This document shows positions 1-64,000 of a DNA stretch of 64,000 nt, in pieces; the stretch's first letter is position 1; every line of letters starts with the position of its first letter. A program made the translations under genes and the position numbers. Source of the stretch: Candidatus Poribacteria bacterium (lineage in GTDB: Bacteria > Poribacteria > WGA-4E > WGA-3G); contig OZ251518.1 in the NCBI GenBank assembly GCA_965242965.1, positions 3,648,001 to 3,712,000 of the forward strand, written 5' to 3'. The notes under the pieces were generated by a model. The model searched no databases. It was not told where the DNA came from and saw nothing but the letters and a program-made list of their open reading frames with translations.

Positions 1-237
1 CACGCCGTTTTCCGTGAGCGTTTGCAAGATGAGGTTTCCGAATGCATCGTTGCCAATTTTCCCCATCGCGCCGACAGAGATGCCCAACCGCGCCAGCGCG
101 ATGGCGGTGTTATTTGCACAGCCGCCGCTGTGGATTTCCAGTTCGTCAAAAAGTGCGAGTTTGCCCTTGTCCGGAAACCTGTCTATCGGCCGGCCAAGCA
201 CGTCAACGACAAAAATTCCGAGTGATAGCACATCCAT
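1..237 (-). CDS. PfkB/ribokinase-family carbohydrate kinase, 5' part (runs off window start)
   Basis: Not in ORF track; manual translation from ATG at 237 gives MDVLSLGIFVVDVLGRP...SGGCANNTAIALARLGISVGAMGKIGNDAFG, the PfkB N-terminal signature. Confidence 0.85.
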   Translation of the reverse strand, partial: MDVLSLGIFVVDVLGRPIDRFPDKGKLALFDELEIHSGGCANNTAIALARLGISVGAMGKIGNDAFGNLILQTLTENGV

Positions 238-259
238 TTGTTTTCCTCTGCGATGAACA

Positions 260-612
260 CTGGCGAGGGGAACCCGCTCGCATGCGCGTGTGGCATGCGA
301 GGGCCCTCGCCCTACGGGACTGTGAAACGGTTTGCCTTGAGCATCGAGTGCCCGAGGTTTCTCCTTCCCGAAAACATTGAGACAGGTAGGAGGGACATCC
401 TTGTCCCGATACGCGCAGCAACAAAACGCATCGAGACCAGGAGGTCTCTCCTACTCGAAGCCATTGAGTCAGGTAGGCGGGACATCCTTGTCCCGATAGG
501 CACAGCAACAAAACGCATCGAGTGCCCGAGGTTTCGCCTACCGGGAGGTTGCATCGAGACCAGGAGGTCTCGCCTACCGGGATGCTGGCGAGGGACGAGC
601 CTTCGCCCTACG
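260..612. repeat. Cluster of GTAG-led REP-like hairpins
   Basis: Copies of GCATCGAGACCAGGAGGTCTCTCCTAC, GTAGGAGGGACATCCTTGTCCCG and GGCGAGGG..CCCTCGCCCTACG. Confidence 0.85.
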
Positions 613-2401
613 GGACTGTGGGCCGTTTTGATGCAAACATTATCACTAACGTTTCGTCAGTAACTTGCTGAAAATCTGTCAAGCGAGTTATCGGTTGCGA
701 TGTCCACCCTATTTGCGTAGCGTTTTCTGAATCTAAAAGATATTGTAGCACGCCTTCGCGCTGTAAGGTTTGCGCGAACGTTTTTCGGGTGCCGTTGAGC
801 CCTTCATCGGGTGGCACTTTTTTTAACGTTCTATCAACGGTAACTTGTTCACCATCAAACTGCCACGTTTTATCCCACGAGAAAAATATCTCTTCTACGT
901 ATGTTCTCGGCTGCCACGGTTCCACGACTGCCGAACGCATTTGGAAATGGGGTGCCTGCATTGCGGTTCCTAACGCGTTCCCGGCATTGCGTTCTATCGG
1001 TTCTAACGGACGAATAAAGGATTCTTGCGGCATGCGAAACGATGTTTCTTCACGCGCCGTTGCGCGAAGTGCGACGTAACGCTGCAAATGCGCACGCTGG
1101 CGTTCGGGATAAATGGATAAAATGCCAATCCGGTCTGCGGCGACGCTGTTAGGCAAAACCGTTCTCGCAATGCTGAGCGCGATGAAAGAGACAAGGACAA
1201 GTAACGCGCCGCCTATCCAATAATTGGATGGCGAGGGAGAGGCTCTCGCTATACGGGGACGCGTCGCGCGCCTCTTAAAGATGAAGAGCACCGCGCCGAA
1301 ACTGCACAGATACCCCGGTAACGCAATCGCGAGGAGTTTAATGAGCGGCACCTGTGTCGGCATTTTTTTCAGGAATTGCGCGTCAATTTTCTCCTCGTGG
1401 CGGCGGTGCGGTGCATACCGGTTGGCGAGGTGCCGAGGCGATTTGCCGTGTGTCTCAAGCAACGCGCGCCAGAAGGTTTCACCTGTTCCTTTTACAAACA
1501 AAACATTATAGTCAAAAGCGAGACAGAGCATCTGTCCTTCCCCAAAATGCCGTTTCGCTATGGCGATGTCTTCGTCAGTGCCAAGCACGACGTGGCAGTT
1601 GGCTTTCGGTTTCAAGATGATGCGTTCGTGTTTGCCCGGAGGCATCGCGGCGAGGAGGGCACTCCTACCGATTTGGAATGTTTCAACCGTTTCCACACCG
1701 ATTAACTGGACAGGGAGGAACGGTTCAATGAAACTCCCTCGCAGATAGCGAAAACTGCTGCCACCGGAGACGATGAGTGTGCCGCCGCGCTGCACCCAAT
1801 CTAATAACGCAGTCTGTTGTGCTTTAGTGACGTTTCTTTCGGTGAGTGCAACCTCCCGAATGACGAGGATATCGACAGCATCGTATCCTATCCACTGCGT
1901 GGGTAGCGCGCGTGCATTTGGAAGATACCTGACGTGTGCCTGCGCGTCAGCACCAATCTCTCTTTTATCCAGAAATTGCTTTAACTTATCACCACTCGGT
2001 GCCAACGCTAGCACGAAATAGTCCTTGAGAGCTATCGGTGTCGGCGGTGATATTTCTGTTAGCGCGCGGGAGGCAGTGGCTTGCCCGCGTGGGATAGGGA
2101 CAGCCAGAATTACCAATTTTGTAGCGATTTTTGGGCAGTAGACATAGAACCTTCTTGATTGCCGTTCGGTTGCGCCGAGTTTCAGCGGGGTGGCATACCG
2201 CTGGATGCGCGCGTCGGAAAAAAAGTTGCGCACCTCAATTACCAATTCGCCGATAAAAGGTTCGTTCTGGCTCCGGACGGTGATGTCTACTGGGGCCCAC
2301 GTCCCTGTTTTGTAACCGTCGTTGAATCCGAACGTGACATTTTCGACATCTACAGTCCCGAAGGCGAGTGCGGATGCCTGGATGAGAACGAATAGGCTCA
2401 T
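608..2401 (-). CDS. Membrane-anchored hypothetical protein with class I glutamine amidotransferase-like domain
   Basis: Signal peptide, GYKTGTWAPV N-domain, YDAVDILVI...LLDWVQRGGTLIVSGG, two TM helices; start taken at ATG 2401 overlapping the upstream TGA (track ORF starts 2431). Confidence 0.7.
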   Translation of the reverse strand: MSLFVLIQASALAFGTVDVENVTFGFNDGYKTGTWAPVDITVRSQNEPFIGELVIEVRNFFSDARIQRYATPLKLGATERQSRRFYVYCPKIATKLVILAVPIPRGQATASRALTEISPPTPIALKDYFVLALAPSGDKLKQFLDKREIGADAQAHVRYLPNARALPTQWIGYDAVDILVIREVALTERNVTKAQQTALLDWVQRGGTLIVSGGSSFRYLRGSFIEPFLPVQLIGVETVETFQIGRSALLAAMPPGKHERIILKPKANCHVVLGTDEDIAIAKRHFGEGQMLCLAFDYNVLFVKGTGETFWRALLETHGKSPRHLANRYAPHRRHEEKIDAQFLKKMPTQVPLIKLLAIALPGYLCSFGAVLFIFKRRATRPRIARASPSPSNYWIGGALLVLVSFIALSIARTVLPNSVAADRIGILSIYPERQRAHLQRYVALRATAREETSFRMPQESFIRPLEPIERNAGNALGTAMQAPHFQMRSAVVEPWQPRTYVEEIFFSWDKTWQFDGEQVTVDRTLKKVPPDEGLNGTRKTFAQTLQREGVLQYLLDSENATQIGWTSQPITRLTDFQQVTDETLVIMFASKRPTVP

Positions 2402-3282
2402 CAAAAAATAAGCCGTGCGGGATTGATACATAACTGCGTCTCCACTGCGCCGTCAAAGGCGTGCGTGCTAAAAACGCCGTTGCCTAACATAATCATCGAT
2501 GCGATGCCGCCGGCGGCTTCAATCTGCGCGATAGTCTTGATGACGCGCGCATCGCTGAGCAGGCCGCTCTGCACGGAGAACTGCTTGGATACCTCAAAAC
2601 AGGCGGTGAGGAGTTCGGGACTTGTTTCGGCGCGAGTGTGCGTTCTCAGGACAGCCAATGCCGCGTCGGCAGCTTGATTGATGCGCGTTACCTGTTCAGG
2701 ATTGCCTAGCACCTCGCTCGTCTGAATTGGGCCGAAGTAGCGATAAAAGATAGGCTGCTCGGAGATGGGCAATCTCTCGGCGACGAGCGGCGCGCCTTCC
2801 TGCAATTTGACGAGAAAACCGCCGTGATACTGCGAGCAGACATCCCCCAACCCGGTGCGATTCTCCACTTCTGCCACGTGCGCTATCATCGCGAGTTCCT
2901 CGGAAGTTTTGTCGAGTCCGAGTTGTTCGTTGAGCGTATACGCCGTTGCGAGTGCCGCTGCACCGCTTAACCCGAAGCCGCACCCTAACGGCAGCGGTGA
3001 GTGAATGGAGACTTTGACTCGCGCGTGCCAGTTCTTCGCTCTACTGTCCGCGTGTCCATCCGTGGCCCCCGCGAGTTTATCCACAACGGCTTGCACTGTC
3101 GGAAAATCGATTGCCTTGCCATTAAAGCAGAGTTCTGTCACATGATGCGCGGAGACGTTGACAGTGACACCTTCTTTCACGGTAAACCCCATGCCGAGGG
3201 AGTGCATCCGGGTTGCATCGGCGTGTGGAATAATTTTGAAGATACAAGAAATGTTGCCGGGGGCAAATGCGTTTTTTGTCAT
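2401..3282 (-). CDS. Pantoate kinase-like GHMP kinase (archaeal type)
   Basis: AFAPGNISCIF..HSLGMGF, PLGCGFGLSGAAAL, AHVAEVENRTGLGDV and ASMIMLGNGVF match the archaeal pantoate kinase pattern. Confidence 0.8.
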   Translation of the reverse strand: MTKNAFAPGNISCIFKIIPHADATRMHSLGMGFTVKEGVTVNVSAHHVTELCFNGKAIDFPTVQAVVDKLAGATDGHADSRAKNWHARVKVSIHSPLPLGCGFGLSGAAALATAYTLNEQLGLDKTSEELAMIAHVAEVENRTGLGDVCSQYHGGFLVKLQEGAPLVAERLPISEQPIFYRYFGPIQTSEVLGNPEQVTRINQAADAALAVLRTHTRAETSPELLTACFEVSKQFSVQSGLLSDARVIKTIAQIEAAGGIASMIMLGNGVFSTHAFDGAVETQLCINPARLIF

Positions 3283-3304
3283 TATGGTTTCGTGAGACCT
3301 TGAA

Positions 3305-3650
3305 CGATTCCGTTTCCTCGGTAGGAGAGACCTCCTGGTCTCGCTGCGAGCGATGTTCGCGGTAGGAGAGACCTCCCGGTCTCGATTTCTTCCTCCCGGT
3401 CTTGATGTGGTGCGTATCGGGACAGGGATGTCCCTCCTACCGGGAAAACATCAAGATGCCCATTGTCATTTGCAAGTGCCTGAGCACAAAGCTTCAGGCG
3501 CACCTGAGTCCTGTAGTTCGGGTGCGCCTGCACCCGATCGGGTTAGGCAGCATCGAGACCAGGAGGTCTCTCCTACTGCACACTCCGGCCGTCAAAGCCG
3601 AAGTCGTTGGCAATTTTTAGGCGAGGGACAGGCCCTCGCCCTACGCGGCA
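3305..3650. repeat. REP-like hairpin cluster
   Basis: Multiple GTAGGAGAGACCTCC(T/C)GGTCTCG copies and GGCGAGGGACAGGCCCTCGCCCTACG. Confidence 0.85.
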
Positions 3651-3656
3651 TTTGGG

Positions 3657-5060
3657 CTATACATTCCGCCGGGGCGGCGCGTATCTTGGATGGAAAGCCC
3701 CTTCACCGCATTGTCCATCTTCAATCTTCTCTGCCTGCCCGCCGCCGGTGACAGAACATCTAGCACCGTCTAATTCGGGAAGGACATACCGATTGAACCA
3801 CGCGCCCATCTCTTGGCGCATGTGGGTGATGCGTGCCTGCTGCGACTTCTCATCGATGAGGTTTTTACGTTCACCCGGGTCTTTCGCCAAATCGTAAAGT
3901 TCGTGTGGGCCGTAAGGGTAGCGGTGAACATATTTCCACTCCCGCGTCCGAATCATGCGGACAGGGCCGTATTCGTCAAAGATGACGATTTCGTCTTTCG
4001 CGTCGTTTGTTTCACCGGTAAGCGCGGGGACGAAACTGCTGCCAGGGCTCATATCGTCATCTGGGGTTGGGAGGCCGAGGTAGTCCAGCAGCGTCGGCAT
4101 GAAATCGTATTGGCTTACCATCGCCTCGCTGGTGCGTCCTTCGGGGATACGCCCTGGCTGGCTGACGATGAACGGCACTTTCACCGAGTTTTCATACATA
4201 TTCAGCGGGAAGGTGCCATTGCCTTTGTGCCAAAAGCCGTGATGCCCGCACGAGTAGCCGTTGTCGCTGCTGAAAACGATGAGCGTGTTCTCGCGGATGC
4301 CGAGCTGCGCGAGCCGTTCTAATATTCTGCCGACGTTTAAATCGAGTGCCGTTATCGCCGCAAAATAGCCTTTCAGCGATTCGCGATTGCCCATGTGGGC
4401 AGCGGCACCCTGCACCGCCCACGGATGCAACGCCTCCTGTGGACACGTCTTGAACGCGCAGTCGTCGTAGGAATCAACGATGTCCTGCGGATGTCCGGTA
4501 AACGGCGTATGCGGCGCGTTGTAGTTGACGCTCAGATAGAAGGGCCCTTCTTTGTTCTCGGATATGAAATCCAGCGCGTCATCGGTGATAACATCGGTGA
4601 GGTAGCCGGGTTGCATCTCTACCTGTCCATCACGAATCATGTCCGCGTCGTTGTATTTGCTGCCGCCGGTTAGCAAGGCAAACCAGTGACTGAAGCCGTG
4701 CTGCGGTGTCAAACTATCGCCGAGGTGCCACTTGCCGCTGAGCCCCACAGTGTAGTTATTGTCGGCGAGGACATCGGTGTAACAGGTGAGGCCGTCTAAA
4801 TACCGCGCAGGATTCGGCGGCATGTTGCCATCGCGAATCCAGTCATGCACGCCGTGTGCTGATGGAATGCGGCCTGTCATGAGACTGGCGCGTGCAGGGG
4901 AGCAGACCGGGCTCGTGCAGAAGAAATTCGGGAAGCGTGTGCCTTCTGAAGCGAGCCTATCAAGGTAGGGGGTGCGCACTTCATCGTTGCCGCAACAGCC
5001 GGCTGCCCACGGGCCCTGGTCATCGGTGAGAATGAAAATGACGTTAGGTTGGGTTTGCAT
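3657..5060 (-). CDS. Sulfatase (formylglycine-dependent, arylsulfatase/choline-sulfatase-like)
   Basis: PNVIFILTDDQ, CSPARASLMTG, GKWHLG, SSDNG motifs. Confidence 0.93.
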   Translation of the reverse strand: MQTQPNVIFILTDDQGPWAAGCCGNDEVRTPYLDRLASEGTRFPNFFCTSPVCSPARASLMTGRIPSAHGVHDWIRDGNMPPNPARYLDGLTCYTDVLADNNYTVGLSGKWHLGDSLTPQHGFSHWFALLTGGSKYNDADMIRDGQVEMQPGYLTDVITDDALDFISENKEGPFYLSVNYNAPHTPFTGHPQDIVDSYDDCAFKTCPQEALHPWAVQGAAAHMGNRESLKGYFAAITALDLNVGRILERLAQLGIRENTLIVFSSDNGYSCGHHGFWHKGNGTFPLNMYENSVKVPFIVSQPGRIPEGRTSEAMVSQYDFMPTLLDYLGLPTPDDDMSPGSSFVPALTGETNDAKDEIVIFDEYGPVRMIRTREWKYVHRYPYGPHELYDLAKDPGERKNLIDEKSQQARITHMRQEMGAWFNRYVLPELDGARCSVTGGGQAEKIEDGQCGEGAFHPRYAPPRRNV

Positions 5061-5094
5061 AGTGAAATCCTCTCTTCATGTACTGGGGCCGTGG

Positions 5095-5813
5095 CGGCAG
5101 AAAGCCCCTTTCATCGTAGGGCGAGGGCCCTCGCCTGCCACACGCGCATGCGAGCGGGTTCCCCTCGCCATCATTCTACGAAAAAAACGCCCCTTTCATC
5201 GTAGGGCGAGGGCCTGTCCCTCGCCATCGTTCGCGCGATTCAACGCTCGCGGGTGACAGGCCCCCGCGCTACGATAAAAAAACGCCACCCCTCACCGTAG
5301 GGCGAGGGCCTGTCCCTCGCCATCATTCGCGCGATTCAACGCTCGCGGGTGACAGGCCCCCGCGCTACGATAAAAAAACGCCCCTTTCATCGTAGGGCGA
5401 GGGCCTGTCCCTCGCCATCGTTCGCACTACGGAAAATACGTCTCTTGTTCTCTTCAGGTCCATAGAACCTAAAAACATAACTTGCCGATGGCGATCGCGG
5501 GGGAAACCCTCTCGGATGCGCGTGTGGCATCCGAGGGCCCCGCGCTACGATAAAAAAAACGGTTCTTGAGCCATCGCGGGGGAAACCCTCTCGGATGCGC
5601 GTGTGGCATCCGAGCCCCCCCGCGCTACGGGAACATCGAGACCCGAGGTCTCTCCTACCGGAAGGTCTCGGGCCCACCTCTGTAGTTCGGGATCGCCTGA
5701 TCCCGAACGGGTCAGGATCAGGCGATCCTGACCTACAGAGCTAACGCGGTCTGACAGGAAAACGCATGGCGAGGGAAACCCGCGACATTGAACCATTTAT
5801 GAACCACCCTCAA
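5095..5813. repeat. REP-like cluster ending in the shared terminal repeat
   Basis: Tandem CGTAGGGCGAGGGCCTGTCCCTCGCC / CCCCCGCGCTACG units; TTATGAACCACCCTCAA at 5797-5813. Confidence 0.85.
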
Positions 5814-5838
5814 TTAAGTCCTATTGAGATTATAGCAC

Positions 5839-6699
5839 TTACGCCACTGGAAATCCATCGCCGACGAGCGGTTCGCCATCTGCCACCTCAATAAGGGGGA
5901 CGAGGACGTGTCCTGGGGATTGCGCTTGGTTATAACAGACACCTTGCGCCATGAAAATCATCACGAACGCGCGCCGTTGCCGTTCAGTAACATTCGGCGG
6001 GGTGCCGTGGAAATTCAAGCAGTGGTGGAACATGCACTCGCCTGCCTTCAATTCCACCGGAATGCCGTGACTGATGTCCATTTTCTGTCGTTCTGCCCAC
6101 TGATTCGGTGGTGGTTCGCGGCCTTCTTCTCGCGCTTTAGCGGCGGCCGCGTTTGCCTCAGTTCTCGCGGCGATGGAGAACCGTTCATCTTTATGGCTTT
6201 TCGGCATGACATGCATGCAGCCGCTGTCCACTGTTGCATCGTCTAGCGCGAGCCAGCAGCTGACGATGTTCGGTGGGCTGAGGGGCCAGAAGAAGAAATC
6301 GTGGTGGAAGCCGAAATGCCCGTTATCGTGTGGCGGCTTGGAAATCACCTGGTCATGCCATAAACGCACTGTCGGCGTATCCAAGAGAGCCCGCGCTGTC
6401 CCGGCGATAAGCGGATGGTGGATGGCGCGTTCATAGAAGACATCGCGCTTCCACATATTAATGTATTGGTGAATGGCGCGCGGATGGCCGGCACCGCGCT
6501 TGAGCCGATGCTCACCCCGGTCGTGTCCATATTTGAATTCAGGGGATGCATCAGATGCATCGTCACCTTCGCTGAGTTCCAGTTCAATGACGGCATCCAA
6601 TCCGGCGCGCATTGCTTCCACTTCAGTGCTGTCTAAAACATTGCCGAATTTGAGATAGCCGTTTTCCTGAAAGAAATCGAGCTGTTGTTGGGTTACCAT
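5839..6699 (-). CDS. Phytanoyl-CoA dioxygenase (PhyH) family 2OG-Fe(II) oxygenase
   Basis: FFQENGYL start, FHHD (HxD), WLALDDATVDSGCMHVMPKSH, FHGTPPN..RRA. Confidence 0.92.
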   Translation of the reverse strand: MVTQQQLDFFQENGYLKFGNVLDSTEVEAMRAGLDAVIELELSEGDDASDASPEFKYGHDRGEHRLKRGAGHPRAIHQYINMWKRDVFYERAIHHPLIAGTARALLDTPTVRLWHDQVISKPPHDNGHFGFHHDFFFWPLSPPNIVSCWLALDDATVDSGCMHVMPKSHKDERFSIAARTEANAAAAKAREEGREPPPNQWAERQKMDISHGIPVELKAGECMFHHCLNFHGTPPNVTERQRRAFVMIFMAQGVCYNQAQSPGHVLVPLIEVADGEPLVGDGFPVA

Positions 6700-6736
6700 G
6701 TCTTCTTAAACCTCATTCTGTAGGAACAACAAAAAC

Positions 6737-7495
6737 CTAGATGGGAAATTGATGGTTTCCGGCTGTTAATCCGCCGTCAATAACGAGAACGGTGCCGGTG
6801 GCGAAATTGGCTTCATCGGAGGCGAGGAAAAGCGCGGCGTTGGCGATGTCTCTCGGTTGCCCGAGGCGTCCGAGGGGATACCACTGCGTGATGTCCTCCA
6901 AAATCTTCGGGTTGCGTTCAAGCATCGGTTCCCACACCTCGGTCTGGATGGTGCCGGGGCAGATGCAATTAACGCGGATGTTATCCTTGCCGTGTGCGAT
7001 GGCCATGGAGCGGGTTAACGCAATCACGCCGCCTTTCGCGGCGGAATAGGCGTGAATCCCTTGCAATCCGATGAGCCCGTTAACAGAAGCGATATTGACG
7101 ATGCTCCCGCCGCCGACTTTTTGCATGGCGGGAATGACTGCTTCAGTGCAATGGCTCGTGCCTCGGAGCGCGACGGCTAGGTTTGCCTCCCAGTTATTGT
7201 TTAAAACGTCCGCCGTTGAACAGATGGCGTTGTTTACCAATATGTCAACTTTTCCGTAGGCCGCAAGTGTCGCCGCAATGAGGCGTTTCGCCGCGTCTGC
7301 ATTGGCGACATCGGCATTGATGAACGTTGCCGAGCCGCCTGCCTCCGTGATGGCGGCAACTGTCGCTGTTCCGAGCGTGTCGTTTACATCGTCAACGATG
7401 ACAGTTGCGCCTTCTTGTGCGAAGCGGATGGCGATGGCTTTGCCGATGCCGCGTCCGGCTCCTGTGACGATGGCTGTTTTGTTTTTGAGACGCAT
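6737..7495 (-). CDS. SDR-family NAD(P)-dependent oxidoreductase
   Basis: TGAGRGIG, NNA, YSAAKGG (YxxxK), IRVNCICPG; start chosen at MRLKNK. Confidence 0.93.
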   Translation of the reverse strand: MRLKNKTAIVTGAGRGIGKAIAIRFAQEGATVIVDDVNDTLGTATVAAITEAGGSATFINADVANADAAKRLIAATLAAYGKVDILVNNAICSTADVLNNNWEANLAVALRGTSHCTEAVIPAMQKVGGGSIVNIASVNGLIGLQGIHAYSAAKGGVIALTRSMAIAHGKDNIRVNCICPGTIQTEVWEPMLERNPKILEDITQWYPLGRLGQPRDIANAALFLASDEANFATGTVLVIDGGLTAGNHQFPI

Positions 7496-7517
7496 GAGGG
7501 TTTTGTCTCCGATTGTT

Positions 7518-8654
7518 TTACTGTGGTGCCAGGAGCGCGGCGATATCTTCGGGCAATTCAAGACTTTCGTCTAACTCTATTGCTTTGCGAAAGTCTGCGA
7601 TGGCTTTGTCCACCTCGTTTTTGAATAGGTAAATCTTGCCGCGGTTATAGTAGGCGAGCGCAAAATCTGGTGCGAGTTTTATCGCCGTGTCATAGTCTTG
7701 AAGAGCATTGTCAACGTCGCCTTCGTCAAAATAAGTGGTCCCGCGATTGTTATAAGGCACCGCATCCTCTGCATCCGATTCTATCGCGGTGTTGTAGTCT
7801 TGAATAGCCCTGTCAATGTCGTCCATGTCGCGATAGGCACAGCCACGGTTATTATAGGCTTCTGGCAGATCTGGTTTCATTTCCAGAGCTTGTGTATAAG
7901 ACGCAACCGCTTTTTCATACGCCGCCTGTTTTTCCGCATGAGCGTCTGACTCTTCACCTTTCAATTGATAGGTAAGTCCGCGATGAAACGCCGTATACGC
8001 GCTCTCATGGATGCTCTGATTTCGGATAAAGCCGTAGAGATCGTTGTAAATCGTCTCCGTTGAGAGTCCATGGTATTTTCGGAGATATGTCAACACCGGT
8101 TGTTTGAGGGCGGCCGGAATTGTGATGATAGTGACATCTCCGGCGGAAAGAAAACCCTGGGGGTGCCGGACAAACACACTCTTCTGCGCGATAACGCGAT
8201 GCCGGGGATTCCGCGGCCGGTGAATCATATCTTGGAGTTCCTCAGTTTTCCGCAAGAGAATCACCCGCCCATCTTTTCCTGATGAACCTGAACCGTCGCA
8301 GGCGAAAAAGAGGGCGACGAGAAAGTCTGTCGTAAAGTCAATGAGGTTTGTTTTCCCACCGTGATGTTGGAGACGCGTTAGGATTTCAACGGTATCGTCT
8401 GTTTCATGGTGATACGGCGCAGCATCCGCTAGAATCTCTTCTTGGACAAATTCTATATCAAATGCCTCTGTTTCAATACCGGCGTATTGACGATAAAGGT
8501 TTGAAGAGATTTTGCCAAAAAAGGGTGATTCGCTATAGTGTTCCGGTTCACCGCGGTAGAGATAATCCGCGTTTGCGGCGCAGTCTTCGATTTCGCGGAG
8601 GATATCCCTGACGTTGCGTAAGGTGTCCCCCGAGATATGATGTTGATTGCGCAT
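7518..8654 (-). CDS. FRG-domain protein with C-terminal TPR repeats
   Basis: YLYRGE, LQHHGGKTNLIDFT..LVALFFAC, RVIAQKSVF; about 4 TPRs (AYNNRG). Confidence 0.85.
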   Translation of the reverse strand: MRNQHHISGDTLRNVRDILREIEDCAANADYLYRGEPEHYSESPFFGKISSNLYRQYAGIETEAFDIEFVQEEILADAAPYHHETDDTVEILTRLQHHGGKTNLIDFTTDFLVALFFACDGSGSSGKDGRVILLRKTEELQDMIHRPRNPRHRVIAQKSVFVRHPQGFLSAGDVTIITIPAALKQPVLTYLRKYHGLSTETIYNDLYGFIRNQSIHESAYTAFHRGLTYQLKGEESDAHAEKQAAYEKAVASYTQALEMKPDLPEAYNNRGCAYRDMDDIDRAIQDYNTAIESDAEDAVPYNNRGTTYFDEGDVDNALQDYDTAIKLAPDFALAYYNRGKIYLFKNEVDKAIADFRKAIELDESLELPEDIAALLAPQ

Positions 8655-8746
8655 GTTTATTGTCCTCTGGCAGGCTAAGGTTCCCGGGACTTACGGTTAA
8701 GCCCCGAGAACCTTCCTACCACTTTTCAGGTCCACAGCGAAGTTGC

Positions 8747-8875
8747 CTATTTAGCTTTTCGCTTAATTTCAACGATTACGGTGCCTTTGCGGCGTTGCTC
8801 GCCCTTGGCCGGGATGAATCTGCCCGTTTTCGGATCGCGGACGAGCTGAATCATCGTCGCTCTTTTGCGTGCCAT
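8747..8875 (-). CDS. Small basic protein, 42 aa
   Basis: Below ORF-track cutoff; AAGGAGGTGA Shine-Dalgarno then MARKRATMIQLVRDPKTGRFIPAKGEQRRKGTVIVEIKRKAK*. Confidence 0.7.
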   Translation of the reverse strand: MARKRATMIQLVRDPKTGRFIPAKGEQRRKGTVIVEIKRKAK

Positions 8876-8925
8876 TTTGATTCACCTCCTTTTTACGTGA
8901 ACGAACTGAAGATGCTTGTCACAAC

Positions 8926-8954
8926 ATAATAACATATCCAATGAAAAATGTCAA
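8926..8954 (-). promoter_or_regulatory. Sigma70-type promoter
   Basis: TTGACA-17 nt-TATTAT upstream of the small protein and FRG-TPR genes. Confidence 0.65.
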
Positions 8955-9054
8955 CCGAATTTTGAACCATTTGACGCGGGTTGAATTAACGTGAACGGTG
9001 GACTGTAGGATTCACTTCTCTGGTGAAGACAACTGTGAAACCCTCGCCCACAGA

Positions 9055-9256
9055 AAATTGAGACCGGGAGGTCTCTCCTAACGAGGCACATCAAGAGCGA
9101 GGAGGTCTCTCCTACGGGGATGCATTGAGAACGAGGAGGGCTCTCCTACCGAACGCATCGAGACCGGGAGGTCTCTCCTACCGGCGATTCCCCATTTTTT
9201 TACCGTAGCGCGGAATTCTGTCACCGCGACGTTGAGCGATTTATGAAACCCCCTCA
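9055..9256. repeat. REP-like cluster
   Basis: Four GAGACCGGGAGGTCTCTCCTA-like copies; terminal TTATGAAACCCCCTCA at 9241. Confidence 0.8.
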
Positions 9257-9333
9257 GAATAATGTGGTTTTCTACGAATTGGACTTATTCTTGTAGCGTT
9301 CGGGCAACTTGTCCATCGCGATTTTTCACTGCA

Positions 9334-9375
9334 AACAAAAAACGTCCGAGGCCCGAAGGCCAAGGACGTTTTGTT
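9334..9375. terminator. Probable intrinsic terminator hairpin downstream of the Fic/Doc gene
   Basis: AACAAAAAACGTCC...GGACGTTTTGTT inverted repeat with A/T tails. Confidence 0.55.
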
Positions 9376-9419
9376 ATCCATCATGGATTCTCTGATGCTC
9401 AAAGAAGGCATCAATGTTT

Positions 9420-9815
9420 TCATGCACGAAACGGGACAGCGCGGCAGGCATTCTTCACCCACTGAACAAATTCCTCTCGCGAGAGGTGTCCAGCGGCGAG
9501 TGCCAATATCGTTCGTTCCGCATCATCAACGGAAGCGTTGAATTCCCAACCGTTGATATTTAAGAAGGTTTCCATTGCGGCGAACCCAATTCGTTTATTG
9601 CCATCCACAAAAGGATGGTTCCTAACGAGAGAAAAGCAGAGTGCTGCAGCTTTTTCCGGAATCGTCGGATAGAGTTCCACTCCACCGAATGTCATGCGCG
9701 GTTGAGCCAGCGCAGATTCAAGGGCCCCTAAATCCCGAAGTCCTGCGCTTCCACCCGATTGCTCAAGCGCGTGTTCATGTAATCTGAAAAGTTCAGGCAG
9801 CGATGGGTAACGCAT
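9420..9815 (-). CDS. Fic/Doc family toxin
   Basis: HPFVDGNKRIG Fic motif; GLRDLGALESALAQP. Confidence 0.93.
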   Translation of the reverse strand: MRYPSLPELFRLHEHALEQSGGSAGLRDLGALESALAQPRMTFGGVELYPTIPEKAAALCFSLVRNHPFVDGNKRIGFAAMETFLNINGWEFNASVDDAERTILALAAGHLSREEFVQWVKNACRAVPFRA

Positions 9816-10009
9816 CAGCTGAGACGCGTGAAGAGTTCTTCGTTTTTCCGAAAAACATGTCGGGCGACACGACGGAAATCTTCATCGGGATCCGAGATAA
9901 GATCGTTAATCGCAGCGCGCACCAATTCTTGTGGCTGAACCGATAAACGCTTTGCCACTTTGCCTAATTGTTTGGCCTGGTCTTTGCTCAACGTAATTGT
10001 CATTTCCAT
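9815..10009 (-). CDS. Antitoxin partner of Doc (RHH-like, 64 aa)
   Basis: MEMTITLSK...KNEELFTRLS tail typical of Doc partners; TGATG overlap with the toxin. Confidence 0.75.
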   Translation of the reverse strand: MEMTITLSKDQAKQLGKVAKRLSVQPQELVRAAINDLISDPDEDFRRVARHVFRKNEELFTRLS

Positions 10010-10079
10010 AGTAGTATTCTCCTCTGTTATGTTGTAACTAATTATACCACATTGCACGCCGAAATTCAAATCTTTTTTG

Positions 10080-11273
10080 TTATGATAGTTTTTGCAACCG
10101 TTCCGGCCGATACGGCGCGAACAAATCCACTCGCGCGCCCTCGGCAATCTCTAACGCCGCCATCTCTCCCACCAAAGGTGCTAACGTCACGCCGCTGTGC
10201 ATCAAGGTAATATACAAATTCGGCACCGCTGACGTAAATCCAAGCACTGGAAACCCATCTAGCGGCATTGGACGATAGCCAACCGGGGTAGCGATTGCTG
10301 TCGCATCCCCTATTTCGGGCAAATAGGTTTTGGCGCGAGCGAGGAGCGCGTCAGCATGCCGTTGCGAAGCGTCGCGATTTATTCCCTCTTGTGTGCCCTG
10401 CCCAATCCTGAGACTGCCATCGGCGAGTTGCCGTAGATGGAGATGCTGATGCACATCATCGTTCGGAGGTGCGTGAATAACGGCGACGTTGTGGAGAACC
10501 TCGGCGCAAGGCGTTGTCTTAATCACAATCCCCGGACTCCGTTGCTGTGGAATAGAGACATCTACAAGCGATGCCAATTCAGTAGTTTGAACGCCACTGG
10601 CTAAAACGGCGACATCGCATGGGAATTCAGCGTCTGCTGCTTTCACGGCAGTGATGCATCCGTTGCGTTTGACAAAGCCGGTGACTGTCGTGTGCGGATG
10701 CACAACTACGTGCCGAAGGCAGGCATCAATGAATATGTCTGTCTCTACGTGCAGTTCAGCCTCGGAAAGGGAGGCGGCTAGCACGGGGCCGGGGGAGAGA
10801 TGCGGTTCCAGTGCCTGCATCTCCTCACGCGAGATAAGTCGGCACGGATACCCCCAATTTTGGAGTTGTCGGATGCGTTGCTTCAGACGTTCGGCATGCC
10901 CAGGTAGGTTTTCCCACCGCATCTCGCCGCCGGGACGCAAGCCGATATCGGTATTGAGTTGATGCGCGAGCCGGTACCACATATCCAGCGAACGCCGATT
11001 GAGCGAGTGGTAATGCCCCGGGTCCTTCCCGAAAGCGTTCACCCAGGCGAAAGAGTGTTCGGATGCGCCCCTGCCCGGCACGTCGCGTTCCAGCACTGTC
11101 ACGGAAATATGTGCGCGCCGTGATAGATGATAGGCAAGCGAGGCACCGATGATGCCCGCGCCAATGATGATAACGCGGAGAGATGGATTTGAGGCCATAG
11201 CAGCATAACTTGGCAGGCGCGCTTTCACATCGCGCCTACCGGAAAGATTGGCACTAGCGGTGTGCAACGACAA
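10080..11273 (-). CDS. FAD-dependent oxidoreductase (DAO/glycine oxidase-like)
   Basis: IIGAGIIG, GASEHSFAWVN, GYRPMPLDGFPVLG, HSGVTLAP; true start may be 11198. Confidence 0.88.
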   Translation of the reverse strand: MSLHTASANLSGRRDVKARLPSYAAMASNPSLRVIIIGAGIIGASLAYHLSRRAHISVTVLERDVPGRGASEHSFAWVNAFGKDPGHYHSLNRRSLDMWYRLAHQLNTDIGLRPGGEMRWENLPGHAERLKQRIRQLQNWGYPCRLISREEMQALEPHLSPGPVLAASLSEAELHVETDIFIDACLRHVVVHPHTTVTGFVKRNGCITAVKAADAEFPCDVAVLASGVQTTELASLVDVSIPQQRSPGIVIKTTPCAEVLHNVAVIHAPPNDDVHQHLHLRQLADGSLRIGQGTQEGINRDASQRHADALLARAKTYLPEIGDATAIATPVGYRPMPLDGFPVLGFTSAVPNLYITLMHSGVTLAPLVGEMAALEIAEGARVDLFAPYRPERLQKLS

Positions 11274-11883
11274 TAAACCCAGTTAATCCGGCAAGCAACA
11301 GATGGAAGCCGGTTTGATAAAACAGCATCAGAAACGGTTGACACAGGGAGACGAGGCCGAGCGCGATGAGTCCGATGGAGATGCGTTCACACACCGTCGG
11401 CCGCGCAGCGACAATTGAGAAGAGGGTTATCCCCGGCAGTAGCAAATGGAGCGCGGTACCGTTGAGACTCGGAACGAAGCGTTGATAGAGAAACGCAATG
11501 CCGATAACGGTGCAGAGTGCGGCAGTGACGGTAGTCCATCGCTTCGCCGAAGTTGTCATGCCAAACGCGATTGCCCCGGCAAAAAGGAGATGAAACGCTG
11601 AACCGCGCAGGGATGCCAATCCAGGAAGATAGAGGAACGCCAGTCCAATGAGCAAGCAGAGTCCTGCGCCGATTTCAACCCGCCGTTTGTTCGCGAAAGC
11701 GATGCCGCCGAGAATTGCGGCGATGCTCAGCAGCACCAGTGCTATGCCTTTCAGCAGCGTTCCTCCGCGATAGAGGAAGACAAGTCCGAGTCCAAGAAAT
11801 CCGATTGCGAGGAGTTGATTTCGTTTCGTTTTTGCCATCTGTGTCAACTGTGTTAACTGTGTCAACTGAGTCATCTGAATCAT
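11254..11883 (-). CDS. Hypothetical polytopic membrane protein
   Basis: About 8 hydrophobic segments with internal repetition (AFHLL/ALHLL/GFHLL). Confidence 0.7.
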   Translation of the reverse strand: MIQMTQLTQLTQLTQMAKTKRNQLLAIGFLGLGLVFLYRGGTLLKGIALVLLSIAAILGGIAFANKRRVEIGAGLCLLIGLAFLYLPGLASLRGSAFHLLFAGAIAFGMTTSAKRWTTVTAALCTVIGIAFLYQRFVPSLNGTALHLLLPGITLFSIVAARPTVCERISIGLIALGLVSLCQPFLMLFYQTGFHLLLAGLTGFIVVAHR

Positions 11884-11907
11884 CGCGATGTCTCAAAACC
11901 GGGCGCG

Positions 11908-12396
11908 CTAATTACGCCCTGGGAACAGACGTTTCACCCACGTCGTCTCTTTCTCCTTTAGCTGGAGTGTCAAGTCTTCAACCTGTGCGTAGAGGTTTTG
12001 GTTTTCCTTAACCTTCGCGATGAGCTCGTCGTTCTCTGCGTCCAGCGCATCGACTGTCTCCCGGAGGTGCTGATTTTCGCCGCGCAACGCCTGATTTTCC
12101 TCTTCCAAGTGCGCGTTTATATCGGTGATATGCGTGAGATGCACCACCTGACAGATGAGATTCTCGATGATGTCATCTGTCGGCATGTTGTAAGAGAGTT
12201 TCTTAATCAACGGCGCGAGTCCATCGATGCGGAGTTGCAGTTGTGGCAGTGTCGTGCCGTTTGCCTCGGCGCGCACGGAGACGACACGCAGATACGGTTC
12301 AATATCCGCGTCCCGACGTTCCAGTGTGTTTTTGATGATTTCTTCCTCAACGCCTATGGTTTCGGAGACGTTGGAGAGCGGCATGTAAAATTCCAT
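11908..12396 (-). CDS. Hypothetical coiled-coil protein
   Basis: Heptad-rich C-half, ends TWVKRLF; operonic spacing. Confidence 0.65.
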   Translation of the reverse strand: MEFYMPLSNVSETIGVEEEIIKNTLERRDADIEPYLRVVSVRAEANGTTLPQLQLRIDGLAPLIKKLSYNMPTDDIIENLICQVVHLTHITDINAHLEEENQALRGENQHLRETVDALDAENDELIAKVKENQNLYAQVEDLTLQLKEKETTWVKRLFPGRN

Positions 12397-12407
12397 TCCA
12401 GATTTTC

Positions 12408-13025
12408 CTAGGTTTGCCGCCGAGCGGCTTTTAATTCGCGGAACATGTGCCGTGCGTAACTCACCGTCGAGATAACGACAAACACTAGCGCGACGCAGAG
12501 ACTATAGAATTCAACCTTCGCCGGCAGCTGCGGCAAGATGGGCCGGAGAAGATAGAACATCAGCGCAATAGAGAGCGCGAAACTGGTGCATTTTCCCCAG
12601 AGGTTTGAGCGGGTAATCATCTTCGCCTTGTATGCCAGCACCCCGTTGCCGAGCACAATGGCGACATCACGGACGACAATGACGACGAACGCCCAATTCG
12701 GGAAATTCGTGCTTGATAAAACGAGCGCGAACAACGCCGCGCCGATAGCCAGTTTGTCTGCAACCGGATCCAAGATGTAGCCGAGTTCCGTGTGTTGATT
12801 AAAACGCCGGGCAAAAAACCCATCCAAAAGATCGGAGATGACAGCAACCGCACCACACGCAGACGCAAACTTCCATTGCGAGCGATAAATAAAATAGAAG
12901 AGAAAAGGTGTCAGCAACAGCCGGAAAGCAGATAGCAGATTGCTGACATAGAAAAAATCCCGCCGTGAAATGCGAATCGCCCGGGTTTCAGTAAATTGGT
13001 GAACAGGAGCCTTGAGGGTTGCCAT
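12408..13025 (-). CDS. CDP-alcohol phosphatidyltransferase (PgsA/cardiolipin synthase-like)
   Basis: SDLLDGFFARRFNQHTELGYILDPVADK signature. Confidence 0.92.
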   Translation of the reverse strand: MATLKAPVHQFTETRAIRISRRDFFYVSNLLSAFRLLLTPFLFYFIYRSQWKFASACGAVAVISDLLDGFFARRFNQHTELGYILDPVADKLAIGAALFALVLSSTNFPNWAFVVIVVRDVAIVLGNGVLAYKAKMITRSNLWGKCTSFALSIALMFYLLRPILPQLPAKVEFYSLCVALVFVVISTVSYARHMFRELKAARRQT

Positions 13026-13029
13026 ACGA

Positions 13030-13686
13030 TTAATTATTGCGTGCCATTAACCGGAAGGATAGCCGCCGGTTCTCGTCTTTGAGAATGGCGATTTCGCGCG
13101 TGAGGAGCTCCTCTAATCGGACAGTCTCCAACAACACTTGTCTTTCCTCAAGCGAGATGCGGAGCCGCGTCCCGATTTGATAGGCGAGTTCCAAGGGATG
13201 TTCTGGGTTTTCCTCTGTCGGCTGCCATGCAAACATCAGGCGGCTGGATAAGTGCTCATAAGTTTGATAGAGCACCGCGATTTCTTCCGCGAGGGATTCT
13301 ACCTCCGGTTCAACTTCCAACGCGAATTCATCGTCTAACAGCCGCACCTGCGCGACGAGATAGGGGAGCTCATCCTGAACGTCAAGAATTTCAAAGCGAT
13401 ATTCCCCTGCCGTCACGATGTTCATGCGGCCGTCGGGCAAATGCTGGACATCCAGTATCCGCGTGGCGGTGCCGACGCGATAGGACTTCACCGGTTCACC
13501 CGTCTCTGCACCCCCGTTTATCAAAACAACCCCGAACTCGGAGTCGGTGTCCAAACAGTGTGTCACCATCTCGCGATACCGCGGTTCAAAGATATGAAGA
13601 GGTAACACGCCACCGGGAAACAGGACTACCTGCAGCGGGAACAGCGGAATCTCTCGTTCATAAGGTGTCAATGAATCTGTCTGCAT
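13030..13686 (-). CDS. Lon peptidase N-terminal (substrate-binding) domain protein
   Basis: IPLFPLQVVLFPGGVLPLHIFEPRYREMV. Confidence 0.92.
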   Translation of the reverse strand: MQTDSLTPYEREIPLFPLQVVLFPGGVLPLHIFEPRYREMVTHCLDTDSEFGVVLINGGAETGEPVKSYRVGTATRILDVQHLPDGRMNIVTAGEYRFEILDVQDELPYLVAQVRLLDDEFALEVEPEVESLAEEIAVLYQTYEHLSSRLMFAWQPTEENPEHPLELAYQIGTRLRISLEERQVLLETVRLEELLTREIAILKDENRRLSFRLMARNN

Positions 13687-13800
13687 GTGAAACGCTACTT
13701 CCTCATCATGGCTAATAGCTCGCTAACTTTTCTGTGATTTCTCACAAGTTTTTAATTATTTTGACATAAAACCTTAAATTTGTCAAGTTTTTTTAATTAT

Positions 13801-14533
13801 TTGAGGGTGTTTCATAATTCCGTTTCGGTATTTATCCTGCCTTGGCGGGCAGGCGAATACCGGCAGGCATTGGGCCCACCTCTGTAGTTCGGGAGCGCCT
13901 GCTCCCGAACGGGTCAAGATCAGGCGATCTTGACCTACAGGAGTGAGGCGGTCTGCCACCAAAACGCATGGCGAGGGACAGGCCCTCGCCCTACGGTGAA
14001 AAGGAGGGTTCTCCGCCCGTAGCGCGGGGGCCTGTCCCCCGCGTTGGTCATCGTCAAGTTATGTTTTAGGTCCTTTAGGTCCTTAATGTCTATAGCAGCA
14101 CGTGTCGTACCGTTTTCAAGGTCCTTTAGGTCCTTAATAAAAACACGCGCGGCCCTGGCAAAATCTATTAAGGACCTAAAGGACCTTAGCGTTCTTCATG
14201 GATGCGCGGGCTATAGACATTAAGGTCCTACGGACCTAAGAGAACAAGAGACATTTTTTTTTGCGTAGCGCGAGGCATGGCGAGGGGAACCCTCTCGCAT
14301 GCGCGTGTGGCATCCGAGGGCCCTCGCCCTACGGTGAAGTGCCGTTTTTCCCCGTAGCGCGGGGGCCTGTCCCCCGCGATTGTTGGAGTGCGCGGACGAT
14401 GGCGAGGGAAACCCGCTCGGATGCGCGTGTGGCATCCGAGGGCCCCCGCCCTACGTGAAGGGGGGGGCGTTTTTTCATCGTAGCGCGGGGGACAGGCCCC
14501 CGCGCCGTTGAGCGATTTATGAAACACCCTCAA
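13801..14533. mobile_element. MITE/REPIN-like composite: REP cluster bounded by perfect 17-bp terminal inverted repeats
   Basis: TTGAGGGTGTTTCATAA (13801-13817) and TTATGAAACACCCTCAA (14517-14533) enclose several hairpin families; no transposase. Confidence 0.7.
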
Positions 14534-14652
14534 GTAAGTCTACCTTATTTTCTGAAAAAAAGCAAATTGAATCGTGCTGATTTTTCTCTTGATTTTCTTC
14601 GCGAAACATGCGATACTATCTGTCAAGACGCTATAAACGGAGGAGAAAACCC

Positions 14653-15129
14653 GTGAATGCAATCAACCTAGGAAACGCGTTAGCAAAATCGAAGGACATC
14701 GCGCTTGAATTGCTTACCAGTGCCCTCTCCCGAACGCGGGTGGAACCGATAGGAACCACAGGCGTGAAAGCACACTGGACAGGCGAACCCGGCGCAAACC
14801 GCGTCGCGGTAAGCGGCCGCGCCGGCAACGTTGATATTGAACTAGATGGCCCCCACGCGCCCACCGTCGAATATGTTGAACAGGGAGAAAAACGCATCGT
14901 CGCCTTCAAGAATCTGAAGGATATCTCCTGCGAACTTGACCCGGGGACGCTGGACAAGATTGCCACACCGAAAGGCGCGGCAATTGCGGCATGCGCAGGC
15001 GCAGCTGTCGGATTATTCGGATGGTTCCTCATCTCGGTGCTGCGTTCAGTTTCCATAGCTGCGACAGACACAGACGATGCTGCGGCACCTGCCATCGCCT
15101 CAGAAGCAGAAAGCACCGACGAACCTTAA
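14653..15129 (+). CDS. Hypothetical protein with one C-terminal TM helix
   Basis: GGAGGAG RBS before GTG 14653; hydrophobic AAIAACAGAAVGLFGWFLISVL. Confidence 0.6.
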   Translation: MNAINLGNALAKSKDIALELLTSALSRTRVEPIGTTGVKAHWTGEPGANRVAVSGRAGNVDIELDGPHAPTVEYVEQGEKRIVAFKNLKDISCELDPGTLDKIATPKGAAIAACAGAAVGLFGWFLISVLRSVSIAATDTDDAAAPAIASEAESTDEP

Positions 15130-15137
15130 CGAAAACG

Positions 15138-16334
15138 ATGAAAATTATCGCCATTGATGCGTTCTATTTGCGGATGCCTGACATCACGGATGCCGCGGAT
15201 GGAACGCAAGATACGCTGCTTATCCGCGTCCGCACCGATGCCGGTTTGGAAGGCTGGGGTGAATGTGATGCGTCGCCGCTTGTCTCCATTGCCGTTTATT
15301 GTTGCCCGATGTCGCACGGGAATATCATCAACATCCGCGAATCGCTGATAGGCGAAACGTTGGAGAGTCCTGACGATGTGCTTCGGCTTCACGAAAAGGT
15401 GATGCGGAACGCGTTGGACATCCAACACATCCAACACGCCTATAGCGGCGCGGACATCGCCTTGTGGGATATCATCGGACAGAAAGTAGGCAAACCTATC
15501 TACCGTTTGCTCGCCGAGATGTCCGGCACTTCCGACACCGCGCACGCCAAAATTCCTTATGCATCAGTGCTTTTTGGCGATACACCGGAGGATACCTATC
15601 GTATCGCCGGAGGATTACGCGAACAGGGATATCGCGCAGCGAAATTCGGATGGGGGCCGATGGGGAAATTCGGCGAGGCAAACGACATCGCACTGGTGCG
15701 CGCAGCGCGCGAAGGAATGGGAGAAACGGCGCAAGTCATGCTTGACGCGGGAGTCGCCTGGGGACACGATGACGCGACTGCCTATGCACGCGCCGAAGCG
15801 TTCGCGCAATTTAATCCGACGTGGTTAGAGGAACCCCTCGCACCGGATGCGATTGCAGCGTATGGCGCGCTCGCGCAACGAAAACCGCCTGTCCCGATTG
15901 CCGCAGGCGAAGGCTCAAGCACATACCGAATGGCGGAAGACCTGGTTGTGCATGGCGGGGTTCAATTCGTGCAGATTGATGTCGGGCGTATCGGCGGCAT
16001 TACAACCGCTTTTCGCGTCCGGCAACTCGCGGAAAAAGAGGGGATTCAGTATGTCAACCACACGTTCAAAAGCCACTTGAGTCTCGCCGCATCTTTGCAT
16101 GTTTTCGCGACGAACGCCGATTTTGCGCTGCTAGAATATCCGGCGGCCGGTTCGGCATTATCCCAGCAGTTAACGACAGAACCGTTGCGCATTGCGTCTG
16201 ATAAGTTGGTGCGCGTGAAAGATGCCCCAGGGCTCGGCATGCGCGTGAACCTTGAAACGCTGCGTAGGTATGCCGCACCAGTGCGAATTCAGGTGGGAGA
16301 GGCGACGGTTTTTGAGTCATCATCTTTGGCGTAA
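15138..16334 (+). CDS. Mandelate racemase/muconate lactonizing enzyme (enolase superfamily)
   Basis: GLEGWGE, SGADIALWDIIG, KFG, MLDAG, WLEEP, AAGE, DVGRIGGIT. Confidence 0.92.
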   Translation: MKIIAIDAFYLRMPDITDAADGTQDTLLIRVRTDAGLEGWGECDASPLVSIAVYCCPMSHGNIINIRESLIGETLESPDDVLRLHEKVMRNALDIQHIQHAYSGADIALWDIIGQKVGKPIYRLLAEMSGTSDTAHAKIPYASVLFGDTPEDTYRIAGGLREQGYRAAKFGWGPMGKFGEANDIALVRAAREGMGETAQVMLDAGVAWGHDDATAYARAEAFAQFNPTWLEEPLAPDAIAAYGALAQRKPPVPIAAGEGSSTYRMAEDLVVHGGVQFVQIDVGRIGGITTAFRVRQLAEKEGIQYVNHTFKSHLSLAASLHVFATNADFALLEYPAAGSALSQQLTTEPLRIASDKLVRVKDAPGLGMRVNLETLRRYAAPVRIQVGEATVFESSSLA

Positions 16335-16461
16335 AGGTGTCGCGATTTTTACGCTCCGCCGGTGATTCACTCTAACCGTTTCCAAAATGGCTTCTTTGTC
16401 GTAAACGCAATTGCCTAATGCACATTTCACTGAGGCATTCTGGCTTGTTAGGCACATTTAT

Positions 16462-16722
16462 TTGAGGATGTTTCATAAATTGCTCAACGTCGCGGGGGAC
16501 AGGCCCCCGCGCTACGATGAAAAAAACGCTTTCCCTTCACGTAGGGCGAGGGCCTGTCCCTCGCCGTGCGTCTGGCTGTCAGACCGCATCCCTCCCTGTA
16601 GTTCAGGATCGCCTGATCCTGATCCGTTCGGGAGCGGGCGCTCCCGAACTACAGAGGTAGGCCCAATGCCTGCCGGTAGGAGATGCCCATTGGGAAGGCA
16701 TTGATATATGAAACACCCTCAT
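16462..16722. mobile_element. TIR-bounded REP cluster
   Basis: TTGAGGATGTTTCATAA ... TATGAAACACCCTCAT enclosing GTAG hairpins. Confidence 0.7.
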
Positions 16723-16737
16723 TTATTTAACAAGTCT

Positions 16738-18192
16738 CTAGTCCCCAAATGCACCCGCCACCAAGACAAGATCTCGGATGTTTACCACGCCATCGCCATT
16801 CACGTCAGCACTATTTTTGCCAGTCTTTCCGAACTGAGCGGAAACCAACACCAAATCCTGAATGTTGATAACCCCATCGCCGTTTATATCTTCCGCGCGT
16901 CTCGCTGGCTGCGCGGTAGCCGTAAAACGCAGCGGCTGTGGAATACCATCGACAGTTACGAGGACTTCATTGAGCCCCGGATTCGTCCCTAGCGTCAAGA
17001 TGACTTCGGCGCGCCCTTTTGCATCGGTTATGGCAGTTGTGGCACTCAGGCTGCCGCCGCCGCTAGCAACGGCAAACCGCAAAGGCACACCTTCAAACGC
17101 CTGCGCTGGGGTGTCGCCATCTTTTATCTCCACGACAAGTGCATGCGGCAGCGTCGCGCCGGAGATTGCTTGCTGGTTATCCCCCGCGACTTTCAGCAAC
17201 TTCGTTGGTATGCGAGGGGTAAACGTTAACTTCGCAACGCCCCTGGCTTGGAGGACAGGAATGTGCGTGTAAATGGAGCGGTAATTCAGGGGATTATTGG
17301 CCAATAAAACCTCATCTCCTGCACCCACGCCGGTATTTTCTACAAGCGGCGAGATGTCGACAATAGCGTTGCCATCAAGTTCTAGCCTTGACAACTCCGT
17401 TAGTCCTGACACCGCTGAGATGTCAGTGATAGCGTTGCCATCAAGTTCTAACCATGACAAGGCTGTGAGTTCCGCTAGCGCAGAGATGTCTGAGATGCGA
17501 TTCTCCCATAACAGCAGGGTTGTCAAGTTTGTGAGTGCTGCTAGCGCGGAGATATTTTCTATCGCGTTGCGATAAAGATACAACCCTGTCAGGTTTGTGA
17601 GTGCTGCCAGCGCGGAGATGTCTTCTATCGCGTTATCGGCAAGATGGAGCACTTCCAATTTGGTTAATTGAGACACCGCGGAGATGTCAACGATGGCATT
17701 ATCTCCGAGCCCGAGTGCTGTCAGGTTTGTGAGTGTTGCCAGCGCGGAGATGTCCGCAACCGCGTTTGACTCAAGCACCAGCACCCTCAGATTCTGCAGT
17801 CCCGCCAGAGGCGAGATATCCACGATTCTGTTTTTGGTAAGCCGGAGTTCCGTTAGTTTCGTGAGTGCTGCCAGCGCGGAGATATCCGCAACCGCGTTTG
17901 ACTCAAGCACCAACCTCTCCAGATTCGTCGCCTTCTCCAAGCCGGTGAGGCTGTGAATGTTCCTACCTGACAAGTTGAGGTTATTTATCCATATCATCTC
18001 CGCCTCGGTTATCTGTTCGCCGGCGTTTTTGCCGAGTGCTTCCTCAATTGCGGCGCGGAGATTCCGGTCTGGGATATTCACTGCCTTTCCCTGAGCGAAA
18101 GTTAAAGCCGCAACACAGAGGGTAAGACTAGCGATTAAGCATAAGACAAAAAACTTCGTCATGAAATTATCAAGTCCTTTGGTTTCCATCAT
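16738..18192 (-). CDS. Secreted internalin-like LRR protein with Ig-like (Big_1) and dockerin-like EF-hand domains
   Basis: Signal peptide, IPDRNLRAAIEEAL cap, about 10 22-aa LRRs, KVAGDNQ..TDAKGRA, EDINGDGVINIQDLVLV..DVNGDGVVNIRDLVLV; GGAGGAG RBS before ATG 18192/18189. Confidence 0.88.
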   Translation of the reverse strand: MMETKGLDNFMTKFFVLCLIASLTLCVAALTFAQGKAVNIPDRNLRAAIEEALGKNAGEQITEAEMIWINNLNLSGRNIHSLTGLEKATNLERLVLESNAVADISALAALTKLTELRLTKNRIVDISPLAGLQNLRVLVLESNAVADISALATLTNLTALGLGDNAIVDISAVSQLTKLEVLHLADNAIEDISALAALTNLTGLYLYRNAIENISALAALTNLTTLLLWENRISDISALAELTALSWLELDGNAITDISAVSGLTELSRLELDGNAIVDISPLVENTGVGAGDEVLLANNPLNYRSIYTHIPVLQARGVAKLTFTPRIPTKLLKVAGDNQQAISGATLPHALVVEIKDGDTPAQAFEGVPLRFAVASGGGSLSATTAITDAKGRAEVILTLGTNPGLNEVLVTVDGIPQPLRFTATAQPARRAEDINGDGVINIQDLVLVSAQFGKTGKNSADVNGDGVVNIRDLVLVAGAFGD

Positions 18193-18228
18193 TCTCCTCC
18201 CTAAAAAATCAATAGATAACTCTTTAAA

Positions 18229-18822
18229 TTGAGGGTGTTTCACAAATCGCTCAACGTCGCGGGGACAGGCCCCGCGCTGCGGTGAAAAAACGCCGCCCCT
18301 TCACGTAGGGCTTGGGCCCTCGCATGCCACACGCGCATGCGAGAGGTTCCCTTCGCCATGCCTCGGTCGCAGAAACGGCCTTGGCCGGCGGGTGGTTTTC
18401 GCGCGGGTTGACGATCGCGGGGGACAGGCCCCCGCGCTACGGTTAAGACTGATGCCTTCTACCGTAGGGCGAGGGCCTGTCCCTCGCCATGCGTTTTGCT
18501 GTCAGACCGCATCCCCTTGTAGATCAAGATCGCCTGATCCTGATCCGTTCGGGAGCGGGCGCTCCCGAACTACGGAGGTGGGCCCGATGCCTTCCGGTAG
18601 GAGATGCCCAACACTCTAGTTTGTGAGCACCTAACGTCTGGCAGCATCAAGACGAGGAGGGCTCTCCTACCGAAAAGAAATCGAGACCAGGAGGTCTCTC
18701 CTACGGGGAAGCCATCGAGTTATGAAACCTCCTTTAAATTCAGTTAACGCGGATGCGGATTTTCGATGCCGATGCTTTTGCCTCAATCGGGCCACGGCGA
18801 GGGACAGGCCCTCGCCCTACGG
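18229..18822. repeat. TIR-bounded REP cluster plus trailing REP
   Basis: TTGAGGGTGTTTCACAA at 18229; TTATGAAACCTCCT at 18720; REP at about 18795-18822. Confidence 0.75.
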
Positions 18823-18902
18823 AACACAGGCAAGCGCGCGCGCGCCGAATGCGCCGAAAACAGGCACTCGCCCGACAGAACACAGGCAATCTTCAGGAAT
18901 AC

Positions 18903-19967
18903 CTAAAACTCCCCAGAAACAGAAATCCGCTGTGAACCGCCGAGGGTGTGCGTATTGAACGCATAATCAACGAAGAACGCCATCGTATTCACCTTCACGC
19001 GCAATCCCGCGCCGACAGAAAGTCCCTTCCCATTCCAACCGCCGCGCAAGGCAAGCGTGTTAAAAAACCAATACTCCGCACCCGCACGAAGAAGCATCCC
19101 ACCTGCGGAGGTCGCGCCTTCCCCCAGGTCTGCCTGCCCAGTCTCGACATCCGCGCCGATACTCCCTCTGCCGAGACGCGGCACGCTAAAGTGATACGCC
19201 GCGCCGAATCGGAGCCGCCGCCCGCGGGTAAATGTCGGTTCGTCTGGCGTATCCCACGTGACTTGTGTGCCTGTCGCATCCAGCAGCAGCGCACCGAGGC
19301 GAAGTCCCTCATAAGGTTCAACGATGACACCGATATCCACACCGAACCCGCGCCCGGTATTCTCAAAAATTGCCTGATTGAGCAGTTTTAAGTTCCCACC
19401 GATAGCCGCTATCCGATGAAGCTGGCGCGCATAGGAGATGAGGATGGCAGTATCGGTGTTGCTGAAATACTCGGCGACTTCGGGCCGGTCGATGTAAGGT
19501 TCGCCATCTTCCTTGATGCCGTTGCCGTTTTTGTCCTGAAAATCGCCCAAGATGCCGTTGTTGTTGGTATCCAAGAACGTCGTGCGCGGAATATCGTCAA
19601 CGCCGAGGCGCAGCCAACTCACACCGACGCTGCCGATATCTTCGATTTGGTAGACATAGTTCACGAAATTGTAGTTCACCAAGCCGCGGCTCAGCCAACT
19701 CCCCTCTCCCGAACTAAACGTATCGGCATACATCGCCGAAAAACTGTGTGTTTTGACTTGCGTCAACCCGGCAGGATTCCAATAGGTAGCGGTGGCATCA
19801 TCAGCGATAGCGACGAACGCGCTCCCCATGCCTAAGGCGCGCGCGCCGACTCCGTGACTGAGGAATTCGGCGGCGTGGCTGCCTTCATCAGCGGCGACAA
19901 GTGGCACGAGAAGAACGAGGAGAAGGACGGTTTGTGCGAAAAAGTAGGTTTTTGTTAATGTCAGCAT
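18903..19967 (-). CDS. PorV/PorQ (UPF0164)-family outer-membrane beta-barrel
   Basis: FLSHGVGARALGMGSAFVAIADDATATYWNPAGL, GAEYW..LALRGG, VDYAF, terminal Phe. Confidence 0.85.
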   Translation of the reverse strand: MLTLTKTYFFAQTVLLLVLLVPLVAADEGSHAAEFLSHGVGARALGMGSAFVAIADDATATYWNPAGLTQVKTHSFSAMYADTFSSGEGSWLSRGLVNYNFVNYVYQIEDIGSVGVSWLRLGVDDIPRTTFLDTNNNGILGDFQDKNGNGIKEDGEPYIDRPEVAEYFSNTDTAILISYARQLHRIAAIGGNLKLLNQAIFENTGRGFGVDIGVIVEPYEGLRLGALLLDATGTQVTWDTPDEPTFTRGRRLRFGAAYHFSVPRLGRGSIGADVETGQADLGEGATSAGGMLLRAGAEYWFFNTLALRGGWNGKGLSVGAGLRVKVNTMAFFVDYAFNTHTLGGSQRISVSGEF

Positions 19968-20129
19968 CGTTTTTGTATCGTAACGTGAGTTTTTTGTTTA
20001 TCCAAGCATGGCGAGGGACAGGCCCTCGCCCTACGAATAAAATATGAATAAAATAAATTGCAGAAAACCGCGTCGGTGTTTGAGCATTTTACTCGTTTTA
20101 CGAATAAAATACGGATAAAATGGGGTAGT

Positions 20130-22082
20130 CTAACCCGGCGCGAAATCGTAGATGGGCGCGCGGATAATGACGCTGAGGACGCTCCAAAACGCACCGACGC
20201 AGTATTCACCCAAGATAACACCGAAAAAGAAGAATACCATCCGCCGATAAGTGCCAGGGCCCCCGAATCGGAGTGCCAGCCACTTGAGGAAGGAACTAAT
20301 CACGAGGCAACTCCAAAAATAGCCGACACCGAACGTCATTGAGATAGGATACCCTGCAGGATGGAGCGGCCACCAGATAAAGCGCATCCGCATGAACATC
20401 AGGAAAAAAGTGAACCCCATGCCGCCTGCCATGAAACTCATCGCTGGAATATCCGGGTCCCGAGGAAAAGCCAGCAGTCCCGCAAGCCAGCCAAACTGCC
20501 CGATGTGTCCAACGGAAGGACCGATGCCGCCGCCTGCCCCAGTAATCGCACCGCCTAGCCGATAAAGTTCGCTAAGCGTTGCCCAAAATGATGCAAGCGA
20601 ACCGAAAACAACGGCGATAACCATGGCGAGCACCAGACGTTTTGTATTCATTCGGGCACGCTCTGCCATCTTGAACGCCTCAAGTTGATGCGGCATAATG
20701 TGTTCGCGATACCCGCGCCCACTGAAGAACCAGAAATAGGGAAAAACGGTCAGGTTATTCGGCCCGATAGCGCGTGTGCCGAGGATATTGATGAGGAACT
20801 GCTGCGCGTTGCACATGCCTGCCATCTCGTGTGCAGGCGGACCGAGTTCGGCGCGGACGCGCGTGATGGCCAGCGAAATGGCGAAGAAAAATGCGAAGAA
20901 CGGCAAGATAATCGGCAGCGTCATCCCTGCCTTCAGGCAGAACCAGATAATATAGAGGCTCGCGATGAGTATCAGCAGCAGTGCCGTGCGGTAGCGGATA
21001 GGCTCCTGAGAATCGTCAATGCCGCCGCGGAGTCCGACAACGGTGCGCGCGACGTTGGCGAGATGTTTGCGCGTCACAAGCAGCGCGATGACAAAAACCG
21101 CCATCCAGCCGCCGATGGATTGTTCGCTGTTGTAGGGGAAAGGTGCCGGAATACCGACGGCACTACCGAAGACTCGCTGTGCCTTCTCAAATAGGAAGAA
21201 AAACCACATCGAAAAGGAAAGATCGAGCGGCAGCAGGAATCCTAATCCGATAACGAACGGATAGAACGGCACGGGGATATTACCAACGGCGTTCCACGGT
21301 TTCTCGGTGAAGAAACGTCCCCAATTGCGCGCATTATGCCGGACGCTGAAATCGGGGAGCACGGGGAAGAAATGCGCTAAGCCGTGCCAGATGTTCAACG
21401 CCGCGGCGATGATAAACCCGTACCACAGAATCCGATTTTGGAAGAGTTTGGCGGCACCGCCGCCTTCCGTAATTGCCATCGGCAGCTGGATGATGGGATA
21501 GGCGAGTTTCTCGTGCTCTGTCCACTGCTTCCGAATAAGCACATTCAGGCATATCATGATGGTGCCGAGCGCGAGGACGAGCGATGTCCACCACAGCGTC
21601 GGTTTTATCCACGCGCCGCCGATTTTGGCATTGTAAAACGGCGTATCGCCTTCATAAAAGCCGCGGATAATCTCCTTATCTGCGACGACGAGATGCTTCG
21701 GGACATAACTGTGGAACATGTCAGCCCAATCGTTTTCCAGCGTCGCGAACCAGAAGGCGTGCGGCAGTGCCGGGATAGTGAGTGCCAGCGTATCATGCCC
21801 AGCCAAACCGGAGGCGATGGAGAGCATCGCGTAGATGGTAATCATCTCGCCTTGCGTCAATGCCGATTTCGGCGCGACCCGCTTGATAAACAGGTTTATC
21901 AAGATAAGGAAAAAGATGTTGAGGACGACGTTCCAGAAGAGGGAGATAGTCGTGGGATGCCCGGAATGCCAGACACACTCAACTTCGATGACCCAAAATA
22001 CATTGGGGGGTATGAGGAATAAGGCGATGAGGATAGCTCGCCATGTTACGCCCATATCGCGGCGTTTTTCTACGTTTTGCAT
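20130..22082 (-). CDS. Large polytopic membrane protein (DUF6785/DUF6784-like, putative peptide transporter)
   Basis: RKQWTEHEKLAYPI, LGFLLPLDLSFSMWFF, RVRAELG, WWPLHPAGY motifs; many TMs. Confidence 0.75.
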   Translation of the reverse strand: MQNVEKRRDMGVTWRAILIALFLIPPNVFWVIEVECVWHSGHPTTISLFWNVVLNIFFLILINLFIKRVAPKSALTQGEMITIYAMLSIASGLAGHDTLALTIPALPHAFWFATLENDWADMFHSYVPKHLVVADKEIIRGFYEGDTPFYNAKIGGAWIKPTLWWTSLVLALGTIMICLNVLIRKQWTEHEKLAYPIIQLPMAITEGGGAAKLFQNRILWYGFIIAAALNIWHGLAHFFPVLPDFSVRHNARNWGRFFTEKPWNAVGNIPVPFYPFVIGLGFLLPLDLSFSMWFFFLFEKAQRVFGSAVGIPAPFPYNSEQSIGGWMAVFVIALLVTRKHLANVARTVVGLRGGIDDSQEPIRYRTALLLILIASLYIIWFCLKAGMTLPIILPFFAFFFAISLAITRVRAELGPPAHEMAGMCNAQQFLINILGTRAIGPNNLTVFPYFWFFSGRGYREHIMPHQLEAFKMAERARMNTKRLVLAMVIAVVFGSLASFWATLSELYRLGGAITGAGGGIGPSVGHIGQFGWLAGLLAFPRDPDIPAMSFMAGGMGFTFFLMFMRMRFIWWPLHPAGYPISMTFGVGYFWSCLVISSFLKWLALRFGGPGTYRRMVFFFFGVILGEYCVGAFWSVLSVIIRAPIYDFAPG

Positions 22083-22110
22083 TCGTTATTTTTTTTTGCG
22101 TCACTTTCGC

Positions 22111-22235
22111 TTGACATACTCCCTCCGCCTAAAGACGGGGGATTCTGAAGTCTCGCCGCGCTAGGCGCAACTGCAGCAGGTGCAGGCGATAGCCTGTCTG
22201 ACACTGCCTAATTCATGGGTAGATGCCCCTACCCG
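22111..22235 (-). ncRNA. omega-RNA (reRNA) scaffold 3' part, overlapping the tnpB 3' end; guide would be the flank below 22111
   Basis: GGGGCATC...GTGTCAGAC...GAATCCCC...GGGAGTATGTCAA; position as established for TnpB systems; 5' boundary uncertain. Confidence 0.65.
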
Positions 22236-23336
22236 AACAATGTTTATCGCGGCGTTCATATCACGTTCATGATGACGCTGACACCGCGGGCATGTCCACG
22301 TTCTGTCGCGCAGCGTGATAGCGTCATTGACATAGCCGCAGCCGTGACACGTCTTCGTGCTTGGATACCACCTATCGATGCAAGCAACGTTTTTACCACA
22401 CTTGCGCGCCACCTGTCGGATGATAGAAAGGAACTTACTGAAAGCCAAGTCTGAAACCTTCCGTCCCCAGAGTTTTTTCATGGCGGCGATGTTCAGATCT
22501 TCAAAGAAATTCCAATCAAACTGCTCTACAAGATAACGCGCCAGTTTCCAAAAATAGTCTTCACGCTGCCGTGCTATCTTTCGGTGTGTCCGTGCTAATT
22601 CTATCCGCCGTTGATGCCGATGATTACTGCCAACTTCAGAACGGGAGAACCGTCGATTTGCACGTGCAATTGCATTGAGTGAACGTCGAAAGAATTCGGG
22701 GGCTTGTTCTCTCGTTCCATTGCTGGATGTCAGGAATGTTTTGAGTCCAAAGTCATGCCCTGCCGCATTACCAGTCTTGGGCATGAACTCGGTGTATTCC
22801 GCATCTGTGAGAATGGAAATGAACCAGTCACCGACTTTATCTTGTTTCACCGTGACACGTTGCACCTCGCCGACTACCGGGCGAGACAGCCAGAACTTAT
22901 ACCAGCGACCGTTAATACGGATTTTCGCAACGGGACAGCCACCGGGCTTCTTCTTTTCGTAGTCTTCTATCTTGCACTGTCCCGATGAAAATGTCATGGA
23001 CTGCATCTGATAGCGTTTCTTGAACCGCGACGGACGTTTCGCCACTTTCTTGAAGAACCGTTGATACGCCTTGTGAATTCTGTCTATAGACTCCTGGAGC
23101 GTCCAGGAGAAGGGCTGCCGCCACCTGGCGTATTTCGGGAGCCGTTTGAGTTTCGTGAGGTGCTTGCATAACCGATTTCGGCTCGGATGTCTGTAGTCCT
23201 CGCGTTGTCCATACATCCGATAGTGCCGCCGAATCAAGGCGACAAAATGGTTATGCACATGGCAGAGGATATCCAAGTCGCTGCGCAAACGCCACAGCTG
23301 CTTCGGTTGTTGCAATTTATATTTCAGTGTATACAT
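22161..23336 (-). CDS. tnpB: RNA-guided endonuclease TnpB
   Basis: RuvC triad GHDFGLK / FFEDLN / RDMNAAINI and zinc finger CHGC..CPRC; start chosen at MYTLKYKL. Confidence 0.93.
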   Translation of the reverse strand: MYTLKYKLQQPKQLWRLRSDLDILCHVHNHFVALIRRHYRMYGQREDYRHPSRNRLCKHLTKLKRLPKYARWRQPFSWTLQESIDRIHKAYQRFFKKVAKRPSRFKKRYQMQSMTFSSGQCKIEDYEKKKPGGCPVAKIRINGRWYKFWLSRPVVGEVQRVTVKQDKVGDWFISILTDAEYTEFMPKTGNAAGHDFGLKTFLTSSNGTREQAPEFFRRSLNAIARANRRFSRSEVGSNHRHQRRIELARTHRKIARQREDYFWKLARYLVEQFDWNFFEDLNIAAMKKLWGRKVSDLAFSKFLSIIRQVARKCGKNVACIDRWYPSTKTCHGCGYVNDAITLRDRTWTCPRCQRHHERDMNAAINIVRVGASTHELGSVRQAIACTCCSCA

Positions 23337-23436
23337 CGTGGTTACCGTATACCGTGCGTTGCCTCGTTTCAAAAGGTGGCGGGTGACGCAGACAGGTTGC
23401 CTGTGTTGAAACACACCCGCCCACACGGTAACACAC

Positions 23437-23465
23437 ATGATATGATATTCCACCTAAAAAGTCAA
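23437..23465 (-). promoter_or_regulatory. Promoter inside the element left end driving tnpB
   Basis: TTGACT-17 nt-TATCAT. Confidence 0.6.
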
Positions 23466-23579
23466 GGTATTAACCCCCAAAGGGGACAAATACCTGAACT
23501 CTTTTTTTGAATTCCCGGCCCCATGAACGTTTTCTACATCCCGCATGCTAAAGCATGGGATTTGAAAACGGGACGTTCG

Positions 23580-25130
23580 TTAAAAATGTTCAATCGGTGC
23601 GCTTTCCTTGAGTTCCCAGACGTAGTGTCCGAATTCAGCGGCACCGTCCGGAGTGCCGTGGAAGATTTCTGCGTCCAATCCCCAAGCCAATTTGTAGGCG
23701 GCGTGGAGTTGTGTCAACGATTTCGTCACCATGCCGTAGCAGAGGAGTGCGACGGTGCCGCCGCCCCCGCCGCCGGTAATTTTGGCACCGTAGATGCCGC
23801 CTTCTTCGCCGATTTTTTGCGCGATGCTGACGAGTCCGTCCACTTCCGGCGAACCGAGTCCTGCTAAATCGCGATAACTCGCGTTGGATTCATACATGAG
23901 CGCGCCCGCCTCTCGGAGGTAGGCACGGATGCATTCGGGATGCTTGTCCGCGTTTTTCAGTGCGGCGATGAACCGCTTGACACGATGGTTTTCATAAATC
24001 GGATGTTGCACTCGCCGCCTGATGGGATACATTTTCTCCGCATCCACCTGCGTGACAGTATCCACGGTTGCGCCGTATTTTTCAAGGAACTCCTCGCCGG
24101 GCATCTGCTCGGGCAACAGCGGTTCGCACTGTTCGTGGAATTCCTCAACGGAGAGGTTGCACAGATAGTTCGTCTCTAATTTTAACGCGCGCTGCAAGAT
24201 TGTCAAGCCCATAAATGCAGCGGTGCGCGCGTCAATGTAATCGGTGCTTGTCGTGCTGCGCGGTGCTTTCGTATTCACACCGACAAACTTGGCATAGAAC
24301 GGCTTTGACACTCTTTCCAGAATTTCATAAGGTGCCTCGGATGTTGAGGACGTAGGCGGTTGACACCGAATCGAGAGCATCTTTCCCATTTTCCCCGAAA
24401 CCGAAGTCACCTGAGCCATGATACCGCACGGCGCGCCGACAATCCGATTTTCGACGATTTGCGCCACCTGGGCGATGTCCCGTTCGCTTAACTGCAGCTC
24501 ATAAAGTTTGTCAATCGCCATCAACGCCGCGACTTCAATCGCCGCCGATGAAGCAATCCCGGCATCTATCGGAATAGTGCTTTTGAGGACAATCGCGGCA
24601 CCGTGCGGAAAACGTTCGATTTTGCCTTCTTTCAGCAGGGCATAGAACCCGCCGAGGATGTAGCCGCTCCATGCGATTTGCGCGTCCTTATTGAAAAGTT
24701 CACGAACTTGTGCGTAGGTTTTGAGTTCGCCTTCGGCATAGAAATCGTCAAGCGAGAGTTGAACGCCCTGTTTCACCCGCTTGTCTCCAAGCAACACGGT
24801 GTTGCCCGTATCGTTTTCAGGTTTAGTCGTCTGATAGAGATACTGGTTTCCGACACCGAGTGTGACTGCGCGGAGGTGTCTATCTTCGCGCGCTTGACAG
24901 GCGGCGATGGCGATGCGTTCCAGCGTCATTTCAAAGACATTTGCACCGCAGTAATCGGCAATGCCGCCCATGATGTCAAGCCGTGCCGGTGCGCGCGTGA
25001 CGATAACCTTCCCACCCTTCTGCAACCCGAATGGCCCGAAGATGTCGGCGGAGTCTTCTTGGATAAGACGTTCCAAGTCGGAAATTTGGAACGGTTTTAC
25101 GTTGGGACCGCGCAGTTGTTCAACTTTCAT
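23580..25130 (-). CDS. GHMP kinase, galactokinase/L-arabinokinase-like (catalytic Asp replaced)
   Basis: RAPARLDIMGGIADY, PIDAGIASSAA, VENRIVGAPCGIMAQ, GAKITGGGGGG. Confidence 0.85.
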   Translation of the reverse strand: MKVEQLRGPNVKPFQISDLERLIQEDSADIFGPFGLQKGGKVIVTRAPARLDIMGGIADYCGANVFEMTLERIAIAACQAREDRHLRAVTLGVGNQYLYQTTKPENDTGNTVLLGDKRVKQGVQLSLDDFYAEGELKTYAQVRELFNKDAQIAWSGYILGGFYALLKEGKIERFPHGAAIVLKSTIPIDAGIASSAAIEVAALMAIDKLYELQLSERDIAQVAQIVENRIVGAPCGIMAQVTSVSGKMGKMLSIRCQPPTSSTSEAPYEILERVSKPFYAKFVGVNTKAPRSTTSTDYIDARTAAFMGLTILQRALKLETNYLCNLSVEEFHEQCEPLLPEQMPGEEFLEKYGATVDTVTQVDAEKMYPIRRRVQHPIYENHRVKRFIAALKNADKHPECIRAYLREAGALMYESNASYRDLAGLGSPEVDGLVSIAQKIGEEGGIYGAKITGGGGGGTVALLCYGMVTKSLTQLHAAYKLAWGLDAEIFHGTPDGAAEFGHYVWELKESAPIEHF

Positions 25131-26436
25131 CAGTTTTTTTCACGTCGCCGAGGATGCCTTTCTCAAATTGCGAAAGGTTAATCCTTTTAAATTCGCTTCG
25201 CCCGATGTTTTCATAAAATTGCCAGCTCTCAGCATGCTCGCTATCGGCAAATATGCCAAAACGGGTATCAGTTGCCGAGAGGTAGGACTTTAACTGCTCA
25301 TCTCCACTTTGCTCGTATGCCACTTTGCACTCTGCAATAGCGGCGAGTTTGCCTTCTGCGGTAAGAAGCACAACGTCTGCTCTACCGTCTCTGGAACCGA
25401 TGCGAATCTCGCGTTCAAGTTCTATAGAAAAACGCTGATACGCGGGCGTCTTGAAATAACCGACAACTGCTGTCACCACGCGTGCTTCATCACGCGGTTC
25501 AACGAGAAAGAGCTGCGGTGAATCAGGTACCTGCGCAGGCTTTCGTCGTGGCCGGTAAGACGTAAAGAGTTTCAGCAGGGGTTCGGTTTCAGAGACGAAC
25601 TCTGCCTGTCTGCTGCTAATCAGTTCTTGTGTGCCTAGCCCTACTCCAGATAAAGAACGTGAGGATAGCGCGAAGACTTCTCGTTGTTGTTCGCGGGCAT
25701 GCCTTGCTGTTATGAGCGCGCCGCTTCCCCTCGGTGCCTCGCCGATTACGGTGCCTCGCGTTAAACCGCTTATGATACGGTTGCGTTGCGGGAAATTTTT
25801 CCGTCTCACTTCCATGGCCATAGGAAATTCAGAGAGCAGCGCGCCGGATTTCACAATTTGCGCTGCAAGGTCCCGGTTTTCCGGTGGATAAACATCACAC
25901 AGGCCTCTGCCGATTACAGCGAGAGTCCTGCCGCCCGCTTCCAGTGCGCCGCGGTGCGCGCTTTCATCGATGCCACGTGCCAAACCACTCACCACCGTTA
26001 CGTCATGTTTCGCCAGCGCGTAACTGAGTTCATGACTGAGTTGCAGCCCTTCCTCTGTTGACTGACGCGAACCTACCAGGGCAATGCTTTTGTTATCATC
26101 GGCATGGAGTTCGCCTTTTACATAGAGCAAAATCGGCGGATTATTAATCTCCTTCAGCAAAGGTGGATACATTTCGTCATAAAGCGTGATGATGCCGCAT
26201 CCATGGCGTTCAATCAATTCAAGTTCGCGCTGCAAAGGATAGTAAAGCAACTGGTGAACTAAACCCGCAGGCGCGGCACTCCCGGATTCCCACAACTTGC
26301 TTTGCAGTGTCTCGGATGTCGCCTGCAGTGCCGCTTCAGCACTACCGAATGCCTCAACCAACAGTTGAATGGTTTTAGAACCAACCCCCTGCATCAGGTT
26401 GAGATGAATCAGGCTCTTCGTTTCATCGGATAACAT
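25120..26436 (-). CDS. dprA: DNA-processing protein DprA with C-terminal HsdR_N-like PD-(D/E)xK nuclease domain
   Basis: IALVGSR, VVSGLARGIDESAHRGAL, FPQRNRIISGL, SGALITA; C-term GRADVVL..IAECK..EQLKSYL. Confidence 0.88.
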   Translation of the reverse strand: MLSDETKSLIHLNLMQGVGSKTIQLLVEAFGSAEAALQATSETLQSKLWESGSAAPAGLVHQLLYYPLQRELELIERHGCGIITLYDEMYPPLLKEINNPPILLYVKGELHADDNKSIALVGSRQSTEEGLQLSHELSYALAKHDVTVVSGLARGIDESAHRGALEAGGRTLAVIGRGLCDVYPPENRDLAAQIVKSGALLSEFPMAMEVRRKNFPQRNRIISGLTRGTVIGEAPRGSGALITARHAREQQREVFALSSRSLSGVGLGTQELISSRQAEFVSETEPLLKLFTSYRPRRKPAQVPDSPQLFLVEPRDEARVVTAVVGYFKTPAYQRFSIELEREIRIGSRDGRADVVLLTAEGKLAAIAECKVAYEQSGDEQLKSYLSATDTRFGIFADSEHAESWQFYENIGRSEFKRINLSQFEKGILGDVKKTDES

Positions 26437-26507
26437 CGTTTTGCCTCTGTTCGGGTGAAACTTCCGCGTCTCCCCTCAGCAAACAGCCAGTATTCAAATG
26501 TTATCCT

Positions 26508-26536
26508 ATGTTACACGAATTCTATAAATTTGTCAA
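26508..26536 (-). promoter_or_regulatory. Sigma70-type promoter upstream of dprA
   Basis: TTGACA-17 nt-TAACAT. Confidence 0.6.
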
Positions 26537-26613
26537 GAGTTTTTTTCAGCATTGAACGCGGCACGGTGTCATGCTAATTCTTCTTCCACTTTTTGCGCGC
26601 GTATCTCCATCGC

Positions 26614-28218
26614 CTACTGATTGACGACTGCGACGCTTTCTCCCGATTTCAGCGAATGTTGTCCGGCGATGACAACCGCTGTGCCTTCAGCAATTCCGCT
26701 GAGCACCTCGACCTGGCCTTCACGTAAGAGCCCAATCTGCACACTGCGTCGTTGACTCACGCCGTTTTCAACGATGAATACCTCTTGTTGCTCCGTCGCG
26801 GCATCCTCAAGGAGCGCGGCACGCGGGATAAGAATCGCGTCTGCATGCACCTCAATCGGCACGGTGACGTTGGCGAACATACCGGGCTTCAATGTCCCAT
26901 CGGCATTGTCAATGTGAAACTCAACGGTTGCGGTGCGCCGTGCCGCTTGTAAGGTGGGACTAATGAACGCCACCGTGCCGGTGAGCACCGCGGCTATCCC
27001 ATCAATCTCCACAGATGCCAGCTGATTCATGGACAATTGGTTCAACTGCGATTCGATTACGTCAACGGTGGCTTTGACGGTGTCAATGTTGACAATCTCA
27101 AACAGCGGTGCGGCGGGGGTTGCCATGCCGCCAAAATCGAGGGTGCGTTGCGAGATAATCCCAGAAATCGGTGCGTAAATTGTGGCATCCTTCAGCCGTT
27201 TCTTCGCGAGTTTCAGCGCGACCTGGGCTTGCGTGCGCGCCGTTTTCGACGCGGTAATCTCTGCTTCCCAACTCTTGGCGTTCTCTAACGCCTTCGCGGA
27301 GATGAGCGCGGCTCGCGCTGTTTCAACTTGCGATTGCGCCAGCGCGATGTCCTTCTCCCAGGAACGCGTTTCGGCTTGCGCCCGCGCCAACCGCAAGGAT
27401 GCGGCAGCTTGTTCTACCTGCGCCTCCATCGCTTGGATGTCCTCCACGCGCGCGCCATTGTCGATGAGTTGACGTTGTTCTTTAGCAATGTTATACTGCG
27501 CGCTGGCAACGTCTAGCTGCGTCTTCGCGCTCTCAAGAGACTGCTCGCTAATCGCACCATTTTGGAAGAGCTGCGCCATACGCGCATGGTTGCTTTCGGC
27601 GTTGCCAAGATTGGCTTTTGCTTGATTGTAGGAGGCTTCCGCTTGCCGCCTGTCTTCGGCACGAGCACCGTTTCTGATTTTTTCCAGATTGGCGACAAGG
27701 GACTGTAATCCTGCCTCCGCCTGTTCAATTTGTGTCACCGAACGGAGTTCAGCCAGGTCTGCCACCTGTGCTAGCGAGATGGACGCGGCGTTGAGTTGCG
27801 CCTCGGCTTGCGCGATTTGCGAACGGACGCGCACCTCGGCGAGTTGCTGCGTCTGCGAATACGCCGTCTCGGCAGACTCTAATGTTGCTTCGGCTTGTTG
27901 AACGGCGAGTGCTAATTCTTCATGTTCCACAGTGGCAAGGACATCTCCCTTTTGGACGCTGTCGCCTTCATCAACCGGAAGTGCGCTCAGGCGGCCCGCA
28001 ATGTCCGGGAAGACGTTCACTCGTGACTGCGCTTCAATTGTGCCAGAGAGTTGAAGTTCGGCGCGGATTTCGCCGCGTATCGCGTTGCTAATTTCCACCG
28101 GTTTCAGCACGGCGGCTTCGGCTTGTTCTTCTGTCGGGTTTTCGGTTTTCAAGAATCTTGGGACGGTAAGAACCGCTATGACTAAGACAATGATAACCCC
28201 GAGCCATATTCTTTTCAA
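26614..28218 (-). CDS. Efflux periplasmic adaptor (membrane fusion protein) with long coiled-coil hairpin
   Basis: N-terminal TM, VDEGDSVQKGDVLA, IYAPISGII, LKPGMFA. Confidence 0.9.
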   Translation of the reverse strand: MKRIWLGVIIVLVIAVLTVPRFLKTENPTEEQAEAAVLKPVEISNAIRGEIRAELQLSGTIEAQSRVNVFPDIAGRLSALPVDEGDSVQKGDVLATVEHEELALAVQQAEATLESAETAYSQTQQLAEVRVRSQIAQAEAQLNAASISLAQVADLAELRSVTQIEQAEAGLQSLVANLEKIRNGARAEDRRQAEASYNQAKANLGNAESNHARMAQLFQNGAISEQSLESAKTQLDVASAQYNIAKEQRQLIDNGARVEDIQAMEAQVEQAAASLRLARAQAETRSWEKDIALAQSQVETARAALISAKALENAKSWEAEITASKTARTQAQVALKLAKKRLKDATIYAPISGIISQRTLDFGGMATPAAPLFEIVNIDTVKATVDVIESQLNQLSMNQLASVEIDGIAAVLTGTVAFISPTLQAARRTATVEFHIDNADGTLKPGMFANVTVPIEVHADAILIPRAALLEDAATEQQEVFIVENGVSQRRSVQIGLLREGQVEVLSGIAEGTAVVIAGQHSLKSGESVAVVNQ

Positions 28219-28248
28219 TTTGGTTTCTCCCCATTTTCTGTTTGGTGT

Positions 28249-29664
28249 CTATTGTAATTGTTGTCCGATTGCTTTTTCCAACCGTGCTAAGCCGACGACA
28301 TAGTCATGATGCGCCTGAAGCCGGTTGACTTCCGCCTGCGCCAGCGCGAGTTGCGTGTCGGTTAACGCCACGGTGGTAATGATGCCGTTTTCAAATTGGA
28401 TATTCGCGATGCGCACACTCTCGCGTGCTTGCGCCACGGTTTCACGCTGCACCTCCATCAACGTTCGCGCCTCCAAGAGGTTCAGATAGGCGGAACGCAC
28501 CTCAAATTCGACAGCGGATGTCAACCGCGCACTCCCTAATTCTGTCTGTTTGAGGACAGACTCGTTCTGTTGCACCGCTGCCTGCGTCGCAAACCCATCA
28601 AAAATCGGGATGTTAATCCGGAGTCCAAGGCTCCAGATGCGGTTCATCTCCGTGAGTCTTTCATTTTGTGATATTTGGTAATTGCTGAAAAAACTGAAGT
28701 CTGGGAGACGGCGCGTTTTCGCGACATCCACCTGTTTGCGAGCGGCGCGCTCGTTCAATTGCGAACGGCTCATCTCCGGACGATTTTTCAGAGCCTGTTG
28801 TATTAACCCCTCAAGACTGCCAGCCGCTAACGGATGTTCGCCGACGGTTTCCAAAGAACCTTGCACCGAGATAGCCTCGGAGAGCGGGATGTTCAGGAGC
28901 GTCTTATAGCCGTTTTTGGCGATGCGAACCCCGTTCTCGGCGCGGATAAGCTGCGATTGCGCGTTTGCCAGCTGCACCTTCGCGCGCAGCACGTCGAAAT
29001 TCGTCGCCGCCCCTGCTTCAAACGATGCCTCAGCGATGCCGAGTTGCTTCTCAACGAGCGCGACGCTTTGCTGTGCAACACGGACGAACTCTTGCGCTAC
29101 TAAAACGCCGTAAAACGCTTCAGAGACATCTAAACGGAGTTGATGATAGGCAGCGGCGACTTCGCGTTCTACCGCCTGATAACTCAGTTTCGCCGCCTGA
29201 TAGCCGTAGTAGTAGCGTCCCCATGCGAAGACAGGTTGCGTGAGGCTCACCGTGCCTTGCAAATTGTGATGCGCGCCGAATTCCAATTCGATGAGCTCTG
29301 CCTCGTTATCGCCTGTCGGTGTCGGCATCGGTTGCATCTCGTCTCCGTCGCCTGTCCCACCGGGCGGTAGGAAACCGAACCCACCGTCTGCCTGAATTAC
29401 AGACTTTTGGACATCTCTAAAATAGGTATAGTCGCCGTTCGCTGTGATTCGCGGTAAGAGGCCCGCGCGCGCCGCGCGCACCTGCGCCGCCGCCGTTTTC
29501 AGATTCTGTTCCGCTGTCTGAACAGTCAGGTTGCTCTCTTTAGCAATCTCCAAACTTTCATCGAGCGTCAAAACCCGCTGTTCTTGCGCATTGACGGCGA
29601 AGGCGAGCAAACATATCAGAAAGGCTCCGCTCCATGCAATGTCGCGAAACCGGAATAAATTCAT
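28249..29664 (-). CDS. TolC-family outer-membrane efflux protein
   Basis: LTLDESLEIA, LTQPVF, DVLRAKVQL, INIPIFDG, LARLEKAIG; GGAGG RBS before ATG 29664. Confidence 0.92.
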   Translation of the reverse strand: MNLFRFRDIAWSGAFLICLLAFAVNAQEQRVLTLDESLEIAKESNLTVQTAEQNLKTAAAQVRAARAGLLPRITANGDYTYFRDVQKSVIQADGGFGFLPPGGTGDGDEMQPMPTPTGDNEAELIELEFGAHHNLQGTVSLTQPVFAWGRYYYGYQAAKLSYQAVEREVAAAYHQLRLDVSEAFYGVLVAQEFVRVAQQSVALVEKQLGIAEASFEAGAATNFDVLRAKVQLANAQSQLIRAENGVRIAKNGYKTLLNIPLSEAISVQGSLETVGEHPLAAGSLEGLIQQALKNRPEMSRSQLNERAARKQVDVAKTRRLPDFSFFSNYQISQNERLTEMNRIWSLGLRINIPIFDGFATQAAVQQNESVLKQTELGSARLTSAVEFEVRSAYLNLLEARTLMEVQRETVAQARESVRIANIQFENGIITTVALTDTQLALAQAEVNRLQAHHDYVVGLARLEKAIGQQLQ

Positions 29665-29767
29665 CGGAGTGCGTCCTCCTATGTTATGGACGGCCACGGC
29701 TTTTCACATCCATGGCCGCCTGTGGATAATGTGGATGGATAGACATCCACCCTGACAACCCAAAAAC

Positions 29768-31660
29768 CTAATAACGGATAATCGTCGTTGAATCGCCGAC
29801 AGCCCACAGCTGCCCACTCGGCGTTTTCACAATATCGTGCAGGTGGTTCATCGTGGGAGATTCCTGCATCAACCACGTCACGCCGCCATCGGCAGTCTGC
29901 AGAATAGTGCCGGCATCACCGACAGCCCATCCCTCATTTTCGTTGAGGAAAAGGATGGCGTTGAGGTTTGCATCCGTCGGCACCGTTTGCTCTGTCCACT
30001 CCATGCCGCCGTCCGTGGAAGCCATGATGGTGCCTTGTTCACCAACTACCCATACCTTCTGTTTGTTCAGTCCGAAGGCATCTTTTAACGCGGCACCCTG
30101 CAGCATCGGCATCCATGTGAGCCCGCCATCGGTTGTCTTGATAATCGTGCCGGCATCGCCGACTACCCAGCCGACTTTATCGTCAATGAAATGAACACCG
30201 TATAGGTTGTTAAAGCCGGCACCTGTCATGCCCGGGTCGCACTCTTGTCCGAGCCAGGTTTGCCCACCATCGCTGGTATGCATCACTCTGCCAGTTTCGC
30301 CGACTGCCCAGGCGTGCGTTGCGGAACCGAAACTCAGTGCATAAGAGCCCATCGCGCTGCGCCAGCTCATCGGGCCTTCAAACTTAATACGCTGTGCCGT
30401 GCCGTGGCCTTCATCACCCGGGTCGCTGAGGTCTGCCCAGGTAGCACCCCCATCAAGCGTTTCAGCTAGTGCTGCATTGCTCCCGACGATATAGCCTTTC
30501 GTTTCACTCACAAACCCGACACCGAACAATTCAAAGACGTTTCCGCTGTTTTGGGGCATCCACGTCTTGCCGCCATCGTTTGTATGCATTAGCGCGCCCG
30601 CTAAGCCGACTGCCCAACCGAGCCGGTTATCGTAAAAATCGACTGCGCGTAGGTTGCTCAAATTAGAGACAACCTCCCAGGTTTGTCCACCATCCGAACT
30701 GTGCAGGATAGTAGCGGCATCGCCGACTATCCACGCCTCATTCTGGTTCACCATGTGCACGCCTTGGAGTCGCGCGGCGACAGGACGCGGTGCCAAGGGT
30801 GCCCAGGTTGTACCGCCATCGGTTGTGCGTAAGATGACACCGAACTCCGCCGCGGCGATGCCTACATTTTCATCGGCGAAGTGGACATCCCAAATCGGTT
30901 CGGGCATTCCGTTAGAGTGCGGGACACGACTCTCCTGAGCGGCCCACTCTGCGCCGTTCATGGTAGCCACGACGGCACCGCCGGAACCTACTGCCCAGCC
31001 GGTGCTACCGTTCAACATGAAAAGGGCATCGAGTGTTTGCACCGTGGCACTCGTCTGGAACTGCCAATTCTGTCCACCGTCAGTCGTATGGAGAAGAGTG
31101 CCGCCGCCGCCGGCCGCCCAGCCTGTGTTGGCATCAACGAAGGAGATACCTTCCAGGACGTTATTCGTGCCGACCTCCTGCTTTGTCCATGTCGTGCCGC
31201 CATTTGCGGTGCTGATGATGAGCCCACTATCACCACTGGCCCAGCCGTGCTGTTCGTCCACAAAAGAGACGGCTAACAGCGCGGTGTAGGTGTCGGTATT
31301 CTTTTTCATCCACGTCACACCGCCATCGGTTGTCTTGAGCACCGTGCCGTTGTCGCCCACAACCCATCCCAACTTCGGGCTAACAAACCGAACCTTCTTC
31401 AACTCAATATCAAAAGGTAGAGGTTGACTCGGCTGATTCTCCCACGACATGCCGCCATCGGCGGTATGCAGGATGGTAGAATTGCTCCCTACAATCCACC
31501 CATGCTGTTCATCGACAAAAAAGACATCGGAAAAGGTGGCGTTCCACTGCGACTCGCTCATCTTCTCCCACATTTTCTGTGCCTGCGCGAACGGAGCGGC
31601 GCAAAGCATCAGCACCGCCACCGTCACCGTCGCCGTTAACATTTTAATTCTGAATTTCAT
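29768..31660 (-). CDS. Secreted YCF48/BNR (Asp-box) repeat beta-propeller protein
   Basis: Signal peptide; about 14 repeats of GWxVG..G.ILxTxDGGxTW. Confidence 0.88.
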   Translation of the reverse strand: MKFRIKMLTATVTVAVLMLCAAPFAQAQKMWEKMSESQWNATFSDVFFVDEQHGWIVGSNSTILHTADGGMSWENQPSQPLPFDIELKKVRFVSPKLGWVVGDNGTVLKTTDGGVTWMKKNTDTYTALLAVSFVDEQHGWASGDSGLIISTANGGTTWTKQEVGTNNVLEGISFVDANTGWAAGGGGTLLHTTDGGQNWQFQTSATVQTLDALFMLNGSTGWAVGSGGAVVATMNGAEWAAQESRVPHSNGMPEPIWDVHFADENVGIAAAEFGVILRTTDGGTTWAPLAPRPVAARLQGVHMVNQNEAWIVGDAATILHSSDGGQTWEVVSNLSNLRAVDFYDNRLGWAVGLAGALMHTNDGGKTWMPQNSGNVFELFGVGFVSETKGYIVGSNAALAETLDGGATWADLSDPGDEGHGTAQRIKFEGPMSWRSAMGSYALSFGSATHAWAVGETGRVMHTSDGGQTWLGQECDPGMTGAGFNNLYGVHFIDDKVGWVVGDAGTIIKTTDGGLTWMPMLQGAALKDAFGLNKQKVWVVGEQGTIMASTDGGMEWTEQTVPTDANLNAILFLNENEGWAVGDAGTILQTADGGVTWLMQESPTMNHLHDIVKTPSGQLWAVGDSTTIIRY

Positions 31661-31721
31661 CGTTGCCTCCTGAAAAGTTCATTGATGGTGCAAATCCACA
31701 CCAAAGATGCTAGTAAAATAT

Positions 31722-31751
31722 AGTATACACTATTTCCGAGTTCCTTGTCAA
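31722..31751 (-). promoter_or_regulatory. Promoter of the YCF48-TolC-MFP operon
   Basis: TTGACA-18 nt-TATACT with TG extension. Confidence 0.55.
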
Positions 31752-31761
31752 GAGAAATTAT

Positions 31762-32154
31762 TTGAGGGTGTTTCATAAATCGCCCAACGTCGCGGTGACA
31801 GGGCCCCGCTACGGTGAAAAAACGGGGAATTGCCGGTAGGAGAGCCCTCCCGGTCTCGATGTTCCCGTAGCGCGGGGGCCCTCGGAGGTTTCCATCCGCG
31901 CATCCGAGCGGGTTTCCCCCGCGAGCTCCATCGTCAAGATGTTTTCCCCTGTCTGTAGTTTGTGATCGCCTGATCACAAACGGGTCAGGATCTGGCGATC
32001 CTTACCTACAGGCTGAAGAGACGTTTTTTTCCCCGTAGCGCGGGGGCCCTCGCCCTACGATGAAGGGGGGGCTTTCTGCCGCCGCGACCCCGGTAGGCGC
32101 GCCGTCCTATTGCATCGAGACCAGGAGGTCTCTCCTACGGGGATTTATGAAACA
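31762..32154. mobile_element. TIR-bounded REP cluster
   Basis: TTGAGGGTGTTTCATAA at 31762; partial TTATGAAACA at 32145. Confidence 0.65.
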
Positions 32155-32185
32155 AGTCAAATTATTTTCGCCAACATTTTTTCGC

Positions 32186-32214
32186 TTGACATTTCATTGT
32201 GAATCTGATAACAT
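32186..32214 (+). promoter_or_regulatory. Sigma70-type promoter
   Basis: TTGACA-17 nt-TAACAT upstream of the Ogl-like gene. Confidence 0.6.
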
Positions 32215-32261
32215 AGGAAAAATATCATCTTCATTTGCAGTAGGAGCAACACAGCAAAACC

Positions 32262-33389
32262 ATGACGAACTACGCTAAAGCCTCCGTGCATCCATCAGAA
32301 CTTCGCGAATTTGACGATGCCCAAACGGGCGCGCATATCTATCAACTCACAAACGACGCATCCATCAACCACAACCTCTACTTTCTGACTTCCTCGTTCA
32401 CGCCAGACCAGGGTTATCTCGTTTGGACATCCTATCGTTCTGGCAAACCGAACTTTTTTAAAGCGGCGTTTCCGGATGGCGATATCGTCCAACTCACCGA
32501 TGCCGATGACATCCACGGCTACTCCGGCGTGATTGCCAAAGGTGGCACGCAACTCTTCTATACCCAAGCCGACGAGATTAAGGCGATTCATTTGGAGACG
32601 CTGGCAGAACGGACGCTGGAAAAATTTCCCGGCGGCAGCCTCGGCGAGTGCAGTGTCAGTGCTGATGAAAAGTTTATCGTCACAGCGATGAAGCGTGATG
32701 GCAAATCGCACATTACCATCACCGCAACCGATGGCAGCGGCGGCGAGGTTATCTATACGTCGCCGACACAGACGATTATCCACCCGCAGTTCCATCCGAA
32801 ACACGCGGAACTCATCGCCTATTCCGGAGATCCAGCGCCGAGGATGTGGACTATCCACCGCGATGGCACAGAAAATCGGCAGCTCTATGAACACGATAAC
32901 CACGAATTCCTCGTCCACGAAACCTTCCTCGGCGCGCAGGACGAACTGATTGTGACGCATTGGCCCTACGCGCTCCGCAGGTTCTCGTTGGAGACGTTGC
33001 AGATGCAGACAATCGCCGATTTCAACGCGTGGCACATCGCCAGCAACCGTGCCGGCACCAAAGTCTTGTGCGATACCGTGCATCCCGATATCGGTTTGCG
33101 CTTAGTCGATGTGGAAACGGGTGAGCATACGCCAATCTGCTATCCGCAAAGTTCGTCAAGCGGCAGCCAGTGGCAGACCGACCGGTACGCTCTCGCCGAA
33201 GATTGGGCGGCGGCACAACAGCAGGCAGATAGAGAGAAGGCACTTAGCTGGATGGAGATGAAGGTGGACACTGTTTACGGCCCGCAGTGGACGCATCCGC
33301 ATCCCTCCTTCAGTCCTGATGAGAAGGCGGTGGTGTATACGTCAGATATTTCGGGGCATTCCCAGGTCTACGTTGCGGAGATTCCGTGA
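32262..33389 (+). CDS. Oligogalacturonate lyase-family beta-propeller protein
   Basis: DAQTGAHIYQLT..HNLYF, HPQFHP, VHETF, HPHPSFSPD..VVYTSD..GHSQVY. Confidence 0.8.
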   Translation: MTNYAKASVHPSELREFDDAQTGAHIYQLTNDASINHNLYFLTSSFTPDQGYLVWTSYRSGKPNFFKAAFPDGDIVQLTDADDIHGYSGVIAKGGTQLFYTQADEIKAIHLETLAERTLEKFPGGSLGECSVSADEKFIVTAMKRDGKSHITITATDGSGGEVIYTSPTQTIIHPQFHPKHAELIAYSGDPAPRMWTIHRDGTENRQLYEHDNHEFLVHETFLGAQDELIVTHWPYALRRFSLETLQMQTIADFNAWHIASNRAGTKVLCDTVHPDIGLRLVDVETGEHTPICYPQSSSSGSQWQTDRYALAEDWAAAQQQADREKALSWMEMKVDTVYGPQWTHPHPSFSPDEKAVVYTSDISGHSQVYVAEIP

Positions 33390-33419
33390 ACAGCCTGTTG
33401 GCCCGAACAGACACTTGAA

Positions 33420-34105
33420 CGAACGCGAGGGACAGGCCCTCGCGCTACGGTGAACAGGCGGTTTTTGTCTCGACCGGGGGCTCGCGAGGGACAGGCCCTC
33501 GCGCTACGGTGAAGGGGCGGCGTTGTTACCGTAGGGCGGGGGCCTGTCCCCCGCCATGCCACGCACGACGATGCAGCAGACTCTTATCCTGAAAATCTGG
33601 AAAATCGTGTAAATCCTGCTTCAGACTTGAACGCTCGCGAGGGACAGGCCCTCGCGCTACGGTGGAAGAGGTGGTTTGCGGTGAGACCGGGAGATCGCGA
33701 GGGACAGGCCCTCGCGCTACGGTGAAGTGGCGGTTTTGTTACCGTAGGGCGGGGGCCTGTCCCCCGCCAGGCCGCGCACGACGATGCAGCCGACTCTTAT
33801 CCTGAAAATCTTGATAATCGTGTAAATCCTGCTTCAGATTTGAACGATCACGAGGGACAGGCCCTCGCGCTACGGTGAAAAGGCGGTTTTTGTCTTGACC
33901 GGAGAATCGCGAGGGACAGGCCCTCGCGCTACGGTGAAAAGACAGTTTTCGTTATTCCCTTCTGTAGTTTGCGATCGCCTAATCGCAAACAGGTCAGGAT
34001 CAGGCGATCCTGACCTACAGAGGAGGAGCCCCTACGCGGGGGACAGGCCCCCGCGCTACGGGGCCTAAAACGATCGCGGGGGACAGGCCCCCGCGCTACG
34101 GGGCC
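33420..34105. repeat. REP cluster including TATCCTGAAAATC..AAATCCTGCTTCAGA modules
   Basis: Repeated CGCGAGGGACAGGCCCTCGCGCTACGG; two copies of the AT-rich module (about 33585 and 33797). Confidence 0.85.
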
Positions 34106-34113
34106 TTAACAGT

Positions 34114-37100
34114 CTATTCCCGCTGTTTCACCTCACCGAACGTGGTCAGCATCCGATTTGACGCAGACACGGAACCGCGCAACAGACGCGTCGCTAACGT
34201 CGCCGGCTTACCATCAGACGCGACTTCTTCGATCTGATAGTAATACTCAACCCCAGGCTTCGCAGACGTATCCGTGAACGTGTAGGTTTGACGTTCACCG
34301 GTAGTGCCGGCACCGGCGATGAGCGCAGGATTCAAAAGCGTGAAACCGCTATCGCGTTTCAAACTGCGGCGCAGGTTGAAACCCGCGTTATCGACTTCCG
34401 ATTCGGTTGTCCATGTCAAGACGACAGCACCGGTTTCACTGCGCGTCATCGAGAAACTCGATAACTCCACCGGCAACGCGCCGCCGCGACGATGCCCCGG
34501 TGTGCCGATGTCATCCGCATCACCCCAGTGGAGCGCATCACTGCTAGAAGCGACTTTCTTGACACGCGCCGCCAAGACCCAACTCGACCTCTTTTGCCCC
34601 GGTTCCGCCGCCGAGGTGCCCTCGGTGTAACGCCGAATGACAGAACTCCGCGAACCTTCCTCGCTACTCAACGGTAATGCCCAGGCCGGTGCATCGTCCG
34701 AATGCCTGTTGCTGTCCCTATTCCCGACTTCGTCGACGAGATGCCCATTTCTATCGGTGAGTTTCAGGTAGAACCCCTCCATACTCAAGAAGGTATCCTG
34801 CGCACGCTTGATACGCAGATTCTTCTCGTGTAATGCAAGCAGGTCGTAAACTCTGTCAGTCGGCAGATACGAGTCTGACGACGCACGCGCCGGGCCCGCG
34901 ACAATTAAGAGCGTCTGATTCGGTTGAATTATTTTTTCCTTCAACGTCAACGTCACAACCGGTCTGCCGACTAAGTCCTCAGAATCGACATTCTGGATTT
35001 CCAGTTTCCAGCGGTTCAGGTTGAGTGCTTCCGTTTTCGAGGCATTATACAGCTCAATCCACTGCGGCAGTTTACCGTCCGCTGAATCCACCATGAGTTC
35101 ACTGAAGGTGACACTGCCCTTCGGCGTGGCAGCCACCGGTTTCACGGCATCGTTAGGATAACCGGGTGTGCCGGCTGTCGCCGGTGAGGTTTCTGTTACC
35201 CTATCATAGCCGACCCCGGTGTAGGCGGCCTGCATCCAGGCATCTTTGTGGTAGCCGACGCTGTCCGCCTTCGCGCGCCGCCATACCTTGCCTCCTGTAA
35301 AAGCCGCCTCGGTGTCCTCACGGGGATGTGCTGTCGCTTTCAAGGGCCAGATATCTGTCTGGAACGCGTCTCCTTTGTCTGCGATAAAGGCATCCGTATC
35401 GGGTCCGCCGCCGCCAGCGACATCAATCACGTTCTCCCCTTTGCCCAGTTTCCCCGTCGCATTGCGGAGAATCAAGAGGAACTGGCCATCATCGGGCAGC
35501 GTCAAATCAGGCGCGACGAAATAGTGATGCACTGCACCTGTCTTGCCGGGGTTCGCGATGTCAATCCCCCCTGCAAGCCGTGTTTTCTCCGGCGGCCGCC
35601 GCGTGATGAGCAAAATGCCATTCGGCGGGATGCGAAACGCCGCATCCGATGGAAATCTCACGAGTGGTTTGTCTACTTTCTCTCCATCGGTGACGATGCT
35701 GATGCCCCAGTTTTTCAACGGCACCGCCTCCGCCGTGACGTTCCGGAGTTCCAGCCAATCGTTGGCACCCGAAGCACCGTTGCCGAGTTCGTTGAAAATC
35801 AACGGCGTGCGCGGCATCTGTGTCGATTTCACGGGTTCCACTGTCTCTGGCGGCAGAAATACCACAGGCGCGCCCAGCACAGGCACCTCCTGTGTCAACG
35901 GCGCAACCGGCTCCTGCGGCTGACCGGGCGCGGGCTGCGTCGTTTCCCCCGGAAACGCCACGATGCCGCTAGGACCTCTGTCAGGCAGGGCATCGGTACC
36001 AGCAGGTTCGCCTGTCACTATCGCACTCACGCCATTCGTGATGGGGGCAGTCTCCGGCACGACGAGACGCGGCTCCCAATGGACCACGTTCGCAACGTCA
36101 TCCGACTGCACTTCATAGGCAAACGTGACAACGGTGGAATTCGCATCCCGCGCCGACTGCCAATAGGCGCGCCGCTGATTCGCCACCGTGCGCTCGCCTA
36201 AATAGAGCACGATATACGGCCGATTTGTAATATCCACATTCGCAGGGATATCTACATTGTCATCGTCAAATGTCAACTCAAGGGAGAGTTCACTACCGAC
36301 GATATATCCTGTCGCCGGGGGCGGCACCACGGTGACATTGGTTATTACCGGCGGCGTATTGTAAATCACCACCAACGGCGAGGCAGCACCGCCATAGGTA
36401 TCGCCTGCTGCAGTGGCAACACTGCCACTTTTCACCTGGAACGTGTAAGTGCCTTCCGCTGACACGGTGACAGGCACCGTATAACGCGCATCCGCCGATT
36501 CAGCACGCGTCAATTCACCGAACGTCGCTGTCCCCGCGCCACTGACGTTGATGTCTGAGACGCTAAACGCCCCATCTCCAACGGCGGCAAGGGGCTTCGA
36601 GAAATCGAACGTCACTGTCCAACTCGGTTCACTTGTCACGCGTCTTCCTTCTGTCAACGCAACCGAACTCTCAAGCACCAGCTCGACAGACATATCGTCG
36701 ACAGCGGTAACGGTAATCGCGAGACGCTGCGTCTTGATTAAGCGCCGGTCACCTGTCCCACTCGTCGCCGTAATGAAGACAATATAGGTGTTGTTGCCCG
36801 CCGCATCCGCCGCATCTTCCGGATCAGACGACATGTGCGCAACATCTGTCGGATTGCCATAATCTGGCGATACGCGAAACCGCAAGACACCGCTGCTCGC
36901 ATCAAACGTGAAGGCACCGCTATCTGTCCCGCTCAGCGTATACCCCATAATCTCATCGGCGGGATCGCCGTCCATCGCAACGACAGTGACGACAGGCGTG
37001 TCCGCCGGGGTATTCTCTGCCACAGTGACAGCAGCACTACTGCTGAAAACCGGCGGGTCGTTATCCTGCGGCACCGCCGTAACGGCATCCGACCAGGGCC

Positions 37101-40100
37101 CCGACCCCTCTGCATTCGTCGCGCGCACCTGAATCTCATGAAGCACATGCTGTGTCAACCCGGTAAGCACCGTGGCAGTGCCGGTGCCAGTGAAACCTGC
37201 ATCCGTGAATGCACCACTGCGCCCTTGCCGATACCGCACATCGTAACCCGTAATCGCCAACCCCGTGTCCGCCGGTGCTGTCCACTGAATGCTCACCGAA
37301 GTCAGCGTCATCTCCGTCAGGCCCGGGGCAGCCAGCTTCGGAGGGATCTCCACATTCGTCACAGTCACAACGAGCGTTTTCTGCGTCGTGAGTCGACGGC
37401 CGGGAGCACCACTCTGCGCTTGAACCACCACGACATACTCATTATTTCCCGCCGCATTCGCGGGTGCGGTGCTCAAAACGTCTTGCGCATTTTCAAAATC
37501 CGGTGCCGTTGTGAACGTCAACTCACCTGTCGTCTCATTAATCGAAAACTGCGCGCTATCCGCACCGCTAATCGCATAACTCACCGTATCGGTAACCACC
37601 GTATCCGCATCCGTCGCCGAGGCGGTTGTCACCGCGGTGCTATTTTCCGCAACATCGAATTCCGTCGTGGTATCGTCGAAAACCGGTGCAACGTTCGCCG
37701 CCGTGGTCCTACTGCCAGAATTAGACCAGAGTCCGGTGCCCTCTGCATTCGTCGCGCGCACCTGCACCTGATACGCTGTCCCCGGCGTTAAACTTGACAA
37801 CGTCGTGGAAGTGCCAGTGCCAGTGAAACCTGCATCTTGCCACATGCCGGCAGGCGGACCCGTCGTCCGATACTGCACATCGTAATCCGTAATCGCCGGC
37901 TTGCCGGTGTTCGTCGGCGCACTCCACGTCACGCTCAACTGCGTCGGCGTGGCATCCGCCGCTGTCACCGTCGGTGCAGCAGGTTTCAAGGGCGGCTCGT
38001 TCACATCCGTAACGGTGACGGTGAGCGTCTTACTCTCCGACAGCGCACGAGCACCTGTCCCACTCGATGCCGTGACTATCACGATATACTCATTATTTCC
38101 CGCCGCATTTGACGGATTGGCACTCACGACATCTTGCGCATCTTCAAAATCCGGTGCCGATGTGAATGTCACCGCGCCGCTAGACGCATTGATGGAGAAC
38201 TTCGCGCTATCCGCGCCACCACTAATCGCATAACTCACCACATCGGTAACCACCGTATCCGCATCCGTCGCCGAGGCGGTTGTCACCGTGGTGCTATTCT
38301 CCGCAACATTGAATGCCGTTGTGGCAACGTCAAAAGCCGGTGGAGCATTCGCCGCCGTGGTCGCATCGCCAGAATTAGACCAGGCCCCTGTCCCCTCTGC
38401 ATTCGTCGCGCGCACCTGCACCTGATACGCTGTATTCGGCGTTAACCCGGTTATCGTTGCTGTTCTGGTGGTACCGGTGTGTGCATGACTCGTGAACCCC
38501 CCAGAAGTCCCCGCGCGATACTGCACATCGTAATCCGATATTGCCGGCTTGCCGGTGTTCGTCGGCGCACTCCACGTCACGCTCAACTCTGTCGGCGTAG
38601 CTGGTGCCGCTGTCACCATCGGTGCATCAGGTTTTGAGGGCGGCTCGTTCACATCCGTAACGGTGACAGTGAGCGTCTTGTTCACCGACAGCGCACGGGC
38701 ATTTGCCCCACTCGATGCCGTGACTGTCACCACATACACGTTATTCCCCGCCGCATTTGACGGATTGGCACTCACGACATCTTGCGCATCTTCAAAATCC
38801 GGTGCCGAAGTGAATGTCACCGCGCCGCTAGACGCATTGATGGAGAACTTCGCGCTATCCGCGCCACCACTAATCGCATAACTCACCACATCGGTAACCA
38901 CCGTATCCGCATCCGTCGCCGAGGCGGTTGTCACCGTGGTGCTATTTTCCGCAACATTGAATGCCGTTGTGGCAACGTCAAAAGCCGGTGGAGCATTCGC
39001 CGCCGTGGTCGCATCGCGAGAATTAGACCAGAGTCCGGTGCCCTCGTCATTCTTCGCACGCACCTGCACCTGATACGCTGTCCCTGCCGTTAACCCTGTC
39101 AACGTCGTGGAAGTGCCAGTGCCATTGAAACCTGCATCTTGCCACATGCCGGCAGGCGGACCCGTTGTGCGATACTGCACATCGTAATCCGTAATCGCCG
39201 GACCCGTGTTCGCAGGTGCACTCCAAGTCACGCTTAATTGCGTCGGCGTTGCATTCGCCGCTGTCACCATCGGTGCAGTCGGCGCAGACGGTGCCTCAGT
39301 TGTCACATCCGTGACGGTGATAGTGAACGTCTGCGTGGCAGTTTGCGTCGGCAGCGTATAAGGCGTATTGTCAGTATCACTAGTCTGGTAGTTGGTAGAG
39401 CTGGGGTTAGTGCTGGAGGCAGTGACGATAACGATATATTCGTTGTTCCCCGCCGCACTGATCGGATTTTCAAAGTTTGGCACGGCGACAAATCGCAATC
39501 TGTCGTTCCCGGTCCCCGCAATCGTAAACCGCGCGCCATCTGCGCCCCCGCCGGTCGCCGTAATGGCATAAGTCACCGTATGATCCGTATTGCCATCGGT
39601 GGCTGCCAAGGTAGCGATGTCCGTAGACGTAGTTGTCCCTTCCGCTATGGAAAGCGTTTGGGTGGCTGCAGAAAACGTCGGTGCCAGGTCATGATAGACT
39701 AGAAGTACCTTTGTGGTGGGTGCGGCGAGAGTATCACCACTATTATCGGCTGCTTCAATTGTTGGACTAGAACCGAGGAACGCGTTAATCTGAAAGGCAG
39801 CTGTGCTTGTTGGAGTAATCGTCGTTTTCCAGACTTTTTGATTGGTGGAATCTTCCTGCGGCGTGGTGAAGGTTCCTCCAACAAAAGAAAAGTGGTTGTT
39901 CCCAAGCCCAGTGATTCTCTCTGAAAAGGTTATTTCAAGCGTAAAGGAACCGGTTACCCGACGCGCGAGGCGGATACTTTGGCCGACACGGTATCCAAAC
40001 GCATCACCAACCTTGGCTCCGGATGCCGATAACGTATAGGTGATGTCGGCGGCGGCGTGCGCGGTGGACGGTGCCAGCCAGGGTAGCATGCCGATGCACA

Positions 40101-40122
40101 GCAGGAGCAGACAGCCTAACAA
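34114..40122 (-). CDS. Giant secreted adhesin-like protein: cadherin-like and fibronectin III repeats, lamin-tail-like domains, LPVELSSF-type C-terminal domain
   Basis: Signal peptide; APDFE..GNNxY cadherin-like units alternating with WSAP..ITDYDVQYR..YQVQVRATN FN3 units; IFNE..WLELRN and TFSE..WIELYN; likely true start out of frame at 40202 (see findings). Confidence 0.88.
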   Translation of the reverse strand: MLGCLLLLCIGMLPWLAPSTAHAAADITYTLSASGAKVGDAFGYRVGQSIRLARRVTGSFTLEITFSERITGLGNNHFSFVGGTFTTPQEDSTNQKVWKTTITPTSTAAFQINAFLGSSPTIEAADNSGDTLAAPTTKVLLVYHDLAPTFSAATQTLSIAEGTTTSTDIATLAATDGNTDHTVTYAITATGGGADGARFTIAGTGNDRLRFVAVPNFENPISAAGNNEYIVIVTASSTNPSSTNYQTSDTDNTPYTLPTQTATQTFTITVTDVTTEAPSAPTAPMVTAANATPTQLSVTWSAPANTGPAITDYDVQYRTTGPPAGMWQDAGFNGTGTSTTLTGLTAGTAYQVQVRAKNDEGTGLWSNSRDATTAANAPPAFDVATTAFNVAENSTTVTTASATDADTVVTDVVSYAISGGADSAKFSINASSGAVTFTSAPDFEDAQDVVSANPSNAAGNNVYVVTVTASSGANARALSVNKTLTVTVTDVNEPPSKPDAPMVTAAPATPTELSVTWSAPTNTGKPAISDYDVQYRAGTSGGFTSHAHTGTTRTATITGLTPNTAYQVQVRATNAEGTGAWSNSGDATTAANAPPAFDVATTAFNVAENSTTVTTASATDADTVVTDVVSYAISGGADSAKFSINASSGAVTFTSAPDFEDAQDVVSANPSNAAGNNEYIVIVTASSGTGARALSESKTLTVTVTDVNEPPLKPAAPTVTAADATPTQLSVTWSAPTNTGKPAITDYDVQYRTTGPPAGMWQDAGFTGTGTSTTLSSLTPGTAYQVQVRATNAEGTGLWSNSGSRTTAANVAPVFDDTTTEFDVAENSTAVTTASATDADTVVTDTVSYAISGADSAQFSINETTGELTFTTAPDFENAQDVLSTAPANAAGNNEYVVVVQAQSGAPGRRLTTQKTLVVTVTNVEIPPKLAAPGLTEMTLTSVSIQWTAPADTGLAITGYDVRYRQGRSGAFTDAGFTGTGTATVLTGLTQHVLHEIQVRATNAEGSGPWSDAVTAVPQDNDPPVFSSSAAVTVAENTPADTPVVTVVAMDGDPADEIMGYTLSGTDSGAFTFDASSGVLRFRVSPDYGNPTDVAHMSSDPEDAADAAGNNTYIVFITATSGTGDRRLIKTQRLAITVTAVDDMSVELVLESSVALTEGRRVTSEPSWTVTFDFSKPLAAVGDGAFSVSDINVSGAGTATFGELTRAESADARYTVPVTVSAEGTYTFQVKSGSVATAAGDTYGGAASPLVVIYNTPPVITNVTVVPPPATGYIVGSELSLELTFDDDNVDIPANVDITNRPYIVLYLGERTVANQRRAYWQSARDANSTVVTFAYEVQSDDVANVVHWEPRLVVPETAPITNGVSAIVTGEPAGTDALPDRGPSGIVAFPGETTQPAPGQPQEPVAPLTQEVPVLGAPVVFLPPETVEPVKSTQMPRTPLIFNELGNGASGANDWLELRNVTAEAVPLKNWGISIVTDGEKVDKPLVRFPSDAAFRIPPNGILLITRRPPEKTRLAGGIDIANPGKTGAVHHYFVAPDLTLPDDGQFLLILRNATGKLGKGENVIDVAGGGGPDTDAFIADKGDAFQTDIWPLKATAHPREDTEAAFTGGKVWRRAKADSVGYHKDAWMQAAYTGVGYDRVTETSPATAGTPGYPNDAVKPVAATPKGSVTFSELMVDSADGKLPQWIELYNASKTEALNLNRWKLEIQNVDSEDLVGRPVVTLTLKEKIIQPNQTLLIVAGPARASSDSYLPTDRVYDLLALHEKNLRIKRAQDTFLSMEGFYLKLTDRNGHLVDEVGNRDSNRHSDDAPAWALPLSSEEGSRSSVIRRYTEGTSAAEPGQKRSSWVLAARVKKVASSSDALHWGDADDIGTPGHRRGGALPVELSSFSMTRSETGAVVLTWTTESEVDNAGFNLRRSLKRDSGFTLLNPALIAGAGTTGERQTYTFTDTSAKPGVEYYYQIEEVASDGKPATLATRLLRGSVSASNRMLTTFGEVKQRE

Positions 40123-40271
40123 CTGCTTCGGAGTTGCTAAAGGGTATACTTCACGTATGTCGTGAAGGGGGGGGGTCTTTTGTGATATTCGGTAACATTC
40201 ATTGTTTCTCCTTTATCTATATTTTGGCTATTGGGTAGGTGGTTTCTCCTACCGTAGCGGCGTTGATAGAT

Positions 40272-40300
40272 ATAATATCATAAATACGTAAAAATGTCAA
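40272..40300 (-). promoter_or_regulatory. Promoter of the giant adhesin gene
   Basis: TTGACA-17 nt-TATTAT. Confidence 0.65.
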
Positions 40301-40339
40301 ATTTTTTTCGTTTTGTTTAATTTTCGTTATCGTAGCATT

Positions 40340-40852
40340 GCGGGTGAATGGGCGGTTTTCGTCTCGACCGGCGCCTCGCGAGGGACAGGCCCTCGCGCTA
40401 CGGTGGAAGAAACGTTCCTGTTACCGTAGGGCGGGGGCCTGTCCCTCGCCATGCCGCGAACGACGATGCAGCAGATCTCTTATCCTGAAAATCTTGAAAA
40501 ATCTTGTAAATCCTGCTTCAGACACTTGAACGCTCGCGAGGGACAGGCCCTCGCGCTCCGGTGAATGGACGGTTTTCGTTGTTCCCTTCTGTAGTTTGCG
40601 ATCGCCTGATCGCAAACGGGTCAGGATCAGGCGATCCTGACCTACAGAGGAGGAACCCCTGCGCCTGTCCCCCGCCATGCCGCGCATGACGATGCAGCCG
40701 CTCTCTTATCCTGAAAATCTTGAAAAATCTTGGAAATCCTGCTTCAGATTTGAACGCTCGCGAGGGAAACCCGCTCGCCTGCGCGTATGGCATCCGAGGG
40801 CCCCCGCGCTACGGTATCCGGAACGGTTACGGGAAAAAACGTCACCCCTCAA
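40340..40852. repeat. REP cluster, near copy of 33420-34105
   Basis: Same module order and linkers in direct orientation. Confidence 0.85.
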
Positions 40853-40857
40853 TTACG

Positions 40858-42102
40858 CTAACTCCACAATCTATCATGCGAACGTTCCGAATCCCATTCA
40901 GTCGTCGGCGGAAAGTATTGCGGGGCATCCGGATGCAGATGCTCCCGAATCACCTCTTCGTTGAGCTCAATGCCTAACCCCGGCGTGTCAGGGACAGTGA
41001 TGTGGCCATCTTGGATGATAGGGTTCGGCAAACCTGTCACCATGTCATCCCACCACGGGTTATCAACAGAGTGGTTTTCCAAGACGAGGAAGTTTGAAGT
41101 CGCCGCGGCGCAATGGACGCTCGCCATCGCACAGACCGGGGTGCCTGCCATGTGGAGTGCCATCGCGATGCCGTGTTCCTCCGCCAAATCGCCGATTTTC
41201 TTCGTCTCTAAAATCCCACCCGATGTGGCAATATCCGGATGACAAACCGAAATCGCCCGTTTTTCAAACAGCGGCATGAAGTCCTCTTTGCAATAAATGT
41301 CCTCACCGGTGCAAATCGGTGTCGCACACGAGTTGGAAAGACGGACATACTGCTCCGTGTATTGCCACGGCACCATATCTTCCAGCCACGCGAGGTTATA
41401 TTTCTCCAACGCCCGCGCGAGGCGGATGCAGTCCTCAATGCCGATGTGTCCGAAGTGATCTACGGCGAGCGGCACCTCATAATCAATAATCGCTCTGACG
41501 AGCTCAACATACTCCGACAAAATCTGGATGCCTTTGTCGCTGATGCGGATACCGGTGAACGGATGCATCAGGTCATGCGTGTCTAAGCTGCCGCTCGGTG
41601 CGGCGAGCGCGCCGCGGATACCGCGAAGCAAGCCAATCCCGAGGTCCATCTTCAGGAAGGTGAACCCGCTGTCAATCCGTTCTTGGAGTTTCGCGCCCAT
41701 ATCCCCCGCGTCTTTGAGGGACGGCGTATCGCTATAACATCGGATTTTGTCGCGGAATTTCCCGCCGGCGAGTTGATAACACGGCACGCCGTATGCCTTC
41801 CCCGCCAAATCCATGAGTGCCATCTCGATACCGCACACGCCGCCGCCTTGCCGCCCGTGGTGCCCGAACTGCTTAATCTTTCGGAAGATTTTATCGACGT
41901 TGCACGGGTTTTCGCCCAGGATGCGGTTTTTGAGCATCAGTGCATACGTTGGGCTTGCGCCATCGCGGACCTCGCCGAGTCCGGAAATGTCTTGATTCGT
42001 CTCCAATTTCACGATGGGACCGCCTACCTGCGTCCTGACGAGACGCATGTCCGTGATTTTCAGTTCTGAAGGACGTGAGGCGGTGTTTACATTTTCTAAC
42101 AT
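40858..42102 (-). CDS. Mandelate racemase/muconate lactonizing enzyme family dehydratase
   Basis: GIEMALMDLAGKAYGVP, FLKMD, AVDHFG, WLED, CTGED, HPDIATSGGI; start chosen at MLENVN. Confidence 0.9.
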   Translation of the reverse strand: MLENVNTASRPSELKITDMRLVRTQVGGPIVKLETNQDISGLGEVRDGASPTYALMLKNRILGENPCNVDKIFRKIKQFGHHGRQGGGVCGIEMALMDLAGKAYGVPCYQLAGGKFRDKIRCYSDTPSLKDAGDMGAKLQERIDSGFTFLKMDLGIGLLRGIRGALAAPSGSLDTHDLMHPFTGIRISDKGIQILSEYVELVRAIIDYEVPLAVDHFGHIGIEDCIRLARALEKYNLAWLEDMVPWQYTEQYVRLSNSCATPICTGEDIYCKEDFMPLFEKRAISVCHPDIATSGGILETKKIGDLAEEHGIAMALHMAGTPVCAMASVHCAAATSNFLVLENHSVDNPWWDDMVTGLPNPIIQDGHITVPDTPGLGIELNEEVIREHLHPDAPQYFPPTTEWDSERSHDRLWS

Positions 42103-42134
42103 AAGACATAGTCTCCTGATAGTCTGTTGCTCTC

Positions 42135-42535
42135 CCCGTAGGAGAGCCCTCCTGGTCTCGATTTTGCCCGTAGCGCGGGGGGCCTCGGATGCCATACGCG
42201 CATCCGAGAGGGTTTCCCCCGCGATCGTTCGTTAGACCGGTGCATGGCGAGGGACAGGCCCTCGCCCTACGGTGCGGGGTGACGTTTTTCACCGTAACCG
42301 TTCCGGATACCGTAGCGCGGGGGCCTGTCCCCCGCGATCGTTCGGTAGACCGGTGCATGGCGAGCGGGTTCCCCTCGCCATCCTTCGCTCGCCAGGCCCT
42401 GTAGGTCAGGATCGCCTGATCCTGACCCGTTCGGGAGCGGGCGCTCCCGAACTACAGAGGTGGGCCCGATGGTTGTTGTATCGGGACAAGGATGTCCCTC
42501 CTACGGTAGGCGAGCCCTCCTGGTCTCGATGCAAT
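42135..42535. repeat. REP cluster
   Basis: GTAG-led hairpins of at least five families. Confidence 0.85.
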
Positions 42536-42563
42536 AGGACAAACCTCCCTATCTCAATCCCAT

Positions 42564-43295
42564 TTAGCAAAACGCAAGCGCGCCATCCAATATCCCCAAA
42601 TGGAGCGCGATGCGTTGTTTAAGGGACCAAATCGTCGGCGTTTCTGTGATGATAACATGTTCGCTGTGAAAATGCAACAAATAAGGCGCGAGTCCTTGCG
42701 TGCCCCATGCCGTAGCAACTTTATAGACACCTGCCGCAATTTCGGGTGCCTCTTCGCCCGGATCGTCCGCATCTATCGGCCCTATTGTTTTAACAGCGTC
42801 AGCAAGTTGGGCACCGATATACGCCGCGTCGCGTTTGCCTTCGTAGAGATAAAACCCGGTTGCGTCGTAATCTTCGTGGAAATCTATCGCCAAAGCAAAT
42901 TGAGTGTGTCCGAGGGCTTTCTTGACGATGGCGACTTCGGGGACATCTGTTGTCTCAAAAGCGCGGTTAATGTCAACCCCCTCTCGGTTCTCTCGCGTTC
43001 CGTGGACGTAACCGTAGGGATTAATGCATGGAATGACGACAAACGTGAAGCGTTTTAAGAGTTCGGTATTGTCGCGCTCTAAGAATTGCAACGTTGCTGC
43101 GATGCCTGCCGGTTCATCGCCGTGCACGCCACCGGTGATGAGGATAGGCATCGGTGCTACCGCTGACGATGCGAGACAGATTTTGTATATAGGGTAATCG
43201 TGGATGCGCCCGAGAAGTTCTGCAGGCACGTTCAATTTTTCCACGCGGGCAGTGATGTCGGTATAATCGCGCAATGTTTCGTGCTCCTGATTCAT
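42564..43295 (-). CDS. M14-family metallocarboxypeptidase / succinylglutamate desuccinylase-like
   Basis: GGVHGDEPAG, INPYG..RENREGVDINRAF, IDFHED, ITETP. Confidence 0.88.
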   Translation of the reverse strand: MNQEHETLRDYTDITARVEKLNVPAELLGRIHDYPIYKICLASSAVAPMPILITGGVHGDEPAGIAATLQFLERDNTELLKRFTFVVIPCINPYGYVHGTRENREGVDINRAFETTDVPEVAIVKKALGHTQFALAIDFHEDYDATGFYLYEGKRDAAYIGAQLADAVKTIGPIDADDPGEEAPEIAAGVYKVATAWGTQGLAPYLLHFHSEHVIITETPTIWSLKQRIALHLGILDGALAFC

Positions 43296-43335
43296 TTGGA
43301 ATCACTCTGGTTTTCTGATGCCAATCGCTTTTGGG

Positions 43336-44467
43336 TGAGGGTGTTTCATAAATCGTTTTCCCCAGTAGGAGAGACCTCCCGGTCTCGATTTTGCCCGTAG
43401 CGCGGGGGCCTGTCCCCCGCGATCGTTCGGTAGAGCGCAGCATGGCGAGGGGAACCCTCTCGCATGCGCGTGTGGCATGCGAGGGCCCTCGCGCTACGAT
43501 GAAAAAACGGTCACCTTCACCGTAGGGCGAGGGCCTGTCCCTCGCCATGCGTTTGGTTGGCAGACTGCATCCCCCCTGTAGGTCAGGATCGCCTGATCCT
43601 GACCTGTTTGTGATCAGGCGATCACAAACTACAGGGGGGGAACACACATCGGAACGATGGCACTCGCGGGGGCCTGTCCCCCGCACTACGGGAAAAAACG
43701 GCACTTCACCGTAGGGCTTGGGTTCTCGCATGCCAAACGCATGGCGAGCGGGTGTCCCTCGACATCGCTCGCGTGCCAGGCTCTGTAGTTCAGGATCGCC
43801 TGATCCTGAACTGTTTGTGATCAGGCGATCACAAACTACAGAGGGGGAACACACATCGGAACGATGGCACTCGCGGGGGACAGGCCCCGCACTACGATAA
43901 AAAACGTCTCTTAGGTCCTTTAGGACCTACATGTCTATAGCAGCCCGTGTCGTTACGTTTTCAAGGTCCTTTAGGTCCTTAATAAAACCCGCGCGGCCCT
44001 GGCAAAACCTATTAAGGACCTAAAGGACCTTAGAGTTCTTCACAACCTCACGTGCTATAGACATTCAGGTCCTACGGACCTAAGAATCGTTTTTTTCTCG
44101 TAGCGCGGGGGCCCTCGGATGCCATCCGCGCATCCGAGCGGGTTTCCCCCGCGATCTCCATCGTCAAGATGCTGTCTTAGGTCCTTTAGGTCCTACATGT
44201 CTATAGAAAAACGTGTCGTTACGTTTTCAAGGTCCTTTAGGTCCTTAATAAAACCCGCGCGGCCCTGGCAAAACCTATTAAGGACCTAAAGGACCTTAGA
44301 GTTCTTCACAACCTCACGTGCTATAGACATTCAGGTCCTACGGACCTGAAGAGAACAAGAGACGTTTTTTGCGTCGCGCGGACGATGGCGAGGGACAGGC
44401 CCTCGCCCTACGATGAAGAGGGGACCTTCTGCCGCCGGGAAGGCATTGATATATAAAACCCCCTCAA
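43336..44467. mobile_element. TIR-bounded REP cluster, 1.13 kb, with internal tandem duplications
   Basis: TGAGGGTGTTTCATAA ... TATAAAACCCCCTCAA; duplicated AGGTCCTTTAGGTCCT/CTATAGAC blocks (about 43905-44085 and 44175-44350). Confidence 0.7.
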
Positions 44468-44468
44468 G

Positions 44469-45419
44469 TTAGTCATGAAGTTTCATCTTCCCCCACACCG
44501 TCGTTAACAACCACGGCTGCGGCGCGACAGACAAATTGCTCGGATCGAACCAATCAGGAGTAATGTTCCGACCACGGCGCGTCAGGCGTTTCTTCCTTTC
44601 AGTCCGAAGATCGACTGTGACAATCTGCCAGTCCCCATCATTTGCCTCCTCGACATAGACGAGTTTATCGCCTTGTGGAGACCAGGCGGGAGAGTGTGTC
44701 CCCAGTGCCGCTTTCCCAATCTGCTCCAAACGCCGCCCATCACGATTCACAACGTGAATCGCATGCTTCCCACCAATGCCCCATTTATACCAAGAAAAAG
44801 CAAGTTTGTCACCCTCTGGAGACCAGGCGGGAGTATACATCCACGACGTTTTGTTCGGCAGGAACGTTCGGATTTCACCCGTGTGAAGATTGACAATACG
44901 GATGCGGCGTGAACCACCGACATCATCGACATACGCAATCTCATTTCCATCGGGAGACCAGGTGGGATTCCCGCCGCGCCGGTCTGCCACGGCCACCTGC
45001 TTTGAGTTTGCGCCGTGAACGGAGGCAATTCGGATGCTCCACCTCGGCGTTTCGGCGTGGTAGGCGATCATCTGTCCATCGGGGGACCAGGTCGGTTCTA
45101 ACCGATGCGCCCGCTGCCGGAAGACCGGACGCACGCCGCTGCCATCGGCATCCATCAGATAGAGGTCGCGGATACCACTCCGTTCCGAGGCAAACAAGAT
45201 CTGCTCGCCTGTTGGAGACCAGGTGGGACTGAAATTGCCGGCATTGTCCCGTGTTAGATTCTCCTGCTTGCTTCCATCGGGATTCATCAGATAGATATCC
45301 CATGCGCCACTGCGATCTGATGCGAACGCGATTTTGGGGGTTCTCGGCACTCTGGCGAAACCGAGATGAACAATTGCGAGCATCAGAGCCAAACTGAGCG
45401 CGGAATGTATCCATTTCAT
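44469..45419 (-). CDS. Secreted TolB-like (PD40 repeat) beta-propeller protein
   Basis: Signal peptide, KIAFASDR, five PxWSPxG repeats, tail LSVAPQPWLLTTVWGKMK. Confidence 0.88.
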   Translation of the reverse strand: MKWIHSALSLALMLAIVHLGFARVPRTPKIAFASDRSGAWDIYLMNPDGSKQENLTRDNAGNFSPTWSPTGEQILFASERSGIRDLYLMDADGSGVRPVFRQRAHRLEPTWSPDGQMIAYHAETPRWSIRIASVHGANSKQVAVADRRGGNPTWSPDGNEIAYVDDVGGSRRIRIVNLHTGEIRTFLPNKTSWMYTPAWSPEGDKLAFSWYKWGIGGKHAIHVVNRDGRRLEQIGKAALGTHSPAWSPQGDKLVYVEEANDGDWQIVTVDLRTERKKRLTRRGRNITPDWFDPSNLSVAPQPWLLTTVWGKMKLHD

Positions 45420-45594
45420 TGTCAATTTTCCTCTCTCGCAGTAGGCGAGACCTCCCGGTCTTGATTTGGACAGCCCCACCTTACGGGCCACGGCGGTTTT
45501 CCCGGTAGGAGAGACCTCCCGGTCTCGATTTTCTCCCTCCGGACATGCCCCACCTTACGGGCCAAGGCAGAAGTTCTCGCATCGGCATTCAGGA

Positions 45595-46425
45595 TTATTC
45601 CACCCGTTTCAATGTGCATCGGAGGCCGCCGACGCGCATCCAACCTTTCGGCGTTAATTCCATGTCGCCATAGACGATGAGATAGAGCCGGTCTTCCGTT
45701 ACGGCGATGCCCATGGTTGAGGCGATGGCGAACGATGGGGCTTTGGCGAGAGCGCGTCGGCTGCCTTGTGCGCCCATGCTGCGCCTCTGAGCGAACACGG
45801 CGCGTCGGCTCCTTGCAAGCGCGTTCCGTGCCGGTTCATAACCAAATAAAAACTCCAACATTTCCAACCCCGTGCGCCGATTGAACCGAATAAACGGATA
45901 CGATTCATCGCCAACGCGCATCGTGATGACGTTACACTGCCCGGTAATATCGTTGCTGCCGTTGTTGCCGCGGTAGTAGTAAGACGAGTGCTGCTCAAAA
46001 AATTCCACCGTTAGATGTTTGCGAGTCGATGCAACCATCGCCGCCTTCGCCGCCGCTATCTGCTGACTGGCTGGGTTATCCGTGACTTTAACCGGCGGCA
46101 ATCGGAACGCGTCGTCTTCTGAGTCCGACACCTGCTCATTGGGGGTGACTTGCCCATCGGCATTCGTCGGTGCTTCGCTTTCCTGCGGTGCATCCGCTTT
46201 CTGCTTCTCGATGCTACCCCCTTCAACCTCAAGGCTCACATACTGCCATTTTCCGAGCAACAAGGCTTTTATCGCGTTTTTGACTTTATCGGGATGGTGT
46301 TCTTCGCGGACATCTCCGACTTCCGTGAGAAGTTTTTCGCGTTCTTGCCGGAGTTCTTGCGTCTGCATGGTGGCACAACTGGTGAACAGCAGCACCAGCA
46401 TGCCAAAGATTGCTAAGGTTTTCAT
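45595..46425 (-). CDS. Hypothetical lipoprotein
   Basis: Lipobox LFTSC; paralogous to the upstream gene. Confidence 0.7.
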   Translation of the reverse strand: MKTLAIFGMLVLLFTSCATMQTQELRQEREKLLTEVGDVREEHHPDKVKNAIKALLLGKWQYVSLEVEGGSIEKQKADAPQESEAPTNADGQVTPNEQVSDSEDDAFRLPPVKVTDNPASQQIAAAKAAMVASTRKHLTVEFFEQHSSYYYRGNNGSNDITGQCNVITMRVGDESYPFIRFNRRTGLEMLEFLFGYEPARNALARSRRAVFAQRRSMGAQGSRRALAKAPSFAIASTMGIAVTEDRLYLIVYGDMELTPKGWMRVGGLRCTLKRVE

Positions 46426-47063
46426 TTTTTCTTCTCCTCAACGCGTTCAAAGGAACACAAGAGTCCGCCGCTCTGCACCCAGCCGTCGGGACTCAGTTGC
46501 ATCTTCCCATACATCGTTAAATAGAGTCTGTCGTCCGTGACAGAGATACCGATTTCGGCAGCCTTCGCCTCAGCGAACCCGGTTGCCCCTTTGAGTCCGA
46601 GCGGTTTTCCATCAGGACCGGCTGCGAAGAGCAGCTGCGGCATCAGCGGTCCGGAGCGTCTGATGAACCGAATGAACGGGAACGGTTCATCGCCGAATCG
46701 GACGGTGGTGATATTGAACTGTCCCGCGAAATCTGTCTCGCCTCTTTTGCCGCGGTAGGAATGAGATGCGTTCTGCTCAAAAAATTCAAGCGTGAGATTC
46801 TTCAGATCGAGTGCGTAGAGAGCGGCTTTGGCGGCGGCGATATCTTCAGAAGCATCGGCCTCCTCGACCTCGAGGTTGAGGAACTTCCATGTTCCGAGCA
46901 GTTTATCAGTGATTTCGGTTTCAAGTGTTCCGCTATCGTGTTCGCGGCGGAGGTTTTCATAGTTTTCGATGAGTGCATCGCGTTCGTGTTGCATCTCTTG
47001 ATATTGCGTATTGGCGCAGCCCGCGACTAGGATAAGGATGCTGAGGGAGATGACGGTTTTCAT
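46422..47063 (-). CDS. Hypothetical lipoprotein
   Basis: Lipobox LVAGC; AAGGAGG RBS; ATGA overlap with the next gene. Confidence 0.72.
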   Translation of the reverse strand: MKTVISLSILILVAGCANTQYQEMQHERDALIENYENLRREHDSGTLETEITDKLLGTWKFLNLEVEEADASEDIAAAKAALYALDLKNLTLEFFEQNASHSYRGKRGETDFAGQFNITTVRFGDEPFPFIRFIRRSGPLMPQLLFAAGPDGKPLGLKGATGFAEAKAAEIGISVTDDRLYLTMYGKMQLSPDGWVQSGGLLCSFERVEEKKK

Positions 47064-47139
47064 TGGTTTTCCTCCTTTTTTATCTTGCTGTGTAGTTTAT
47101 ATGATTTTAGTTTTCGGGTCAAGAGAAAAATTGGGGAAC

Positions 47140-47945
47140 GCCGTCCCTTCATCGTAGGGCGAGGGCCCTCGCATGCCACACGCGCATGGCGAGCGGGTTT
47201 CCCGCGCCATGCAGCGATCGCGGGGGACAGGCCCCCGCGCTACGGAAAAAAACGCCGCCCCTTCATCGTATGGCGAGGGCCTGTCCCTCGCCATGCGGCG
47301 CTCGCGGGGGACAGGCCCCCGCGCTACGGTTAAAAACGGTCCCCTTCACCGTAGGGCGAGGGCCTGTCCCTCGCCATGCGTTTGGCTCGCAGATCGCATC
47401 CCTCCTGTAGTTCAGGAGCACCTGCTCCCGAACTACAGAGGTGGGCCCGATGCCTTCCAGTAGGAGAGACATTGATATATGAAACACCCTCATTTAAATG
47501 AGGGTGTTTCATAACTCGTTGTTATCAAAATGATTTCGTGATACTCCGAGCGATTCCGTTTTCCCGGTAGGAGAGCCCTCCTGGTCTCAATGCCAGCGAT
47601 GCCCCCGGTAGGAGAGCCCTCCTGGTCTCGATGCATGCCGCCCGGTCTTGATGTGGCTCGTATCGGGAAGACATTGAGATGCCCGCTGTCGTTTGCAATC
47701 GCCTGAGCACAAAGCGTTCAGGCACAGGTGCGCCTGCACGCTAGGAGAGGCGCATTGCTCTCGTTTGCGAGTATCGAGACCGGGAGGTCTCTCCTACCGG
47801 GATGTATCGAGACCAGGAGGGCTCTCCTACCAATGTGCGGGTAGGAGGGACATCCTTGTCCCGATACCGAACTGGAAGGAGTTGAGACTAGGAGGTCTCT
47901 CCTACGGGTGCTTGCATCGAGACCAGGAGGGCTCTCCTACAGGAA
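47140..47945. repeat. Two REP clusters joined at a perfect 36-bp palindrome made of two terminal repeats
   Basis: TATGAAACACCCTCATTTAAATGAGGGTGTTTCATA at 47478-47513. Confidence 0.85.
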
Positions 47946-47953
47946 ACCGCCGT

Positions 47954-48535
47954 TTACCGCGCCTCAAATGCCGCGATATTCGCCTCAAATTGGAGCGTCC
48001 AGCCGATTTCGTCAAGGCCGTTGAGCAAGCAATGCTTCTCAAAATCGCCTATCTCAAACGGATACGCAGTGCCATCGGGACAGAGAACCGATTGCGCTTC
48101 CAAGTCTACCATCAAACGGTAACCCTCCGTAGTTTGCGCAGCGTCACTCAAATCGGCGATAACATCAGCGGGGAGGGTTATCGGCAGGATACCGTTCTTA
48201 TAGCAGTTGTTGCGGAAGATGTCGGCGAACGAAGGCGCGAGAATCGCCTTGAAGCCATACTGCTGCAATGCCCACGGCGCATGCTCACGGGAGCTGCCGC
48301 AGCCGAAGTTCACACCGGCGATGAGGATGCTCGCACCTTGGTAACGCCGTTCATTCAGCACGAACGCCGGGTTCGGTTCGCCGTTTTCGAGATACCGCCA
48401 GTCGTAGAAGAGGAATTCGCCGAAGCCGGTCCGCTCGATGCGTTTCAGGAATTGCTTCGGAATAATCTGGTCGGTGTCAACGTTAATTCTGTCAAGAGGG
48501 ACGACAAGTCCCACGTGTTCTTTGAATGCTTCCAT
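47954..48535 (-). CDS. leuD: 3-isopropylmalate dehydratase small subunit
   Basis: [35 protein letters not shown]. Confidence 0.97.
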
Positions 48536-48621
48536 TTTTCGTCTCCACTAGGTAAGCAGAACTGTGACACAGGTCCATGTCCTGCACAAGGGTTACGTTT
48601 CTGTAACGACGCGTTTGAATA

Positions 48622-48891
48622 TCAGAGTTGCCCAAGCAACTTATCATACTCGCGATGCGGCCCGATCCAAAACCAAAAAAAGTCGTTTCCATTAAATTCG
48701 CCGACAGCTCTATAGTTCTCACTGATTCGCACCGAATAAATCGGTTTTGTATCGTGAACCTTCTTGAATTGCAAGCCGGGATGATTCGGATTTTCCGCGA
48801 AAAGCCGGTAGGCACTCCGTGCTTGCCTCCGAACGTTGGCCGGTAACGTTGCAAGCATTTGGCGGAATACTCTTGTCGTTCTTGAATTCAC
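48622..48891 (-). CDS. RelE/ParE-like toxin
   Basis: FAENPNHPGLQFKKV..YSVRI..YRAVG..WFWIGPHREYDKL. Confidence 0.8.
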   Translation of the reverse strand: MNSRTTRVFRQMLATLPANVRRQARSAYRLFAENPNHPGLQFKKVHDTKPIYSVRISENYRAVGEFNGNDFFWFWIGPHREYDKLLGQL

Positions 48892-49106
48892 AGGTTTTCT
48901 ACATCCAAGACTTGCGTTTCGCCGCGTCGATGTTCCTCAAGAGCCTCCGCGCCCAGTGCCTCTAGCATATCTTGGGAATCGGCGAACAGCTGCGCCCACC
49001 GTTTTTCGGATTCCAATTCCAAGAGCATCCACTCGCCGAAGGCATCTTGTTCCTTCGGTGAGAGTTTGGCTGCCTCGGCGAAGGCGCGTCTGAGTTGTTC
49101 TGTCAT
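48888..49106 (-). CDS. Antitoxin (72 aa, acidic)
   Basis: LSPKEQDAF..EKRWAQLFA..EALEEHRRGET; GTGA overlap with the toxin. Confidence 0.75.
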   Translation of the reverse strand: MTEQLRRAFAEAAKLSPKEQDAFGEWMLLELESEKRWAQLFADSQDMLEALGAEALEEHRRGETQVLDVENL

Positions 49107-49131
49107 CGTGATTTTGTCCTCGTAGTTATGG

Positions 49132-49392
49132 GAGGGTGTTTCATAATTCGCTCGCCGTGCGTTTTGCTGTCAGACCTCATAACCCCTGTAGGTCAGGAGT
49201 GCCTGCTCCTGACCCGTTCGGGAGCGGGTGCTCCCGAACTACAGAGGTGGGCCCGATGCCTTCCTTGTAGGAGGGACATCCCTGTCCCGATACGCACCAC
49301 ATCGAGACCAGGAGGGCTCGCCTACTGGAGTATGCATCGAGACCAGGAGGGCTCGCCTACAGGGTGCATCGAGACCGGGAGGGCTCGCCTAC
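49132..49392. repeat. REP cluster starting with the terminal repeat
   Basis: GAGGGTGTTTCATAA at 49132; three GAGACC(A/G)GGAGGGCTCGCCTAC copies. Confidence 0.8.
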
Positions 49393-50792
49393 TGGAACGT
49401 TCGGATGTCAACGAAATGGCCGGCGATAGCTGTCGCCGCCGCCATCTGTGGACTGACAAGATGCGTGCGGCCACCCTTGCCTTGCCGCCCCTCAAAATTT
49501 CGATTGGAGGTGCTGGCACAACGCTGTCCAGGGCTGAGAATATCCGGATTCATGCCGAGACACATACTACACCCCGCCTCGCGCCAGTCAAAACCTGCCG
49601 CGCGGAAAATGTCGTCAAGGCCCTCCGCCTCCGCTTGCCGTTTGACTGCCTGCGAACCCGGGACTACCATCGCACTGACGGTATCGGCGACTTTTCTGCC
49701 TTTCACCACTTCAGCGGCGACGCGCAAATCGCTGATGCGAGAATTCGTGCAACTGCCGATGAACACTCTGTCCACTGGAATATCAGTGATGGGGGTTCCG
49801 GGGGTGAGTGCCATGTATTCCAGCGCGTGCTCCGTGGCGCGCTTCTCATCGGAAGAAGACATGTCACCCGGGGCTGGCACTCTGCCTGTCACATCCGTTA
49901 CCATGCCGGGGTTTGTGCCCCACGTCACCTGCGGAGCGATGGCGGCTGCGTCAAGTTGCAGCGTCCTGTCGTAAGTTGCCCCCTCGTCTGTGGGGAGCTG
50001 CTTCCACTCTTCCACGGCGGCATCAAAGTCGGCACCTTTCGGTGCGAAGCGTCTGCCGGCGAGATATGCGTAGGTGCTGTCATCGGGTGCTATCATCCCG
50101 GCGCGCGCGCCTGCCTCGATGGACATGTTGCAAATCGTCATCCGTTCCTCGATGCTGAGCGCGCGGATAGCGGCACCGGTATACTCAACAACCGCGCCGT
50201 TGCCGCCATCAATTCCGATGTGCCCGATAATGGAGAGGATGATGTCTTTCGCTGTCACGCCGAAGGGAAGTGTGCCATCGATACGAATTTCAAACGTCTC
50301 CGATTTCTGTTGCAGCAGGCACTGCGTTGCAAGCACATGCTCGATTTCGCTAGTCCCGATGCCGAAGGCGAGCGCGCCGAGTGCACCGTGCGTTGAGGTG
50401 TGGCTATCGCCGCACACAATCGTTTTGCCGGGTTGCGTGATGCCGAGCTCGGGGCCGATGACATGCACGATCCCCTGGTCAGGACTGTTGATGTCGTAGA
50501 GCGCGATGTCAAACTCGGCGCAATTTTGCGCGAGGGTTTCGATCTGTCTCGCCGCAATCTGATCTGCGATGGGTAATGTCCTGTCTGTCGTGGGGACATT
50601 GTGGTCCATCGTGGCGAAGGTGCGTTCTGGACGGCGCACCTTTCGGTTGGCGAGCCGCAATCCCTCGAATGCCTGTGGCGATGTGACTTCGTGGACGAGA
50701 TGCGTGTCAATATAGAGTATCGGCACTTCGCCGGCATTGGCACGCACGAGATGCGCGTCCCATATTTTTTCATACATTGTTTTTAGTTGCAT
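49389..50792 (-). CDS. leuC: 3-isopropylmalate dehydratase large subunit
   Basis: [44 protein letters not shown]. Confidence 0.97.
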
Positions 50793-50809
50793 ACGTTTTT
50801 CCTAGCATT

Positions 50810-51235
50810 GTGTAGGTGCTGCAAATCGCGCCTACAAAAAATCGAGACCGGGAGGTCTCTCCTACCGGGGACAGTAAATTGAGGGTGTCTCATCATTCAC
50901 TCAACGTCGCGGGGGACAGGCCCCCGCGCTACGGTGAAAAAACGTCTCCCTTCACGTAGGGCTTGGGCCCTCGCATGCCACACGCGCATGCGAGCGGGTT
51001 TCCCTCGCCATGCGTTTTGCTGTTAGACCGCATTCCCCTGTAGTTCAGGATCGCCTGCTCCTGACCCGTTCGGGAGCGGGTGCTCCCGAACTACAGCGGT
51101 GGGCCTGATGCCTTCCCGGTAGGAGGGACATCCCTGTCCCGATAGGCACATCAACAAACGCATCAAGTCAGGTAGGCGGGACATCCTTGTCCCGATACGG
51201 TGTTTGTCGAGACCCGAGGTCTCTCCTACCGGGGA
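50810..51235. repeat. REP cluster
   Basis: TTGAGGGTGTCTCATCA at 50879 followed by GTAG hairpins. Confidence 0.8.
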
Positions 51236-51242
51236 CAATAAA

Positions 51243-52913
51243 TCACACGCGCATGACAACGGGGAGCACGAGAGGACTCCGCTGCATTTGCTTTGCGAAA
51301 AATCGGCGGAGCGCGCCCCGAATTTCGGCTTGGACCATCTCCGTTTCATCTTTCTGTTCATCGCTCAGGTTTTCAATGACGCGCCGCGTAATCTGCTTCG
51401 CCTCAGCCATCAATTCCTCCGATTTGTCCATGTAGACAAAGCCGCGAGAGATAATCTCCGGTTCAGTGGCAATCGCGCCCGCGTCGCTGTGCAGGACGAC
51501 AATCGGGATTACCATGCCGTCTTGCGAGAGGGTAATCCGGTCGCGGAGGACGATGTCCTCTAGTTCAATTTCGGGTTTGCCATCGACTAGCACGCGCCCA
51601 GAACGTCCTTTTCTGCCGAACACTTCACACGCATCAGGAGTGAGACGAATCAGTTCGCCATCTTCCGCCACTTTGATGTTGTCGTGGGGGATGCCGACAG
51701 ATTCGGCGAGTTCGGCGTGCCGCACGAGGTTCTGATACTCGCCGTGCATCGGGATGAAAAACTTGGGATGCAACAGATTGAGCATCAACTTCAGGTCCTC
51801 GCTAGCACCGTGTCCGGAGACATGCACGTTGGAGTTCCGTTCGTGGAATATCCGCGCGCCGCGTTTGAGCAGATGATTGACGACGTGCCCTACCGATTTT
51901 TCGTTACCGGGGATAATCCGCGCCGAGATGACGACGGTATCCCCCGACTCCACCTTTAAAAACGGGTGCGTGTCAAGAGCCATCAGTGCCATCGCCGAGC
52001 GCGGTTCGCCTTGGCTGCCCGTGCTTAAAACGACTACCTCATGCGGTTTGAACATGGCGGCATCGCGCGCATCTATCAGATAGTCCGGGTTGATTTTCAG
52101 ATAGCCGAGTTCAGACGCGATGCGGACGTTGTTGATGAGCGAACGCCCGGTAACGGCGATGAGCCGCCGATGCTTGTCCGCCAAATCGATGAACTGCTGA
52201 ATCCGATGCAGACTTGACGAAAAGGTGCAGAGGAAGAGTTTCTGCTCCGTGTTCTGATAAATAGTGTCTATCGCGTCGTAGATGCTCCGTTCAGACGGCG
52301 TGTGTCCCGGCCAGTCGGCGTTCGTGCTGTCAGAAACGAGCAGTTGCACACCTTCCTCGCCGAGGCGCGCGAGGGTGTGGATATCGGTTAATTTCCTGTC
52401 AACCGGTGTCGTATCAAACTTAAAATCACCGGTATGCACGATAATCCCTGCCGGCGTGCGCAGCGCGATGGCGACAGCATCCGGAATACTATGCGTGACG
52501 TGAATGAATTCGGCGGAAAAATCGCCGAGGGTGAGCGTATCACCGGGTTCAATGGTATTGAGTTGTGCTTTCCCGAACACGCCGTATTCCCGCAGGCGGC
52601 CGCTGGCGATGGAGAGCGTCAATTGCGTGCCGTAGACTGGCACATCTAATTGCTGCAGCACATAAGCCAAGGCCCCGATGTGGTCTTCGTGCCCGTGCGT
52701 GAGGATGATGCCGCGCACTTTGTCACGGCGTTCCACGAGATAACTGATGTCCGGAAAAATCAGATCGACACCGGGCATATCGGCATTCGGGAGCATGAAA
52801 CCGGTATCAATGACGATGAGGTCATCCTCGGTTTCATACACCATCATGTTCAATCCGAATTCGCCGAGGCCGCCGAGCGGAATGATGCAAACTTCTTCAA
52901 AGTTATGGTTCAT
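51243..52913 (-). CDS. rnj: Ribonuclease J
   Basis: PLGGLGEFG, THGHEDHIG, HTGDFK, DSTNA, TGSQGEP, HVSGH, PMHGE. Confidence 0.96.
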   Translation of the reverse strand: MNHNFEEVCIIPLGGLGEFGLNMMVYETEDDLIVIDTGFMLPNADMPGVDLIFPDISYLVERRDKVRGIILTHGHEDHIGALAYVLQQLDVPVYGTQLTLSIASGRLREYGVFGKAQLNTIEPGDTLTLGDFSAEFIHVTHSIPDAVAIALRTPAGIIVHTGDFKFDTTPVDRKLTDIHTLARLGEEGVQLLVSDSTNADWPGHTPSERSIYDAIDTIYQNTEQKLFLCTFSSSLHRIQQFIDLADKHRRLIAVTGRSLINNVRIASELGYLKINPDYLIDARDAAMFKPHEVVVLSTGSQGEPRSAMALMALDTHPFLKVESGDTVVISARIIPGNEKSVGHVVNHLLKRGARIFHERNSNVHVSGHGASEDLKLMLNLLHPKFFIPMHGEYQNLVRHAELAESVGIPHDNIKVAEDGELIRLTPDACEVFGRKGRSGRVLVDGKPEIELEDIVLRDRITLSQDGMVIPIVVLHSDAGAIATEPEIISRGFVYMDKSEELMAEAKQITRRVIENLSDEQKDETEMVQAEIRGALRRFFAKQMQRSPLVLPVVMRV

Positions 52914-52994
52914 ATTTTCGTTTAACGCTGTTCTAATAAATGGCGAGCTCAGGCGAGCTCGCGCTATAAAGGAAAATTACGTTCAAGGATAGGC

Positions 52995-53275
52995 GTTTTT
53001 TTCACCGTAGCGCGGGGGCCTGTCCCCCGCGATCGTCCGAGTCCGCGAAACGCGCATGCGAGCGGGTTTCCCCGCGATCGTTGCATGGCGAGGGACAGGC
53101 CCTCGCCCTACGGTGGAGGAGCGGCGTTTTTTTACCGTAGCGCGGGGGCCTGTCCCCCGCGATCGTCCGAGTCCGCGAAACGCGCATGCGAGCGGGTTTC
53201 CCCGCGATCGTTGCATGGCGAGGGACAGGCCCTCGCCCTACGGTGTCGGGCCGCGCCCTACGTCCACGCGTGGCT
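52995..53275. repeat. Tandem duplication of an about 130-bp REP doublet
   Basis: ACCGTAGCGCGGGGGCCTGTCCCCCGCGATCGTCCGAGTCCGCGAAACG...CCCTACGGTG twice. Confidence 0.85.
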
Positions 53276-56003
53276 ACACGACGATATTAATCAGCCGATT
53301 CGGCACCACGATAACTTTACGGATAGGCTTACCAGCAACGAAACGCTGGATACGTTCATCAGCAAGGGCGGCTTCTTCGATGGCTTTGTCCGAAGCATCG
53401 GCAGGCAACTCCAGCCGATTGCGGAGTTTTCCGTTAACCTGCGCGACAATCGTTACCGTGGCCTCTGCCAGCACCTGTTCGTCGTGAACGGGCCAGGTTT
53501 CGTGCGCGATGAGTTCTGCCTCGCCGAGGCGATGCCACAACTCCTGCGCGATGTGCGGCGCATACGGCGCAAGAAGCCGAAGGAACACTTTCAACGTCGC
53601 CTTTGGAATCGTCTCCGCCTGCGTCGCGTTATTGACGAAAATCATCATCGCACTGACAGCGGTGTTCATTTTGTCAATGGATTCGGTATCCTCTGTCACC
53701 TGCTTGATAGTTTGGTGGAGTTCCTTCCAGAGTTGCGGGTTGCTGGCACCCGGTGCATCGGTGAGCCGTTTGCTCAATTCGCCGTTCTCTTCGTTCACAA
53801 CGAGCCGCCAGACGCGCTGGAGGAACCGATGAACTCCCTCTACACCGGCGGTTTGCCACGGGGTGCTCGCCGTGACAGGGCCAATGAACAGGAGGTAAAG
53901 CCGAATCGAATCCGCTCCGTATGTATCAATGACATCGTTCGGGTTGATACCGTTGAGTTTCGATTTGGACATCTTCTCCATCTGCGCGCTGAGGGGTGTC
54001 CCGGTAGATTTCTCGACGAACGCGCCATCTTTCTCCGCTACGTCGTGCGGATAGTAGTATTTCCCCGCTGCGTCTTGATAAGATTCAGCGAGAATTGTGC
54101 CTTGATTGACTAGCCCTTGGAACGGTTCTTTCGTTGAGACGAGGCCGCAATCATAAAGCACCTTATGCCAAAAGCGCGCGTAGAGCAGATGAAGCACCGC
54201 GTGCTCAGTGCCGCCCATGTAAAGATCTACGGGCATCCAATAGCGTTCCAACTCGCTGTCCCACGGAGCTTCGGCGTTGTGCGCGTCCAGATAGCGGAGA
54301 TAATACCAGCACGAACCAGCCCATTGCGGCATGATGTTGGTTTCTCGGCGCGCCTTCCTGCCATCGGGAAGTATGATATTCAACCACTCGTCTGAAGCGC
54401 GCGCAAGCGGGGGTTCGCCATCAGCTGTCGGTTTATAGGCATCGACAGAGGGCAATTCAATCGGCAGTGCTTCATCGGGTAGCGGGACGATGCTTCCGTT
54501 TTCCTCCCCGTTTTCCCCATCATTTGCAACGTGCGCCAGTGGGAACGGTTCACCCCAATAACGTTGCCGGGAGAAGAGCCAATCGCGCAGACGATACTGG
54601 ACCTGCCGCGTGCCTTTCTTCTCGCTTTCTAGCCACGCTATCATCGTCTCCTTTGCGTCAGCGACGCGCAGCCCGTTGAGGAACCCGCTGTTGACGCAGA
54701 CACCGTCGCCGACGAAAGGTCTTTTTGTTGTTCGCAAGGCGTTCGATAACGTGTCCCGTGCAATCACGTCTCTCTCCGTAAATCCGTCATTGACGTTGTC
54801 AATGACTACGTTTTTGATAGAAGGACCAGAAGGGGTTTCTTCTGTGGAAGATGCACGGTTAGAAACCGCGCCTACAGGCGACGTTTCCTCTTTGAGCGGT
54901 TGGATCACCGCAACGATAGGGAGCCCGAAGGCTGTGGCAAACTCGTGGTCCCGTTCGTCGTGCCCCGGCACCCCCATGATGGCACCCGTGCCGTAGGTAA
55001 TCAGCACATAGTCCGCCACCCAGATAGGGATAGGTTCGTTGTTCGCCGGGTTGATGGCATAAGCCCCCGTGAAAACGCCTGTTTTTTCTATCGCCAGGTC
55101 CGTCCGCTGCAAGTCAGATTTGTTAACGGCTTCCTTGACGTAGTCGGTAACAGCGGCTTCTTGTTCCGGTGATGTGATTTCGGCGACGAGCGGATGTTCT
55201 GGTGCCAGCACGCAGTAAGTCGCGCCGAAGAGGGTATCCGGCCGCGTGGTAAAGACGGTGAATGTGCTATCGCTATCTGTCACTTGGAAGTGAACCTCTG
55301 CGCCTTCGGACTTGCCGATCCAGTGGCGTTGCATCTCCTTGAGGCCATCGGGCCAGTCAAGTTCCCCGAGGTCAGCGAGGAGACGTTCGGCGTAGGCGGT
55401 GATTTTAAGCATCCACTGCCGCATGAGACGGCGTTCCACCGGGTCACCGGTGTCGACATATTTTCCGTCTTTGACTTCCTCGTTTGAGAGGACGGTGCCG
55501 AGTGCTGGGCACCAATTGACAGGGACATCGGCGAGGTATGCCAGTCCTTTTTCATAAAGGCGGAGGAACATCCACTGCGTCCATTTGTAGTAGTCAGGCG
55601 CGGAGGTGTCGATTTCGCGCGTCCAATCGTATGAGAAGCCGAGGCGTTGTATCTGCTGCCGGAAGGTATCGGTATTCCGCCGTGTGATAATGGCGGGGTG
55701 TATATCTTCACGCACCGCGGTGCGTTCGGTGGGGAGCCCGAAGGCATCCCAGCCCATCGGGTGCATGACGTGATACCCCTGCATGCGCCGGAAATTCGCG
55801 AGGACATCGGTGGGGACGTAGTTTTTCGGGTGCCCCATGTGCAGCCCCGCGCCGGAGGCGTAAGGGAACATGCCTAGCACATAAAATTTAGGCTTCTGTT
55901 TCAAGATGTGAATGTCGTTTGGTATTTTGAATGCCTCGCGTTCGCGCCAGACTGCCTGCCAGTGCGGCTCAATTTCTGCGGGGACATAACCGTGATTTTC
56001 CAT
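53274..56003 (-). CDS. leuS: Leucine--tRNA ligase
   Basis: [14 protein letters not shown] (HIGH), [31 protein letters not shown]. Confidence 0.97.
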
Positions 56004-56151
56004 TTTTTCGTAGTGTAGCCAAGCGTTCGGCAGTATTTCGGACGAACGCCGGTGCCTCCTTCGTTAAGTTTGGCATTGAAGGGCTCTAACGAACTGTGCT
56101 GCTCAGAGACTTCCAATGCCGTGCGATGAAAGTTGCGTGGGGATGCGCGGT

Positions 56152-56364
56152 TTAATTCAGCGCGCTAATAATCGATGCGACCGCGCCTGCCAGTGCTCCT
56201 ACGCCGAGCAGTGCCGCGAGCCCGCCGAAAATGTAGTTGAGCCGTTTTTCAACGGCGGACAGACGTTCCTCAATCTTGTCAACGCGCGCGTTGAGATTAC
56301 CGACATCTGTCTTGAGTTCGTCCAATTTCTGTAGTGCTCGTTTTTGGAATTCTTCGTTCGTCAT
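56152..56364 (-). CDS. Small coiled-coil protein with C-terminal TM helix, copy 1 (70 aa)
   Basis: AAGGAGG RBS; MTNEEFQK..IEERL..YIFGGLAALLGVGALAGAVASIISALN. Confidence 0.75.
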   Translation of the reverse strand: MTNEEFQKRALQKLDELKTDVGNLNARVDKIEERLSAVEKRLNYIFGGLAALLGVGALAGAVASIISALN

Positions 56365-56412
56365 TGCCGAGGCCTCCTTTGCCATGAAAGTTGCGTGGTG
56401 CCGATGCGCGGG

Positions 56413-56604
56413 TTAATTCAGCGCGCTAATAATCGATGCGACTGCGCCTGCCAGTGCCCCTACGCCGAGCAGTGCGGCGAGCCCGCCGAAAATGTAGTTG
56501 AGCCGCTTTTCAACGGAGGACAGACGTTCCTCAATCTTGTCAACGCACGTGTTGAGTTCGTCCAATTTCTGTAGCACCTGTTTTTGGAATTCTTCGTTCG
56601 TCAT
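56413..56604 (-). CDS. Small coiled-coil protein with C-terminal TM helix, copy 2 (63 aa)
   Basis: AAGGAGG RBS; near-identical tandem paralogue. Confidence 0.75.
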   Translation of the reverse strand: MTNEEFQKQVLQKLDELNTCVDKIEERLSSVEKRLNYIFGGLAALLGVGALAGAVASIISALN

Positions 56605-56669
56605 TTGTTTCGTATCCTCCTTAAGTGTTGATTTCAGTGTTTGCAAGGCGCGCTGCAAATGGACTCCTC

Positions 56670-56963
56670 TCTGTAGTTTGTGATCGCCTGATCACAAACA
56701 GGTAAGGAGCAGGTGCTCCTTACCTACAGGGCCCGGCGAGCGAGCGATGGCGGGGCCTGTCCCTCGCCCTACGATGACATGCCGTTTTTTCCCGTAGCGC
56801 GGGGGCCTGTCCCCCGCGATTGTTGGATTGCGCGAGGCATGGCGAGGGACAGGCCCTCGCCCTACGATGAAGGGGGGGTTCTGCCGCCGCGGCCCCGGGA
56901 GGCGCGCCGCTCTATTGCATCGAGACCAGGAGAGCTCTCCTACACAGATTTATGAAACCCCCT
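56670..56963. repeat. REP cluster ending in the terminal repeat
   Basis: GTAG hairpins; TTATGAAACCCCCT at 56950. Confidence 0.8.
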
Positions 56964-57000
56964 GCAAACCAATATATCTATTAAAACATATTATGCAAGG

Positions 57001-57356
57001 TTGACATACTCCCTACACGCTAAAGACGGCTGGCACATGTGCCAGACCTCGTGGGGATTCAATGGTGTCGGTATCCCGTTGCTTTGTGTGGAATTCTGCG
57101 ATGTGTGCGACCGACCGCACGCGTGAGATGCATGGTTACCCGCGTCTGACACTCACTCTCACACTAGACTGATGCCCCGCCTAGATGATGGGTGGTAGAT
57201 AACCGAACAATGCAGCATAACCCGACTTTCGCCCGGTCATCTACCGTCGGTGTTTTACAGGGTCTCACCTGCAACCCGCCAACGCCTCTTTCCACAGAGA
57301 CAGATAGGCACCGCGACTTGGATTGCCGCGGGTGGAAACGCCTATCCAGCAGGTTA
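57001..57356 (-). ncRNA. Putative structured omega-RNA-like transcript
   Basis: Downstream of an internal promoter; nested stems; 3' part shares GGGGCATC, GTGTCAGAC, GAATCCCC and GGGAGTATGTCAA with the tnpB scaffold. Confidence 0.55.
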
Positions 57357-57361
57357 CAGAT

Positions 57362-57390
57362 AGTATACCACATTTCTTTTTGCAATGCAA
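57362..57390 (-). promoter_or_regulatory. Internal promoter of the mini-element
   Basis: TTGCAT-17 nt-TATACT with TGn extended -10. Confidence 0.6.
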
Positions 57391-57520
57391 GTCTTTTTTT
57401 TCATTCTATACCGTTAGCGATGTCTACATCCCGCAGTCTGAAGACTAGGGATTTGACATCGAAGATGTGGTTAATGCAAGGAAATTTTTATGCATCGCGG
57501 TATTGTGGCGATAAAAAAAC

Positions 57521-57549
57521 TTGACACGTTAAATTTTTTGCGGTATACT
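57521..57549 (+). promoter_or_regulatory. Promoter of the PIN TA operon
   Basis: TTGACA-17 nt-TATACT. Confidence 0.65.
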
Positions 57550-57651
57550 GAATGGATAAACGGGACAGGCCCCGCGCTACGGTTATTTTGTCGTTCGGGT
57601 TTGCCTGATGCCGGATGGAAACAAGAGAAAAAAGATAACGGAGGACAAACC

Positions 57652-57906
57652 ATGCCAACGGTTGCACTGACAACCCAACAGATTATCGGATGCATCCAGC
57701 AGATGTCACCCGAAGAACGATTCAAGGCACTGCGGGTGCTTGCTAGAAGCACACCCAAAGCACGCGAATTGCAAATGAAACACTCTGAACCTAGCATCCG
57801 TCAGGAGTGCGCGCAGCGCGGACTGGATTGGGACGCGATGGACGATGAAGAGCGGCTCGATTTTATTAACGACATCATCCATGAGGACCGCGCATGCCCC
57901 CCATAG
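57652..57906 (+). CDS. Putative antitoxin (84 aa)
   Basis: GGAGG RBS; RGLDWDAMDDEERLDFINDIIHE; overlaps the PIN gene. Confidence 0.7.
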   Translation: MPTVALTTQQIIGCIQQMSPEERFKALRVLARSTPKARELQMKHSEPSIRQECAQRGLDWDAMDDEERLDFINDIIHEDRACPP

Positions 57907-58298
57907 TCGTCTACGATACCAACGTGCTCTTCTCTTGGACACGCTGGCGGGGCACGCCTTACCGATGTGTTGAACTCGCGCGGCACGGCATCGTCGTGGG
58001 ACTGATTTGTGATGAACTCCTGGATGAGCTCGTCGGCGTGCTCGCCCGCAGGAAATACCCCATCACAGAAATTCTCAGCAAACAAGAAGATCTTGTCACT
58101 TTCCTCAAGTTCGTTGAGATTCCTCGTCAGCTCCATGGAGTCTGTGCCGATCCCGATGACGACATGGTGATTGAATGCGCTGTCGTCGGTGGGGCAACCC
58201 ACCTCATCACCGGTGACACAAAGCACCTGTTACCTCTTCAACGTTATCAGGGGGTACTCATCGTGTCGCCCGCCGAGTTCATTGAGCAGTTCCCCTAA
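57894..58298 (+). CDS. PIN-domain toxin (VapC-like)
   Basis: VVYDTNVL, DPDDDMVIECA, LITGDTKHLL, IVSPAEF. Confidence 0.9.
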   Translation: MPPIVVYDTNVLFSWTRWRGTPYRCVELARHGIVVGLICDELLDELVGVLARRKYPITEILSKQEDLVTFLKFVEIPRQLHGVCADPDDDMVIECAVVGGATHLITGDTKHLLPLQRYQGVLIVSPAEFIEQFP

Positions 58299-58671
58299 CC
58301 AGTCCCGCGTTTTTTATCGGGAAGGCGAACGGGTTTCCCTATAGAGGGATGCGCGTCACAGAAAGATCGCGGGGGACAGGCCCCCGCGCTACGGTGATAG
58401 GTGGCGTTTTCAGTTCGCGGGGGACAGGCCCCCGCGCTCCGGTGATGGATGGCGGCTCCAATTCCCGCGCGACGTTAGCCGCGATGCAAAATTTGTCACA
58501 AATTTTTAACTGTTTCTCAAAACAATCGTAACATTTAAACGGTAAAGTCCATTACGAACGAATTTGGAGAACGCAAATGCCGCGCTATTGCAGCGCGCAG
58601 GATGACACAACACTTCAACACGGAGGAACTAGTTCGGTGGAAAACCGATTCCTCCACTACGGAGAAGAAAG

Positions 58672-60117
58672 ATGAGAGACAAATTATCGCGGCGGCAGTT
58701 TTTACGCACCAGCGCGCTCGCCAGTGCATCCATCGCTGTCAGCCTCGGTTTTATAGGATGTAACCGCGCCTTACTCGACAACATCCCCGGTTTCAAACCT
58801 GAGCTGCCCTATCAATTCACGCCCAGCGCGAACCGACTCCTCGACCTGCCGGAAGGCTTCACCGCCAACGCTGTCTCACGAACCGGCGAGATGATGGACG
58901 ATGGACTCTGGGTTCCGGGTAAACACGACGGCATGGCCGCCTTCCCCGGCCCCAACGGGAAAACCATCCTCATCCGCAATCACGAATTGAACGCAACCGA
59001 CAAGACGCTCGGGGCATTTGGATGGAATAATGAGAAGATTGCGCGCGCGGAGAGTGACAAATTCTACGATACCGGTTCTGGAGAGACACCCGGACTCGGA
59101 GGCACGACGACGCTTGTCTATGACACCCGCACAGCGGAATTGGATAAGCATTTCCTGAGTTTAGTCGGCACAATCCGCAATTGTGCCGGCGGACTGACTC
59201 CCTGGCAGACATGGATTACCTGCGAGGAAACCGTCCAAAAGGCAGAGAAAACTTACGAACAGGACCACGGTTACAACTTTGAAGTGCCTGTCTCTGCTAC
59301 CATCGGACTTGCAACGCCTATCCCACTCAAGGCGATGGGACGGTTCAACCACGAGGCTATCGCCGTGGACTCGCGCACCGGCATTGTCTACCAGACCGAG
59401 GATAGAAACGATGGACTCATCTATCGGTTTATTCCTGAACAGCAAGGCGAGCTCGCTAAAGGCGGCCGCCTGCAGGCACTCAAAATCCGCGATGTCAAAG
59501 GCGCGGATACCCGAAATTGGAAAAGCGGCACGCAACAGTTTTTCCCATGGACATACAAACCTTTCCCGGTAGGCGAAGTTCTGGATGTCGCATGGGTGGA
59601 TATTGAGAACGTGGAGTCGCCGAAGGATGATCTTCGCAGACAAGGCATTGAGGGAAAAGACGCTGCCAAATTCGCACGCGGCGAAGGAGTATGGTTCAGC
59701 GGCACCGATTTCTATATCGCCTGCACGAACGGCGGCATCAAGCGAAAAGGGCAAATCTGGCGATACACACCCAGCCCTTACGAAGGCACAACCGACGAAG
59801 AAAAACAGCCTGGCACGCTGCAACTCTTCATTGAACCGAACGATAGCAATCTCCTCGAAAACGCCGATAACCTGACCGTGACACCGTGGGGAGATCTGAT
59901 TCTCTGTGAGGACGGACCGAGGGAGCAATTTTTGGTAGGCGTAACGCCGGAGGGGCATCTCTATCGATTCGCGCGTAACGCCGGCAATACCTCCGAATTA
60001 GCAGGCGCGACGTTCTCACCCGATGGCACGACGTTGTTCATAAATATCCAGAATCAAGGAATTACGCTTGCGATCACGGGCCCATGGCATGAGATTCGCC
60101 AGCGGCCGTTGGGGTGA
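58672..60117 (+). CDS. phoX: PhoX-family (DUF839) alkaline phosphatase, Tat-exported
   Basis: SRRQFL Tat signal, HDGMAAF, RNHE, NCAGG.TPW.TWITCEE, GRFNHEA, FARGEG, DNLTV..CEDG, ELAGATFSPDG. Confidence 0.88.
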   Translation: MRDKLSRRQFLRTSALASASIAVSLGFIGCNRALLDNIPGFKPELPYQFTPSANRLLDLPEGFTANAVSRTGEMMDDGLWVPGKHDGMAAFPGPNGKTILIRNHELNATDKTLGAFGWNNEKIARAESDKFYDTGSGETPGLGGTTTLVYDTRTAELDKHFLSLVGTIRNCAGGLTPWQTWITCEETVQKAEKTYEQDHGYNFEVPVSATIGLATPIPLKAMGRFNHEAIAVDSRTGIVYQTEDRNDGLIYRFIPEQQGELAKGGRLQALKIRDVKGADTRNWKSGTQQFFPWTYKPFPVGEVLDVAWVDIENVESPKDDLRRQGIEGKDAAKFARGEGVWFSGTDFYIACTNGGIKRKGQIWRYTPSPYEGTTDEEKQPGTLQLFIEPNDSNLLENADNLTVTPWGDLILCEDGPREQFLVGVTPEGHLYRFARNAGNTSELAGATFSPDGTTLFINIQNQGITLAITGPWHEIRQRPLG

Positions 60118-60137
60118 TGTAGATGTCCTGTGCTTTC

Positions 60138-61055
60138 CCCGTAGCGCGGGGGCCTGTCCCCCGCGATCACCATCATTACGAGGTGCGTCTAGGTCCTTTA
60201 GGACCTAAATGTCTATAGCAACCCGTGTCGTGCCGTTTTCAAGGTCCTTTAGGTCCTTAATAAAAACCATGCGCCGCAAAACACATTAAGGACCTAAAGG
60301 ACCTTAACTCTCTTCGCGTCCTCAAGTGCTATAGACATTAAGGACCTAAAGGACCTTAAGAGCCGTTTTTTTTCTAGTGCGGACGCTGGCGAGGGACAGG
60401 CCCTCGCCCTACGATGAAGGGAGACGGCCTCGACAACCGTAGCGCGGGGGCCTGTCCCCCGCGATCGTTCCTTGCAAGAACCGTTTTTTCCACCGTAGCG
60501 CGGGGGCCTGTCCCCCGCGATCGTTGGGGTACGCGGACGATTCGCCACCCCATCTGTAGTTCGGGAGCGCCCGCTCCCGAAACGGGTCAAGAGCAGGTGC
60601 TCTTGACCTACAGAGAAGAGGAGGTCTGGTGCCTGAACGATGGCGAGGGACAGGCCCCCGCCCTACGGTAGCGCGTGCGTTTTTTGTTGGTGACCGCGGG
60701 GATGCGTTTTTTTTCACCGTAGCGCGGGGGCCTGTCCCCCGCGATCGTTGGGATACGCGGACGATTCGCTCCCCCATCTGTAGTTCGGGAGCGCCCGCTC
60801 CCGCACGGGTCAAGAGCAGGCGCTCTTGCCCTACAGAGAAGAGGGAGGAGGTCTGGCGATCGAACGATGGCGAGGGACAGGCCCTCGCCCTACGGTAACC
60901 CGTGCGTTTTTTGTTGGTGACCGCGGGGATGCGTTTTTTCCCCGTAGCGCGGGGGCCTGTCCCCCGCGATCGTCAAATTACGCGTGCCTGAACGATGGCT
61001 GGGGAAACCCGCTCGAATGCGCGTATGGCATCCGAGGGCCCAAGCCCTACGATAA
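60138..61055. repeat. REP cluster with about 240-bp tandem units
   Basis: Repeated CATCTGTAGTTCGGGAGCGCCCGCTCCCG..CAAGAGCAGG..CTCTTG units. Confidence 0.85.
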
Positions 61056-61106
61056 CACGAACCGTTTTTTTTTTCATTAAATGCAAAACAATTGGGAGAA
61101 AAACAC

Positions 61107-61331
61107 ATGCCAATTCAGTGGAGAAACCACATCACCAGCACGCCGGACATCTTACGCGGAAAACCGCGCCTCAAAGGCACCCGCATTCCCGTGAGCCTCA
61201 TCCTCGGATACTTAGCCGCCGGCGCAACATCGGCAGACATTCTCGCGGATTTTCCAGACCTCGAGGCACATCAGATTCACGCCTGTCTCGATTATGCACG
61301 CGAATTAGCCGAATTTGAGGTAGCCACTTAA
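61107..61331 (+). CDS. DUF433-family antitoxin
   Basis: ITSTPDILRGKPRLKGTRIPVSLIL..ILADFPDL..IHACLDYA. Confidence 0.9.
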   Translation: MPIQWRNHITSTPDILRGKPRLKGTRIPVSLILGYLAAGATSADILADFPDLEAHQIHACLDYARELAEFEVAT

Positions 61332-61523
61332 TGCGCTTGCAATTCCTGGCAGATCACTGTGTGCCAACCCTCGTGGTTGAAAGCCTTCAAGCCGCCGGCC
61401 ACGAAGTGACACGACTCAGAGATTGGCTCCCCGGAATCACCGGATGAACATGTTATCGCAAAAGCGCAAGAATTGGCGGCGATCCTCCTCACGCTCAACG
61501 GCGACTTCGCGCACCATCTGTAG
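61331..61523 (+). pseudogene. DUF5615/Mut7-C-like PIN toxin, frameshifted and truncated by a REP cluster
   Basis: MRLQFLADHCVP..AAGHEV, then in another frame PESPDEHVIAKAQELAAILLTLNGDFAH, ending at the TAG of a REP GTAG. Confidence 0.75.
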
Positions 61524-62420
61524 TTCGGGAGTGCCCGCTCCCGAACGGGTCAAGAGCAGGCGCTCTTGACCTACAGAAGGAGACACGTCGTTTTCACCGT
61601 AGCGCGGGGGCCTGTCCCCCGCGATCGTTGCATGGCGAGGGACAGGCCCTCGCCCTACGGTGGAGGGGAGGCGGCCTTGACAACCGTAGCGCGGGGGCCT
61701 GTCCCCCGCGATCGTTGGGGTACGCGGACGATTCGCCACCCCATCTGTAGTTCGGGAGCGCCTGCTCCCGAACGGGTCAGGATCAGGCGATCTTGACCTA
61801 CAGAGAAGAGGGGGTCTGGTGCCTGAACGATGGCGAGGGACAGGCCCTCGCCCTACGGTATCGCGTGCGTTTTTTGTTCGACAACGCGGGAGACGTTTTT
61901 TTCACCGTAGCGCGTGGACCTGTCCCCCGCGATCGTTGGGATACGCGGACGATTCGCCACCCATCTGTAGTTCGGGAGTGCCCGCTCCCGCACGGGTCAA
62001 GAGCAGGCGCTCTTGCCCTACAGAGAAAAGGGAGGAGGTCTGGTGCCTGAACGCTGGCGAGGGACAGGCCTATAAACGGGGCTGCTGGGGTCTCCATTAG
62101 GGGATGCTGGTGCCTGAACGCTGGCGAGGGACAGGCCCTCGCCCTACGGTAGCGCGTGCGTTTTTTGTTCGACAACGCGGGAGACGTTTTTTTCACCGTA
62201 GCGCGGGGGCCTGTCCCCCGCGATCGTTCGATCGCGCGGACGATTCGCCCTCCCCCTTCTGTAGTTTGTGATCGCCTGATCACAAACGGGTCAAGAGCAG
62301 GTGCTCTTGACCTACAGAGGGACGGGTCTGGTGCCTGAACGCTGGCGAGGGACAGGCCCTCGCCCTACGGTAAACAGCACGCTTTTTTCACCGTAGCGCG
62401 GGGCCTGTCCCCCGCGAGCA
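61515..62420. repeat. REP cluster, near copy of 60420-60970
   Basis: Same units and linkers (GGACGATTCGCCACCCCATCTGTAG, GGTCTGGTGCCTGAACG). Confidence 0.85.
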
Positions 62421-62564
62421 TTGATTACCCCAATCATCTGTAGGGCAAGATTAGGCGATTTTGAATTATTGATTCTATCGCTGCAATGCGAGGGACAGGC
62501 CCTCGCGCTACGAGCACCGGGGACGATTTCCTACGAAGTATTATACCAAATTTGGAAAATGAAT

Positions 62565-62593
62565 TTGACAAATTTGGTGAAAAATGGTAGTAT
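62565..62593 (+). promoter_or_regulatory. Promoter of the terminal LRR gene
   Basis: TTGACA-17 nt-TAGTAT with TG extension. Confidence 0.65.
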
Positions 62594-62744
62594 TGTTAGA
62601 AATTAGGATGGAGACTATCAATACAACGCGAGGGACAGGCCCTCGCGCTACGGGGCCCGAGGACGATGTCCTACGCCGAAAACGGGCACCGAAGACGATT
62701 TCTGTTGGATAACCCACTCGTGAAAACGAGATAGGAGATACGCC

Positions 62745-64000
62745 ATGAAGATCCGAATTGCTATTAACACCGCTATGAAACACGCCGCGCGCGTGCCGTT
62801 TGCTGCTTTGCAGACTAACTGCGAGGCATTCAGTCGATTTACCCCCCCTTCACTCGACACCCGTTAACTCCAGGCCTCACAAGGCAACATCGGCGTTCTT
62901 TCGGAGATTCCGGCCGTGAACGCCGGACTGCCGCCAACATTCGCTTACCCGGTAACGTCGGCGTTCTTCTGGCGTTGCTGGTGATTGCATTCTCTTGTTG
63001 CTGGATCCCTGTCGCCTCCGCACAGGATGAAGTCCCGTTCCATGAACGAGCTTTCAGAGATACTGTTTTCAGAGATGTTGTGGGGTCTGCACTTAGCGAA
63101 AATCGCCCTGGTGGGCGAATAAAAGATCTCTCCGATCCCATCACGCAAGCACATATGGCAGACTCACGCTTCACTGAGCTGAGTCAGTTTACCCGTCCCT
63201 TTCCGACTCGGCCCCTAATAACGGACTTAACGGGAATTGAGTACGCGACAAGTTTGACAACCTTAGATATCAGCAACCAGGAAGTTAGCGACCTCTCGCC
63301 GATCGCAGGTCTGACGGGGTTGACAGATTTAACTCTCAATGGTAATGAGATTAGCGACCTCACGCCACTCCGAAACCTGACAAATTTGACGGTCTTAGCG
63401 GTCAGCCGGAATGATATTCGCGACCTCTCGCCGATCGGAACACTGACAAGTTTAACCACGTTATACATCAATAACAATCCAAATCTTGGTGCGAACCTTG
63501 CGGGACTCAGAAGTCTGACGAATCTGATGGAATTAACGATGTATTCTATCAACGCACGTGACATTCAGCCGCTTGAAGGGCTGACGAATTTGAGCAGACT
63601 AATTGCCTATGACAACCAAATCCGAGATCTCTCACCGCTCAGAGACTTGGAAAATTTGACGATTTTGAACATTGCGGCTAATGGAATTCGTGATATTTCG
63701 CCGCTCACGGAGTTGACGCTCAGCACTTTAAACTTCAGACAGGTCTCATTTTGGGGGGACTCCTATTATAGCAAGTTACTGAGTTACCCATCACTCTATA
63801 CGTATCTCCCCATCATTCTAGCCAACAATCCGACGCTATCTGTGGGAAACTTCACTTTCGGTCCCCCTAACTTTCGCGTTCCGACAACCCTAGAGAGCAT
63901 CTCTGGCGATGGGGCAACCGTCGTATCGGACGAGGCACTGCCGGAACCGCTCATCGTGAAGGTGCTGGATGAAAACGAAGAACGGTTTGCTGGCGTGCCG
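62745..64000 (+). CDS. Secreted internalin-like LRR protein (runs off window end); leader out of frame at a C7 tract
   Basis: Not in ORF track; AGGAG RBS plus ATG 62745; main frame reads VLLALLVIAFSCCWIPVASAQ..ITDLTGIEYATSLTTLDISNQEVSDLSPIAGLTGL..ISGDG..LPEPLIVKV. Confidence 0.82.

What the first reader, a model, noticed from the sequence alone, without database searches (positions are those of the whole stretch)
57001..57470. Protein-free, self-promoted omega-RNA mini-element matching the tnpB element 35 kb away
Seen: this 470-bp segment has the same right end (GAATCCCC..CGTCTTTAG..AGGGAGTATGTCAA) and left end (TCAAATCCC-hairpin-GCGGGATGTAGA) as 22111-23579. In both, TTAA lies exactly 14 nt outside TCAAATCCC. 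In place of tnpB it has a TTGCAT-17-TATACT promoter and about 360 nt of nested stems (CTGTAACCTGCTG/TGGCGGGTTGCAG, GATAGGC/GCCTATC, GGTAGATGACCGGGC/GTTCGGTTATCTACC) leading into scaffold motifs GGGGCATC and GTGTCAGAC. The left-end hairpin differs in sequence but still pairs, which suggests selection on structure rather than decay. Established: TnpB uses an omega-RNA from the right end, with the flank as guide. Inference: an RNA-only parasite or trans-acting guide donor that loads TnpB from another locus, with guide CCTTGCATAATATGTTTT and an extra 5' RNA domain.
Basis: partly seen in the sequence, partly recalled or inferred. Interest (0 to 1): 0.85.

Follow-up and report, generated by a model that had tools for sequence, protein, structure and literature searches.

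The report
Protein-free TnpB guide-RNA mini-transposon
A 470-base mobile element has lost its nuclease gene but keeps its promoter, a folded leader RNA and the guide-RNA scaffold; elements of this kind are known, but the leader fold matches no described RNA family.

Summary
Window 57001-57470 (minus strand) is a discrete 470-nt element. It follows TTAA and ends in GTATGTCAA. Its end hairpins match the tnpB element at 22111-23579.

It is a non-autonomous IS200/IS605 derivative: a PATE, or "standalone omega-RNA". Its order is left end, promoter, about 113-nt leader, long hairpin, about 190-nt omega-RNA-like scaffold, right end.

- **Copies:** the genome holds 3 full copies and 1 truncated copy, each with different flanks. 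A sister species holds more than 10.
- **Scaffold:** a covariance model built only from the mini-elements' 3' halves finds the 3' ends of all four tnpB genes in the genome. In relatives it matched tnpB at 23 of 28 best loci.
- **Leader:** it is not an add-on "in place of tnpB". The tnpB genes carry the same promoter-plus-leader architecture. The fold includes a 7-bp loop-loop pairing kept in 42 of 43 copies, in about 20 sequence versions. It occurs in 73 of 112 genomes of this family, probably Poribacteria, and has no Rfam match.

Trans use of such RNAs by TnpB is already published. Expression, TnpB binding and the partner TnpB remain untested here. The guide matches only the element's own flank, which fits homing rather than trans targeting. 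I rate it a new variant of a known kind, of moderate interest.

The parts
57471..57474 (-). TTAA target site, expected to serve also as the TnpB TAM, directly 5' of the left end
   Evidence: All 3 full copies in the genome follow TTAA. So do 3 of the same left-end type in the sister species G001.
57001..57470 (-). Whole mini-element (copy A), 470 nt, no conserved ORF
   Evidence: A contig joint 56998->57470 that skips 471 nt appears in runs X1 and X3. Its sides are only 25-26 nt, so it is a weak hint of an empty-site allele.
57423..57456 (-). Left-end subterminal hairpin (TCAAATCCC ... GGGATGTAGA)
   Evidence: 82.4% over 34 nt to the tnpB element's left end. The stem sequence differs but still pairs.
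57362..57390 (-). Internal promoter TTGCAT-17-TATACT with TG-extended -10
   Evidence: Read and not flagged by the scan. A promoter-like site sits at the same place in 33 of 43 related leaders, against 1 of 43 control stretches.
57248..57360 (-). Leader RNA domain: stems P1-P4, loop-loop pairing (57332-57338 with 57289-57295), and hairpin P5 (57255-57274) with loop UGAGAC, followed by AAAACA
   Evidence: Model R1 scores it 115 bits. Nested pairs are 86.7% paired against 71.7% in shuffles, and 28 of 32 pairs show double changes. The loop-loop helix is kept in 42 of 43 copies. P5 is 84.3% paired.
57194..57245 (-). Long hairpin GGTAGATGACC...GGTTATCTACC between the leader and the scaffold
   Evidence: Predicted in the MFE fold. 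It shows compensatory changes in copy C and in G001 copies. It is absent from one G001 copy, L002.
57001..57192 (-). Omega-RNA-like scaffold: stem-loop S1 with loop GGGGCAUC (57164-57184), GUGUCAGAC, inner stems, a pseudoknot-like GGUCGG/ACCGAC pairing, and the right-end hairpin ending GUAUGUCAA
   Evidence: Model R2 scores it 149.4 bits. The structure is 95.2% paired against 82.5% in shuffles, and 15 of 38 pairs show double changes. The same model finds tnpB 3' ends.
57026..57049 (-). 24-nt insertion with a perfect 16-nt palindrome inside the right-end hairpin, present only in copy A
   Evidence: Alignment of copies. The palindrome occurs exactly once in the window, and no other exact copy of its 16-nt core (offset by one base) was found in the genome.
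56983..57000 (-). Flank that would form the guide (CCTTGCATAATATGTTTT)
   Evidence: Position relative to the right end. Its first 16 nt match only this site in the genome at one mismatch or fewer. The guide role is inferred.
22111..23579 (-). tnpB-only element with the same end type: tnpB 22161-23336, omega-RNA region 22111-22244, leader about 23325-23434, TTAA at 23580-23583
   Evidence: Pfam OrfB_IS605 plus Cas12f1-like_TNB. Matches PDB ISDra2 TnpB at E 4.7e-38. R2 scores 60.5 bits. R1 scores 14.1 bits, E 0.009.

Best explanation
Window 57001-57470 (minus strand) is a non-autonomous, protein-free member of the IS200/IS605 family. It is a PATE, or 'standalone omega-RNA' element, related to a tnpB-only transposon that has lost the nuclease ORF.

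What it keeps, in order:
1. the left-end hairpin;
2. an internal sigma-70-type promoter;
3. a roughly 113-nt leader that folds into four stems plus a loop-loop (kissing) pairing and a further hairpin;
4. a long hairpin;
5. a roughly 190-nt omega-RNA scaffold that ends at the right-end hairpin.

Inferred mechanism. The promoter drives a transcript of about 355 nt plus flank. A resident TnpB binds the scaffold, and may trim it to the mature 3' part. The 16-20 nt of flank then serve as guide. If a TnpA excises the element, the rejoined site (TTAA plus CCTTGCATAATATG...) matches TAM plus guide. TnpB cuts it, and repair from the sister copy restores the element. This is the published homing model.

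Leader function. The most likely role is a 5' expression or stability module shared with tnpB mRNAs, but its function is unknown.

Shown here: the anatomy, the copies, the homology of the 3' half to tnpB-linked scaffolds, and selection on RNA structure.

Inferred: transcription, TnpB loading, homing and the leader's role. Identity of the element is about 0.9. Use of its RNA by a TnpB in trans is about 0.5-0.6.
For: Copies.
- The genome holds 3 full copies and 1 truncated copy (83-93% identity) with unrelated flanks. All full copies follow TTAA and end in GTATGTCAA.
- The sister species G001 gave 11 leader matches and 16 scaffold matches, 13 of them scoring 93-190 bits.

Not coding.
- Copy A's frame is stopped in copies B and C.
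- None of the 30 best leader loci carries a full tnpB. Two of the 30 keep a 25-41-residue C-terminal TnpB relic inside the element.

The 3' half is an omega-RNA scaffold.
- Model R2 was built from 12 mini copies only. In the own genome it hits the 3' ends of all four tnpB genes at 63.1, 60.5, 22.7 and 22.0 bits.
- In relatives, 23 of 28 best non-mini loci have tnpB matched at the hit. In the 17 loci with a full-length match, the match ends about 65 nt inside the hit.
- Structure: 95.2% of cells paired against 82.5% in shuffles (0 of 500 reach it) and 28-50% with partners slid. 15 of 38 pairs show double changes.
- The S1 loop GGCAUC can pair with the terminal GAGUAUGUC in 12 of 12 copies.

Leader.
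- 43 copies are 86.7% paired against 71.7% in shuffles and 32-43% slid. 28 of 32 pairs show double changes.
- The loop-loop helix was not part of the model. It has at least 6 bp in 42 of 43 copies and at least 7 bp in 40 of 43, in about 20 sequence versions. Own pairs average 6.84 bp against 4.00 bp for swapped partners.
- Frequent G-U pairs put the fold on the transcribed strand.

Promoter-like site directly upstream in 33 of 43 copies, against 1 of 43 controls.

Same architecture upstream of tnpB. R1 places window 23325-23434 at E 0.009. It sits just before the start codon in 12 of 18 tnpB loci, at 13-26 bits.

The window's TnpB looks intact.

Published precedent for trans use.
Against: - No transcript data.
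- In copy A the -35 matches only 3 of 6 positions, and the scan did not flag the promoter.
- Copy A alone has a 24-nt insertion in the right-end hairpin and a mismatch in the GCGG/CCAU stem. It has the lowest R2 score of the four copies: 149.4 against 157.6-173.5 bits. This copy may be impaired.
- The scaffold is far from that of any resident tnpB: 60-63 bits against 149-190 among minis. Cross-loading is uncertain.
- The only IS605-type tnpA with a matching left end in this genome is broken. It has two in-frame TGA codons and lacks its N-terminus. The elements may now be immobile.
- Alignments A4 and A3 are fitted to, or derived from, the tested structures, which inflates the paired percentages.
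- The sequences are related, so shuffles overstate significance.
Confidence: 0.72

Rival explanations
1. Dead relic. The family was once active, but copy A (or all copies in this genome) is now a decaying, untranscribed remnant with no function.
For: - The matching tnpA is broken.
- Copy A has a 24-nt insertion in its right-end hairpin and a stem mismatch.
- Its -35 is weak and was not flagged.
- Two very short remnants, a promoter and truncated leader fused to a right end, lie elsewhere in the genome.
- No RNA data are available.
Against: - Compensatory changes occur between copies within this genome, and between it and G001, in nearly every stem.
- The structure and promoter are kept over several genera.
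- A presence/absence joint for copy A in two runs hints at recent change (weak).
Confidence: 0.15
2. The leader RNA is the real cargo. The element spreads a small structured RNA with a cellular or selfish role unrelated to TnpB, and the 3' scaffold serves only as a transposition end.
For: - The leader is kept in protein-free elements whose 3' parts differ.
- It reaches at least 34 copies in one genome.
- It has a conserved tertiary pairing and a conserved loop UGAGAC.
- No Rfam family explains it.
Against: - The same architecture sits in the tnpB 5' UTR.
- The 3' scaffold itself covaries well beyond the end hairpin that TnpA would need.
Confidence: 0.1
3. A trans-acting guide that directs a TnpB, or a nuclease-dead relative, to another genomic or foreign target for regulation or defence.
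For: Standalone omega-RNAs are said to allow targeting of additional sites (passage read).
Against: For copies A, B and D, the 16-nt guide matches only its own flank at one mismatch or fewer. Copy C's single extra match follows AGTCAA, not TTAA. Foreign targets were not searched.
Confidence: 0.03

Closest known systems
PATEs (palindrome-associated transposable elements) of IS200/IS605 type; Dyall-Smith et al. 2011, PMC3119063 (passages read)
   Same: No terminal inverted repeats. Near-terminal palindromes like those of IS605-type elements. No target duplication. Too short to encode a transposase. Some arise by deletion of the core of tnpB (IS1341-type) elements. Other small repeats insert into them, including into the near-terminal palindromes.
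   Different: The haloarchaeal PATEs were described before omega-RNA was known, and as fused ends. The passages read describe no internal promoter or leader fold.
Standalone omega-RNAs and PATE-encoded omega-RNAs; Altae-Tran 2021 as cited in PMC10691335 (passage read); Meers et al. preprint 10.1101/2023.03.14.532601 (passages read)
   Same: Mobilised, effector-less elements that carry an omega-RNA, in genomes that also hold effector-containing loci. They were stated to work in trans with compatible effectors.
   Different: Here the element also keeps its own promoter and a conserved pseudoknotted 5' leader shared with tnpB 5' UTRs. I found no mention of such a domain. Supplements were closed and may hold more.
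tnpB-only (IS1341-type) IS200/IS605 elements such as ISDra2 TnpB with its omega-RNA (PDB 8exa, 8h1j)
   Same: The omega-RNA overlaps the 3' end of tnpB and runs to the right end, with the flank as guide. Subterminal hairpins and a tetranucleotide target are present. A right end finishing in TCAA 10 nt after the hairpin resembles IS608 (recalled, not from a call).
   Different: There is no tnpB. Scaffold sequences are not alignable by eye to ISDra2. The TAM would be TTAA.
IStrons (group I intron plus tnpB); preprint 10.1101/2023.11.20.567912 (passages read)
   Same: A large structured RNA domain at the 5' side of a tnpB element and an omega-RNA at the 3' side. ORF-less PATE versions exist.
   Different: No group I intron or any ribozyme family was found at E up to 10. 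The element has its own promoter. Its boundaries (A before, A at the end) do not fit the group I splice-site rules as I recall them.
Rfam IS605-orfB-I (RF03065; named in PMC11701678)
   Same: A structured RNA motif linked to IS605 orfB/tnpB.
   Different: No match in the window at gathering score, nor at E up to 10 in either element.

Membership tests
PATE / non-autonomous IS200/IS605 element | Palindromes close to both termini, related to those of IS605-type elements | tested here: met
   Left and right hairpins were read. They are 82-90% identical to the ends of the tnpB element and of a second tnpB element.
PATE / non-autonomous IS200/IS605 element | No terminal inverted repeats and no target-site duplication | tested here: met
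   The ends read CCACATC... and ...GTATGTCAA. The flanks are TTAA on one side and CCTT, CAAT or AATA on the other in copies A, B and C.
PATE / non-autonomous IS200/IS605 element | Insertion 3' of a fixed short oligonucleotide | tested here: met
   TTAA precedes 3 of 3 full copies here and 3 G001 copies of the same left-end type. A second left-end type follows TTAT, with its boundary inferred.
PATE / non-autonomous IS200/IS605 element | Too short to encode a transposase; no coding capacity | tested here: met
   470 nt. The longest ORFs are 73 and 110 aa. The frame shared with the TnpB C-terminus is stopped in copies B and C.
PATE / non-autonomous IS200/IS605 element | Mobilised in trans by a Y1 TnpA | not testable with these tools
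   The only IS605-type tnpA with a matching left end is broken. The other Y1 protein looks REP-associated. The joint in reads is only a hint.
TnpB omega-RNA | Homologous to the RNA region that overlaps the 3' end of tnpB and ends at the right end | tested here: met
   R2, built from minis only, hits the 3' ends of the genome's four tnpB genes. It also matched tnpB at 23 of 28 loci in relatives.
TnpB omega-RNA | Conserved secondary structure, with pairing between an internal loop and the 3' terminal segment | tested here: met
   Covariation was found in 6 of 8 helices. The loop/3'-end pairing is present in 12 of 12 copies but nearly invariant, so it is supported by conservation only. The status of this pairing as a hallmark of omega-RNAs is partly recalled; PK-1/PK-2 are mentioned.
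TnpB omega-RNA | Transcribed, bound by TnpB, and guides cleavage next to the TAM | not testable with these tools
   No RNA run was listed.
Group I intron / IStron | Group I intron core in the 5' domain | tested here: not met
   No Rfam family matched at E up to 10 in 56950-57520. None matched at gathering score in the window.
Rfam IS605-orfB-I (RF03065) and all other Rfam 15 families | Match to the covariance model | tested here: not met
   The only chance-level hits (E 1.3-7.4) lay in the tnpB element.

The most novel reading that the evidence does not exclude
The promoter-proximal pseudoknotted leader is an undescribed functional RNA module of TnpB systems in this lineage. Protein-free elements keep it under selection because it governs the fate of the guide RNA, through stability, processing or loading onto TnpB, or by competing with tnpB mRNA. 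On this reading the elements are RNA-level hyperparasites that take over a resident TnpB for their own retention, and in some genomes they rival or outnumber the tnpB-linked scaffolds found.
Probability: 0.2. Interest if true: 0.75.

Novelty: new variant of a known kind. Interest (0 to 1): 0.5.

Why it matters
Standalone omega-RNA elements are known but little studied, and their biological role is called unknown in the literature read.

This family offers a clean natural case:
- dozens of diverged copies with strong covariation;
- their own promoter;
- a second, tertiary-structured RNA domain shared with tnpB mRNAs.

If the leader controls guide-RNA supply or tnpB expression, it would be a regulatory layer of OMEGA systems not yet described. 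It could also be a ready-made expression and stability module for compact editors. If it is only a stabilising 5' fold, the finding is an ordinary PATE family in an uncultured phylum.

Tried and rejected
- **RNA evidence.** No RNA holder was listed for the stretch. Contigs of four runs were laid instead. They cannot show transcription.
- **Rfam.** Nothing at gathering score in the window. Nothing at E up to 10 in the mini. Only chance-level hits in the tnpB element. Ribozyme, riboswitch, group I intron and IS605-orfB readings are therefore rejected as far as Rfam 15 reaches.
- **Global MAFFT of mini against the tnpB element** was uninformative and was replaced by blastn.
- **Empty site in the sister species G002.** The whole stretch of about 2.5 kb between leuS and window 58490 is absent there, so no precise empty site could be read.
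- **Decayed tnpB codons in the long hairpin.** Local alignment of the 90 nt upstream of the scaffold against tnpB 3' coding regions is not above shuffles in most pairs. The best z is 2.7, with 4 of 200 shuffles as good. AAAACA(C/U)C resembles the K-H codons before the RuvC-III motif of the second tnpB type. I leave this as a lead only.
- **Switch between P1 and hairpin P5.** The outer P1 pairs are weak and the inner P5 pairs are solid. The two probably coexist, so I dropped the switch idea.
- **Promoter scan.** It did not flag the mini's promoter.
- **Extra guide targets.** None were found.
- **Not done.** None bears on an RNA element.

Full report
**1. The observation**

On the minus strand the segment reads as follows:
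- TTAA at 57471-57474;
- 14 nt, then TCAAATCCC, a hairpin and GGGATGTAGA;
- an A-run, then TTGCAT, 17 nt and TATACT;
- about 355 nt, ending GAATCCCC...CTTTAGCGTGTAGGGAGTATGTCAA at 57001.

The tnpB element at 22111-23579 has the same layout at both ends, with TTAA at 23580-23583, again 14 nt before TCAAATCCC. blastn between the two finds only the ends:
- right end 89.7% over 29 nt, E 1.5e-5;
- left end 82.4% over 34 nt, E 1.8e-4.

**2. It is a repeated, discrete element**

The window is G000:C1:3648001-3712000. The genome holds:
- two more full copies, C1:607382-607829 (93%) and C1:5302726-5303188 (83%);
- one copy with only the 3' 170 nt or so, C1:4347968-4348134.

The flanks are unrelated. 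All full copies follow TTAA and all four end in GTATGTCAA. There is no target duplication.

A 35-codon frame in copy A resembles a TnpB C-terminus, but it is stopped in copies B and C. The conserved thing is therefore not a peptide.

Contigs of two runs from one study join 56998 to 57470, skipping 471 nt. Other contigs of the same runs cover the occupied right junction. With sides of only 25-26 nt, this is no more than a hint that the site is polymorphic.

**3. The 3' half is an omega-RNA scaffold**

I aligned the last 170 nt or so of 12 copies, 4 from this genome and 8 from the same-genus genome G001. The structure is the RNAalifold consensus with stem S1 restored.
- 95.2% of cells are paired, against 82.5% in shuffles (0 of 500 reach it) and 28-50% with partners slid.
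- 15 of 38 pairs show changes on both sides.
- The S1 loop GGCAUC can pair with the terminal GAGUAUGUC in 12 of 12 copies. This pairing barely varies, so it rests on conservation only.

The covariance model R2 made from these minis finds more than the minis.
- In the own genome it scores the four minis at 149-174 bits. It also finds the 3' ends of all four tnpB genes, at 63.1, 60.5, 22.7 and 22.0 bits.
- In the family it hits 74 of 112 genomes at E up to 1e-6.
- I examined 28 of the 30 returned loci and left out the two that are G000 or G001 minis. In 23 of the 28, tnpB is matched at the hit. In the 17 with a full-length match, the match ends about 65 nt inside the hit. Most are relatives of the second tnpB type, at 59-69% identity over full-length matches. 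Five of the 28 have no tnpB.

This is the placement expected of an omega-RNA.

**4. The 5' domain is the tnpB leader, not a novelty added in place of tnpB**

All three tnpB genes found by tblastn are preceded by a promoter and a structured leader that ends at the start codon. The mini's leader has the same plan:
- an outer stem P1;
- stem P2 (GAUAGGC/GCCUAUC);
- a hairpin P3 inside P2's loop;
- a hairpin P4;
- a pairing between the 5' part of P2's loop and P4's loop.

Model R1 was built from 10 minis of six genomes.
- With filters off it places window 23325-23434 at 14.1 bits, E 0.009.
- It falls just upstream of the start codon in 12 of 18 tnpB loci of relatives, at 13-26 bits. The other six gave no hit there.
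- The likeness is weak in sequence but consistent in position and architecture.

**5. The leader is under selection as a structure**

R1 matches 73 of 112 genomes of the family. It gives 34 matches in one genome, all 34 candidates that were scored, so the true count may be higher. It gives 26, 13 and 11 matches in others. A phylum-wide sample gives 63 of 99 in this family, 2 of 26 in one sister family, and 0 of 25 in seven others.

Of the 30 best loci:
- none has a full tnpB after the leader;
- two (L040, L042) keep a 25-41-residue C-terminal TnpB relic inside the element;
- 18 have the left-end motif within 450 nt upstream;
- 17 have a right-end-type hairpin 250-570 nt downstream, often with a different terminal sequence.

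On 43 aligned leaders:
- nested pairs are 86.7% paired, against 71.7% in shuffles and 32-43% slid, and 28 of 32 pairs show double changes;
- this alignment is fitted to the model, which favours the structure;
- the loop-loop helix was not in the model, yet it has at least 6 contiguous pairs in 42 of 43 copies and at least 7 in 40 of 43, in about 20 sequence versions;
- own partners average 6.84 bp, against 4.00 bp for 900 swapped combinations;
- a further hairpin, P5, with loop UGAGAC is 84.3% paired, with one pair split AU 24 and GC 15;
- many G-U pairs place the fold on the transcribed strand.

A promoter-like site lies directly upstream in 33 of 43 copies, against 1 of 43 control stretches. 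The three copies of this genome fail that criterion because their -35 is TTGCAT, 3 of 6 positions. They do carry TG before the -10. The scan tool did not flag copy A's promoter.

**6. Which TnpB, and is the system live?**

- The window's TnpB has the Pfam domains OrfB_IS605 and Cas12f1-like_TNB. It aligns with ISDra2 TnpB at E 4.7e-38, and the three RuvC motifs are visibly kept.
- By scaffold score it is no closer to the mini than the second tnpB, 60.5 against 63.1 bits.
- By target site it is closer. The minis, the window's tnpB element and an IS605-like element at C1:3124157-3125800 follow TTAA. The second tnpB seems to follow TTAT, with its boundary inferred.
- The only tnpA with a matching left end has two in-frame TGA codons and lacks its N-terminal part. 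The other Y1 protein looks REP-associated.
- Copy A alone carries a 24-nt palindromic insertion in the right-end hairpin.
- The 16-nt guides of copies A, B and D match only their own flanks at one mismatch or fewer. Copy C has one extra match, which follows AGTCAA.

**7. Comparison with what is known**

- PATEs were defined as elements without terminal inverted repeats or target duplication, with near-terminal palindromes, too short to encode a transposase. Some arise by core deletion of tnpB elements (PMC3119063, passages).
- Meers et al. state that PATEs often encode omega-RNAs that would need TnpB in trans (preprint, passages).
- PMC10691335 states that standalone omega-RNAs function in trans with compatible effectors and that their biological role is unknown (passage).
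- I did not find a conserved promoter-plus-leader module in such elements or in tnpB 5' UTRs. Rfam was searched. Supplements were closed and could hold such cases.
- The closest TnpB relatives named by a call come from Candidatus Poribacteria MAGs, at 53% identity.

**8. Verdict**

This is a real feature, correctly described. It is a protein-free omega-RNA element, a known kind. It carries an undescribed, strongly covarying 5' leader domain that it shares with the lineage's tnpB genes.

- Identity: about 0.9.
- Trans use by a TnpB for homing: about 0.5-0.6, untested.
- Leader function: open.

Noticed in passing
window 57026-57049: Copy A alone has a 24-nt insertion holding a perfect 16-nt palindrome inside its right-end hairpin. 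Two similar palindromes (GCTGGCACGTGTGCCA followed by GACCTTGCAT) lie at C1:3507550 and C1:3510666. In Haloquadratum, small repeats insert into the near-terminal palindromes of PATEs.
   Followed up: partly
window 56640-56950 and about 58340-58460: Dense REP-like repeats (GGGACAGGCCCCCGCG...) occur with hundreds of matches in two sister genomes and extreme contig depth. A Y1 (RAYT-like) gene lies at C1:3147583-3147918, preceded by repeat-rich sequence.
   Followed up: partly
window 56993-57000 and 57474-57481: The same 8 nt (CCTTGCAT on the minus strand) lie on both sides of copy A, separated from the left end by TTAA. In G001, two copies (L060, L061) are also followed directly by CTTGCA. This may be a preferred context or chance.
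   Followed up: no
G000:C1:2463219-2463358 and C1:1545972-1546080: Two remnants of about 110-140 nt. In each, a promoter and the first 30 nt or so of a leader are fused directly to a right-end hairpin.
   Followed up: partly
G000:C1:3124157-3125800: An IS605-like element after TTAA, with a left end like the window's tnpB element, a broken tnpA and an intact 405-aa tnpB of a different type.
   Followed up: partly
L013, L018, L057, L060, L061 (G001): Another small repeat rich in CAGGATTT/CAAGAT units is inserted into the minis. It sits between the left end and the promoter, or inside the long hairpin. L056, L060 and L061 show no recognisable left-end hairpin upstream of the promoter.
   Followed up: no
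G000:C1:5283080-5284320 (third tnpB): A 367-aa tnpB with the conserved leader. I recognised no left or right end of the family, and the scaffold match is only 22 bits. It may be domesticated or of another end type.
   Followed up: no
window 56004-58490: The whole interval is replaced by about 300 nt in the same-genus genome G002. The interval holds two paralogous 77-81-aa ORFs, the repeats, the mini-element and two small genes at 57652-58298.
   Followed up: no
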